Source: Eledone cirrhosa (Eukaryota). Taken from it: a DNA stretch of 64,000 bases. This document shows positions 1 through 64,000 of this stretch, piece by piece. The position numbers and the translations under genes were made by a program. Within the stretch, counting starts at the first letter, position 1; the number at the start of each line of letters is the position of its first letter. The stretch is taken from NCBI GenBank assembly GCA_964016885.1, contig OZ024740.1:162750001-162814000 (forward strand). Reading direction: 5' to 3'. Under the pieces are notes generated by a model that worked only from the letters and a program-made list of their open reading frames with translations, was not told the origin of the DNA and ran no database searches.

Positions 1-193
1 GTAGTTGTCATAAACATATGTTGTGATTTATAGTCATGTTGTACAAGAAGTATAATGAGGTTAGATCACGCTCATACAATTCAGCCCAGTGACATGAGTA
101 AGCTGTAACACAAAGCTTTGCAGTCAGAAATAGTTTTATAACAATGTGTGAGGGGGATGCAAAACATGTTTTCTAATAAAACGAATCTGCAAG

Positions 194-300
194 TAAAAAA
201 GTTGAAAAAGCCTTGGTTAAAATCTAAACTTTGGGATCGTCGTTTAATCTTTGACCTGTTGCCGTTAAATCCCAATAAAACGAATGAGCTAGAGCCGTCA

Positions 301-347
<47 letters not shown>

Positions 348-457
348 CAGTGACGGCTCTAGCTCATTCGTTTTATTGGGATTTAACGGCAACAGGTCAA
401 AGATTAAACGACGATCCCAAAGTTTAGATTTTAACCAAGGCTTTTTCAACTTTTTTA
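194..457. repeat. Perfect inverted repeat (111-bp arms, 194-304 / 347-457) around a (TA)n centre
   Basis: Arms are reverse complements by direct reading, which explains the mirror ORFs 81..449(-) and 148..492(+). Confidence 0.95.
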
Positions 458-1351
458 GGGAGATATATTTTATTATGTCTCATTTAAAATAATACAACTG
501 GCCTTCCGCAAAATACATATAGTTAGCACTCCAAACGTAAAATTGGGATTATACTAAGGTATATCCTAATGTTTGTTGAGTGAGATGGAAGCCAGTCAGA
601 GTATAGCTTAAAGCTTTCTCTGTTAATGTATTGAATATTATACTCTTGATTTGGCCAGAGATGAATATTTCCAGATACCTTTTAAATGTAACTTTCCGTA
701 TTATTACTATGAAATATTGATTGTTTTTCTGGTATCATATCTCTGTTTTTAGCCTAAGAAAATACCTATATGCGTGTATAAATAATACATGCATATATAT
801 TTTTTTTTAATCTAATTGAGTTCTTCACACGCAAGGTTAAAATTGTTGAAAAAATTAATTGACCCACGTGTATATTATTTGACTTCCTTGTGTTTCGCGA
901 TGACCTCCCCTCTCCGATTGATGACAGTGTGAGATTCCTCATACTGAGACTGCTGGAATTTCAAATTTGGTGGTCATTCTGATACGGAGAGAGACCATCG
1001 CTGACATGGGATTAGACATCGGTAAGAGAGTTTTTTATATCGATGTTTGACGGGCATCCACTGATGATTTATAAGTGCCCACCTGCACATATTCCTACGG
1101 AATATGTGAAGGCTTCTACATAACCCGGACACATTCTCCCAACTTGTAGAAAACTTATAATGAAACAATTGTTTGGAAAGGGAGATATATTTTATTATGT
1201 CTCATTTAAAATAATACAACTGGCCTTCCGCAAAATACATATAGTTAGCACCCCAAACGTAAAATTGGGATTATACTAAGGTATATCCTAATGTTTGTTG
1301 GGTGAGATGGAAGCCAGTCAGAGTATAGCTTAAAGCTTTCTCTGTTAATGT

Positions 1352-1355
<4 letters not shown>
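457..1355 (+). mobile_element. PLE-pLTR/retrozyme-like insertion: 722-bp unit plus ~177-bp terminal redundancy
   Basis: 457-633 repeats directly at 1179-1355, the unit contains an HHR, and it ends in (TA)n. A diverged inverted homologue lies at ~39960-40200. Confidence 0.75.
1057..1177 (+). ncRNA. Type I hammerhead ribozyme with ~94-nt branched stem II
   Basis: TCCA-CTGATGA-T-TTATAAG...CTTATAA-T-GAAA-CAATTG-TT-TGGA. Internal hairpins CACATATTCC/GGAATATGTG and TTCTACA/TGTAGAA. Confidence 0.75.
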
Positions 1356-1414
<59 letters not shown>

Positions 1415-1507
1415 CGGAGGAGTTGTGGTAAGGAACCAGATGGACCATAACGCACCAGAGTACTCAATACTTAGGGTAGTAGAGTGGGTAATAGGAGAAA
1501 GTATGAC

Positions 1508-1602
1508 CCCGACGGCAGAGCTCAAGCCGTTTCGACGGCTATTTCTGGACTAAAGTAAGAGTTTTTTTAGTCTGGTAAATAAATAGCCGAACTTTTCAAG
1601 GG
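1508..1602 (-). ncRNA. Type I hammerhead, U3-A8 core variant, extended stem II (second copy 3045-3137 + with damaged stem I)
   Basis: CCC-TTGAAAA-G..CGGCTATTT...AAATAGCCG.C-GAAA-CGGC(TTGAGCTCT)GCCG-TC-GGG. Confidence 0.7.
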
Positions 1603-1625
1603 TACTTCCTTATATGGAAATATTG

Positions 1626-2597
1626 GACGTTACCCTCAACCTCGAAAATTACCTGTACTACCCATACAGGAAACCAAACGACAACCTGCACTACATCCAC
1701 CGCCGCTCTAACCATCCTAGAAACATCACCAATAATCTGGTTAAAAACATCTCCCTCCGAATATCTTGTTTGTCCGCTAATGAGCAGATATTCGACGAAC
1801 ATGCGCCTCATTACAACCAGGCCCTCAAGCGGAGTGGCTTCCGGGAGGAATTATCCTTTTATCCAGCTTCCCTTAGCGGAACCAGCAGGCGACGCCGCCG
1901 CTCACGCCACGTAACGTGATTCAATCCTCCCCACAATGCCGAAGTGGCAACACCTATCGGAAAAATCTTTTTTAGGCTCCTCGAAAAACACTATCCACCA
2001 CAACACCGCTACCACAACATAATCAACAAAAACACTATCAAGATATCCTACAGCACCACAACCAACTTCGCACAAAACATCGTCTCCTCAAACAACAAAA
2101 AACTCAACCCCTATGGAAGAAACAACCTAGAAATTAGTGGAGAGCCGACCAGGAGGTGTAACTGCCCTGATGGATCTACGTGCCCCCTCAACAACAGATG
2201 CCGAGAACGTAACGTGATCTACCAGTGCAACGTGAGGACGGACACCTCCAACAAAGCTTATATAGGATTAAGCGCTTGTGACTTTAAGACCCGGCTATAC
2301 CAACACCGACATACGTTCCGGAACCCGGTCCGGCGACATGCCACCACACTTTCGGGCCATATCTGGGACCGCCAAGATAATAATATTACTTACCATCTTA
2401 CTTGGAGCTTACTGTCCACAGCTAACTCTTACACGGGAGGACGCTGTCCGTGTAACTTATGCTCGGAGGAAACATTAGAAATGCTGTTTACGAAGGATCA
2501 ACTCCTAAACAAAAAAGACGAACTGGTAACTGCATGCAAACACAGATTGCGGAAGACTTACCTCGCCCTCAAACCCCCCACTTGCCGAATAAGATAG
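1626..2597 (+). pseudogene. PLE RT thumb / linker / GIY-YIG endonuclease (Naiad-like), one in-frame TGA
   Basis: LDVTLNL..Y.PYRKPND..YIH..SNHP, T*FNPP (WFNPP motif), CNC-x5-CPL-x3-C, VIY..YIG, C-x2-C..E, LN..E..C.H. ORFs 1614 and 1944 share a frame. Confidence 0.9.
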
Positions 2598-3256
2598 GGT
2601 AAACCCCTACTGATATAGGTAGATGTACCTCTTTTCTTTTCCTCCATGTTTTCTTCTTCCCTTTGTCTCCCCCTATCACTTCTTTCCTCCACCGAACTTC
2701 TTCCTCGTGCGTTTTTTTGTTGTTTTTTTGTTTTTTTTTCTCCACTTTCGTCTACCCCGATTTACTATAGGCATTTGATTTACTATCTCTATAACGTCCC
2801 TTCTCCACTTTCTAAAGATACCATTTTTCGCCAACCTCCTCTGGCCTCTTCATACACATTCCTTTGAATATGCCTTTGAAGATTTCACCTTCTACGCTTG
2901 ACCGGCTCTACCCACTCCCCTATCGTTCTACAGACAAGTTCAGCCATCCCACCCCGCATCCACTGCCATGATAGACTATTCTGTGTCGGCTACAAATTTT
3001 GACCAATCCCCTTGACAACTACAATATTTCCATATAAGGAAGTACCCTTGAAAAGTTCGGCTATTTATTACCAGACTAAAAAACTCTTACTTTAGTCCAG
3101 AAATGGCCGTCGAAACGGCTTGAGCTCTGCCGTCTGAGTCATACTTTCTCCTAAATATATATAGGAAAATGTATGACCCCGACGGCAGAGCTCAAGCCGT
3201 TTCGATGGCTATTTCTGGACACATATTTATTGTCCATCTGGTTCCACAACTCCTTC

Positions 3257-3293
<37 letters not shown>

Positions 3294-3459
3294 CTCTACC
3301 CACACGAAATTGCTTTTCCCACTATTAGTATGCACTATGCTTTCTTTGGGTTGGTATCTTAATGATACTGGTTTAATTAAAAGATTGCCTGAGTGGGAAA
3401 ACAATCGAAGACTTTTCGGTCCTATCTGATGACTTCGTTTCTGTACTATTAATATTATA

Positions 3460-3635
3460 TATTGGCAGTATCGGCAGAGGGTCGGATGCTTACAGCAAAG
3501 AGTTACGGCCCTTTATGGTCTGAGTTCAAATCCCGCCAAGGTTAACTTTGCCTTTCATCCTTACAGGGTCGATAAAATAAAGTACCAGTAATACACTGGG
3601 ATAAGTGCTGGCCTTGTGCCAAAAGTAGAAACAAT
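3460..3635 (+). mobile_element. tRNA-derived SINE with Meta/MESC-like central domain (family A)
   Basis: A-box-like TGGCAGTATCGG, B-box-like GAGTTCAAATCC, core CCTTTCATCCTT..GGTCGATAAAATAAAGTACCAG. More than 15 full or partial copies in the window (e.g. ~4195, 7765, 31820-, 32475, 35893, 36360, 45233, 49130, 56515, 59530, 63650). Confidence 0.85.
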
Positions 3636-4076
3636 TATATATTATATATATATATATATGATGGCTGCAACTCGATTTCGAGTAATGCTATCGCTTGATA
3701 CCTAAGCAAGCGCATCACGGACGTGGCTTTTTAGTCCTGCTAGGGACTTGCCTATGGCCAGCAATACTATGAATCGCAAAAAATGTCACATATCAAGCGA
3801 TGCCTGTGATTGAAGCTTTTTAAAGTGAGGAAAGGCTTTGCACTGGGCCAATCCCACTCTCTGAACATCGAATGCATTTGCCCAAAAAGAAGAACTGGTC
3901 TACATGATTGGGTGCAAACGAAGTCGCAGGTTTTATATCAGCATGACCTCCTAGAGAGATGTCTTAATAAACACACACACACACACATACACACACGCAC
4001 ATACACACACGCACACACACACACATACACACACACATGCACACACACACACATGCACACACACACACACACGCAC

Positions 4077-4113
<37 letters not shown>

Positions 4114-4300
4114 AAATGGCGCTCAACCGGCATACCACCTATGGACACATCTTAGCTACCATAAGACATATATATATATATATATATATACATATCCCGT
4201 CGAGGTTAACTTTGCCTTTCATCCTTACGGGTCGATAAAATAAAGTACCAGTAATGTACTGGGTAATTGCAGGCCTTGTGCCAAAAGTAGAAACAATATA

Positions 4301-4787
<487 letters not shown>

Positions 4788-5241
4788 CTTTTTTCTAAAT
4801 TTCAGTCACAAAGTAGTGAGCCAACCCCAGGGTGTTGTAATAACTTACTTGCTCAAAGTGAATCGAACTCGTAAACCTATAAAGTAAGTTTATTATATAT
4901 CTGTTATTTCATAAATATCAATCTATATAGAGTCTGCATTTATTGATTTTATTGTTCAACTCCTTGTACATATATCTTAAAGTTTGTAATGCACATAAGT
5001 GTAGATGTTCGTTGTTCAAATCTACATATGTATTTCATGTGTGTAATTATTTATATACATGCACACACATACACGCACACACATATATATATATACATCG
5101 TGCGCGTTCATGTATACATATGTAGACGTTTGTGTTTTTAGGTATGTATATTGTGTGGGTATGTATACACGTAACAAAAAATATGTTTATGCGTGTATGT
5201 TTGCATACAAATGTATGTACACACGCGCGCACTCTCTCTTT

Positions 5242-5286
<45 letters not shown>

Positions 5287-5330
5287 CCTCTCTCTCTCTT
5301 TCTCTCTCTCCATCACTCTCTCTCATCTCA

Positions 5331-5392
<62 letters not shown>

Positions 5393-6678
5393 TATGAATA
5401 TGTGTAGGTATATATATATATATATATGTGTGTGTGAGTGTGTGTGTATGTATGTGTGTGTATGTGCGTGTGTGTGTATGTGTGTATGTGTGTGTATGTA
5501 TGTGTGTGTGTATGTCTGTTGTTTGTGTATTTGAGAGGGGAGAGAGTATTGAATGTCTTTATGTCTAGCATTCCTTCGTTTTTGCTTTTTTTGTTTTGTT
5601 TTGTTTTGTTTTTCTAGTTATAGCTGTAATTATTTTTTTCAAAGCTCACCGTTCGTTATATGATATGTATCATTTAATCTGTGTTCCATACGTCATGCGC
5701 TCTACTATATTATTATTAATATTATATTTTGTTGCCGTTTTAGTTTTTCTTTTTTTTAGCTTCTTTCTTTGGGTTTTTTGTTGTTTTTATTACTGTTTTT
5801 GACTGGAACTTTTTTTTCTAGTTTACTTCTCTCTTTTTATAGTATATCGTTCAATAGATTTCTTTTAACCGCAAAGGTTAATTTATATGTATGAAATACA
5901 TTTATTAGAACGGCAAGTAAATGCCATTATATTGTTTACTTATTTTTGTGATATCAGAAATATAAGGCCTCCACCTATACGGGACGCCAAATCCTTCTCT
6001 CAATCTCAAACACACCCGACACACACACGCACATGCAAGAAAGTGAAACTGAAAGTAGAATATGAAAAAGTTTTAATAAATCTTCCGTTCAAATGTAAAA
6101 TTTAATGCACACGTAGAGACGAATACAATTACTTACACACAAATACATCGTATACATGGGCTCTAACACACATACCATTACACGGTGACTCATTCTTCCT
6201 TTTACTTTCACATCTCTTTCTACTCCTATGTCTCTCTGTCTGTTTGTCTCTCTGCCTCTCTCTCTCCCTCTCTCCCTGTCTCTCCCTCTCTCTCTCTTAC
6301 ACACACACAGATTCTACACTCTAGGTGAATCCGTTGATCCCGAGTAAAATCAGGATAACAACATTTTAAAAAGGTATTCAATACATTAGTAGAGCGTAAG
6401 CTTCCTTATTTAATATATAAATGGCTTCTACAAGAATCACCAGGAATGCTTGATGATTTCATACGAATGAAACAGTTTTAGTCCGGTAGAAGCCATATAT
6501 ATATATTTAGGTTTGTTGGTTCACCACTGGATAGAATTGGTCATTCCGTATGGTCAATCCTTTGTTATATTTCGAATACCTGATGATATCACCGGATTCA
6601 TACGGAACGCGATCATAGTATAATAAACCTTTCAAGGATTTACACAAGTCCAGCCTCCTGTTATTTTATTATAATAAT

Positions 6679-6721
<43 letters not shown>

Positions 6722-6963
6722 CACTTTGGGAGGGTCCTGCTGCCAATAAAACACACACATCTGCTGGTTTTCACTTCAATTTATTATAAGTTTCCGGTTG
6801 GTTGGTTTGATAACCGGTAGGTTGTTTATATATTGTCAAAGCTCTTTCGTCACACATTCTGTGACCTCCTCAAAGTATAACAATATATGTTTCAACGCAC
6901 GTTTTCAGATAAGAAATCTCGCAAAACGAATTCAAAAGCGAATTATATATATATATATTTATA

Positions 6964-7084
<121 letters not shown>

Positions 7085-7298
7085 TAACTATGAAGATATA
7101 AAAATTAACTATATATATATATAGTTGTAATATTGCCAGAAATAATAACAGAACACACTCACTGTTTGGTTGGATTTCGCTTCTGTATCTTTTATATCTC
7201 CATAGTTATTTCATTTGGCAATCAATGTTTATCAATGATTGACCAACGGTTAAAAATACAGATATAAATATATAAATGTATATATATATATCAAAGTC

Positions 7299-7342
7299 TA
7301 TCAAAGTTCTTTCGTTGCACATCTGCAACATCATCAGTGATA
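7299..7342 (-). ncRNA. Minimal type I hammerhead in PLE pLTR (homologue 37849-37886 -; related broken copies ~6833-6870 and 20377-20415)
   Basis: TATCA-CTGATGA-T-GTTGCA(GATG)TGCAAC-GAAA-GAAC-TT-TGATA. The sister subfamily has a covarying stem II, GTCACA/TGTGAC. Confidence 0.75.
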
Positions 7343-8496
7343 CTATTATGTTTCTTCCTATTGTATTGTATCGTATGTCTACGCCATTTTTATTTTTATT
7401 TATTTATTTATTTATTCTTGTCTCTGTCTCTGTCTCTGCGCATGCGTTTGCCTGTGTGTATAAGGTTTGGTGTGTGTGTTCGCGTTTGTGTGTATGTGTT
7501 TTTGTTTTCGTATTCTATCTTTGTTCACTAGTGTTTATATGTGTTTGTTGTCATTGCACTTGTCTATATATTTATTTATTTATTTACACGCAAACGCATG
7601 CGCTGAGACAGAGACAAGAATAAATAAATTAATTAATTAATTAAAACAAAAATGATCTTGCCAATTTGCCTTGTATATATTTTTTCAATTTGTATTGAAA
7701 TAAAGGATTGTTTCCTTTTTTTTCTGTTGTTGTGAAAACTGTAACAATAATGATTATAAAGGCAATAGATTGGCAGTATCAGTAGAGCTTTGAATATAAT
7801 GTTTCGTGGTATTTAGTTAAGACTTTCTACATTCTGAGTTCAAATTCCGCTCAGATCAATTTTGCCTTTCTTCCTTCTGGGGTTGTTAAAATAAAGTACC
7901 AGTTAATTACTGGAGTCAATATATTCGACTTTCCTCTTACTCCAAATTGACTGGTGCTGTTTCTAAATTAGATATCAAATATTTTCGACATATATTTTAT
8001 CCCCCAAATTGATGGCCTTGTGCAAGTGCTAGAAATAATTATTATGAAAATTATGCAACATGCTGTAATCAAGTGAAATTTATGAGGTGATTGCATGTCT
8101 CTGTAAAGTTTTACTTCATACCTCCTCTCATGATTCTCTTTCAAAGATCCTATCATTTACAAGTGAAAATCAACAAGCTATGTATCTTTCATTGAGACGT
8201 CTCGTTTAATCAAATTCGTATTGAAGTTTTTAACATATTATTATGATGGCCAGGGTTTTACGATAAATCTCAAAAAGTCTTTTGTTCTTGTCTAACTGAA
8301 ATACAATTCTGATTGGGCAAACATATAGTCAAAGTTGTTTTAGGCGTGATCACCCAACCTCTCATTATACAATGCGTCCTGCTTTGTTAAATGTGCAGTT
8401 GGCAGTGTTCTTGGCTGCTGTTTACAGTTGTTGGAGAGAGTATGTAGAGATTCTGTTGGTAGGTCGTCCAGATTACGTTTATCCTGTTTGATTTCC

Positions 8497-10130
8497 TTCT
8501 TCTTCTTCTTCTTCTTCTTCTTCTTCTTCTTCTTCTTCTTCTTCTTCTTCTTCTTCTTCTTCTTCTTCTTCTTCTTCTTCTTCTTCTTCCTGAGAGGGTC
8601 GTGGTTGCAGACTCATCAAATATTCCTTCCAGTGGTTCCTGTCAGAAGCAACCGTCTCCAACTGATCAGGCTGGACCCCCAAGCGAGACCGCCAGGCTTA
8701 TGAATGTTATCCAGCTATCTTGCTCGATGTCTAACCCTGGGTCTCTTGCCAGTTGGTTTTGCCCGTGAAATCTGTCCAGCAATTCTTTCCTGGGACATTC
8801 TAACCACATGCCCATAGTATTGAAGCAGTGATCTCTCATTTCGGAGAAGTAGCGGCTTTACCTGGAGTGACTCTCTGATCTCCGACCTACGCACTCTATC
8901 GAGTAACGTTACTCCAAAGACCCTTCAGATGAACCCCATTTCGGCCGCTTGTATGCGCGATCGTATTCTTTCGGTCATTACCCAAGATTCATGTCTATAG
9001 GTAAGGGTTGGCACGAATCCCGAATTGAAGATAGCGAGTTTGGCTTGTACGCCTATCTCCCTTCTTCTGATTACCGAAAGTTGAAGCTGGCGCATTACTA
9101 CACTGAGTGCAAGTCGGAGATCACCGTCTGTCGAGTAACACCATGTCGTCTGCAAATTCCAGCCGACTGATTTTACACCCGCCTGTCACGATACCACCTC
9201 CAGCCTGGCTGCACATGTCAATCCTGTTCATGTAAGTAATGAAAAGGATAGGTGATAGTACGCATCCTTGGCGGAATCCAACTCACACATTGAATGGTTT
9301 CGATTTAGCACCATTTATCCGAACACAAATATTCGGACATTCGTATAGAGACATCAGGATAGCAAGAAACTGACACTCAACCCCATACTCCCGCACAACC
9401 TTCCACAGCAGTTCCTGGGGAACGCGGTCATATGCCTTTTCAAGGGTGACAAAACAAGAATATACCTCTTGACAATACTCCCACGTTTTCTCGAAGAGCT
9501 GCCGCAATGTGAGTATTTGGTCGACTGTGCTGCATCCTCGGCGAAAACCACACTGTTTATCAGCTAGCTTGGACTCGACAATCTTCCTGCATCTCTTTGC
9601 CAGACACATAGCATAGACTTTACTAGCTAAACAACGGGTCGCAGGTGACGGATAGCGATACGGCCACCATATATGATTGCTAGTTGCGATATAAGCGGTC
9701 AACTGCTGGACGAATAAGCAATTCCAGACCAACAGCGGTAAACTATTAGGGAAGATGGAGCAATGAGTGACACCTGTAGCTCCCAAGAAAACTCTCATAA
9801 CCCAGTGACGTACCTACGACAAGGCGAATAAAGGTCGCCTCTAAAAGCGCCTAATCTTCGCAGGTTTGACAAAGTACCAGATTGGTGACTGGCACAAATA
9901 TGATCACTGAAACTGCGACTGCAATATTGTGAGGAAAACAAAAAAGAACCATAATGCGTCGACCTTCGCGCAGATTAACAAGGGACGCGTTCAGGCCTTA
10001 GGTAGAGAGGACTGCTCGAAAAATATATTGCAGTCTCCATTTCATGCCGCAAAAACTGGCGATGGGCCTGTGACTTGTCCTAGGATGCGTGGGATTGACG
10101 CACAAAGATTGTGTATCCCGTGACCCCAAA
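8497..10130 (-). mobile_element. Internally deleted RTE-clade LINE with (GAA)n tail
   Basis: RT fragments QCGFRRGCSTVDQILTLRQLFEK..LEKAYDRV and RIQAAEMGF with frameshifts. The (TTC)n at 8497-8590 lies at its 3' end. Confidence 0.85.
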
Positions 10131-10349
10131 GAGAGTCTGGAATGGAGCAAACCATGACAATTGTTTGATCTTCTAAAAATAAATATCAACTAGTATAGTG
10201 ATTAGCCTCATCAGTCATCAGTAATATTTTTTAGTGGATGGGGATGGTTTGCTAGAAGAGAGAAACATTGAGAAAAAAATATATATATATATATCAAGCG
10301 TTAACCTAATATATCCCTTCCGATTGTGTTGTTATTTCTGTTTACCTTT

Positions 10350-10455
<106 letters not shown>

Positions 10456-10669
10456 TAAGATAAATTCATTTACAATTAGCTAATATGATAAACTATTTTT
10501 TTCAATAAATTGATTAATATCAGTTCTAATATAGAAAGAACTAATATAATAATTTGTTGGCTATTTTTCTACCTGTTTACGAATATCCATAATACACACA
10601 CACACATACACACATACACACACACACATACATACATACATACATACATACATACATACATACATACAT

Positions 10670-10720
<51 letters not shown>

Positions 10721-10867
10721 TACATACATACATATACATACATACATATACAGAAATAGATAAATAGATAGAGAGAGAGAGTGTGAGAGTGAAATAATCC
10801 ACAATTATTTTGGTAAGGTAGAAATTAAAGATGGAATTTGAATAACAACCTAGATTTTCCCTTTGTA

Positions 10868-10969
<102 letters not shown>

Positions 10970-13745
10970 TATATACATTTTACTTTTGTATTTGTCTTGC
11001 AAGTTCTTTTTATGTGAAAACGTGTGTTGAAACAGATATTGTTGTACTTTGGCAGCACGACCCTCCCAAGGTGTAACTACATACATATGTGTGTGTGTGT
11101 GTATGTGTATGTATATATGTATGTATGTATATATAAGTATATATATATGTGTATATATATATAAGTATATATATATATGTGTATATATATCTATATATGT
11201 ATATATATATATGTATATATATGTATATATATATACATATATATATACAAACATATTTATGTATATATATATATATATATAAATATATATAAATATATAT
11301 GTGTGTGTGTGTATATATAATATATATATATGCATATATATATATTATACACACACACATACATATATATATATGAATATATAAATATATATATATATAT
11401 GAATATATAAATATATATATATATATATTCACCCCCGCCCCCAAGACATATATACGCATGCATATATACATAAATATGTATATATTTAATATATATATGT
11501 ATAAATATATGTAAATGTGTATGTATGAATGCATACACACTTGCATACATACATACATACATACATACATACATACATACATACATACATACATACATAC
11601 ATACATACATACGTACGTACGTACGTACATACATACATACATACATACATACATACATACATACATACATACATACATACATACATACATACGACTAAAC
11701 GATAACGAACATATTTTTAGCCTCATTCACACTAGTATTTTCGTCTGGGTGAAATGATAATTATTAAGAGAGAGAGGGGGGGGGGAGATCCTACTTTCAG
11801 AAGATGTAATAACAGCTTATGGAAGTAAATTAACTGATCTAATTAACCATTAATAATATGTACTAATTAACGTTAATTGTTATATAAAAATAAGAGAAAT
11901 CGTTATCTTTTACATATAAAGCACGTGGCTGTCTTTCGTTGCAGTGAATGGTCTTAGCTGTTGGCTTGAGACTAATGATGACAGTCTTTGAAATAAAATT
12001 AGATCCTTGCTAATAATTACTACGAAAGGAAAAGGCTATGGAAAGAAGAGGAAAATCTTTATAGACTTTGTTGGCAAAATAAAATATATAGTAGAATAGA
12101 AAACAATGATTTTTAAGTAGATACTATTTAAAATGGCGACTGACACCGAGTTTAAATGAAAGCGATACAGCTTAAATGGCGGCTGACACCAAACCAATTT
12201 CTTTCTTTCTTTTTATTTATTTATTTATTTAATTATTTATTTGTTTGTTTGTTTGTTGGGAAGTCAACAAATCGTGTAACGCAGCGAACTTTGATTTAAT
12301 TTTCCCAGTTATTATTTCCTGTTGTAATCAAACTTAATGTTTCCTTCATCGACGATAGATCTATATTATAAGAATCAGTAGTGAATCATTTATATTGTGG
12401 ACACGGTTTAGATATTAGCATTAATCCATCGTGCAGTTGGACATCACCGTCTTAAATATTGGTGCTTTTAGCGGAGTCCACTCTGTTGCAAGCATTTGTG
12501 CTAGGTCTCTGGTTTGAGGTTATATTCTTCCTATATATGAAAGCTTGGGAAGGGTCATGGATAGTGCCCTCCTCTCCCTGAATAAACAGTTAATGAGAGT
12601 GGTGGAGGTGGTGAAGACGGTGGCGGTTATGGTGATGATAAAGGTGATAACGATGGAAATGATTATGATGATGAAGACGAGGTGGAGGAGGAGGATGAGG
12701 GAGATTAATGGGAGGAAAAGGATGGTGATGCTGACTACTTACGTTGCAAAGACAGGAATAAATAACTTGTGACTAAATATTCATTGAAAATGATAAATAA
12801 CAACTTTTCGAAAATGCTCAATTTATTCAATATATTCGATATTTCTTGAACTAAATGATATGAATTAGTTATTTTAAACTGAATACGGAAAAGTTTTTTT
12901 TAATGTATAATCCCCTGCCCCTTCCAGTGAAACTTTCTTTGGTAGAAGAGTTTATTGGTGGAAAAAAAGATGGGGAAAAAAAGTAAATTCAGCAATTTAA
13001 GCTGTTGACGTCCCTTTCCCTCTTATCAGATTTTGGAATCTATGCCTCATCATAAGAAACGTATTTTAACCCGAACTTAACCTTTGTTCTCAGTTAGTTT
13101 CTGTAGGTTCTTAACATTTCAGAACGCAAAATCTTGCCTAATTTATTGTTGTAAAATTTGTTTAGATTTCAAGACAGGTGATATCAAGAAGGGTTCGTAA
13201 TGATAAAAGGCCGGATGTTATAATAAATCTAGTCTAGAGGAAATAAACTTTTTATGTAAATTTCTTTTTATAATTATAATTTATTAAAATGAAAGGAAAA
13301 ATATTTTTTTAAGACATATATATATATCAACAGTGAAAAGCTTACGAAACCATATTTATTTGAGGCAACACCTTATAAATTGATCAAAACGAGAATTTTT
13401 TTTATAAAACTACTAGAATTTCGAGGTAATTATTTCCCTTTATACAAAAATGGAAATGGTCGAGTTCCTAAGGACACTAAACTACCAGCAAACATGTTAG
13501 AAGTTCGTATCATGCCATCAGTAATGTGTTGTGATGTAGAGACAAGGCGCCTAATTCTGAATGGCTAAGTTAATTTAGATTTCAGTAGACGATTATTTTC
13601 TTTTGGGGGGTGAGGGAGGGACTGTAAAAATGATAAAGTCTCTCACTACGTGACACCTTAAGTAAGTAACTTCTACTATAGCTTTAAGTTGACCAACGCA
13701 TTGTGAGTGAAATTTGGTGGATGGTTACTGCAGAAACCCGTTGAG

Positions 13746-13814
<69 letters not shown>

Positions 13815-14075
13815 ATAATTGTTTCTACTTTTGGCACAAGGCCAGCAATTATAGTAATAATAATAAATGTGAAAACTAAAATCCGAAGAGGGCTCGATAA
13901 GGATAATATATATATCAAATATATAAAAACCATAGAGCAAATAGAGTTCCAGAAGATCCCGTTAAGGGTGAAAGCAAAAATTATTTGCTTAAACTTTAAT
14001 CTGTTATTTTAATAAATATAAATATATATAATATAAAACGGAAAATCAGGGATGCATCTGAACTCAATTTATTGT

Positions 14076-14322
14076 GTGTTACAATTGTTTCGCCGGCGGA
14101 CAGCTCGAGACGCGATCATTGTGTGGATCTGTCTGATTCTGGACCCGCAGGTGAGACGGACATGTCTAATGATTTCGGAGCATATTCTCTCACTGGGGTA
14201 TCTGACCCTCTAGGCCAGTACCGTCAAAACTTCATCCTCTTCGCGCGTCCGGTGATTGGCTGCTGGTTGTCTACGTCATCATAATTCTGACCACAGGTAC
14301 CAGTCCGCTGACCATCAGGGCG
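14076..14322 (-). ncRNA. Degenerate hammerhead with ~200-nt stem II insertion (probable inverted pLTR of the adjacent Naiad)
   Basis: CTGATG-GTCAGCGGAC...GTCCGCCGGC-GAAA-CAATTG-TA followed by AATAAA. A9 is missing and stem I does not pair. Confidence 0.45.
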
Positions 14323-14879
14323 TTAGCTGTCATGTCTGCTACACTTCAATCAATTACTGCTGTGTTTGGTTGTTCTCACATTCACGCGCGCGCGCGCACA
14401 CACACACACACACACAATCACATAGATAACGACAGTCGTACGCATAGACGCCCGCTATACACACACATTTAAGGAGAACATATAAACATACGCGTACATG
14501 CATCCAGAGAGACACGTACATAAACAGACACATGCCCACATGCCTATATACATCAACATACACACACATACACATGCATACGCATATATATACCCGTACA
14601 CACAAACAAGTACAGACATATACATAGACCCCCCTATTCCACCCACGCACACACATACATATATATATATATACACGTACCCATAGCATTAACGAGACTA
14701 ACAGTAGAACCGACAATACAAAACGGAATACCTAAGCGAACGACGTAACCCCGCCGCCCACGGTAGACATACAGATAGAAGCAACATAGAGGACGAAATA
14801 ACGGGCTGGCAAAACCCGAGACGGGTACGTGACCCAACACACATTCACACTACTGCACACACACGAAGGAACAAGACAA

Positions 14880-15783
14880 GGTCTAAGGCCGTTACTTGGT
14901 TTAACGCGCCGTATTCTAAGCATGTATGCAGCAATGTACCAGGCCTATTTTTCCGAGCGTTGGACGACTGCTTCCCGCCGTCGAGCAAATACCACAAGAT
15001 TTACAACCGCCACACGGTGAAGTTTTCCTTCTCACCGCACCTAACATGGCAGACTACATGGCCAAAACCAACGCGGCGAAGATGGGGAACCTCGACCGTC
15101 AACCGCGGCGGCCGAATTACCGTCCATCGGAGCCCGGAGGGCCCCTTGCAGACCGGTCTTCCAACTACAACCCGGCCCATGCGTCGGCCGCCACGCCCGC
15201 GGAAGACAATACAATCCAACGCCGGGCGGAAATGAGTGGCGGAGGGGAGACCACCGTGTCGGCAGAACAACACCCAGAGAATCGAGAGAGGGCCGTGGCA
15301 GATCAAGGGTAAGGCGTCCGAAATAAACAATATAACGACAGAACGTGCAACTGTAGAGCGGGCACACAGTGCCCTCTGCAGGGAAGATGTCTAACGAATG
15401 GCCTGGTATATAAATCTGAGAGTAGCACGCACAATATAAAGTGCACCTACATCGGCGCAACATCGACGACCTTTAAATCGCGGACATATAACCACACAAA
15501 CTCTTTCAAAGACCGGAGCAAGAGGCACTCTACTAGGTTGGTGGACCTGGTGTGGTACTTGAAAGACAAAGGCACCCTGTATGCCCTCAACTGGAGTATC
15601 GTTTGGGACGCGAATGCATATTCGGCTGGAAATAGGAAGTGTAGGCTATACCTATCCGAGGCCATGGAGATAGTCAGACTGAAGGATGATGCGGTCAACC
15701 TGAAATCGGAAATAATCATGACGTGCAGACACCAGAGAAGGTGCAGACTCTCCACATGGAATCCACCAGGCAGCGCAAGCTAA
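14880..15783 (+). pseudogene. Naiad-type PLE C-terminal region (GIY-YIG), frameshifted
   Basis: VTWFNAPYSKHV..FPPSSKYHKIYNRHTVKFSFS, CNCRAGTQCPLQGRC, YIGATSTTFK, LNWSIV, VNLKSEIIMTCRH. Confidence 0.85.
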
Positions 15784-16479
15784 AGACATGCGGCGGAGGG
15801 CACGCCGACCAGAGCGGCGAAACGGGTTCAAGGGATCAGACACCAAACCCTGTTGACTATATATATGCCCCGTGGGGCAAGCCGAAATAACCCAGGATGC
15901 CTACCCGACTCTGCACGTCACCCTAGGCAAAAACATCGCCTGGGCCGGGACAGGCTGACCCGGATTCCATTGATACTCAGTCAAGTGCCTTACACCAATG
16001 AGACACTATACCTGAACCACAGTGACATACTCCAGTATGGCCGGTGCATGTACCCCCCCCCCCCTGCATTGTATCTTTTCAGTAGAGAGTGCATACTCTC
16101 CACGCATTCCTGTTTGTAACACCTAATATATTTTCCATATACAGACCCACGTGTGTATCTCATACTTCTCTTGTGCACTATCTCATATGCATACACGTTC
16201 CTTCTTCTTTTTTATATATATTCTGCACGCATTTTCTATGTACGGTCTGCGCATACTATTTACTGTAATACCATGAACGCACATTATGTGATTTTGCGTG
16301 AAGATTCCATACGTGGATTGATCCATGTTCGCAAGGTAATAACATCTCTGTAGGCACATATAACAAGGTGCACCCTTTCATGTATAGCCCACTGTGTATA
16401 TTTATGTGCTGTTATATGTATATTTTTTTAATATATTTTATATATATATATGAATAAAAATAGACCGAGAAACAAGAAT

Positions 16480-16581
16480 GTCCTTCATCAGTAGTCTGCT
16501 GATTATTATTGGTATTTCTTCGCATTAAAGACTAGATACCTAAATTCAGTGCGAGCGATAACTAAATTAAGTTATAGGGAC
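16480..16581 (-). ncRNA. Non-circularly permuted hammerhead-like motif, copy 1
   Basis: GGTA-TC-TAGTCT ... GAAA-TACC ... AGACTA-CTGATGA; see findings. Confidence 0.7.
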
Positions 16582-16979
16582 AGAGGAAAACAGAGGAAAG
16601 GAAACAAACAATATGGTAGTAATGCAACGTAAAGAGAGGAAATGAGAGACAAGTCAATGAATCTTGTGGGCTTAAGTCCGACAAATCAAATGACGAGAAG
16701 AAACAGACATGTCCGAGCCACGAGAAAAGTGGGAGAGGAAAGAATTTCACGCAGGTCAGATGGGAGGAAGGGCCAGCCGAGAGTGAGTGACCAGCAGCGG
16801 GGGTGGAGGAAAGCAAGAGGTGAAGGAGAGAGAAGGGGGAGAGAGAAAGAGGATAGCAGTAAGGTGACAGAAAAAATACGAATCACAGCGAAGGGAAAAA
16901 ATATATGTGAATGAAAAATGGCGTGCTGCGTTGTTGCGAGTATGAACATATGAATAAAAGTAGACCGAGAAACAAGAAT

Positions 16980-17081
16980 GTCCTTCATCAGTAGTCTGCT
17001 GTTTATCGTTGGTATTTCTTCGCATTAAAGACTAGATACCTAAAATCAGTGCGAGCGATCACTAAATTAAGTTATAGGGAC
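16980..17081 (-). ncRNA. Non-circularly permuted hammerhead-like motif, copy 2
   Basis: Same strand order and pairings as copy 1, 500 nt away. Confidence 0.7.
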
Positions 17082-17197
17082 GGAGGAAAACAGAGGAAAG
17101 GAAACAAACAACATGGTAGTAATGCAACGTAAAGAGAGGATTTGCGGACTTAAGCCCACAAGATGCATTGACTTGTCTCTCTTTCCCTCTCTTTACG

Positions 17198-17698
17198 TCA
17201 GTTGATTGAACGTTTGAAAGTATATACTTTCCTTATGTATATTAACGGCTGAGCAGCCTAATTTGCATATCGAGTGAGTTAGTCGGCCGGGCGTACTGAA
17301 AACGATAAATGGAAAAAAGGAAATTTCATTTCTCACTCTTAGTACGGCTGATACTTAAATATAAGTACGTTCAATCAACTGACAGGAAGGTATACAGTGC
17401 TGATGACAGCTAATAAGCTAGAAACTAGTTCATCGTTCCTTTATCAGTGTTGAACAAAATGGCAACGATGGTTGCCGAACACTGTACGGCGAATAATTCG
17501 GACTGTTTGTTTACAAACAAACCGAGCATTATAATAAATGTTCGGTAAACCAATACGTACATATATATATATATGTGTGCATGTATGTATGTATATACAT
17601 ACTACTGTACGTCTGTATACATATATGTATGTACGTATACATACTTATATTTAAGTATCAGCCGTACTAAGAGTGAGAAATGAAATTTCATTTTTTCC

Positions 17699-17702
<4 letters not shown>
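17198..17702 (+). mobile_element. Diverged fold-back copy of the 420-bp retrozyme family with minimal HHR at 17394-17436
   Basis: Homologous to 18135-19893. CTGATGA-C-AGCT(AATA)AGCT-A-GAAA-CTAG-TT. Confidence 0.75.
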
Positions 17703-17777
<75 letters not shown>

Positions 17778-17801
17778 CATATATATGTATATATATATGT
17801 A

Positions 17802-17886
<85 letters not shown>

Positions 17887-17897
17887 ATATATATGTA

Positions 17898-17960
<63 letters not shown>

Positions 17961-17979
17961 ATATATATATGTATATATG

Positions 17980-18010
<31 letters not shown>

Positions 18011-18059
18011 ATATGTATATATATATATATGTATATATGTATATATATATATATATGTA

Positions 18060-18135
<76 letters not shown>
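17703..18135. repeat. Long interrupted (TA)n microsatellite, representative of dozens of (TA)n/(CA)n/(GA)n/(TACA)n tracts
   Basis: Directly visible. Confidence 0.98.
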
Positions 18136-18140
<5 letters not shown>

Positions 18141-19225
18141 AGGAAAAATGAAACGAAATTTCATTTCCCATTCTTAGTACGGCTGTTACTTAAATATAAG
18201 TATGTACACGTACATACATATATGTATACAGACGTACAGTAGTATGTATATGTATATATATACATGCACACATATATATATGTACGTATGGATTCACCGA
18301 ACATTTATTATAATGCTCGGTGTGTTTGTAAACAAACATCCCGTATTAAGCCGTAGTGTCCAGCAACCATCGTTGCTCGTTTGTTCAACACTGACAAAGG
18401 AACGCTGTACTAGTTTCAAGCTTATTAGCTATCATTAGCAACGTATACCTTCCTGCCAGATTGTTGAACGTATATACTTACCTTATGCATATTAACGGCT
18501 GAGTAGCCCAATTTGCATATCGAGTGGGTTAATCGGCCGGGTGCACCAAATACGATAAATAGGAAAAATGAAACGAAATTTCATTTCCCACTCTTAGTAC
18601 GGCTGTTACTTAAATATAAGTATGTACACGTACATACATATATGTATACAGACGTACAGTAGTATGTATATGTATATACATACATGCACACATATATATA
18701 TGTACGTATGGATTCACCGAACATTTATTATAATGCTCGGTGTGTTTGTAAACAAACATCCCGTATTAAGCCGTAGTGTCCAGCAACCATCGTTGCTCGT
18801 TTGTTCAACACTGACAAAGGAACGCTGTACTAGTTTCAAGCTTATTAGCGTGGGAAATGAAATTTCGTTTCATTTTTCCTGTTTATCTGGACACTACGGC
18901 TTAATACGGGATGTTTGTTTACAAACACACCGAGCATTATAATAAATGTTCGGTGAATCCATACGTACATATATATATGTGTGCATGTATGTATATACAT
19001 ATACATACTACTGTACGTCTGTATACATATATGTATGTACGTGTACATACTTATATTTAAGTAACAGCCGTACTAAGAGTGGGAAATGAAATTTCGTTTC
19101 ATTTTTCCTGTTTATCGTATTCGGTGCACCCGGCCGATTAACCCACTCGATATGCAAATTGGGCTACTCAGCCGTTAATATGCATAAGGTAAGTATATAC
19201 GTTCAACAATCTGGCAGGAAGGTAT

Positions 19226-19268
19226 ACGTTGCTGATGATAGCTAATAAGCTTGAAACTAGTACAACGT
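19226..19268 (+). ncRNA. Minimal type I hammerhead
   Basis: ACGTTG-CTGATGA-T-AGCT(AATA)AGCT-T-GAAA-CTAG-TA-CAACGT. Confidence 0.85.
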
Positions 19269-19647
19269 TCCTTTGTCAGTGTTGAACAAACGAGCAACGA
19301 TGGTTGCTGGACACTACGGCTTAATACGGGATGTTTGTTTACAAACACACCGAGCATTATAATAAATGTTCGGTGAATCCATACGTACATATATATATAT
19401 GTGTGCATGTATGTATATACATATACATACTACTGTACGTCTGTATACATATATGTATGTACGTGTACATACTTATATTTAAGTAACAGCCGTACTAAGA
19501 GTGGGAAATGAAATTTCGTTTCATTTTTCCTGTTTATCGTATTCGGTGCACCCGGCCGATTAACCCACTCGATATGCAAATTGGGCTACTCAGCCGTTAA
19601 TATGCATAAGGTAAGTATATACGTTCAACAATCTGGCAGGAAGGTAT

Positions 19648-19690
19648 ACGTTGCTGATGATAGCTAATAAGCTTGAAACTAGTACAGCGT
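19648..19690 (+). ncRNA. Minimal type I hammerhead (tandem partner, 422 nt downstream)
   Basis: As above with one G-U pair in stem I. The minus copy at 18402-18444 reads CTAATGA (G5A). Confidence 0.85.
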
Positions 19691-19907
19691 TCCTTTGTCA
19701 GTGTTGAACAAACGAGCAACGATGGTTGCTGGACACTACGGCTTAATACGGGATGTTTGTTTACAAACACACCGAGCATTATAATAAATGTTCGGTGAAT
19801 CCATACGTACATATATATATGTGTGCATGTATGTATATACATATACATACTACTGTACGTCTGTATACATATATGTATGTACGTGTACATACTTTTATAT
19901 ATATATA

Positions 19908-20520
19908 TATTTCGTTTCTGAATTTGTTTAGCAAGATTCTTTATCTGAAAACGTGTGTTGAAACCGATATTATTATACTTGGGGAGGGTTAGGTTGCCAA
20001 TAAGAAACACACGCAACAGTTGCTTTCACTCCGATTTATTATAAATTAAATTATAAATTTAAGAAATTTATAAATTTCCGGTTGGTTGGTTGGTTGGTTC
20101 TACAATCGGACGGTGACCTCATCAGTGACCGGAGATTCTTTTCTTTGTTTTGTGCCTTTCCTTTGTTCTGTCCTACGCCATCTTGTTTGTGTGTGTTTTG
20201 TGCTTAGTTTCCGCATGTGATACATCCGGGTGTCTGTGTGTATTTTTATTTGTTTATTTATTTGTTTATTTACATGTTACTAGTTGGTTGTTTGTTCTAT
20301 ATGTGTGTGTTTTCATTTTGTCCTCAATTGTATGTTGTGATGTTGCTATTCCATTTATGATTTCTATTTAATTTTGGTGATGAGGTCACAGAATGTGTGA
20401 CGAAAGAACTTTGACAATATATGAACAACCGTCCGGTTGTGGAACCAGCCAACCGGAAATTTATAAATCTCTTAAATTTATATTTTAATCTATAATAAAT
20501 TGGAGTGAAAGCAACTGGTA
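19908..20520. mobile_element. Fold-back PLE pLTR/tail fragment (tail family also at ~6720, 10975, 37626, 39091, 48826)
   Basis: ~20017-20100 is inverted at ~20440-20516, and each arm holds part of an HHR. Confidence 0.7.
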
Positions 20521-20897
20521 ACGAAAAGAGATCGATAAAATGAGTAGCAGACTAGTTTTTTTTTAAATTATAGTCGATCTAATCGACTAAATCACTTTAA
20601 GGCGGTACCTAGCATGGCCTCAATCTGTTCGATCACACCTGACCTACTGCTAAACAAACACATACAACAACAAAACTGGTTACTAAAGGATAAATAAGAA
20701 CTACTTCTATCAGCGAAACCAGCGACATAGTTAGTCTTAACCAGAAGCGTAAAAGTGTATCAATACCTTCCAATTACTAAAACCTCAAAACACCTAAACC
20801 TGGCAATTTAACTATATTATCTGGAACAAGCTAGACAGCGTTAAACCCCCTGTTGACTGCCATAGCTATAGTATTAATCAATGTGCTCTCTCTCCCT

Positions 20898-20958
<61 letters not shown>

Positions 20959-21027
20959 CTCTCTTTCTCTACACACACACACACATATATAAAATAAAAT
21001 TAGAATTTCATTTCTCGCCCTAGCATA

Positions 21028-21086
<59 letters not shown>

Positions 21087-21124
21087 AGGAAGTTATAGTT
21101 CTCTTGAAGCATTGCGTAATGGGG

Positions 21125-21287
21125 TATAAACGTTTGTATATGTATAATAAAGCCAAAACAATGCAGGTATGGACATAGAATAAAGAATGCAACTGCAAAA
21201 GATATTGTCAACAATATCTTTTGCATTTGCATTCTTTAGTCTATGTCCATACCTGCATTGTTTTGGCTTTATTATACATATACAAAC

Positions 21288-21294
<7 letters not shown>
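21125..21294. repeat. Near-perfect hairpin (84-bp arms, 2-nt spacer) between (TA)n tracts
   Basis: 21125-21208 versus 21211-21294, two mismatches. Confidence 0.9.
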
Positions 21295-21363
<69 letters not shown>

Positions 21364-21448
21364 GTTTACATATATATATATATAAAGTCATAAATATATA
21401 TGTGTTTTGCAACGGATCACTTTGTGGCTCAATGAAGAATTAATAAAT

Positions 21449-22246
21449 TACCAATTAGAAATTAAAAGTTAAAAATTTTTTTCAAGTGAGAATTCGGATT
21501 GAGGTGAGTAAAAAAATATAGATTGAAGTGAGTAAATAATATGGAGATAGATGTTTAAGGAAGAAGTTCTGATAGGGGTTCTAGTGTCATAGTTACTCTA
21601 TCCACATGTTGAACGACAGTGCCGTACATTAGAACGGAGGGTAAACTACAGTATTCAAGGCATTGGTAATCTGGTACACAGTCATAATTTCCATCACATG
21701 GAACAATATCAAAGAAAAACAGACATAAAAGAAAAGAACCAATAATGAATAAATGCAAAAACACAGAGTACATATATGCAAAATGATCCATATGATTGTC
21801 AATCTGTCAATGTATAGATTGAATTGAGGGGGCTTCTGTTCAAATGCGATTTGGTGCAGGGAAATAGGGGTTTATCTTATTTTTTGTTTCCGCGTATTTA
21901 TCCTGCCGAAAATTACTATTATGTCCGTCCAGTGTCAGGGGTTTCCATATATATATCATAAAATATATATATCATAAAACATGTCTATAGAATCACTAGA
22001 TAAAATATATACTGTTTCCTCTCCCAATTAGCATAATTAACCATATAAAAAATCAATTAGACCAAGCTATAAGAATAAAGGCACCTATGAAGAAATCTCC
22101 GACAAATAACCGGAGAGGAAACAGTATATATTTTATCTCGTGATTCTATAGACATGTTTTATGATATATATATTTTATGATATATATATGGAAACCCCTG
22201 ACACTCACTTGAAAAAATTTTTTAACTTTTAATTTCTAATTGGTAA
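21449..22246. repeat. Nested inverted repeats (outer ~21449-21490 / 22204-22246; inner ~21931-22024 / 22111-22204)
   Basis: Direct reading of the reverse-complement arms. Confidence 0.8.
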
Positions 22247-22719
22247 TTTTTTAATTGTTTAATTTATAATTTATAATATTTGATTTAGGACTTTAATTTT
22301 TATTTCCAACTCTCACTCTTAACTTACAATGTAAAACCATGATACTTAGAATTAAGTTTATTTTCCCTTTGAGTTGATGGTCAGTCGTACTGTCCACGCT
22401 AGTTGAGAGGTAGTATTATGACCTGTAGGAACTAACACTATCCCATCCCCTCTGGCTTTCGGCTGACTGCTACAGTCGGGATGGGTAGCAGTAGACTGTG
22501 GTACGAGCCATTGTGTGGCTGAGAGGGTGACCTGACTAAGCGAATTTCGTTGAAATCTGCGGTAGCTAATGGTCAACTTCCTTCGGACATGCGCAGACCG
22601 GTGGGGGTGAATTGGTACTCACAGGGGAACGGGTGAGAGACCCAAAAGCACGCATTTCATCCGTTCCCATGTCGATTCAATTTGGATTGCCTCGGAAACA
22701 TAACCTTATTATGTAACAA

Positions 22720-22793
22720 GCTGTCTGATGATGTCACGACACTCGCACACAGAACAGTGTGGCCAGTGTCGCCATTGAAATATATATCGCAGC
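22720..22793 (+). ncRNA. Type I hammerhead with extended stem II
   Basis: GCTGT-CTGATGA-..CGACACT..CACAC..GTGTG..AGTGTCG..-GAAA-TATATA-TC-GCAGC, ~130 nt upstream of (TA)n. Confidence 0.75.
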
Positions 22794-22916
22794 ATTATTA
22801 TTAAAGGACTTGAACATCTGAAACTACTTCGCTTTTCCTTATTCGATATTTACTCCGTCACTCCTATGTGGAAAAAGTACGTTGAGTGCTTGAATTGAAT
22901 TGCATCAATGTTTACC

Positions 22917-23450
<534 letters not shown>

Positions 23451-23851
23451 CGGGTAAAATTCCAGAGATTATTTCTGCACACAAAACTGCATTCTATATA
23501 TTTATCTCAGAGACAGCTGATCCATCATCCACTGGCCCTCCCTGTGGCTCTAAACCAGCAGAGTCATAACGACCAGACTGCTTCTTGACAGTGTAGTTAG
23601 GGGCTCTAACCCTAGTGCTGTTAAATCCACTCTCCATGGTTCTTTTTAATGACTGATAATACCTTACCGGCGCCACTCGAATAAGGTAGTTATTTAACCC
23701 ATAAATGGGGCCCTAACAGGTACTACTACTCCGGGCCAGAGCAGACCTGGGAGTGATAGCAACTAAGGGGTAACTCCACATTCCCCACAGCTCCTGAACT
23801 CTCGAACTGGAGCTTTACCACTGTATGTAGTTTAACGTCATACCCAGGACA

Positions 23852-23897
<46 letters not shown>

Positions 23898-23908
23898 AGT
23901 GTGTGTGT

Positions 23909-23994
<86 letters not shown>

Positions 23995-24297
23995 TTTAAA
24001 AGACGGAAGAGATTAGAATTTGAAAGTCGAATTAAGTTAGCAGCTTTTGGGGATTACAGAAAATACGGATGATTGCGAAAGTTAGATGTTGATGTTCAAA
24101 ATTCCTTTATTCATAAATCTGATACATATGTCAAAGGGGGTCTTGGTAACGTGATGCTTCGATCATGCAACCAGTAACGCTACATCATCAGACAGCATTT
24201 ATCTAATAAGGTTATGTTTCCAAGTTTCCAACACAATACAAGCTGAACAACAGGAGAGCGGACCAATATGGTATTTATATCACTGAAGTCCGTTCCC

Positions 24298-24348
<51 letters not shown>

Positions 24349-24367
24349 TATAAATATATAAATATAT

Positions 24368-24400
<33 letters not shown>

Positions 24401-24401
24401 A

Positions 24402-24436
<35 letters not shown>

Positions 24437-24438
24437 TA

Positions 24439-24517
<79 letters not shown>

Positions 24518-25091
24518 GATCGCGGATAAAATAGCTATCATTCATTTATCTATTGTGTCTTCATAGGTACATTTTAAACTTATAGATTCGTTTAATTGAT
24601 TTTTTATGTGGTTGATTATGCTGATTGGGAGAAGAAATACTGTATATATTTTATCAAATGATTCTATGGACTTACTTTCTTATATATATATATGTGTGTG
24701 TGTGTGTGTATGTATTTGAATTTCGTATTTCTAAAGAAATATGGTATGTTTATAAATAAACATTTAGAAAGCCATAGCTATGAATGCCACACTGGTAAAA
24801 AAAAAAGGCGTAAAAAGAAGACCAGAGATAGAGTTACACTGGAAGAGATTTATTGGTCCTATATTTCGGATTTCACATCCATCAACGGGGGGGAGGGGTC
24901 CTTCGGAAATACAAAATATAGGGACCAATAAGTCTCCTCCAAGGTAACTCTATCTCTGGTTTTCTTTTAACGCCTTTTTCTACGTTCTTTACGTCACTTT
25001 TTACGTTTCTTCCAATATTTCTCTCTCCTACTGCCACCTGATTTTGTTATCCAGAGATTTACCTATCTGCATTTTAGAGGCTTCCAAAACT

Positions 25092-25126
<35 letters not shown>

Positions 25127-25130
<4 letters not shown>

Positions 25131-25743
25131 TAAGATAAGCAGAACAAGCAAAATTTAACCAATTTTTTAAAATAAATTAAAAAATATAATTTAAATATTT
25201 ACCTACTCAAGTAGCGCTTACCGATCGGTTTCCCTTTGCAAAACACTAGAAATCCATTGGATTTCTAATGGAAAAGCAAAGTTCATCAGAGAAGCATTTT
25301 CCTTTCCTAGGGCTAAAGTCCCAGGAACGGCAAAATATATTGCCATCTGCCAGCTAGCACAGATCGAGTGAGGTCGAAAAATGACCCGTACATGAACCAG
25401 TCCGTAGCAAAAGCGGAAGTAAAACATAGACGTGTTGTCTACTTCACTACTAAAAATAGCAGCTAAATAGAACAACAGATTTGTTCTCTACATAACGGAG
25501 AATATTAAAAGAAGTTAATATGCCCACGGGTACCAAGTACCCCTGGAAATATATAGGTTGTCTATGATTCAGGGTTGTTCAATGGTATTAATTTGACATA
25601 CCAGAACTATAATATTAAGATAAGCAGAACAAGCAAAATTTAACCAATTTTTTAAAATAAATTAAAAAATATAATTTAAATATTTACCTACTCAAGTAGC
25701 TCTTACCGATCGGTTTCTCTTTGCAAAACACTAGAAATCCATT

Positions 25744-25747
<4 letters not shown>
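25127..25747 (-). mobile_element. 485-bp unit with partial tandem copy, flanked by (TA)n
   Basis: 25131 and 25616 are in register. The second copy stops inside the HHR stem II hairpin. Confidence 0.8.
25214..25295 (-). ncRNA. Type I hammerhead with extended stem II
   Basis: GCTTCT-CTGATGA-A-CTTTGC..TAGAAATCCA/TGGATTTCTA..GCAAAG-G-GAAA-CCGATCGG-TA-AG(C/A)GC. Confidence 0.75.
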
Positions 25748-25790
<43 letters not shown>

Positions 25791-25795
<5 letters not shown>

Positions 25796-26290
25796 AAGTT
25801 AAATAAAAGTCAAATGATTAAAATTTAGCTTCGTTTATTACTGCTATATATATTTCAGTGACAGCCATCTTTGGCTGTGACCTCTTCAGGCAGTTTGAAT
25901 TAGTATGGTATAGACAAGTACATATGTTGTTTAGGTGTATAATATTGTCAATACACTGATATTCCCAGTTCCTTGTTGGGTTGTTAATTCACTGAGGAAC
26001 TGGAGTCATATGACTCCAGTTCCTCAGTGAATTGACAATATTATACACCTAAACAACATATGTACTTGTCTATACCATACTAATTCAAACTGCCTGAAGA
26101 GGTCACAGCCAAAGATGGCTGTCACTGAAATATATATAGCAGTAATAAACGAAGCTAAATTTTAATCATTTGACATTTATTTAACTTTATTTTACACTAC
26201 TCCGGAGTAACCAAACCAACCTGCGCACTTCGTCGAGTGCTCCAGCCTGCATACTGAGGTGTTGGTATACAACCAACATAAACTCAAAAT
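25791..26290. mobile_element. Fold-back pLTR insertion with HHRs at 25840-25894(-) and 26089-26143(+)
   Basis: Centre GTCAT|ATGAC at ~26009. ACTGC-CTGAAGA-GGTCACAGCCA(AAGA)TGGCTGTCACT-GAAA-TATATA-TA-GCAGT. Confidence 0.88.
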
Positions 26291-27951
26291 ATATATATAT
26301 ATATATTTATATACCAATTCTGCCAAGGTGCCACCCTTATCACAGGCAATACTATCTCATCTCCTATTCTCCCATACATCAGTTACGTGTAGAATAAAGG
26401 TTTAAAATATATTCACCTGTTCTAGACTTGAACTCACAAACTAACCATTTGATAATACAATAGTTATAGAATAATAAAAGGAGAACCGCCATATAGTTGC
26501 GTGGCCTTAGATATAATAGCCAGATTTACCTTAAATTCCATTCTAAAAATGGAAGAACAAACATAAGATAATGTAGTCCTAGATATGCCTAAAAAGGTGG
26601 GGTGTTCATTGATGGAATGTCTTTGTTTGATCATAGGACTGCTAAATCAGCTCTGATCCGGGAGATGGGGGGGGGGGTGAAGATAACAGCTACAGCAACT
26701 TCGGTTCATCAACATTTCCTCTCGTTCTAATGGACAAGGCTGATCAATTGCCTATTTTTTCGAAACAGAAGATATCGTTTAGCTGAAGTAGAGTTTCACA
26801 ATGCTGACATTTAGCTGTAAATATAGTTGTAGGTCAGAGGTCATTGTGTGGTGTTGAAAGGAGAATATTTGAATAGATTGTAGATGGACTTGTTTGTGAA
26901 AATTGGACATTCGCTAATCTACAGCCGAGTTTCGGCTGAGGAATGTGGAAAATGTTTCTTTTCCATGAAGTGTAATTATTTACAAGGGATTCGCCGTGTA
27001 TTTGGCAAACAATGATGGAGCGGTTTCAAGATATAATATTTATGTACATTCGTGAAAGGGAATGTCGTTGGGTAAAGAGAAGGGAAAAAAAATCCATCTG
27101 CAATATATACAGTGTATGTGAGTGCGCGTATAAATAAATCTTTTGGCTGACATGCGCTTGGTTAAAAAAAAATGGAAGATATTTTCCCTCTATTTAAACC
27201 TTAAGCCTTCTTTAAATACAGCACACAACGCACCCAATTACTCAGTGTTGTGTTCTGTTATAAATAGAAACATTTTTTTTTAACGAATGACATGAGCCAG
27301 TTTTACTCACCTGAATAACAGACTAACACGAAGCAAATCCCTGTGTGCAGGGAAAGTAGGGACCCTCTAATATAAACATGAAACAAAAAATCAAAAGAAA
27401 AGAAACGAAGGCAGCACTGGGTTGTCTGTTATTATAAGAGTAACATTTTTTTTTTCTGTAAAAAAAAAAGACTATATCGCCAGATTTTTCTGGGTGGAGT
27501 CATATAAGAACTAACCATGGCAATCTATGATTACTATGATACCTGATGTTGATACAACTCGTATAGATCATACAACAAAGAAAACACAGCAGAACAAATG
27601 GCATTATTAATAACAACTATCAGATTCACAAACAAAATATTAAAAAAACAGCAATTTAATGTAAATATTTGAGGGTCAGAAATAGCAATACTATTGCTGT
27701 TTCGTGGATAAACGGGATTTTCTTGCTGTTGTACACAGGATAAGTGAGTCCGTTGATAATAAACAATATTTAAAAAAACCAGCTCTGTCATCGTCAACCG
27801 CTCTTGTTCAAACAACGTGATTGACATTGAGCTAAACTTATTAAGGATCAGGTTGGTGAACAAATACATACATTTAATGAAAAGACAAACACATTTCCAG
27901 CTTCAATGCCTTTCATTATACTTCTAAATATATACACACACACACTCACAT

Positions 27952-28171
<220 letters not shown>

Positions 28172-28194
28172 ATGTATATATATATATATATATA

Positions 28195-28880
28195 ATGGAA
28201 AAATTTGAACAGGAACAAAACAGAGAGGCAGTACAACGAATGTTTATTAATTTCACGCTCTGGAGAGTGGGGTGTTGGTGGGGAACGACGTTTCGGGCAT
28301 AAGCCCTTCCTCAGGTGAGAAGTGTGTGGGAACAGAGTTCAAAGGGTGTGTAGGGGAGTGGTGGAGAGACATATAGCGAAAGGAAACGGTGCGAATGAAA
28401 TTAAAAATAAAAATAAAAATAAAGCATGATAAAAATACAAGGAATGAAATAAATTTAAATATAAAAGCATGATCAAAATAAACTGAAATTAAAAGGGGGG
28501 TAAAACAGGTGGTGGAAGGGTGTGGGGTGTGTAGGGGTGGTGGCGTGTGGAGTGGGGAGAGGGAGACGGGGTGTCCGAGCGGGGAGGGCTGAAGGTGGTG
28601 TGTGTGTGTAGGTGTACGTGTGTGTGTGTGTGTGTATGTGAAAGTAAGGGTTTGGGGAAGAACGGGGTTGAATGTTCAGGAAGAGGTGTGTGTGGGGGGG
28701 TTGTAGGTCGGAGTGTCTGTGCGTGTGTGGATAGAGGGGTGGGGGGAGAGGAATCAGGAGGCTGTGGGTGTAAATATGCGGTGGAAAGCACGTGTGTGGG
28801 GTTTAAGCGTGTTGTGGGTGTAGGTGGCGTGTGGAGAAAAAAGTTTTGGGGGGGTGTGTGTGTGTGGGTGAGTTATATAG
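28195..28880 (-). mobile_element. PLE-pLTR-like repeat (second copy ~47781-48595) with minimal HHR at 28284-28317 / 47871-47904
   Basis: CTGA(G/A)GA-A-GGGC(TTAT)GCCC-GAAA-CG-TC, weak stem I, AATAAA downstream, ends at (TA)n. Confidence 0.7.
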
Positions 28881-28909
28881 GTGATGTGAGTTATATATGT
28901 GTGTGTATG

Positions 28910-28982
<73 letters not shown>

Positions 28983-29300
28983 GGTTCAAGAGTAACCAAT
29001 CTTAAAGAGAGAGATGGAGATAGTAGAGGAGATATGAGAGGAGAGATTGGTGAATTAGTTAGAAGCCAAAGCGTAAAGGCATGTGCTCAATGTGCAATAT
29101 GCAGTAGAAAGCAGCTAGGTGGCTGGGTTCATGCAGAAGTTAGGTGCGCAGAGCTGGAAATATTCATTAGTTAAGCAAAACAAGACCACAAATTTCACAA
29201 GGAAGACATTATTAAAAGATTGTCAACATATTTTAGTTTGATGTAAGGAATGTAGAGAATAATAATAATAATAATAATAATATTAATAATAATAATGTCC

Positions 29301-29420
29301 GTTTACAATTGTTTCGCTACTCCATATAATATTTCTGGATCAGATGACTATATATCATAATTGATCTGGTTCAGTTGAAAATAATTAACATATTTAAAAA
29401 ACAGAGTGGCTCATCGGAAC
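29301..29420 (-). ncRNA. Hammerhead with ~95-nt stem II domain, U4C-mutated core, 3' of a Naiad remnant
   Basis: GTT-CCGATGA-GCCACTC...GAGTAGC-GAAA-CAATTG-TA-AAC. Confidence 0.65.
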
Positions 29421-29796
29421 TTCAAAGCAATATAAATTAAAATAATGGGATAATGTTACATAATATAATGTTCCATATATTGGTTTTTACTATGGTGTCT
29501 TGGTTGCATCAGTTGTCAGCCATAATCAAGCAGTATTCATCTGTCGAGGCTGCATTGTGTGAGATCTGCCTATGAGTAACAAGATGGCTGCCAAAGGGCA
29601 TATTTACCTTACTAATTAGAGGGTGGTTTCAGGGGAAGTAACTTCTCAAGAGATTAGAAATTGTGGGTGTTTATAGTTAAGTGCTAATTTTTAAATTTTT
29701 TTAATTGAGAGACAATGTAGTGGAGGTAACTTATAATTATCGAGTTGTTCATAGCAATTTAACTTATTAGCTACAAGTAAAAATGGGGCTACATGA

Positions 29797-30548
29797 CTAA
29801 GTTGGGTCAAAGATTCTATTGGCGAAGGAATTAGCCCTTCAATGTTGACAGCTAATGGTTACCTCCGTTCTATCGTTAATCGGTAGAGGTCGTGATAGAG
29901 TTATGTAATATGCTTCCGTAATACAGAGATCACAAGATTTTCTTCGTCCATTGAACGTTTGGGCCCTAGCCACGATATCCCATTTTAGTGAGTGTTGAAC
30001 GTTGTTTAATTTAAGGTTTTTAATGAGCCTAGCTAGCGATGTCGAACATCTGTTGCTAGGGTCTCGGGAGGAAAAAGAGTACGCGTTATAGCGTACCTTA
30101 AAAGGGTTAGAGGTAGACCCGATATAAGAGCTGATATTCGAAGCAGTCTCAACCGTGCACCTATAGACTATGTTGGGTGTCAGGCAGTGTCCATTTATTG
30201 GGCATGCACTGGGGTAACGGCAGTTGCAGTTACTTCTGCGGTTAGTGAGAGTAGGGTAGTTTAACCTAAGCGGTAGGTCTGTGCTAGAAGGATTAGATGG
30301 GGGAGGTGTGCTACTAGAGTAATTATTGGTGTAGTGGCGTGGTGTATTTGATAGGGGTGGTGGTACCGCGGTGTGGGAGTTATACTGTCTTAGCTTATGA
30401 TGGTTACTGAACGCGATGTGACTAGCTAGGTTAGGTGTTGTGGAGAATGAGATTTTAATGTTATTTTTATTAAAGAGTTTGTAATATCTATGGTTGGGGG
30501 GTGGATAGGATAGAGAAGAAGCGTTTGGGGATATTAGTGGCTAGACTA
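29797..30548 (-). pseudogene. Naiad-type PLE C-terminal region (GIY-YIG), not in the ORF track
   Basis: Manual translation: PPNHRYYKLFNKNNIKISFSTTPN..CNCRYPSACPINGHCLTPNIVYRC..SYIGSTSNPFKVRY..LKWDIV..CDLCITE..INDRTEVTISCQH*R. Confidence 0.9.
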
Positions 30549-30554
30549 GATGAG

Positions 30555-31685
<1,131 letters not shown>

Positions 31686-32699
31686 GTATGTATATATATA
31701 TATATATATATATATACTTAGTCAGAGGAAGAGAGCAGAGACCATAACATTTTTCAGGGTCTCATAAAGATAGAGAGTGAAAGAATGGAAGCGCGAAGGA
31801 GATATAGAGGAAGAATAGAACCCAGTACAAGACTGGTACTTACTTTATAAACCTCGAATGGATGAAAGGCAAAGTTGACCTCGGCGGGATTTGAACTCAA
31901 AACAAATACCGCAAAGCATTTTATCCGACGTTTAAACCTTCACATACGAGTATTCTGCAGTTACCTGATGTATTCTGCTTTACTGTGTACTTTTGGTCAT
32001 TTCTGATGGAGAGGCTTTCATCTTATGCTGTAATTAAGACTCCATCAGCTCCAGATTTGAGTCCATCGCTTCTTACCATTATTTTAGGATGGCATTGTGG
32101 TGATCTTTTTTCAGTTTAGATTTTATGTTTTTCACCATCTTTGCAGCTGTTTCTCGTTACTCCCTTTATATTTTTTATTTTCCTCATAAATATATGTCAA
32201 TTAAGCTTCGGATTTGTACTCGTTACCTTCCTTGAAAACAGAAAACAATTTTTGATTTACTCATACTTAATAGTTATTTGTATTAACTCTCAATTATTCT
32301 TCATTAGATATTTTTAGAATATTTTAGTGGCATAAAACCCCTATCATCTTGTAATCGTAGTAAGTACACTTTTTGTACTTACTACGATTACTGGGGGGTG
32401 TATTCTAAATGAGGTTTTCTTGTTGTTTTTTTCTATCTAGTCCTGCTACTTCGTTTTTTAATATTATTGAGAGCGATTGATTGGTAGTATCGGTAGAGCG
32501 TCGGACAATATGCTTTGTGACATAGAGTTACGGCCCTTTACGTTATGAGTTCAAATATGGCTGAGGTTAGCTTTGCCTTTCATCCTTACGAGGTCGTCGA
32601 TAAAATAAAGCACCAGTAATGCATTGGAGTCCATTTAATCGACTTTCCCCCCCCAAAAAAAATTGCTGGCCTTGTGCCTATAGTAGAAATTATTATTAT

Positions 32700-34190
32700 T
32701 GCGTGACGTTACTGCATTGCCGAGCATGGCTCTGTGCCCCTTGGATATGTGCAGTGTGGTTCTTGATGGTATTGTTTCTATTATATTGAGAGTACTCTTC
32801 GTAATAGTAGTGCTATTTTTTTGTATTCTGTATCTATTTGCCAGTCATGGGGTTTTGGCTGTGTCTTTTTCTGTGTGCATTTAATCATTCGAAGAGCACC
32901 TATTATTATAGGTATTGTTTCTGTTGCAAAATCCACTTTGGGTTATTTCTCTCTCTAGATCTTATATTTGGATAATTTCTCTGTATCCTTGAGAGATATT
33001 TTATCGTCTGTGGGTATTGATACATCAATTAGAATACATTTTTTCTTTGTAGTCTTTCTCTATAATATCCGGTCGCTTGGCTTTGATTTCCCTGTCTGTG
33101 TGTATTGATATATCCAAGAGTATTGTTTCTTTGCCATTCTCTGACATCTTTTCTGGTTTCTGTCTCTACCATCTTTTTACTGTAGGTATTTCATAGTGTT
33201 GTATAACTTCCAGTGTATGTAAATCCCAACGCTATCATGTCTGTGGATATATTCCCTTTTGGCTAAGTCTGAGCAGCCAGAGGCAATGTGGTTAATTGTT
33301 TCTCCACCACCTCCTCATATTCTGTAGTTACTTACTGTGTTCTACTTCATTGTGTGCTTCTGGCGGCTTCTGGTGAGGCGGCTTTGGTCTTGTGCTGTTA
33401 TTAGAAATCTTTCAGCCTCGGCTTTTAGTCCAGTGCTTCACAGCCAATGTTGTGAAGTTTGCTTGTCTACTTCCTCTCTATTCACCCTTTTCAGGTATTG
33501 GCCATATGAGGGCTTTTCTTGCCATCGTTTTAACATGGCATTATAGAGGTATATTTTCAACTTAGATTTTATGTTTTTCCCAATTGCTGTTGTTTCTTTG
33601 TTTTCATTTTCCTCACAATCATATGTTAATCCTGGTTCTGTTTAGAATCTGTTGGCTTCCTTGAAGTCAGAAAGCAATATTTTGTTTATTCATGTTCCGT
33701 GGCTATTTGAATTAGTTTCCTTTTGTTCTTCATTAGATAATTTTGTAGTTTTAAAATAGTTATTTTATAATAGTTTTTTAGTAGCATAAAGCCCCGTTCT
33801 CCTTGTATTCGTGGTAGATATAATCTTTCTAAATCTGATTTTAGATAGTGTATTCTAAATGCAGTAATTATTTTTCTTGTTTTGCTGTCTACTCCTGCTA
33901 GATTATTTTTTTTTTTTTTTTTTTTAGTGTTCAGTTCAGAATATTAAAACTGTTGCATATTACTGGGATCACTAGAGTATTGATGCCAATTACCTTATTC
34001 TTTTCATGTTGTTCTGTTTTAAGTAGTAATCTAATCCATCTATAGTATTCCTTTTTTTATCTTTTGTTTCACCTCTGTGTACTGAACCCTGTCTGATTTG
34101 TTGGTTCTTAAGTATTTGTATGTGAGTTTGGTTTGATTCCCTTATCACAGATTCTTTATCTAGCATGGTATTAATGTTTTTCATTAGTTT
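32700..34190 (-). mobile_element. Degenerate R4/Dong-like non-LTR retrotransposon 3' region (restriction-like endonuclease); related pieces ~31940-32460 and ~45550-46450
   Basis: Minus-strand fragments GQYLKR..TAQDQ..ETINHIASGC..YIHRHD..IHW..RPDII..ILIDVSIP..EKLSKY..IPIIIGAL. Confidence 0.75.
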
Positions 34191-34591
34191 CATGCTTATT
34201 TCTATCTTATTTCATTTGTGAATCCATGTACTGTATGTAGCACTGTTTCGAGATGTCTCTCTTCTGCAGCATACACTTCCCCCTGATACTCTATAAAAGG
34301 TTAGTGAAGTGCATGGGCGATTGTGTCTTATCAAGTCGAGTATCATGGACAATTCCAAACGTCTTTGACATAGCAGTACTTCAGTATGAGGCGGTTATTC
34401 ATGTTAAACTCTAGAGGTTTAGCTGTACTGAGGTTGCTAGCAAAAGAACTAGTCAAAGATACAAGAAGGGGAGGAAACGGTGTGGCACACCATCGTTCGG
34501 TGCCACTGTAAAACTGAGTTGTGAGTTTATGTCAAACAGCTGTTATCATGTTCGGAAGGATCTGACTATCAGCTGAGTCTATCTTATAGAG

Positions 34592-34760
34592 CAGGGTTTC
34601 CCAAACTTTTTCAAACGCGGAACCCTTTCGGTTCAGAAATTTTGGGGGTAAAACCCCAAATTCTTATACTGTTATATGGTCGTAATATAAATAAAATCCT
34701 CTACATTTTTTTCATGGAACCTCAGGCACTCGTTTGCGGAACCCACTTTGGGAACCACTG
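34592..34760. mobile_element. hAT-type MITE
   Basis: TIRs CAGGGTTTCCCAAA / TTTGGGAACCACTG and an 8-bp TSD TTATAGAG on both sides. Confidence 0.88.
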
Positions 34761-35331
34761 TTATAGAGCAATTCTCAACTTTATTGTCTCGTGGCTATGT
34801 TGAAGAAAGTTAAATGATAAATATGACCGAAAGGTTTGAACACAAAGGTTTTCGTCGCAAGACAAGCTCTCATCAACATTTTAGTGCCACTTAAGGTGGA
34901 AGGTGAAGGTAGAGAGAAAAGTGCTGTCCTCCAATAAATTGTTGTGGAAAGTAGGTGAGAATGGCGAAATTGGCGTTTCTAAACACGTCTCTGTCTATAT
35001 CTTTGGTGCGTCAGGATCATTTAAGGTGTGTGTGGGGTGTCCCGAATCAACCTGTGACCCACACCTCCGTTTTGGAATTTCTTCTTGAAGTTAGTCTGTT
35101 GATCTCTGCAGTTCTGTTTATGTTTTATTTTCCTATTTATTAATTTGTTTTTATTGTTATTTTCTACCCCGTTGTTTCTTGCTTGTTTTTCTTTGTATTT
35201 CGTTTTTGTGCTGTCCCCAACATTTTCGACATTCGTGGTTAATGAAACGAAACAGCTACAGCAGCAGCAACAGCAGCAACAGCAGTAGCAACAGCAGCAG
35301 TAGCAGCAGTAGCAGCAGTAGCAGCAGCAGC

Positions 35332-35394
<63 letters not shown>

Positions 35395-36539
35395 TTATTT
35401 ATTTATTTTAAATATTACTGTCAGCGATGAGGAAATAGCTGCAATTTATGCAGGCTGAAATTCTCGGAATTGATAAATTGCTCGGTTGGGGTTTCAAATA
35501 TCCCAAAGGTTTCTCTATGCACGGAATAAACGATTTATTTAACCTAACTATCACGAAACAAAAGATCGGGAGGTTAAATTAATTGAGTAATTTGTGGCGA
35601 GATTTATGTTCTAAAGAGCAAGACTATTAATTAATTTGCACATAATATGGTGTGTTCGGCATTTTAGCTGTCTCCTATAATATACATTAACTTTTTCACC
35701 ATTTACTAAATGTCATGTTTTCATGTCAGTAGTTTGTATATTATCAATTTAGTTACATTGATTGGAGTTCTCTTTTCATATTCTCTAAAACACATGCCCT
35801 TGAATAAATAATATTCTTGATACAAGGATGAACGACACACAATCTTATGTTTTCTGCCATAAAATTGCTGCTTTGTGTTTGTTTATATTTCACGGTGGAT
35901 TGGCAGTATTGGTAGAAGGTTGGGCGCCATGCTTTGAAGCATAGAGTTACCTCCCTTTATGATCTGAGTTCAAATCCCGCCGAGGTTAACTTTGCCTTTC
36001 ATCCTTACGGGGTCGATAAAATAAAGTACCAGTAATGCACTGGAATAATTGTTGGCCTTGTGCCAAAAGTAGAAACAATTAATAAATATCTTGTAATTGA
36101 AATCATGGTGTAAAACAGAACAGTATACATGAAGTAACCGGATTTACGTAAAGAAAAAGACAGTAAGATTTTGAATGAGCTTTCCGTTATGTATTAATTA
36201 ATTAATATCAACTCCAATAAATAAATAAATAAATAAATAAACAAATAGAGATAGTCAGACAGACAGACAGATAGATAGATAGATGGGCGTGCAACCGGGC
36301 AGACTGTCAGACAGACAAATATAAAACACCAAGCAACAGATCATTACCAAAATTCATGAAGGCAGTTAGATTGGCAAAATCGTTAGAGCCTTGCTGTATT
36401 TGTTCCTGTTCATTGCGTTCTTAGTTCAAATGTCACCGAAGTCAACTTCCGAGGTCGATAAAATAAAGTACCAACGAAGTTGATTTTCCCCTACCGCCAA
36501 AATGTTTGGCCCTATAAGTATGTTAAATATATTCTTTTT

Positions 36540-37150
36540 CTTCTTCGCCCGCCAGTCCTGAAACACGGCTTCCAGTGGGTCCTGTTAGAAGCATACACCC
36601 ACCAGTCGTGATACCATTTCAGTGGGTCCCCAATTGATCCCGCTGGATCCTCAAGCTCATGGATAGTATCCAGCCATCTTGCTCAGGGGTCTCCTGGGTT
36701 TTGACCGTAAAATCTGTGCAGCGATTCTTTCCAAGGACATTCTAACTCCATGTCCGTAGTATTGGAACTGTGATCTCTCAGTTTGGAGTAGCGGCCTTAC
36801 TCTGTCGAGGAACCCCATTTCGGCCGCTTGTATTCGCGTTCGTGATGTAAGTGTTGACGCGAATACCGAATTGATAATAGCAACTTTGGCTTTTACACCT
36901 ACCGCCCTTCTTCCAATGACCGAATGTTCACTCGTGAACTTCAAAACTATCAAGTGCATGTCAGAGATCATCTTCTGTCGAGTTAAGTAATATTATGTCG
37001 CCTACAAATGCCAGCCGACTGACCATACACCTATCAGTCATGGTGCCATTTCTAACGCAGCTGCGCTTGTCAATTCTATTCATGAAGATTATGAACAAGT
37101 GAGGTGACAGTATGCAGCCTTGGCGGAATCCGACTCCCATATTGCATGGT
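36540..37150 (-). mobile_element. RTE-clade LINE 3' fragment
   Basis: RIQAAEMGFL..QYYGH.VRM; homologous to 8620-9300. Confidence 0.8.
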
Positions 37151-37526
37151 TAAGCTGAAATCCGACTTCAGATCAGCAAATAAAGTATTCTGGCAGACCA
37201 TCTTGTAATAAGAAGTCTTCCTCCACACAGACGGTCTTATCCACTGGATGCTTTATTTACTGAAGACTTTGTTTTCCGAGTGCTTCATTTACGTATAGGG
37301 CATGCGATGATTGCTTGATTTTGTTCTATATATGTATGTGTGTATATGGTGTACGTATGTGTGGTGTAGGTGTATGTATGTTTGGGTTAATTGTCATTGG
37401 TGAGTAGACTGGTTGGACCACAACAGTCCTGTTTACGTATATGTATACATGCATATATATGTGTATATATATATATATATACACACATATAGATGTATAT
37501 ATATATATACATATATATATATACAC

Positions 37527-37632
<106 letters not shown>

Positions 37633-38169
37633 ATATTTGGGGAGGGTCATATTTGCGTAATATTGCCAGAATTAATAACAGAACACACTCACTGTTTGGT
37701 TGGTTTTCGCTTCTCGCTGTCTTTTATATATATATATATCTGCGATCTAACTTACTCGGTCCTCAATGTTGCCATTGACTGACCGGCGGTCAAAAATAAT
37801 ACAGATACAATATAGACACAAACACATATATATAGTTTACATAATTTACATAAATCTTTCGTTGCACATCTGCAACATCGTCAGTGGTGTTATATTCATT
37901 GTTCCTCCTGTTGTGTTGTATGTCTACGCCATTTTTTTTTTTTTTTTTTTTTGTTCAGTCTGTCTATATATTTATTTATTTATTTGCTTGTTTGTTTATC
38001 TTATTTTATTTTGTCTTCTTTGCGCATGCGTTTGCGTGTGTGTATAGTGTTATGTGTGATGTGTGACTAGTGTGTATAGTGTTGTGTCTGCTGGGTGACT
38101 AGTGTGTGTTTATGTGCTTGTGTATGTATTTATTTATCTTATTTTATTTTATTTAATTTACTTATTTAT

Positions 38170-39095
38170 TTATACTTCTCTTAGGTCAGTGTTGTTTGTT
38201 TGGGTGTTGTTGTTGTTCCACTCATTCTTTCTGTTTAGCTTTGGTCTTCTAATTTCTATTTCACTGGCCTCTCTGATTTGCCTATCTGCTGGGTCATTCC
38301 TATGTTTAGATATTATTCTAATTTCTATGTTGTCTATGTTACCGTCATGTTGTTGTCTAGCATGTTCGTATAGTACTGACCCGTTTTTTCGTCCTTTTAG
38401 TTCCCCCCAGTGTTGGTCTATCCTTTCACCTATGCTACGAGCTGTCTCACCTATGTATGTTGTTGTCGTGTTTCTGCAAGTACCCTCTGTACATCTTATG
38501 CTATAGACTACGTTTCTAGTTTTACAGTTTATCCGGGGGTTCACCTTACATATGATACATTTCCTATTGGTACAGTGGGTTTTCTTAAAAGGGTAGGTTT
38601 TGCTGATCAGGGATTTTATGGTGGTTCCTGGCTTTTCTACCACCTTTATTTTTAAGTGGGTCTTTCTCAGGGCCTTTCTACACTGGTTAGCTAATTTCCC
38701 TCCAGGGGTGGCGTCCACAAACATGACACTCTGATATCTCTGGTTGTCGTACCATGATGTGGCCTTCCCTATCTTATGTCTAGCCCTATCTAAGCTATTC
38801 CATGATTTGCTCCTGTATAGTGGGCAAATTCCTTTCATGTCCAGTTCTATGAGGGTCTTATACTTTTCCATGGCTCCTTCGTATACTCTGACTCTGTCTC
38901 TTTGGTTGTAGCCAGAGAACTGCATGCGGTTGATGAAGTGTTGGATGTGTCCTTCCATTTCTGTTGGGTCGCACATGCTGGACACATTCTTCATCACTCG
39001 TACCAAATCTGCGATCAGAATATTAAACTTAGCACTACTGGACATTGCTGAGTTTTTGAGTATCAGGTATTTGGAGGCCATGGGTTTAGCATATA
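38170..39095 (-). pseudogene. 5'-truncated PLE ORF (RT thumb, Cys-rich linker, GIY-YIG), non-Naiad type, frame intact
   Basis: Y.KPM..SAM..SGY..PLYR..SVMFV.ATPGG.L, C-x4-C-x2-C..NVVY.I.C..YIGETARS.GER..H..RQIREA..LNRKNEW. The first residues of ORF 38170..39114 come from an inverted tail. pLTR HHR at 37849-37886. Confidence 0.9.
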
Positions 39096-39142
39096 ACAAT
39101 ATCTGTTTCGACACACGATTTCATATAAAAAACCTCGCAAAA

Positions 39143-39257
<115 letters not shown>

Positions 39258-39355
39258 ATGTATACATATACGTAAACAGGACTGTTGTGCTCCAACCAGT
39301 CTACTCACCAATGACAATTAACCCAAACATACATACACCTACACCACACATACGT

Positions 39356-39459
<104 letters not shown>

Positions 39460-39610
39460 TCAGGTTATCAATAATGTAGTGAAGCCCTTTATATACTTGT
39501 TTAGCAGTAAATTGAATTACCATCTGTCATATACTATCCCCTCTCTTCTTCCTCTATTACTAATATAAATACTTCAATTTTTCTGATTTTATCCAATTTA
39601 TCCAAAATCT

Positions 39611-39722
39611 CTGAAGAAGTGACAACTGATTATACATTTGCTATCGAATACTTGCTAACATTATATGATTATGCAAGCAGCGATACATAGGTATTCCGTC
39701 TGTTACAGAAACATATGTCAAT
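39611..39722 (+). ncRNA. Candidate hammerhead with ~90-nt stem II domain, stem I degenerate
   Basis: CTGAAGA-A-GTGACA...TGTTAC-A-GAAA-CATATG-TC, then AATAAA and (TA)n. Confidence 0.5.
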
Positions 39723-40198
39723 ACCTAATAAATTCCTTTTTAAAAAAAGCACTTTCATTTTATATTCATCTTTTCTATATATATATATATATATATATAT
39801 AGGCAAGATGTATGGTAGGTCGTATGTGAATCGCGATGATCACGCCTGACCTACCAAATATGCGACGGTAGCTAGTTAAGCTCTATGCGTATAAGCACAG
39901 CAGAAATATTAATGAAAAAGACAAAGGAACTTATATATATATAATAAATAAATACAATATCGGAGAAAGCTTTTTAGCGATACTCCGGCCAAATTCCAAC
40001 TCACTCAACAAACATTAGGAAATAAGTGATTATATTCCCAATTATGTGTTCGGGGTGCTAACTAAAAGTATTGCGTGGAAAATTGGCTGTATTATTTCAA
40101 ATGAGACATATCTAATATATCTCTTCCCAGACGGACGTCTCGTTTCATTATAGGACTCCTACAATTTGGGTGAAATTATACCGGTTTATGTAGGAGCT

Positions 40199-40238
<40 letters not shown>

Positions 40239-41089
40239 AGTAAGAATATTTTCGAAACAGCGAGTGGGTTTGAAATTATTAGAAATGTAAGCTATCGCCG
40301 TATTTTGACGTATTTTGACGTACATGTACGTCAATACGTCATCTTTTTCCATTTCTCTGAGGGTTCTTAACCCCACTATCAGGTTAAATAATTTCTTTAA
40401 TTTCTTTAGTCAAAATACGGCGATAGCATATATATATATATATTTTGAGTATATGTCGGTTGTTTACTTTGTTTTTTTTACTTCTTCATTTTATTGAATC
40501 CTATCTTATTATTTTATTATTTATTTTATCTTATTTTTTTATATTTTATTTCTTCATTTTACCTTATCTTATTCCATTATCTGTTTGGCACCCCACACCA
40601 TGTGAAAGGGTGGTAGGATTGATGCCAACCCACACACACTCATTCTTCTAAAGACAGCAGCAGTAGAACTAAGGCTGACCTGCCAGCTGACCCCCTAACA
40701 CCAATAAACACAAGGGAGGAGGTCAGCTGTACTTAACAAAAACAACCACAATAGATTGTCTTGCCTCAGAAAAAAATTTCTATAGACTTTTGACTGAGGA
40801 ATGTTCTCACAACTGACCAATGGGAGGAGAGAGTGTCCTATGATGCCGAAATTCGTTTGTTCGAATTCATATGGTTCCAGTTCCTCAAAGAAATAACAAC
40901 CTAACCAGGAGCTGGACATATCGGAGTATTGACGGAGTAAAAAACTTTAACAACATGTGTACCCGTCTCTACCACACCAATTCGAACTGCCTGAAGAGGT
41001 CACATCCAATGATGGCTGTCACCGAAATATATATAGCAGTACATCTTTAATAAACGAAGCCAAATCTTAAATATTTGACTTAATTACTT

Positions 41090-41170
<81 letters not shown>

Positions 41171-41173
<3 letters not shown>

Positions 41174-41305
41174 CGAAGGAAATGTGGTAAGGAACCAGAT
41201 GGACCATAACGCACCAAAGTACTCAATACTTAGGGTAGTAGAGTGGGTAATAGGAACGAGTAGGACCCCGACGGCTTGAACTCAGCCGTCGGGGTCCTAC
41301 TCATT

Positions 41306-41310
<5 letters not shown>
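41171..41310. mobile_element. Mini fold-back of the Naiad pLTR tail (second example 49331-49520)
   Basis: Homologous to 1411-1550 and turns back within HHR stem III (41.2 kb) or stem II (49.4 kb). Confidence 0.85.
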
Positions 41311-41384
<74 letters not shown>

Positions 41385-41386
<2 letters not shown>

Positions 41387-42275
41387 TGGTTCACTGCCCT
41401 TAAACACGCTGTGACTTCTCTCTCCCACGTGTAGTTGGACAGTCACTTTTAAAATTCTCCTAGTGTTGTCTGAAATGTATAGCCTTACACACGCTGATGA
41501 ACCGACCTAATAGGAACGAGTTTTGTCAACAAATTACTGGCGAAACATCCCTTTGGATTTGTACGTGTGTTATATAGTTATAGAGGTATTGATTTACGCT
41601 TTAATTTATATTTTTAATTATCGTGTCTATAGTCTGCCTTTCATAGGTTATAAATTCATACACTGGTGGTTTTTTCCCTGTTTTATTGATAGCGCACTGT
41701 ATATCTCTCTCTGGTGTGTTACCTTTTCAACATATTGTATTTTAAAGAGCTCAGGATTTCTTCTCCTTTGAGCACATCATTTACAGGGAATTGCGAGGGC
41801 CTATGGCTCCGTTAATTTATCGTGATATTTCGCTCCTTATAACAGTCTTTCCTATCTCTCTGTTTGGTTGAGCACACTTCTCTGAGTGGTTTTGGGCTGC
41901 CCTTTCTAGCAGCTCGTCCCTCAGAGGCCACTGGTTCACTGCCCTTAAACACGCTGTGACTTCTCTCTCCCACGTGTAGCTGGACAGTCACTTTTAAAAT
42001 TCTCCTAGTGTTGTCTGAAATGTATAGCCTTACACACGCTGATGAACCGAGGTTATTCCATTTCTGTCAACAAATTACTGGTGAAACATCTCTTTGGATT
42101 TGTACGTGTGTTATATAGTTATAGAGGTATTTATTTACGCTTTAATTTATATTTTTAATTATCGTGTCTATAGTCTGCCTTTCATAGGTTATAGATTCCA
42201 TACACTGGTGGGTTTTTCCCTGTTTTATTGATAGCGCACTGTATATCTCTCTCTGGTGTGTTACCTTTTCAACAT

Positions 42276-42280
<5 letters not shown>
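41385..42280 (+). mobile_element. Retrozyme-like tandem (545-bp unit, ~1.65 copies) between (TA)n tracts
   Basis: 41385 and 41930 are in register, with one HHR per unit. Confidence 0.85.
41487..41570 (+). ncRNA. Type I hammerhead (partner 42032-42111)
   Basis: ACACACG-CTGATGA-ACCG...TGG(C/T)-GAAA-CA-TCC(CTTT)GGA-TT-TG-TA-CGTGTGT, 7-bp stem I. Confidence 0.8.
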
Positions 42281-42357
<77 letters not shown>

Positions 42358-42694
42358 GAGGTTTTTTTACAAAATGAAAAATAACCGAGGTGTCCTACAC
42401 GAGTGAAAGTATAAAGAAAAAAAAGATGAAATCGAAAATGCGACTGGAGTCTTATTTTAAAAAACCAAAGACCCTCCATCTCAACTCTACTTTTGAAAAG
42501 CAGAAGAACTGTGAAACCGGTAAAGGAACCAAATAAATATATATATATTTTTTTAAAAAAGACTCCAGTTGCATTTTCGATTTCATCTTTTATATATATA
42601 TATATATATATGCTGTAGTCGAAGGAATACGATCAAGCCAACCCAAAGTCAGTAGAGGCGTTCCACAAGGCTCTGTGTGTATTTCACGTATATG

Positions 42695-42734
<40 letters not shown>

Positions 42735-42978
42735 CGATTTCACAGAACTTATGTTCACCGATTTCAGGGACTTGACTCCTTCTTCCTCCCGTTTGACCTG
42801 TGCGAAATTCTTTCCTTGCTTACATTTTGACCAGGTTTGATGGTCTTTATTCTCTCTCGTCCACGATTTCACAGAACTTATGTTCATCGATTTCAGGGAC
42901 TTGACTCCTTCTTCCTCACTTTTCGTTGCATTACCATCTTTGATTGTCTACAATCTCGCTCGTTCCCCTTATTTACGT

Positions 42979-43080
42979 GTCCCAACGACTTTCTTTAGCC
43001 GTTGCTCGCACCAACCGGAGGTATATGGTCTTTAAAGCGATGAAATACCTATGAAGGTTGGCAGATCACCGATGAAGGAC
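42979..43080 (+). ncRNA. Non-circularly permuted hammerhead-like motif, copy 3 (U4C core)
   Basis: AGGTA-TA-TGGTCT ... GAAA-TACCT ... AGATCA-CCGATGA. Confidence 0.65.
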
Positions 43081-43132
43081 TAAATTTATTCATATATATA
43101 TATATATAATATACATATATATGAAATACACA

Positions 43133-43233
<101 letters not shown>

Positions 43234-43724
43234 TACTTATGTTAATTTGAAATTAACTTTCTTTCTGTTATGCACACACACCTAACCTCACCCACCATGC
43301 CTTTTTCTCTTCAAATTCCTCTGATTTTGATCTATTTACCACATTTTCTCTCGACCAAGTCTTGGAGTAACAATTTTCGAGGGTTTATCTGGATTTCCAG
43401 CCCCACGACATGCATCATAGTCTTGTATCGTAGTCATACATTGTGAACATATACACAAATATACAAACCCTGTGACAGCTCCACGCAAATATACAAACAG
43501 ACACATATACTCCGAGAGAAACATAAAGCATACACACTTACATAAAACACACACATCAGATATCCACACCCTCGATACACATAGACGTGTACAGGGATTC
43601 ACTCTCACATTTACATGCTACGACTGATATACACAAACAACACAATGTGACACGCACACATCAACAAAACAGACACCTGATGCACGAACATATGAACAAA
43701 CTCATTATTAGATCGGCATATATA

Positions 43725-44210
43725 GGGCAGTGGATTGGCAGTATCAGTAGAGGGTCGGACATCATGCTTTGCAGCTTAGAGTTACGGCCCTTGCCATTCT
43801 GAGTTCAAATCCCGCCGAGGTTAACTGTACCTTTCATCCTTACGGGGTCGATAAAATATAGCACCAGTCACGCACTGTGTGTGTGTGTGTGACAGGTCAC
43901 ACTTATGCAGGTTTAGCTGGCCTCCTCCAAGGTATATCTCGTTGGAGGTGTCTTGGGTAATTTTAATGATAGGGATCCCAGTCCAATCATCTCATTTCTA
44001 CAGCTGAGTAAACTGGAGCAACGTGAAATAAAGTGTCTTGCTCAAGGAAACAACACATCACCCAGTTCGAGAATTGAACTCACAACCTTTCGATTGCAAG
44101 CCCAATGCTCTAACCACTAAGCTATGCGCCTTCACCAGTCACGCACTGGTGTCGATTTAATCGACTTTCCCCTCCCCCAAAATTGCTGGCCATGTGCCTA
44201 TATAAGAAAC
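43725..44210 (+). mobile_element. Family A SINE interrupted by a second tRNA-SINE (43878-44132, minus)
   Basis: 16-bp TSD CACCAGTCACGCACTG (43862-43877 / 44133-44148). The inner element has A/B boxes, a TCCTTGAGCAAGACACT core and a (CA)n tail. Confidence 0.85.
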
Positions 44211-44581
44211 CATTATTAGATCGACATATGCATACTAAAAGACATACCTTGAACAGAGGGACCCAGTAATAGGATGTACGTCAACCACAGAGATACTAGC
44301 ACCAATGAGAGACACGGATGCTCTGCCACCACTACTGTATACACATCTTCATACTGGAATGCATACACCGTCCCACCCCTATCCACGTCACCTCATGATC
44401 ATTTTCTCCGTTTTTCCTAAACTCTTTTCTCTTCTAACTGCACTTTCATTTCTCATCTGATGAAGGACCAACGTCCAAGACCTTGGAGACGCTTCTTTTT
44501 CCATTTCATATAAGCGTGAACCTAATAACACAGTTCGTAATTGCACTCCGTGCTTGTTTGCACTGGTTTTCATTGTTGACC

Positions 44582-44700
<119 letters not shown>

Positions 44701-44736
44701 CACGTGCGTGCGCGTCTGTGTGTGTATGTATATGCA

Positions 44737-44772
<36 letters not shown>

Positions 44773-46505
44773 CGTGTGTGCGTGCGCGCCTGTGTGTGCG
44801 TGTGTTTATTAATGCGACTTTTATCTGAACATTTTTTTTTATAGAGGAAATAATTTTGTAGAGTTTTTTTTTTTTTTTTCAGAATGGGTGATTGGGGTTA
44901 GTTGTTATTAACTAGCGAAAGGACATTGATTTAATTGTTGAAAGTAGAATAATTGGATTGTTTTGTTTGAAGATCTCAATCGCAAAACAAGAAATCGAGG
45001 CACTTCATTGTAAACATCTATTAAATGAATACGAGAAGTTGTTGTTGATAATGATGATGATGATGATGTTGTTTATAGTGTTGTTTGTATTGTTGATGTT
45101 TCTGGTGTTGTCGACGTCGTTACTGTTGTCGAATTATTGATCACCTTTTTAATTTTCTTCCTTGAAAAATAATCTGATTGATAGATGATCTCAGAATTAC
45201 AATCAGTGAGAAGTCAATATTTGTAAGAAAGGGGTTGGATTGGCAGTATCGGTAGAAGGTCGGACGCCATGCTTTGACGCATAGAGTTACGGCCCTTGCC
45301 ATTCTGTGTTCAAATCCCGCCGAGGTTAACTTTGCCTTTCATCCTAACGGGGTCAATAAAATAAAGTACAGTAATGCACTGGGTAATTGCTGGCCTTGTG
45401 CCAAAAAGTAGAAACAATTATTATTAATATTTTCCTTGGAAGGGTGGTGAATTGACAAACTTTGCCTTTCATCCTTGTGGAGTCGATAAAATAAAGTGCC
45501 AGTAATGTACTGGGTAATTGCTGGCCTTGTGCCAAAAGTAGAAACAATTATTATTTTCCTTGGATATCTGTATATTCACATACATCCCACTGGATTTCAA
45601 CCAGGGGCCTCGGGTGGGTGATGGTTTGTTATGACACATTTTTCCTGATAAATAAATAACTGATTGTTACGAAATATATAATGGATAAAGTGTACTCTTG
45701 TCCATGGATATAACATTACACTAACAATGCTCTTCACAAAATGTGAACAGTACTACTAAGTAAGATTATTTGAATTTGTTTTTTATACAAGGTTTACCTG
45801 GCATGTGATCCAGTAGTTTGTTAGTTTCTTCTTTATCAGGCCCAGAGCTCCAATTACAACTAGAATAGTGGAGGCTTTTATACCTCACATTTTTTTCCAA
45901 TCTCTATTTCAAGATCCTTGTACTTTGAGATCTTTTCAAATATCTTGAAAGACCCATTGCAATCAGCAGGTACTGACATGTCTATCATGAAGCACATTTT
46001 GTTGTTTTTATCTTTTATTATAGTCTGTCCGCTTTGATTGACCTGTCACTGTGTATAGAAAAATCGTACAGCATTATTACATTACTGAGTTTGGATGATG
46101 TTGAGACCAGTTTTTTGTTATATCTTTTCCATAGGACTTACATATTTTCTAGTGGATGTACTGCACCACTCCGTTGTGTCTGTTTTGTATTCACACGATG
46201 CTAAGGAGGTGCATGCGGATATTAGCTGATCCACTGTTTCAGTATTTCAATTACAGAACCGGAATTTGCTGTCATTATGTCTGCCCAATATGGTTGCCTA
46301 ATATTTTTTTTTTGTGCAGCTAGTATGAAACCTTCGATTTCGTTTTTCAGTCATGAACTCTGCAACCACTGATGGGTTTGGGTTTTGATTACATTAGCTT
46401 GCCTGATTCAAGTACTGGCCACGTAGGGGCGTATTTTGCCATTTTTCTTTCAACTCGCAACTTTACGATTGCGAATCCAATTCTCTAACCACTCAGCCAC
46501 GCGCC

Positions 46506-46573
<68 letters not shown>

Positions 46574-46615
46574 GATGGCTGCGCGTTGCAAATGGTGGTG
46601 CATATGAAAAAGTAA

Positions 46616-46717
46616 GTCCTTCATCAGTGACCCTCCAACCGTCCCAGGCATTTCATCGCTTTAAGGGCCATATGCCTCAGGTTGGTGCGAACAACGGCTA
46701 AAAAAAGTCGTTGGGAC
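46616..46717 (-). ncRNA. Non-circularly permuted hammerhead-like motif, copy 4
   Basis: AGGCA-TA-TGGCCCT ... GAAA-TGCCT ... AGGGTCA-CTGATGA. Confidence 0.72.
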
Positions 46718-47057
46718 ACGTAAATAAAGGGGACGTTAGGGTAACAAACAAAATGGTTTAAGCAACGGAAAGTGAGAAGAAATAGACAAGTCCCAGATCT
46801 CTATGAATATAAACTCGGTGAAATCGTGAACAAGAGACAAAAGACCATCAAACCTGGTTGAAATGTGAGCAAGGAAGGAATTTCGCACAGGTCTGACGGG
46901 GGGGGGGGGGGGGAGAGAAAAGGAAGAAGAAGAAGAAGAAGAAGAAGAAGAAGAAGAAGAAGAAGAAGAAGAAGAAGAAGGGGTCTGGTCTACGAATTCG
47001 GTAAACATAAGTTTTGTGAAGTCGCAGACGAAAGAGAGAGAGAAAAAAATTCCATAC

Positions 47058-47128
<71 letters not shown>

Positions 47129-47217
47129 CAATCAATTCATTCTAAAACATTTCTGCAACATCCTATAAAATATGTATATTTGGTGGACAGCTTATATCCT
47201 TATATGGACAAGCCAGA

Positions 47218-47305
47218 CACCTGATGATATGGTCAGTTAACTGTGAGCCGTTTTGGCAATCAGTCTGGAACTAGCTCTTGAAACGGCAAGAGCTCAGCCG
47301 TTGTG
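47218..47305 (+). ncRNA. Candidate hammerhead; stem III like that of the 1.5/3.1-kb HHR but with canonical C3-G8 core
   Basis: CAC-CTGATGA-52 nt-GAAA-CGGC(AAGAGCTCA)GCCG-TT-GTG. Stem II pairing is poor. Confidence 0.55.
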
Positions 47306-47377
47306 CCCTGAATCTTTGTAATATAGTCATACTCTACTTTCCCAAGTAATGAACTAAATAGTTTGATCTGTTTCTAC

Positions 47378-47445
<68 letters not shown>

Positions 47446-47737
47446 GAACGATCGACTTTCGTCAAATCGGACCGAGGGAACAATGTTTCCGTTGGTCTTT
47501 CCAATTGCTAATACTATCTATCGGTCGCAACTCCAGGCAAAAGGAGCAACGCGAAATAAAGTGTCTTGCCCAAGGACATAACGCATATATAATGATGGTG
47601 ATGATTTCTTTCAAATGAAACATTTCTAGTCCTGTAAAAGCCATTTTTTTAAAATTAAATCTGATGTTTACACTCTACTAATGTATTGAGTGCCTTACTT
47701 ACTGTGGTTACCCCCCGATTGAACGCAGGACTTACTC

Positions 47738-47784
<47 letters not shown>

Positions 47785-48593
47785 AAAAAATTGAACGGGA
47801 ACAAAACAGAGAGGCAGTACGAACAAAGGTTTATTAGTTTCACGCTCTTGAGAGTGGGGTGGTGGTGGGGAACGACGTTTCCGGCATAAGCCCTTCTTCA
47901 GGTGAAAAGTGTGTGGGAAGAGAGTTCCAAGGGTGTGTAGGGGAGTGGTGGAGAGACATATAGAAAAAAGGGGGTGAGAGGAAACGGTACAAATGAAATT
48001 AAATATAAAAGCATAATAAAAATAAAAATAAACAGGTGGTGGAAGGGTGTGGGGCGTGTAGGGGTGGCGGCGGGTGGAGTGGGGAGAGGGAGGCGGGTGT
48101 CCGAGCGGGGAGGGCTGAAGGTGGTGTGTGTGTGTAGGTGTACGTGTGTGTATGTGTGTGTGTGTATGTGAAAGTAAGAGTTGGGGGAAGAACGGGGTTG
48201 CATGTTCAGGAAGAGGTGTGTGTGGGGTGGGGTGTAGGTCGGTGTGTGTGTGCGTGTTTGGATGGGGAGGGGTCAGAGGGGTGGGGGGAAAGGATTCCGG
48301 AGGCTGAGTGTGTAAATATGTGGTGGTACGCACGTGTGTGTGTGGTGTTTATGCGTGTTGTGGATGTAGGTGGCGTGTGGGAAAAATTTTTTTTTGAGTG
48401 TATGTCAGTGGGTGAGTCCTTAAGGTAGTTCCGTAGAGGATGTGGTGGAATGCTGGCTAATATCCTTGGGATGTGGTGGATTCTAGGGATCGATGTTCAA
48501 TATGTGCAATCCGTGGTTGGGTTGGTCGGAAGAGGGGAGATGTGGGGTGCGCGCGCAACAGGAAGTGGTCAGAGGGTCAAGGCAGGAGGAGGG

Positions 48594-48666
<73 letters not shown>

Positions 48667-48914
48667 AAAAACCACAGACCCTCCATCTTAACTCTACTTT
48701 TGAAAAGCAGAAGAACTGCGAAACCGGTAAAGGAACCAAATAAATATATATATATTTTTTTTAAATAAGACCCCAGTTGCATTTTCGATTTCATCTTTTT
48801 TCCTTTTATATATATATATATATATATATTGTTATACTTTGGGAGGGTCATGTTGCCAATAAGAAACACACGCACCAGTTGCTTTCACTTCAATTTATTA
48901 TATATTCAGAAACG

Positions 48915-49133
<219 letters not shown>

Positions 49134-49298
49134 GAATTGGCAGTATCGGTAGAGCATAGTTACGTCCCTTTACGGTCTGAGTTCAAATCCCGCCAAGGTT
49201 AACTTTGCCTTTCATCCTTGCGGGGTCCTTAAAATAAAGTACCAGTAATGTACTGGATAATTGCTGGCCTTGTGCCTAAAGTAGAAACAATTATATAT

Positions 49299-49332
<34 letters not shown>

Positions 49333-50135
49333 ACGAAGGAAATGTGGTAAGGAACCAGATGGACCATAACGCACCAAAGTACTCAATACTTAGGGTAGTA
49401 GAGTGGGTAATAGGAACGAGTGGGACGCCGACGGCTGAGCTCAAGCCGTTTCGACTGCTAATTCTGGAATTAGCCGTCGAAACGGCTTGAGCTCAGCCGT
49501 CGGGGTCCCACTCGTTCCTATATATATATATATATAATATATATATATATTATATATGTGTGTGTGTGTGTGTGTGTTATTTTCGTATAATCCAATTTTG
49601 TATAGTTTTTTTCTGTATCATATTTCCTATTTCAATGTTCTTAGTAAAATCACAATGCGTCAAGCATACTTTTCGTGGTTCTGGCAAACAAAATAGAGAA
49701 TGCGGTGCCCTGAAGAATTCCAAGGGATATATGCTGCAAAAGCTATTCCACTACGAGGGGTGTGTGGGTCACTCTCAGCCAATTATTCTAATCCTGTGTG
49801 TATTTACACAACACAATTTTGTTTTCCTGGCGATACATCCTATACAAACCTTTCGCCTAAAATATTATAGTATCATCTATATGTGAGTGTTCCAAAGATA
49901 TATATCAATAACCAACATCGAAGATTACCTGAAGAGGAGTGGGTCTACATGATGCATTGGAAGATTGGAGCATGTTGCCCTTTAAAGGTTTCTTCTTTTT
50001 TTTGTCACGTATACTGTCATTATTATATAAATCATTTTGCTATAATTTTGTAACATAATGATGTCCAACTCTGTTAAATTAAACCATTTCACTCTTTCTC
50101 TCTCTCTCTCTCTATCTATCTATCCCTCTCTCTTA

Positions 50136-50252
<117 letters not shown>

Positions 50253-52033
50253 GCACACACAAACACACATACGCTTTGTCTCGATCAAGGTTTGGGTGTA
50301 CTAGGCGATTCCTGGAATGAACAACCAATGAAAACGTAATATATACAGTACTTATTATTTACTTGCGTGGGTCTGTTTATTTATGATGGGCGATATCTCA
50401 ATGTCTACTGCTAGAAAATATTGCCCATTCCTTGCTCTAAGAGGTCACTATATATGCTAGAAATAGTAGTCATGGTTCTGTTAAATCGCTTCCTACCTTC
50501 TTAGATGAGGAAAGGACACATTGAATAATGTGGTTCTACATACTTCTAAAACAATAGCGACTGGAATGCTTTTGACATATTGAGTAATGTACTTCTAGGT
50601 ACACTGAATAAACGATGGGATGGTTATAACTTGAACATATATACTCATATGTCTGCTTAACTGGAGCTGACCTAACAATAAATAAAAGTAATAGCAACAC
50701 TGAAAAAATTCTCTCTGCTCGTTGATCGATTTAACCACCATCATAACGATTACTAGCTTAGTGAAAGAAATAACTTTTTTATTTTTATCTTTTAATTTGC
50801 TCTTTCGTGTTCTGGCGTAAAAAAATATTCATATATTTTGGAATAGATAAAAGGGTATCAAGATTTTACCTAAAAATGCGAAGTAAGCAAAGCCAAGCGC
50901 CATATTTGAACCATATACAATCAGATAACTATTGACCGCAACAGATAAGTTTTATTTTTTTTAATTATTTTGCCAATATGTTTATTATAGTTCTGGCGTA
51001 AATTTTCACTATCTTAGGAGAAAGAAATACTTTAGTTTTTAATTTTTAATTTGCACTTTTATATTCTGACGTGATAAATTTCATATTTTCTGGAGTAAAT
51101 TTTCTAAGATCGTGTGTGTGCGTGTGTGTATAAACTAGTATAAAATCCAGAATCCGGAGAGACTGGTGATGAAAACTATAAGGTTTTATGTATATATTTT
51201 TACATGTCCATCAAATAATGTAAGTATCCCTCGTTTAAGGTTTAACTGTTTCTATGGTCGACCTTATGATGGTTGACTAGCATTTCACCCGGTTTCCCCG
51301 TATTAATTTTCCTTAATTCGAATAACAGGTCTATAGCGATTGGACAGTTTTTTTTTGGCTATAGAAACATTTCCTTTATTCCCGGGAAACCATGACTGAT
51401 TCCATTACGACGCCTGTCAACAGTTGCTATTTTTGCTATTTCTTTAGTTGTTTTCTTCTTTTTTTTTCTCTCTCCCCTTTCTGTAGTTTTTATGCCAGCC
51501 TAGTATTTCTCTTCTCCTATGTCTTTCAACGCTGACAATAAGTGAGAAGTACAAATGTAGGAGTGGGAATGTAAAGTAATTTCTCCATCAACTTAAAATG
51601 TCATTTCACCTTAAGTGGGTAGCATTATCATTAGACTGTGTCGTTCAGTCATTGTAAACATACCCTTTCAAAGAAACGTACTTTTTGATATATTGAGCCA
51701 CCTTTTGACTTTATTGTATTTTAACGATATTTTCCTTCTAGGAAGCTAACTGTCCATGGTCACTATAAAATATTTTATTTGGGATGTAAAATAGTGGCGT
51801 CAGTTGCATTATAAAAATACGTCGATTAAGAATTTAAAAAAAAAATACGATTTAAGAATTACACCATGAAACTATAAGGGATAAGTTTCATTCCCTAGAT
51901 GTACAGACAATAGGTAAAAATACGTACGACAACTGGTAAATGTTATTGACCTCATTAGAATAGTTTCTTTTCTCTTACATTGGGTTCGTTATTTATTTAT
52001 TTATTTATTTATTTATTCATTTATTTATTAATA

Positions 52034-53107
52034 GGCTACGTAGCCGGTCCCGGCAAAATAAACAAACATGCTTTTTAAGCTTATTTTACCGGTAAAGGGA
52101 CGCAACTCTAGCCGGGGATCCCGGAAGCTTATTTTACTGCTAAATAATTGTTTCTACTTTAGGCACAAGGCCAGCAATTAACCAGTGCATTACTGGTACT
52201 TTATTTTATCGACCTCGTAAGGATGAAAGACAAAGTCAACCTCGGCGGGATTTGAACTCAGATCGTAAAGGGACGTAACTATGCTGGAAAGCATGGCGTC
52301 CGACCCTCTACCGATACTGCCAATCCACCGCCCTCCTTTTACTGCTAAATAATAAAGTGTTTTAAAATCCGGGTAGTGACTACTAGCTTTAAGCCAGGTC
52401 GTGACTTTCTGCTAAAATTCTTAATTTCGAAAATATTTGACTTCTATATATAAATTTCTGCGATTCTGTCGCAACATATAAAGAAAGAGGAGTAGTTTGA
52501 TTACCTCATACTACTCTCTCTTTACGTCTGCTGCCTGCGTGAATGTATGTGTGTGTAAAAGGAAGGAAGGGGATGGTGAAAAAATATGCTGTGTGAGAGT
52601 GTGTGTGTTTGTGTAAATGTATGTGTGTGTGTTTGCGTGAATATATGTGTGGGTTTGTGTGAACGTATGTGTGAGTTTGTGTGAATGTATATCTGTGAGT
52701 GTGTATTTTTGTAAGAGTGTCTGTGTTTGTGTGTTTATATTTATATACTCATACATATAAATGTATGCACATGCACACACATACGAGTCAGCGTATGTAA
52801 AAAAATTCTAGTTGTGCTAAATTCTTAATTTCGAAAATATTTAACTCTGCTAACATTCTTAATCCATGAAAGTCAGTAGACGTATGTGTATGTAACTAAA
52901 GTATAATGTACGTTACGAATGGACGAAACACAAGCAGAATTATAAGATGATGACTAAATGATTTTCCTGTTTTTTATCAATTGATGGTGGAAAAGATTTC
53001 AAATTGTTTTAACAATTGTCTTAACTCGAGCTGCAACTCATGGTGCCTGACATTCTTTCCGGCTAAATAGCCTGGTAGTCTGTTTTACCTGGACCGGCTA
53101 CATAGCC
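52034..53107. mobile_element. Non-autonomous DNA transposon with ~30-bp imperfect TIRs, containing a SINE
   Basis: GGCTACGTAGCCGGTCCCGGCAAAATAAAC versus the reverse complement of 53078-53107. No clear TSD. Confidence 0.6.
52146..52333 (-). mobile_element. Young family A SINE
   Basis: 17-bp TSD TTTTACTGCTAAATAAT (52132-52148 / 52337-52353). Confidence 0.9.
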
Positions 53108-53997
53108 ACTTCCTTTTTTTTTTTTTTTGTCAATATGAATTAATTTTACTTAACAAATTTCAATTTAGAAAAAAAAATTTAATAATGAAAGAGAAAGAAG
53201 AGGAAACAGCAGACTGTAAACCCTATCTATGCGATATATTTCAACTGCACCCCGTTGACAAAATGCGGAAGGCATTGTTGCAGAGAACAGCCAGCGACGC
53301 CCGCTGCACCAACCTCACGAGACTCCTTCCCCAGGCGAGATGCACTCTTCTTAATTTTGCAGAAGAAAATTTAGGCGGCAGCCAGTACGAAAAGGAAGTG
53401 GTCAGTTAAGTCCCAGTGTTTCGTTATCTTCTGCTCCTCCACCTGACAAGTGACAGTGTCCGGGTTTGTGGTCGAAGCAACATGGCTGGAGGCAGAGAAC
53501 GTGTTCCAGCACGTAGCTAAGTTAAAATGCCTGCAACACAGAGTAGCGAAAGATGATTAAATACCAGTCATTATCGTATAAGTTCAATTCACGCCGGTCG
53601 CTGTTGAGACATACCGGACTGCTGCGTTCCTCCACTAAATCGGGATGAGAGCATCTCACCTAAGAAATGAGCCCCATGGAGTGGAATGGCTGACTGATGC
53701 AGCAAAGGCTACTGGTTGTTTTTCGTAGTATCATCTTGTCCGCGTGGTGTAGCTGAGATATACTGTTCAAGAGAGGGTGTAGGGCTTGCCATTTTTGTTT
53801 GCTTTTTGTTTGTTTTATTTTCTTCTGGTTTATTTATTTTTTTCTTTCGATTTTGTTTTTGCGGCTTAAATTGTAAAAACGTAAGAGATGTTTGCATTTT
53901 ATTTGATAAAAAATAAATAAAGTTATTGAAGTATCAACCCAATATTCAAGTTCAAATTTTCTGTTCGCTGAATTAATTTCTTTTGATATTTATTTAA

Positions 53998-54218
53998 CCC
54001 TTTTGCATTTAACCTGGCAATATCCGGCTAGAATTCTCTCACCTCTTTCTATTCAAACCGGCCGTAATTGGCCACTTATATTGATGTTAAGGTATCGTTC
54101 TCAAAACAAATAACTTCAAAATTTCATAGATTCGATATTATGTGAGATACTTATGTGAGATAAAGCCTTTACTACGAAAATACAATAGTATATATAGAAT
54201 AATGTAAATGCTAAAGGG
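53998..54218. mobile_element. piggyBac-type MITE
   Basis: TTAA-CCCTTTTGCATTTA ... TAAATGCTAAAGGG-TTAA. Confidence 0.8.
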
Positions 54219-56206
54219 TTAAGTAAGGCAATCGTGCATGTTTTAATAAATTAAGTGTCAAAAATAGATACAATACCTTCCAAAAATATTATCCACAGTA
54301 GATTTTTTGTGTATGTAAAGACGGAAGATTCGTTCTTTCTTATCTATTCAATTACGATACTAATCTAAATACTCTCTCTTGTGAATCTTTCAGTGCTTTG
54401 AAGAGATTTATATCATTTTCTCACAGAAATGGAAGATATTGAAATGATGCCAGAATATCACCAACCAGATTTACCTGTAGAGGATTAGTCACTAACGATT
54501 GTTTTAACATACAGCCTTAAAAGTAAATAAAGTTCTCTAGCGACGGATCAGGAATGGGTATACTGACAGTTTGAGATTATCCCCCCCCCCCTTCCCACCA
54601 GTATCAAAAATCTTGAGAAGAGTCATGAGCGCTGCCTTTCTCTATTACAGCTTACCTGAGAACACGAAGCGGGGTATTCAACAATGTATTGTAAAACTGC
54701 AGTATTGAATCTAAACATAATAATTTATATCAATTTCACGACTCTTACATATATATTGATTAACTATTACGTATATTCATTAAACACTTGGTATTATTCT
54801 AGTTAAACTTTTCGCCACTCTTATATGTATCAAGAAATACTGAAAGGACGCACCACTTTCCTCTTGAAAGGGAACTTGAAAAAATCAATGAGAAGTTAGC
54901 AGAAGAGGAATGTATCTGCACTCTGTTCTTCCAATCGTGTTTTCTATGCAGCCCCTTTCATCATACACACCAGAAAAAGGGGAAACTGTCTGTCCTTCTA
55001 GCAAAAGAAAGGTGACGGGCGAATTTCACGAAAGCCGGATCTGTTAACAGAACAAAACTTCGACAAAACTCCATACTTCAGCAAAGCTCGAATACTGTTT
55101 GGGCATTGGAAAACTGTTTCGTCACTTTGTGCTCATCTCGAACAGGCCTGACTGACGACACTTAGAACTGGTAATGAGACTCTCCTTAGTTACACAGCCA
55201 GCACAGGGATATCTGGAAATGTTTGCACTGACGTTTTCTTAACAAACCAGCAAGAACATTATCGCTCTTTCTTACCACTAATCCTCTACAGGAAGTTAAC
55301 ATGGAAATTCTACTAGTAACATTATGAGACTAATGTTCAAATGTTGTGTGCAAATAATTAGTCAAAACCAGGAATTTCACCTTTAACCTATAACAATAAT
55401 GAAAATAGCATTGGAAGCAACGTCGATGAAAACAACAACGATTGACGGTAACTGACTTTGACTTAGCAGCTAAATCACTCTCAAATCACACCCATCCGTC
55501 TAAAAAAGAAACATAACTAACACATTAAATATTGTAATCAATAGTTCCCTAAAGAAAGGGAATGATCACATGATGTGCTTTTGATCATTGGTATACTCTA
55601 CCAAAGTTGACCTCAGAATATACAACATGCCATTGAAATTATGAGCGTCTTATGGTCAACTGATCTGTCAAAAGATATTTACAAAACAACGAAAAAAAAA
55701 GACATTGACAAAACAGAAGCAATTTTGATAGTTAAAGAATAATTAAGGTAATTATTGAAATATTACAGAATGACAGCTTCTGTTTACTTCTTGTGATTTG
55801 TGTGGGAGAGAGATTCAAAGTCACAGTATTATTAAATTATATAGATGTTTCAACACTTTTTTTTCATAACGTGGCCTATGTTCAAGACGTTGATAATAAT
55901 ATAATACTTTGGGATTCACGTGTCCATGTATATTTTTATATAACATTGCACATATGAAGAAAACGCATTACTATAGTTTTAGACATTTACTGGAAAAAAA
56001 TTTCCTCCACATTATCTTAAAGACCAACTTGGTATCAATTATTTTCTTAACACATTTCGATATTTACTATATACACACACACACTTAAAATCTCTAAAAT
56101 CTACCATGCGTCCTGGAGGCCGAAGGTTGTATATTATTTGTTTTCAAATTTTTTTTTTAATTTTTGGTTGTCAAAATTAGGGTGCGTCCTTGAGGACGAA
56201 GCGTCG

Positions 56207-56260
<54 letters not shown>

Positions 56261-57680
56261 CGACGCTTCGTCCTCAGGGATATATATATATATATATAAA
56301 AGTATATATAAACCCATAGAGAAAATATTTATTATTAGTACAGATTAAATTTTAAGCAAAGAATTTCTGCTTTCACCCTATTACAGGATCTTCTGAAACT
56401 GAGAAAAATCAATCTATAGACGCAGAAGTAAATATTTCAAAAAATATTTTTGGCGTTGGGTACGTATTCATTTTTTAGACTTTAGTGCCTCATTATATAT
56501 TAGATCGACATATAGGGCGGTGGATTGGCAGTAACGGTAGAAGGTCGGACACCATGCTTTGACGCATAGAGTTACGGCCCTTGCCATTCTGATTTCAAAT
56601 CCCGCCGAGGTTAACTTTGCCTTTCATCCTTATGGGGTCGATAAAATAAAGTACCAGTAATGCACTGGGATAATTGCTGGCCTTGTGCCAAAAGTAGAAA
56701 CAATTTTTTTATATATTGGTGTTGTTTGGGCGAATATTGTTTTGTTGGATAATATAGTAAAGGTTTTCCTGCTAAGATATTTATTATTGCCGGTGTATTG
56801 GGGGTTTCTTTTTTTATTCAAGTTTCACCAACTGCGGAACAGAATGCACGATAATTCCAACATGGAAAGAACAACAAAACAAAGTAACCAACAAATTATT
56901 AACCTGTGGAATAAGAATGTCAGTATAGTGATACCAAAGTCTCAACAATCTATGAAAAACATATTTAGTGACATCAGATATAAAATATCAATTTATGAAG
57001 TAGACAGAATAGCAAAACGAATTATCGTCATATAAAAAATACAAAAATATAGTAAATTATGTGATTTTCACATTCATGAAGAAAACATTACAGTCCGGGA
57101 CACATGTCAGGTTAATATATTTCGTCATCTGGGTTTACGCGTGGCAGGATTATGGCGCACTCATGTCGGGTTCTACGCATGCGCATTCGCGTCGGGTCAC
57201 GCAGCGTCTTGTGCACTCCCGCCGGTTGCTTTTCTTGCACATGCCACTAGAATTGGAGATAAGCACCGATTTTTACTTTGCTTTGCCTTGATGGAGCTGT
57301 AGGATGGCTGTCGTATCATATATTTTAAACCCGGTGAAATCTCGTACACCTTCAGATCTCACTGCAATTCATTTCTCCAGAGAGAGAAACTAGAAGTAGT
57401 ATCGATCACTAATTTATCAAACCCGAAAGAAGGAAAGACAAAGTTGACTTTGGAGTTCTAACGATTCAACAAACCTACCACTGTTGTTATTTAGCCTCAT
57501 GCCAGTGCTGATTTAACAAACCTAGGTTCAAAGGCATTCCCACCGCGACCATCCAGTTTAGTTTTCTTCTTGTTCGGTCATAGTGTTTCTAAGATAATTT
57601 AGTCGGCGTGTTCTTCTGTGTATCGATGAAGAATGTAATTTGATGAAGATTTGTTTGTAATTTCTAGCAAATCTGCCGAC

Positions 57681-57844
57681 CAGTGCCGGATTTACCATTC
57701 TGCTTAGGTGTGCTTAATCACAGGGCCCCGTTGGCCAGGGAAGGGGGCATCTTACACTCAACAAAATTTGTTACCTACTTCAGGGCCCAAGTGGCCTCAT
57801 AACTTAACTAGCACAGGGCCTCATTTGTCATAAATTTGGCACTG
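57681..57844. mobile_element. MITE with CAGTGCC termini (hAT-like)
   Basis: CAGTGCCGGATTTA / TAAATTTGGCACTG; no TSD seen. Confidence 0.55.
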
Positions 57845-58656
57845 TTCATAACTCACTGATCCTTGTGATTCTGAGCACAAATATCCGTTTATAATAAAAC
57901 CGCAAAATATATGGAAAATTCCCAAACAAACTAAATCAAGAGAAAAGAAATTAGTTTAGTTTGTTTAGGAATTTTCAGACACCATTGATTTACGAAATGA
58001 ACGGTATGTTTCTAACACTAATCTTACTATTGTTGTTGTTTAACCCCACGCCAGCTCCGGTGGAGAGCAAATGGAACTACGTCGGTTTCGACGATGAGTG
58101 TTTCAGTTATTCGATAAATGGAAGAGCTTGTAATGAAATTAACGTGAAAGTAGTTGAACATTCCTTTGACACGTGTACCTTTAATGTGATTCTCAATGAG
58201 ATTCAGTGTGAAGCACTATGTAACAAGGCTCGCTTTTTGAATTGCAAGTACAATTCATCCGACGGGCTTCCAGACCGTTCACGTATACCCAATTTCATTT
58301 ACAAAGCATGGGTCGCCCCAAAGCTATGGTAACTGACGCCCAAGATGTTGGTTCGAACTCGGGACATTATGGCTGCAAAGCGAACTTTCGGTCATGCTGC
58401 GTCCATAAGATAGAACATTATACATTAGTAATTCTTTGTTGTTGAAGATGACCAACAGTCATAATTGACTTGTATGCCTGGTTTCGTGAGTCTGGAGGGA
58501 GTCAGATATCCTCAGGTCACTTCCGTGTACAGCATACATTAGAAAGTGCGGCAATTTGGGTGCTCGTAAATGTAGCTTTATGTAAGTGTTCTTTACAGTA
58601 GTAGCAGCAGCAGTTATTTTGCTTTTAACTGTTTAGCCCTTTTGTCACCATATTTC

Positions 58657-59053
58657 CAGACCTGCCAACTCCTAAAAACCAAAATCGGGAGTACCATAAA
58701 AAAATGGACCTTAAACGGGGATAAATGAGGCAAAATGGGGACATTTTACATAATTGTTTCTACTTTAGGCACAAGGCCAGCAATTACCAGTGCATTACTG
58801 GTACTTTATTTTATCGACCCCGTAAGGATGAAAGGCAAAGTCAACCTCGGCGGGATTTGAACTCAGATGGTAAAGGGACGTAACTATGCTGGAAAGCATG
58901 GCGTCCGACCCTCTACCGATACTGCCAATCCACCGCCCTTGGGACATTTTACATAATGAAAGCTATACCCATTTTCACAAGAAAAGACATCTCTCACCCA
59001 ACCCAAAGTGTCTGGGAGATCTCCCCGTCGGATGGGTAGAGTTGACAGGTCTG
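58657..59053. mobile_element. MITE with 6-bp TSD, carrying a family A SINE (58752-58938, minus)
   Basis: TIRs CAGACCTGCCAACTC / GAGTTGACAGGTCTG, TSD TATTTC, SINE TSD GGGACATTTTACATAAT. A SINE-free inverted copy lies at ~59708-59887. Confidence 0.85.
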
Positions 59054-60851
59054 TATTTCTAATGAAAAATATCATCTATAGCTTTCAAATAAAAAATTTG
59101 GAAAGATTTAGTGATATAACTAACCTTCTCGTTATTCAGCTGGTGTTTGGAACTTAACAAAACTTATTACATAAAATTATGATGAAGGATGTTTAGATAA
59201 ATATAAACAATTTAAAATAAACAGCCTTGTATTTTAGGACTATGGGTGGTTTGATATGTAAAGGGTTAGGCACAACTGTGAATCAGACGATACTTGTTGG
59301 GTCGATTTTGTAGTTGTTTACCCTCAGGCCAGCTCTGGGATAGAGCAAACGTATGACTAAATGCATTCTAGCTACTACCAACCCAGTCTTATATTTCAGA
59401 CATACTGTATTTAGAACTACTTTATGCAATGAATACTTCTTTTTAAAGATGGTTTAAATATAATTTTTGATTTGCCTGATATTCTTGGTAGATGAAATAA
59501 CTACTTAGAGATTTCCTCATTCGCTAATTAGCGGCGAATAAGCAGAGTTATTAAAACATCGTATAGAATGCTTTGCGGTATTCATTTCGGCTCTCTGTGT
59601 TGAAATCCCGCTGATGTCATTTTCGCCTTTCGTAATTTCAGAGTTGATTAAATAATACCAGTTTAGTACTGGAGTGGATTCTTCTTCTATATCTCAGATA
59701 TGTCATTTCTCCTCGTCCGACGGGGAGATATCCCACCCACTTTGGGGTAGGTGAGAGATGTCTTCTCTTGAGAGTATGGGTATAGCTTTCATTTTGTAAA
59801 ATCTTCCCATTTTGTCTCATTTCTCCCTATTTCGGGGCACTTTTTCATGGTACTCCCCGTTTAGATTTTTAAGGGTTGGCAGGTTTGATGTCTCTTTCTC
59901 ACCTCCCCTCTCTCTCTTTCTCTCTCCTTTTCTGAAAGAAATCGGCTGTCTTCAGTCCTGGTGATGGGAAAGACTTCACCAGGTTTAAAGTGGCCAAGAC
60001 ATGCCGTATGTCATGTCGACACTCCTACGACTCCACCAAGAAGTACAGGTCTATACATACATCTGCACATGCTCTGGTAACCATATCATTGTTAAAGTAG
60101 GGGTCGAAGTTTTGAAATAAATTATTTATTGCACTTTCAAAATTTTCCCAATTATTCTTTCTCTCATTTACTAACATCGGTTATTAGAGTGCAGTTATGC
60201 TGGTACACTAACTCGAAGGGATTTGATTGATCATATCAAACCCAGTATTTGTTCATGTCTAGTACTTATTTTATTTATCTCTTTATGTAGAACCGCTAAG
60301 AGGCATACACTCACACACATACACACACGTATGTGCGTACGTGTGCGACGGACTTCTGCAGAGTTTCTATCTACCATATTTCACCCACATATCATTGATC
60401 AACACAAGGTGCCAAGCAGTGGTACTGAATTCAAAACCACAATTTGCAAAGTGAACTCCTTAACAATATAGTCATGTGTTTTTGTTTTTGTTTTTAGAGA
60501 GATTTAACAATCTCAGCAGCAATTGGAATTAGCTAAATACTATGGTCCAGCATGGCCTTAGCTGTGATGACACTAACTCCAATGGAATCAGGTTATTTTC
60601 TTTAGGCGCTCCAGTTCTAGAAATAGTGTATGTTGAACTAAATTGTCTAATGTGTCCACGGTATGATGTAGTTTGAGGAAGATTTGGTTAATATTTCTAG
60701 CAAGTCGAATAATCGCTTAGAGACTATCGTTGACTCGTTTTCTGCTTAAAAGATATCAAGAAATAGGAAGGGAGATAATCGGTAAGCAGGATTTTTTTTA
60801 TTTTAGAGTAGCTTCCCTTTAGCATATCTCGTGAGTTTAAAATACAACAAA

Positions 60852-60962
60852 ATGGCAGACGTCCCGGATAGTGGGTCCTCTGAGAATCTTACTGAATCAG
60901 CTTCTCCATCTACAGATTCAGAAAATGAAGATTCTTCTCCACCCCCGCCTCCACCAAAAAAG
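60852..60962 (+). CDS. Probable first coding exon of a host gene (MADVPDSGSSENLTESASPSTDSENEDSSPPPPPPKK), product unknown
   Basis: CAAAATGGC start context, 37 codons, AG|GTAAAC donor in phase 0, non-repetitive sequence, intron-like downstream. Confidence 0.6.
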
Positions 60963-63900
60963 GTAAACCTCTTTTTCAGTTTATTAATAAACAACGTTTA
61001 TCTATTTTCTTTCGTGGTTGAACGTTTCATTTTAGCGTGTTTAGATTATAATTCGTTTCGATTTAATCGAATCCATAAACATTCGTAGGAGTAATAGTAG
61101 TATTGTTTTTGTTTGGTCTTGCTGTTTATAATAGTAAAAAAAATAAATAATAATCGGTTTAACAGCTTTAATAATTTTTCATTTATGAATGTTTTGTTAA
61201 TTTTCTGCTTGTAAAGATTGATAGAACAAGGGAAAAATAAGAATTATTATTTTTTCTTCTATGGTTTCTAATCAATATAAAACATGTTTAGCTAGTCTAC
61301 AATTTAAACGAATTATTACTACCTTTTTTTCTATCCCTTTATTATTTCTAAATTTAAAGAAATGCTTTGGAGTGGATAAATTCGAAAGTTTTTGTATCTG
61401 CATGAATATCCATTTGTAAATCATTTTTCTAAAGAAAGGTTATCGCTAGAACCATTGTAATATATACATAATAACAATGGCGAAAATAAATACAGACGAT
61501 AGATAGCGAGGAGTCTCTACGTGGTCGTTCGACTTGTTAGAAACAGAAGCCGAATCTCCTCTTAAATCACATCTTGCCGTCTTAAATAGAGAAAGGTCGT
61601 ATTGCATAAAGTAGTCATAAATTACAAATAATTACGAGGTAGCCACGGCTAAAACAGACGGTGTTCCAGCCCAGTCAACACTGAACCATTATTGAACATC
61701 AGTAACTACAAATTAATACTGAAAATTAAATTTACATAAGTTAGCAGCAGTGAATCGTTTAATAATTTAATCACCCCCTCTCACTCTTTCTTTACCCTTT
61801 GTAATCAACAATAAAACGTTAAGAAGCATCTTCGGTGTCTCTTGACATGGTATAATTGGCAGCTAAATCCTCTACCGTCTTAAACAAAGGGAAAGAAAAA
61901 CAAATGGAACAATGTAGTCGCTTAAAAAAAAAATAACTGCAAAAACAAATCAGGAACAAACTAAAAAACAAAGGGGCGTGATGATCACGGCAGAAATGTT
62001 ATTGATTGTATGACCGATTTCTGACTAAATAACATGAAACTGGAGCGGGGGAGGGGGGGGGGGGGGTCCTAAGGTCATTTGACGCGGAAAATACCTTCTA
62101 TTAATCTTTAACAACATTTATGTACTTATCCTATTCTTTCTTTTGTTTTAGAATATTTTCCTAAGTTATGGAGTTAAGCATTTAGAAAATTTAGATAAAA
62201 AAATGATAAAACCAAGATCAAAATTGTTGATATAAAATATACACAGATATTTTGTTAAATATTTGGAAATGATTTTAGATGCTGTAGTAATAGTGTGTGC
62301 TTGATATTAATTTATTATATTCTCCACCTCCCACCCCAGAATGTGTGGCATCCTGCCAATGTTATATAAATACATATCTGACATGTAATGAATTTCTTTT
62401 CCAAATCTGTTATGTTTTGATTACAAATTAAATGCAATTATGTAAACATTGAGAAAAACTGAAGGAACCTCTATGTAGTCACTTGACCTGATGGACACAG
62501 CAGCCAATTCTCGCTCAAATTACACTTTGCTGTCATAGAGCTGGGTGTTCTAATCATTCTCAATGAAATAAATAACAGTCCAGGACAGTAGGTTGCTCAA
62601 ATACATTGTGACAGTGTCAGACGAGATGCCTTGCAGTATTTGTTCTGGCTCTTTGTGTCTGAGTTCAAAATCCCTCTGTGGCCTACTTGTGCGGTAGACT
62701 TAATCCATTGACTTGTTTAACACCATTACCTTGTCCTTGGGGGGCCTTTAAAGGAACTCATTGTTGCAAGCTGCTGAACCAGGTCTCTGATTTGAGGATA
62801 CTTTATCCCTCCTCCCACCAATCTCAGAGGCCCTGAAAAGGATTATAGACTTCTTTGACTAAATAGTAAAAAAAAAAAAGAATAGTCCAAGGTGTACTAT
62901 GGTTACAGTTAATCATGTCTACTCAATTAGGGCTAAATAATAAGTTTTTATTTTTTAGCCAAATTTTCAAAACTATTTCTTGGTCTATTTCTACTGTATA
63001 TTCCCCTCCATTGTTTAGATTCTGTATATGCATAACAATGTAGCCATCTCTCTAGTGGTCAGTCACTTTCTCAACTCACTTTTTCATAAGGTAGCATTGT
63101 TATGGCTCACACCAGCCTAGGTTTAGCTGGCCTTTCATGAGGTTGCTGCATCTTATAGGTTTCTTGGGTGTTTAAATGATAGGAACACTAGCCTCATTAC
63201 ATTAGCATTAGAAATTGATCACTTAATTAAGATAGAGGAAAATTCACAATGAATCATGTCTGCCAGCTAAATGAACCACAGTGGTATTTGAACTCAGAAT
63301 GTTAAGAGCCAGAATAAATACAGCAAGGCATCCCATCTGTTCTAACAATCCTGCCATTCCATCACCCTAGATTGGTACTTTATTTATCATTTCAAAAAAG
63401 GATGAAAGGCAAAATTGGCTTCATCAAGGTTTGAACTAATAATGCAGTGTGCCTAAATAGACACTACAAAGCATTTTGATTGATGCTCTAATGATTCTAC
63501 TAATTTTTTACCAATTTTATCTATATGGAAGTATGTTTAGTCTGTGTTTCAGGTTTTCAAAGTTCTTAAATTATATAAACTTTATACATTTGACCTCTTT
63601 ATAAAAACTTAAATTATGCATTTTGTTATTTCCTATTAGATAACTAGTGAGGGTGCAGAGTGGCAGAATCAGTAGCGTACTGATGGATAAAATTCCTTGC
63701 AGTATTTGGCTATATCTCTTTATATCTGAGTTCAAATCTCACTAGAAACAATGTTGTCTTTCATTTTTCTTGGGTAGATAAAATAAGCATTTCTTAATAG
63801 AAATTTCTTCGATATAATTATGATGAAATATTTTAATATAAGTAGGTATGAATAATTTAAAATGAGTAGTTGGGTATCATAACACCATAGTTGTTCAGGC

Positions 63901-64000
63901 CAATTGGTATTAAAAGGGATAAAAGTAAATATTGTTAGTGCACAGTTCTATCACTCTACCACCTTAGCCACCCACTCTCCCTTGTTAAATACTATAATAT

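What the first reader, a model, noticed from the sequence alone, without database searches (positions are those of the whole stretch)
46616..46717. Hammerhead ribozyme with strands in a non-circularly permuted (scrambled) order, four copies with covariation
Seen: four 102-nt copies (16480-16581-, 16980-17081-, 42979-43080+, 46616-46717-) keep all hammerhead core parts. Their order is [stem III'-NUH-stem I] > [GAAA-stem III] > [stem I'-CUGAUGA], the reverse of types I/II/III, which are cyclic permutations of one order. Stem I covaries (TAGTCT/AGACTA, TGGTCT/AGATCA, TGGCCCT/AGGGTCA), stem III covaries (GGTA/TACC, AGGCA/TGCCT), and the cleavage triplet stays AUH. Stem II appears to be built with a fourth upstream strand (GTCC/GGAC, TCGC/GCGA). 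G-U pairs fix the strand. Known: rare natural non-circular HHR permutations have been reported (recalled, not checked). Inference: a pseudoknotted or dimer-assembled ribozyme in a mobile (TA)n-targeting family that standard HHR searches would miss. Some 1-nt linkers look too short for a monomer fold.
Basis: partly seen in the sequence, partly recalled or inferred. Interest (0 to 1): 0.95.

Follow-up and report, generated by a model that had tools for sequence, protein, structure and literature searches.

The report
Scrambled hammerhead ribozyme in animal retrotransposons
An animal genome holds over ten thousand copies of a self-cutting hammerhead RNA whose parts are strung in reverse order, a layout so far reported almost only from environmental RNA, and the same fold can be read at the ends of Naiad jumping genes that were reported to lack a normal hammerhead; cutting has not been tested.

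Summary
Confirmed and extended. The four copies belong to a family with 11,944 pattern matches (control 99), plus divergent families (1,385 vs 14). Block order is S-G-C, the non-circular 'type SGC' hammerhead of Eckert et al. 2023, who found it in no known genome. New here: stem II is completed by an upstream strand inside a four-way junction (helices A and B). Across 25 hand-picked copies 85% of cells pair, against 70% in shuffles and 32-44% in slid controls. Each copy sits in a non-coding 500-800 bp tandem monomer, 5'-truncated, ending in (TA)n at two sites about 41-45 nt apart: a Penelope-type (PLE) retrozyme. Read by eye, 17 of 54 published Naiad PLE consensi, described as lacking canonical hammerheads, carry reverse-order hammerheads. 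Nine have this same four-strand fold, six are type CSG. Not shown: cleavage, expression, monomer versus dimer, and an intact driver element in this genome (only decayed Naiad remnants found). One window copy (42979) has a U4C core change. Verdict: new variant of a known kind, high interest.

The parts
46616..46717 (-). Reverse-order (II'-S-G-C) hammerhead ribozyme, copy F1a; positions 1-102 used in the report count from 46717 down
46714..46717 (-). Helix A, 5' strand (pairs with 46619-46616); the RNA ends open here
   Evidence: covaries between families
46692..46713 (-). Hairpin B, one arm of the four-way junction in stem II
46687..46690 (-). Upstream (fourth) strand of stem II, pairs with 46659-46656
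46680..46685 (-). Helix D, 5' strand (pairs with 46640-46635); counterpart of the stem I/II interaction helix of type SGC
   Evidence: 19 minimum changes between Watson-Crick types on a tree
46665..46676 (-). Block S: stem III 5' strand 46676-46672, H17 = A 46671, predicted cut between 46671 and 46670, stem I strand 46670-46665
   Evidence: site inferred by analogy with hammerheads
46647..46659 (-). Block G: stem II strand 46659-46655, GAAA 46654-46651, stem III strand 46650-46647
46616..46640 (-). Helix D 3' strand 46640-46635, block C: stem I strand 46633-46628, CUGAUGA 46627-46621, N98 46620, helix A 3' strand 46619-46616
46571..47060 (-). 5'-truncated retrozyme monomer (F1a) between two (TA)n runs, with about 45 nt of 3' tail after the ribozyme
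42979..43080 (+). Second copy (F1b), core reads CCGATGA (U4C); element about 42732-43091
16480..16581 (-). Third copy (F1c), 3'-terminal unit of a tandem pair, AUC triplet
16980..17081 (-). Fourth copy (F1c), 500 bp upstream in the same tandem; 17139-17198 is an inverted copy of 16627-16687

Best explanation
A self-cleaving hammerhead ribozyme with its blocks in reverse cyclic order, carried once per monomer by non-autonomous Penelope-type retroelements (non-LTR retrozymes) that derive from the terminal repeat of Naiad PLEs. SHOWN by sequence: the six helices, their covariation, the tandem non-coding monomers, 5' truncation, inversions and two-site 3' ends in (TA)n. INFERRED: (1) a tandem or read-through transcript folds helices A, B, D and III first, which are nested and appear in minimum-energy folds. 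(2) The loop closing stem III (UH, stem I strand, 3-5 nt, stem II strand, GAA) then docks in cis onto the junction, forming stems I and II as pseudoknots, with helix D bent back to hold their far ends together. (3) The usual core forms and cuts after H17 (46671/46670). (4) Cutting at successive units releases monomers that may be circularised, as shown for type I retrozymes. (5) A PLE reverse transcriptase/GIY-YIG endonuclease nicks (TA)n and starts copying at either of two sites just downstream of the ribozyme, which gives truncated, tandem and inverted copies. The several hundred nt of the monomer hang off helix A. In families F1/F4 the junction lies one pair (10.1-11.1) away from the core; in F2 it lies directly between A9 and G10.1.
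For: Copy number and controls. Register-aware pairing in 25 copies of three families: I 138/150, II 107/125, III 121/125, D 137/150, A 115/125 cells. Fixed-column count 85.2% paired vs 70.5+-0.9 shuffled and 32-44% slid; covariation 0.455 vs 0.213. Minimum changes between Watson-Crick types on a tree: D 19, I 14, III 4, II 3. U16.1-A15.1 in 25/25 and no G17, although block S was not in the patterns. Position 11.1 pairs with position 98 (A-U, U-A, G-C, G-U) in F1/F4 or with 27 (G-C) in F2; 22 of 25 have one or the other. Spacer stem III to stem I is 13 nt in 20/25, while monomer bodies of different families share only short patches. Eckert's SGC has the same short stem I-to-II link and I/II helix and cleaves in vitro. 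3' ends are bimodal (F1a 14-15 and 55-64; F1b 16 and 53-66; F1c 29-33 and 76-78 nt after the core), like the PLE tail. The same fold is read by eye at Naiad 3' ends. A monomer is geometrically feasible in a crude model.
Against: No cleavage or expression data. The 25 copies were hand-picked for being full-length; GAAA and CUGANGA were search criteria; registers of A and D were chosen per copy to maximise pairing (shuffle control for that on an overlapping set: A 130 vs 109+-7, II 116 vs 82+-6, D 117 vs 69+-7). 'Further pair types' is not above shuffles (49 vs 52.9). Three distal pairs of stem II are nearly invariant in the 25. The abundant F1c subfamily often has A.A or C.A at 10.1-11.1, and F1 uses AUA/AUC triplets; AUA was the slowest of four triplets in one study and AUC is rare in nature (PMC1636495, abstract only). 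Minimum-energy folds of the three window copies tested are not unusual (z -1.1 to -1.6). No intact Naiad was found in this genome (18 of 20 matches hold stops, longest open frame 313 aa) and no ribozyme was seen downstream of the two remnants examined. In one canonical PLE the hammerhead needed the protein and was dispensable for insertion in vitro.
Confidence: 0.68

Rival explanations
1. Same ribozyme, but active as a domain-swapped dimer: the stem III loop (blocks S and G) of one unit docks into the junction (upstream strand and block C) of the neighbouring unit. The continuous III-D arm then bridges two antiparallel cores, so that only tandem transcripts cut.
For: Helices D and III share both strands and form one kinked arm with 0-7 nt linkers. 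Copies are often tandem. Dimeric action is established for metazoan type I and PLE hammerheads. The zero-linker family F2c overshoots by up to 4.5 A under strict settings of the crude model.
Against: F1/F4 and frayed F2a fit as monomers under all four settings (overshoot at most 0.2 A), F1a within about 1 A. Eckert's single-unit SGC constructs cleaved during transcription, although trans action was not excluded in the parts read. No palindromic element is evident.
Confidence: 0.17
2. A hammerhead-derived fold kept mainly as a recognition or folding signal for the PLE protein, cutting only with protein help or hardly at all.
For: The anole PLE hammerhead did not cut without protein and its mutants did not reduce insertion in vitro. 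PLE minimal hammerheads cut poorly. Genomic copies run straight through the site, and 5' truncation points were not interpretable.
Against: U16.1, H17 not G and exact stem registers at the scissile bond are kept across families with mostly unalignable bodies, and by eye across several phyla of Naiads. That is hard to explain without catalysis.
Confidence: 0.12
3. Chance arrangement of CUGAUGA and GAAA amplified by a repeat.
For: Copies of a repeat are not independent; one GAAA...CTGAAGA family that surfaced in the searches had no stem I and looks like the antisense strand of a LINE coding region.
Against: Dozens of double-sided changes over six helices; conserved spacers; the same fold in unrelated Naiads.
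Confidence: 0.03

Closest known systems
Type-SGC hammerhead ribozyme (HRIMA-1 and SGC variant; Eckert, Friedrich, Weinberg, Weinberg 2023, PMC10085705; main text parts 1-6 and supplement parts 1 and 8 plus passages read)
   Same: Block order S-G-C; short link from stem I to stem II; helix joining the far ends of stems I and II one nt after the stem II strand; same core.
   Different: There stem II forms directly between blocks C and G, with at most a U inserted after A9. Here all or most of stem II comes from an upstream strand through a four-way junction, and the 5'/3' ends open in helix A. That breaks the paper's premise that block C is uninterrupted. There: metatranscriptomes only, 583 sequences, none in known genomes. 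Here: over 10,000 genomic copies in an animal.
Non-LTR retrozymes of animals (Cervera and de la Pena 2020, PMC7229834, passages; Li, Clavereau, Pollet 2026, bioRxiv 10.64898/2026.07.22.740005, parts 1-2 and passages)
   Same: Non-coding head-to-tail monomers, one hammerhead per unit, GC below 45-46%, proposed PLE mobilisation; 500-806 bp lies within the 51-972 bp range.
   Different: Those are defined by a type I hammerhead, often with a weak helix III. These carry a reverse-order, multiply pseudoknotted one; circular RNA is not shown here.
Naiad clade of Penelope-like elements (Craig, Yushenova, Rodriguez, Arkhipova 2021, PMC8557442; passages, File S1 and passages of File S5)
   Same: (TA)n targeting, partial tandems, inverted 5'-truncated copies, 30-40 bp tail. 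The 3' ends of Naiad_Obim and Naiad_Ovul show by eye the same fold, with the same 13-nt stem III-to-I spacer and the same AATGAT linker as F1b/F1c.
   Different: The paper reports no canonical hammerhead in Naiads, only 'HHR_core/half_core' flags. The elements here are non-coding, and the Naiads found in this genome are decayed.
Hammerheads with an extra nucleotide between A9 and G10.1 (CChMVd plus strand; PLE minimal hammerheads; PMC3705267 and PMC4209133, passages)
   Same: Show that the A9/10.1 step tolerates an insertion.
   Different: One nucleotide there; in family F2 here a whole branched domain and the RNA ends.

Membership tests
Hammerhead ribozyme (class) | Core C3 U4 G5 A6 N G8 A9, G12 A13 A14 A15.1, U16.1, H17 | tested here: met
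   3 of 4 window copies intact, 42979 has U4C; 23/25 U4, 25/25 U16.1 and H17 not G. CUGANGA and GAAA were search criteria; block S was not.
Hammerhead ribozyme (class) | Stems I and III flank the cut site in register | tested here: met
   138/150 and 121/125 cells paired; 6 of 6 and 3 of 5 pairs with two-sided changes
Hammerhead ribozyme (class) | Stem II stacked on A9/G12, usually G10.1-C11.1 | tested here: met
   107/125 cells with the upstream strand; a 10.1-11.1 pair is available in 22/25 (G-C in 16 copies); absent in F1c-type A.A copies such as 16480 and 16980
Hammerhead ribozyme (class) | Site-specific self-cleavage, abolished by core mutation | not testable with these tools
   needs in vitro assay
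Type-SGC hammerhead (Eckert 2023) | 5'-to-3' block order S, G, C | tested here: met
Type-SGC hammerhead (Eckert 2023) | Short link between stem I and stem II strands, and a helix joining their other strands | tested here: met
   link 3-5 nt; helix D 137/150 cells
Type-SGC hammerhead (Eckert 2023) | Block C uninterrupted: stem II formed directly by the strand after CUGANGA and the strand before GAAA | tested here: not met
   only one pair (F1/F4) or none (F2) forms that way; the rest comes from upstream; the paper's descriptor would not match. Works like SGC, but is not a member as defined.
Non-LTR retrozyme | Non-coding tandem monomers with one ribozyme each | tested here: met
   spacings 500-806 bp, a 9-unit array in L224, no conserved ORF joined to the ribozyme
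Non-LTR retrozyme | Type I hammerhead | tested here: not met
   order is S-G-C; type I hammerheads in these loci lie elsewhere, in other repeats
Non-LTR retrozyme | Expressed as linear and circular monomer RNA | not testable with these tools
   no raw RNA reads were available to test it
PLE-mobilised element | 5' truncation, partial tandems, inverted copies, two-site 3' end (tail), AT-rich target | tested here: met
Naiad-derived element | Ribozyme shared with the terminal repeat of an autonomous Naiad | tested here: inconclusive
   met by eye in published Naiad consensi; not shown inside this genome

The most novel reading that the evidence does not exclude
Reverse-order hammerheads are the overlooked standard ribozyme of a large part of the Naiad PLE clade and of its retrozymes across cnidarians, nematodes, arthropods and cephalopods. 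Nematode type CSG, Eckert's SGC and this four-strand form are one circular topology opened at three different places, one of them inside stem II or the A9/G10.1 step. That would turn a curiosity of spruce metatranscriptomes into one of the more abundant ribozyme forms in invertebrate genomes and add a layout beyond the six thought possible.
Probability: 0.72. Interest if true: 0.92.

Novelty: new variant of a known kind. Interest (0 to 1): 0.86.

Why it matters
It would be the first non-circularly permuted ribozyme in an animal genome, at over 10,000 copies, with a layout (split block C, four-way junction, ends inside stem II) that the only systematic search assumed not to occur. It offers a direct answer to why Naiad PLEs seem to lack the hammerhead that other PLEs carry, and makes that answer testable with a one-day transcription assay and a new descriptor. 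It also supplies natural, deeply covarying multi-pseudoknot hammerheads for structure work. I did not find it in print: searches with 'non-circular permutations'+'hammerhead', hammerhead+octopus+retrozyme (25), SGC+hammerhead from 2023 (26), hammerhead+Penelope+dimer+junction (59), cephalopod+hammerhead (73), permuted+retrotransposon from 2023 (81) and Naiad+Penelope+hammerhead (117) gave only the papers cited; subscription journals and bioRxiv supplements are not covered.

Tried and rejected
Rfam scan: no hammerhead among the 150 rows shown. Viral contigs: 0 matches to an F1 pattern. Metagenomes: 3 matches to an F2/F4 pattern, none with stem I, taken as chance. Sequencing runs: no RNA holder listed, which is no evidence either way; laid contigs give no start or end information. 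5' truncation at the cut site as a footprint of cleavage: about 19 distinct junctions in the first 100 rows cluster where the element itself offers TA (positions 32, 44-48, 55), so not interpretable. A recurring GAAA...CTGAAGA family (L187, L197, L200 and others) has no stem I and looks like the antisense strand of a LINE coding region; rejected. Direct link to an autonomous ORF: none in 198 locus strands with a ribozyme, none in four wider regions, none upstream of 20 decayed Naiad-like ribozyme copies. A Naiad RT motif pattern gave 0, an endonuclease motif 2 (one a Naiad remnant, one not). Downstream of two remnants there was no ribozyme, one being cut by a TA run and the other interrupted by short repeats; the other remnants' 3' ends were not examined. 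The protein-representative search returned unnamed GIY-YIG proteins, and the five read were not Naiad-type. Pfam names no family for the window's GIY-YIG-like ORFs or the remnant. The four short motifs from this genome's families are absent from the Craig supplement. Greedy automatic stem parsing mis-assigned several decayed copies and was replaced by alignment-anchored counting. R-scape was not available.

Full report
OBSERVATION. Numbering copy 46616 from 46717 downward: helix A 1-4/99-102, hairpin B 5-26, upstream stem II strand 28-31 with 59-62, helix D 33-38/78-83, stem III 42-46/67-71, H17 = 47, stem I 48-53/85-90, GAAA 64-67, CUGAUGA 91-97. Copy 42979 has U4C. A model trained on the family finds these four and nothing else below E 0.06 in the window. 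Rfam shows no hammerhead in the 150 of 245 rows listed.

FAMILY. The genome (3.0 Gb, animal; its repeat landscape recalls octopods, from memory and not tested) has 11,944 matches to a G-block/C-block pattern against 99 for the control, and 10,661 against 0 for upstream strand + AUH + GAAA. All 40 scored matches to a 116-nt query are identical to it (458 candidates), so F1a spread recently. Excluding the known stem III revealed family F2, 1,385 matches against 14. A third pattern gave F4 (132 vs 50), and older decayed families exist (83 vs 34). Contigs of a run labelled organism B, from another study, cover the ribozyme (113 nt, 13 differences).

STRUCTURE. I picked 25 full-length copies by hand from 147 distinct candidates in 36 clusters and neighbouring loci; truncated and badly decayed copies were left out. 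With registers anchored on the alignment, pairing is I 138/150, II 107/125, III 121/125, D 137/150 and A 115/125 (A and D registers optimised per copy, shuffle control). On fixed columns 85.2% of 813 cells pair, against 70.5+-0.9% shuffled and 32-44% slid; covariation 0.455 vs 0.213; 22 of 33 pairs change on both sides; the count of pair types is not above shuffles. On a tree of these rows the minimum numbers of changes between Watson-Crick types are D 19, I 14, III 4, II 3. The upstream strand is the weakest in covariation (28:62 = U-A x9, A-U x4, G-C x7; three distal pairs almost fixed). In F2, however, it makes a perfect 5-bp stem ending in G-C next to GAAA. Position 11.1 pairs with the base after A9 in F1/F4 and with the upstream strand in F2, 22 of 25 in all: one four-way junction in two registers. 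The stem III-to-stem I spacer is 13 nt in 20 of 25 while monomer bodies of different families share only short patches. Minimum-energy folds recover A, B, D or III in part (z -1.1 to -1.6 for three window copies, -2.7 to -4.2 for F2/F4).

COMPARISON. Eckert et al. 2023 (PMC10085705; main text parts 1-6 read; supplement parts 1, 8 and passages) define blocks S, G and C. They validate type SGC by cleavage and rescue (0.007-0.19 per min), describe the same short I-to-II link and I/II helix, assume no insertion above 1-2 nt beside CUGANGA, and state that no such RNA was found in known genomes apart from one GCS candidate. Their descriptors need CGAAA and a direct stem II. The present RNA works like SGC but fails that defining feature: it is SGC with the original ends joined between helix D and stem III and reopened in a helix inserted in stem II. 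Single-nucleotide insertion at A9/G10.1 is known.

HOST ELEMENT. Monomers are non-coding, pyrimidine-rich (0.70-0.77), 500-806 bp, in tandems of up to nine seen. They are 5'-truncated, sometimes with inverted 5' pieces, and end in (TA)n at two sites about 41-45 nt apart. Two-site ends are the PLE tail, which marks two reverse-transcription starts (PMC11167929 parts 1-2; Craig et al. passages). This is the non-LTR retrozyme plan with a different ribozyme. Other PLE-type repeats in the same loci carry ordinary type I hammerheads.

NAIAD LINK. Craig et al. 2021 (PMC8557442) report no canonical hammerhead in Naiads but flag core words in 17 of 54. Passages around CTGANGA in their File S5 were read by eye, with no tool run on them. 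Nine records show the same four-strand fold: Naiad_Amil, Aacu, Anas, Obim, Ovul, one in the Clytia stretch, two in part 12 and one in part 19 (record names not seen for the last four). In Acropora the junction has no unpaired base (A 8 bp, B 6, II 6, D 10, I 6). Two records in the arachnid stretch are S-G-C with other stem II solutions. Six nematode records (Nbra-1, -2, -3 and three unnamed) are type CSG with direct stem II and helix D. Naiad_Bfor is partial. That is 17 of 54 clear; motifs broken by line ends were missed, and none was seen in the bivalve stretch. The Octopus Naiads keep the 13-nt spacer and the AATGAT linker of F1b/F1c, and have A-U where this genome's 25 copies have a fixed G-C in stem II. 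In this genome Naiad-like sequences exist only as decayed remnants in my search (20 matches, 18 with stops; identified by eye against Naiad_Obim), which fits the paper's remark that cephalopod Naiads are long inactive. No ribozyme was seen behind the two examined. The driver of the young copies is therefore unknown: an intact Naiad I did not reach, or another PLE clade.

MECHANISM AND GEOMETRY. Most likely the nested helices form first and the stem III loop docks in cis, with cleavage after 46671 releasing monomers from tandem transcripts (0.68). A rigid-cylinder model with recalled A-form parameters, free stem I and no test of strand threading finds no linker violation for F1/F4 under four settings, at most 1.1 A for F1a and up to 4.5 A for F2c; a short-D control fails. 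Short linkers therefore do not force a dimer, but a domain-swapped dimer remains (0.17), as does a protein-assisted or mainly structural role (0.12). No RNA data could be brought to bear.

VERDICT. Real, strongly structured, not in print as far as the listed searches reach; a new variant of the non-circularly permuted hammerhead, in an animal retrozyme, probably exposing the missing ribozyme of many Naiads. Interest 0.86. Earlier AI notes on related ideas were read after the analysis and are leads only.

Noticed in passing
window 1920-2597 (+), 14708-15783 (+), 29839-30540 (-), 38170-39120 (-): 3' fragments of PLE-like ORFs ending in GIY-YIG-type motifs (by eye; Pfam names none); behind two of them (29000-29840 and 37600-38170, minus) lie CUGANGA...GAAA words in type I order.
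   Followed up: partly
L221:4802(-), L222:4355(-), L016, L117, L144 and three more: Minimal type I hammerheads of another PLE read CTGATGA-A-GGAC-loop-GTCC-GAAA (8 places including near variants), the same C block and helix A letters as family F1; could be ancestry or convergence on a common stem.
   Followed up: no
L231, L235, L255, L272, L274, L275 (match near 1500 or 5050): An older family of the same fold with stem II ending GTGTC-GAAA and a GUA site; all copies decayed.
   Followed up: partly
L151, L169, L208: Subfamilies without the base at position 98, where G follows A9 directly and C precedes GAAA; intermediate between F1 and F4.
   Followed up: partly
G000:C4:322969355-322971310 (-), L287/L293; L280-L300: Decayed Naiad-like elements with endonuclease before RT motifs.
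   Followed up: partly
window 220-431 and 56191-56276: Long inverted repeats centred on (TA)n runs that draw spurious miRNA matches; probably inverted PLE ends.
   Followed up: no
window 17300-19900: A 420-bp repeat in tandem and inverted copies beside the F1c pair; also seen next to an F1a copy in L003.
   Followed up: no
window 44063-44134: tRNA-like stretch (Rfam 32 bits) similar to 46449-46509 next to the finding; probably a SINE head.
   Followed up: no
window 9283-9813 (-): LINE-type reverse transcriptase fragment (Pfam RVT_1).
   Followed up: no
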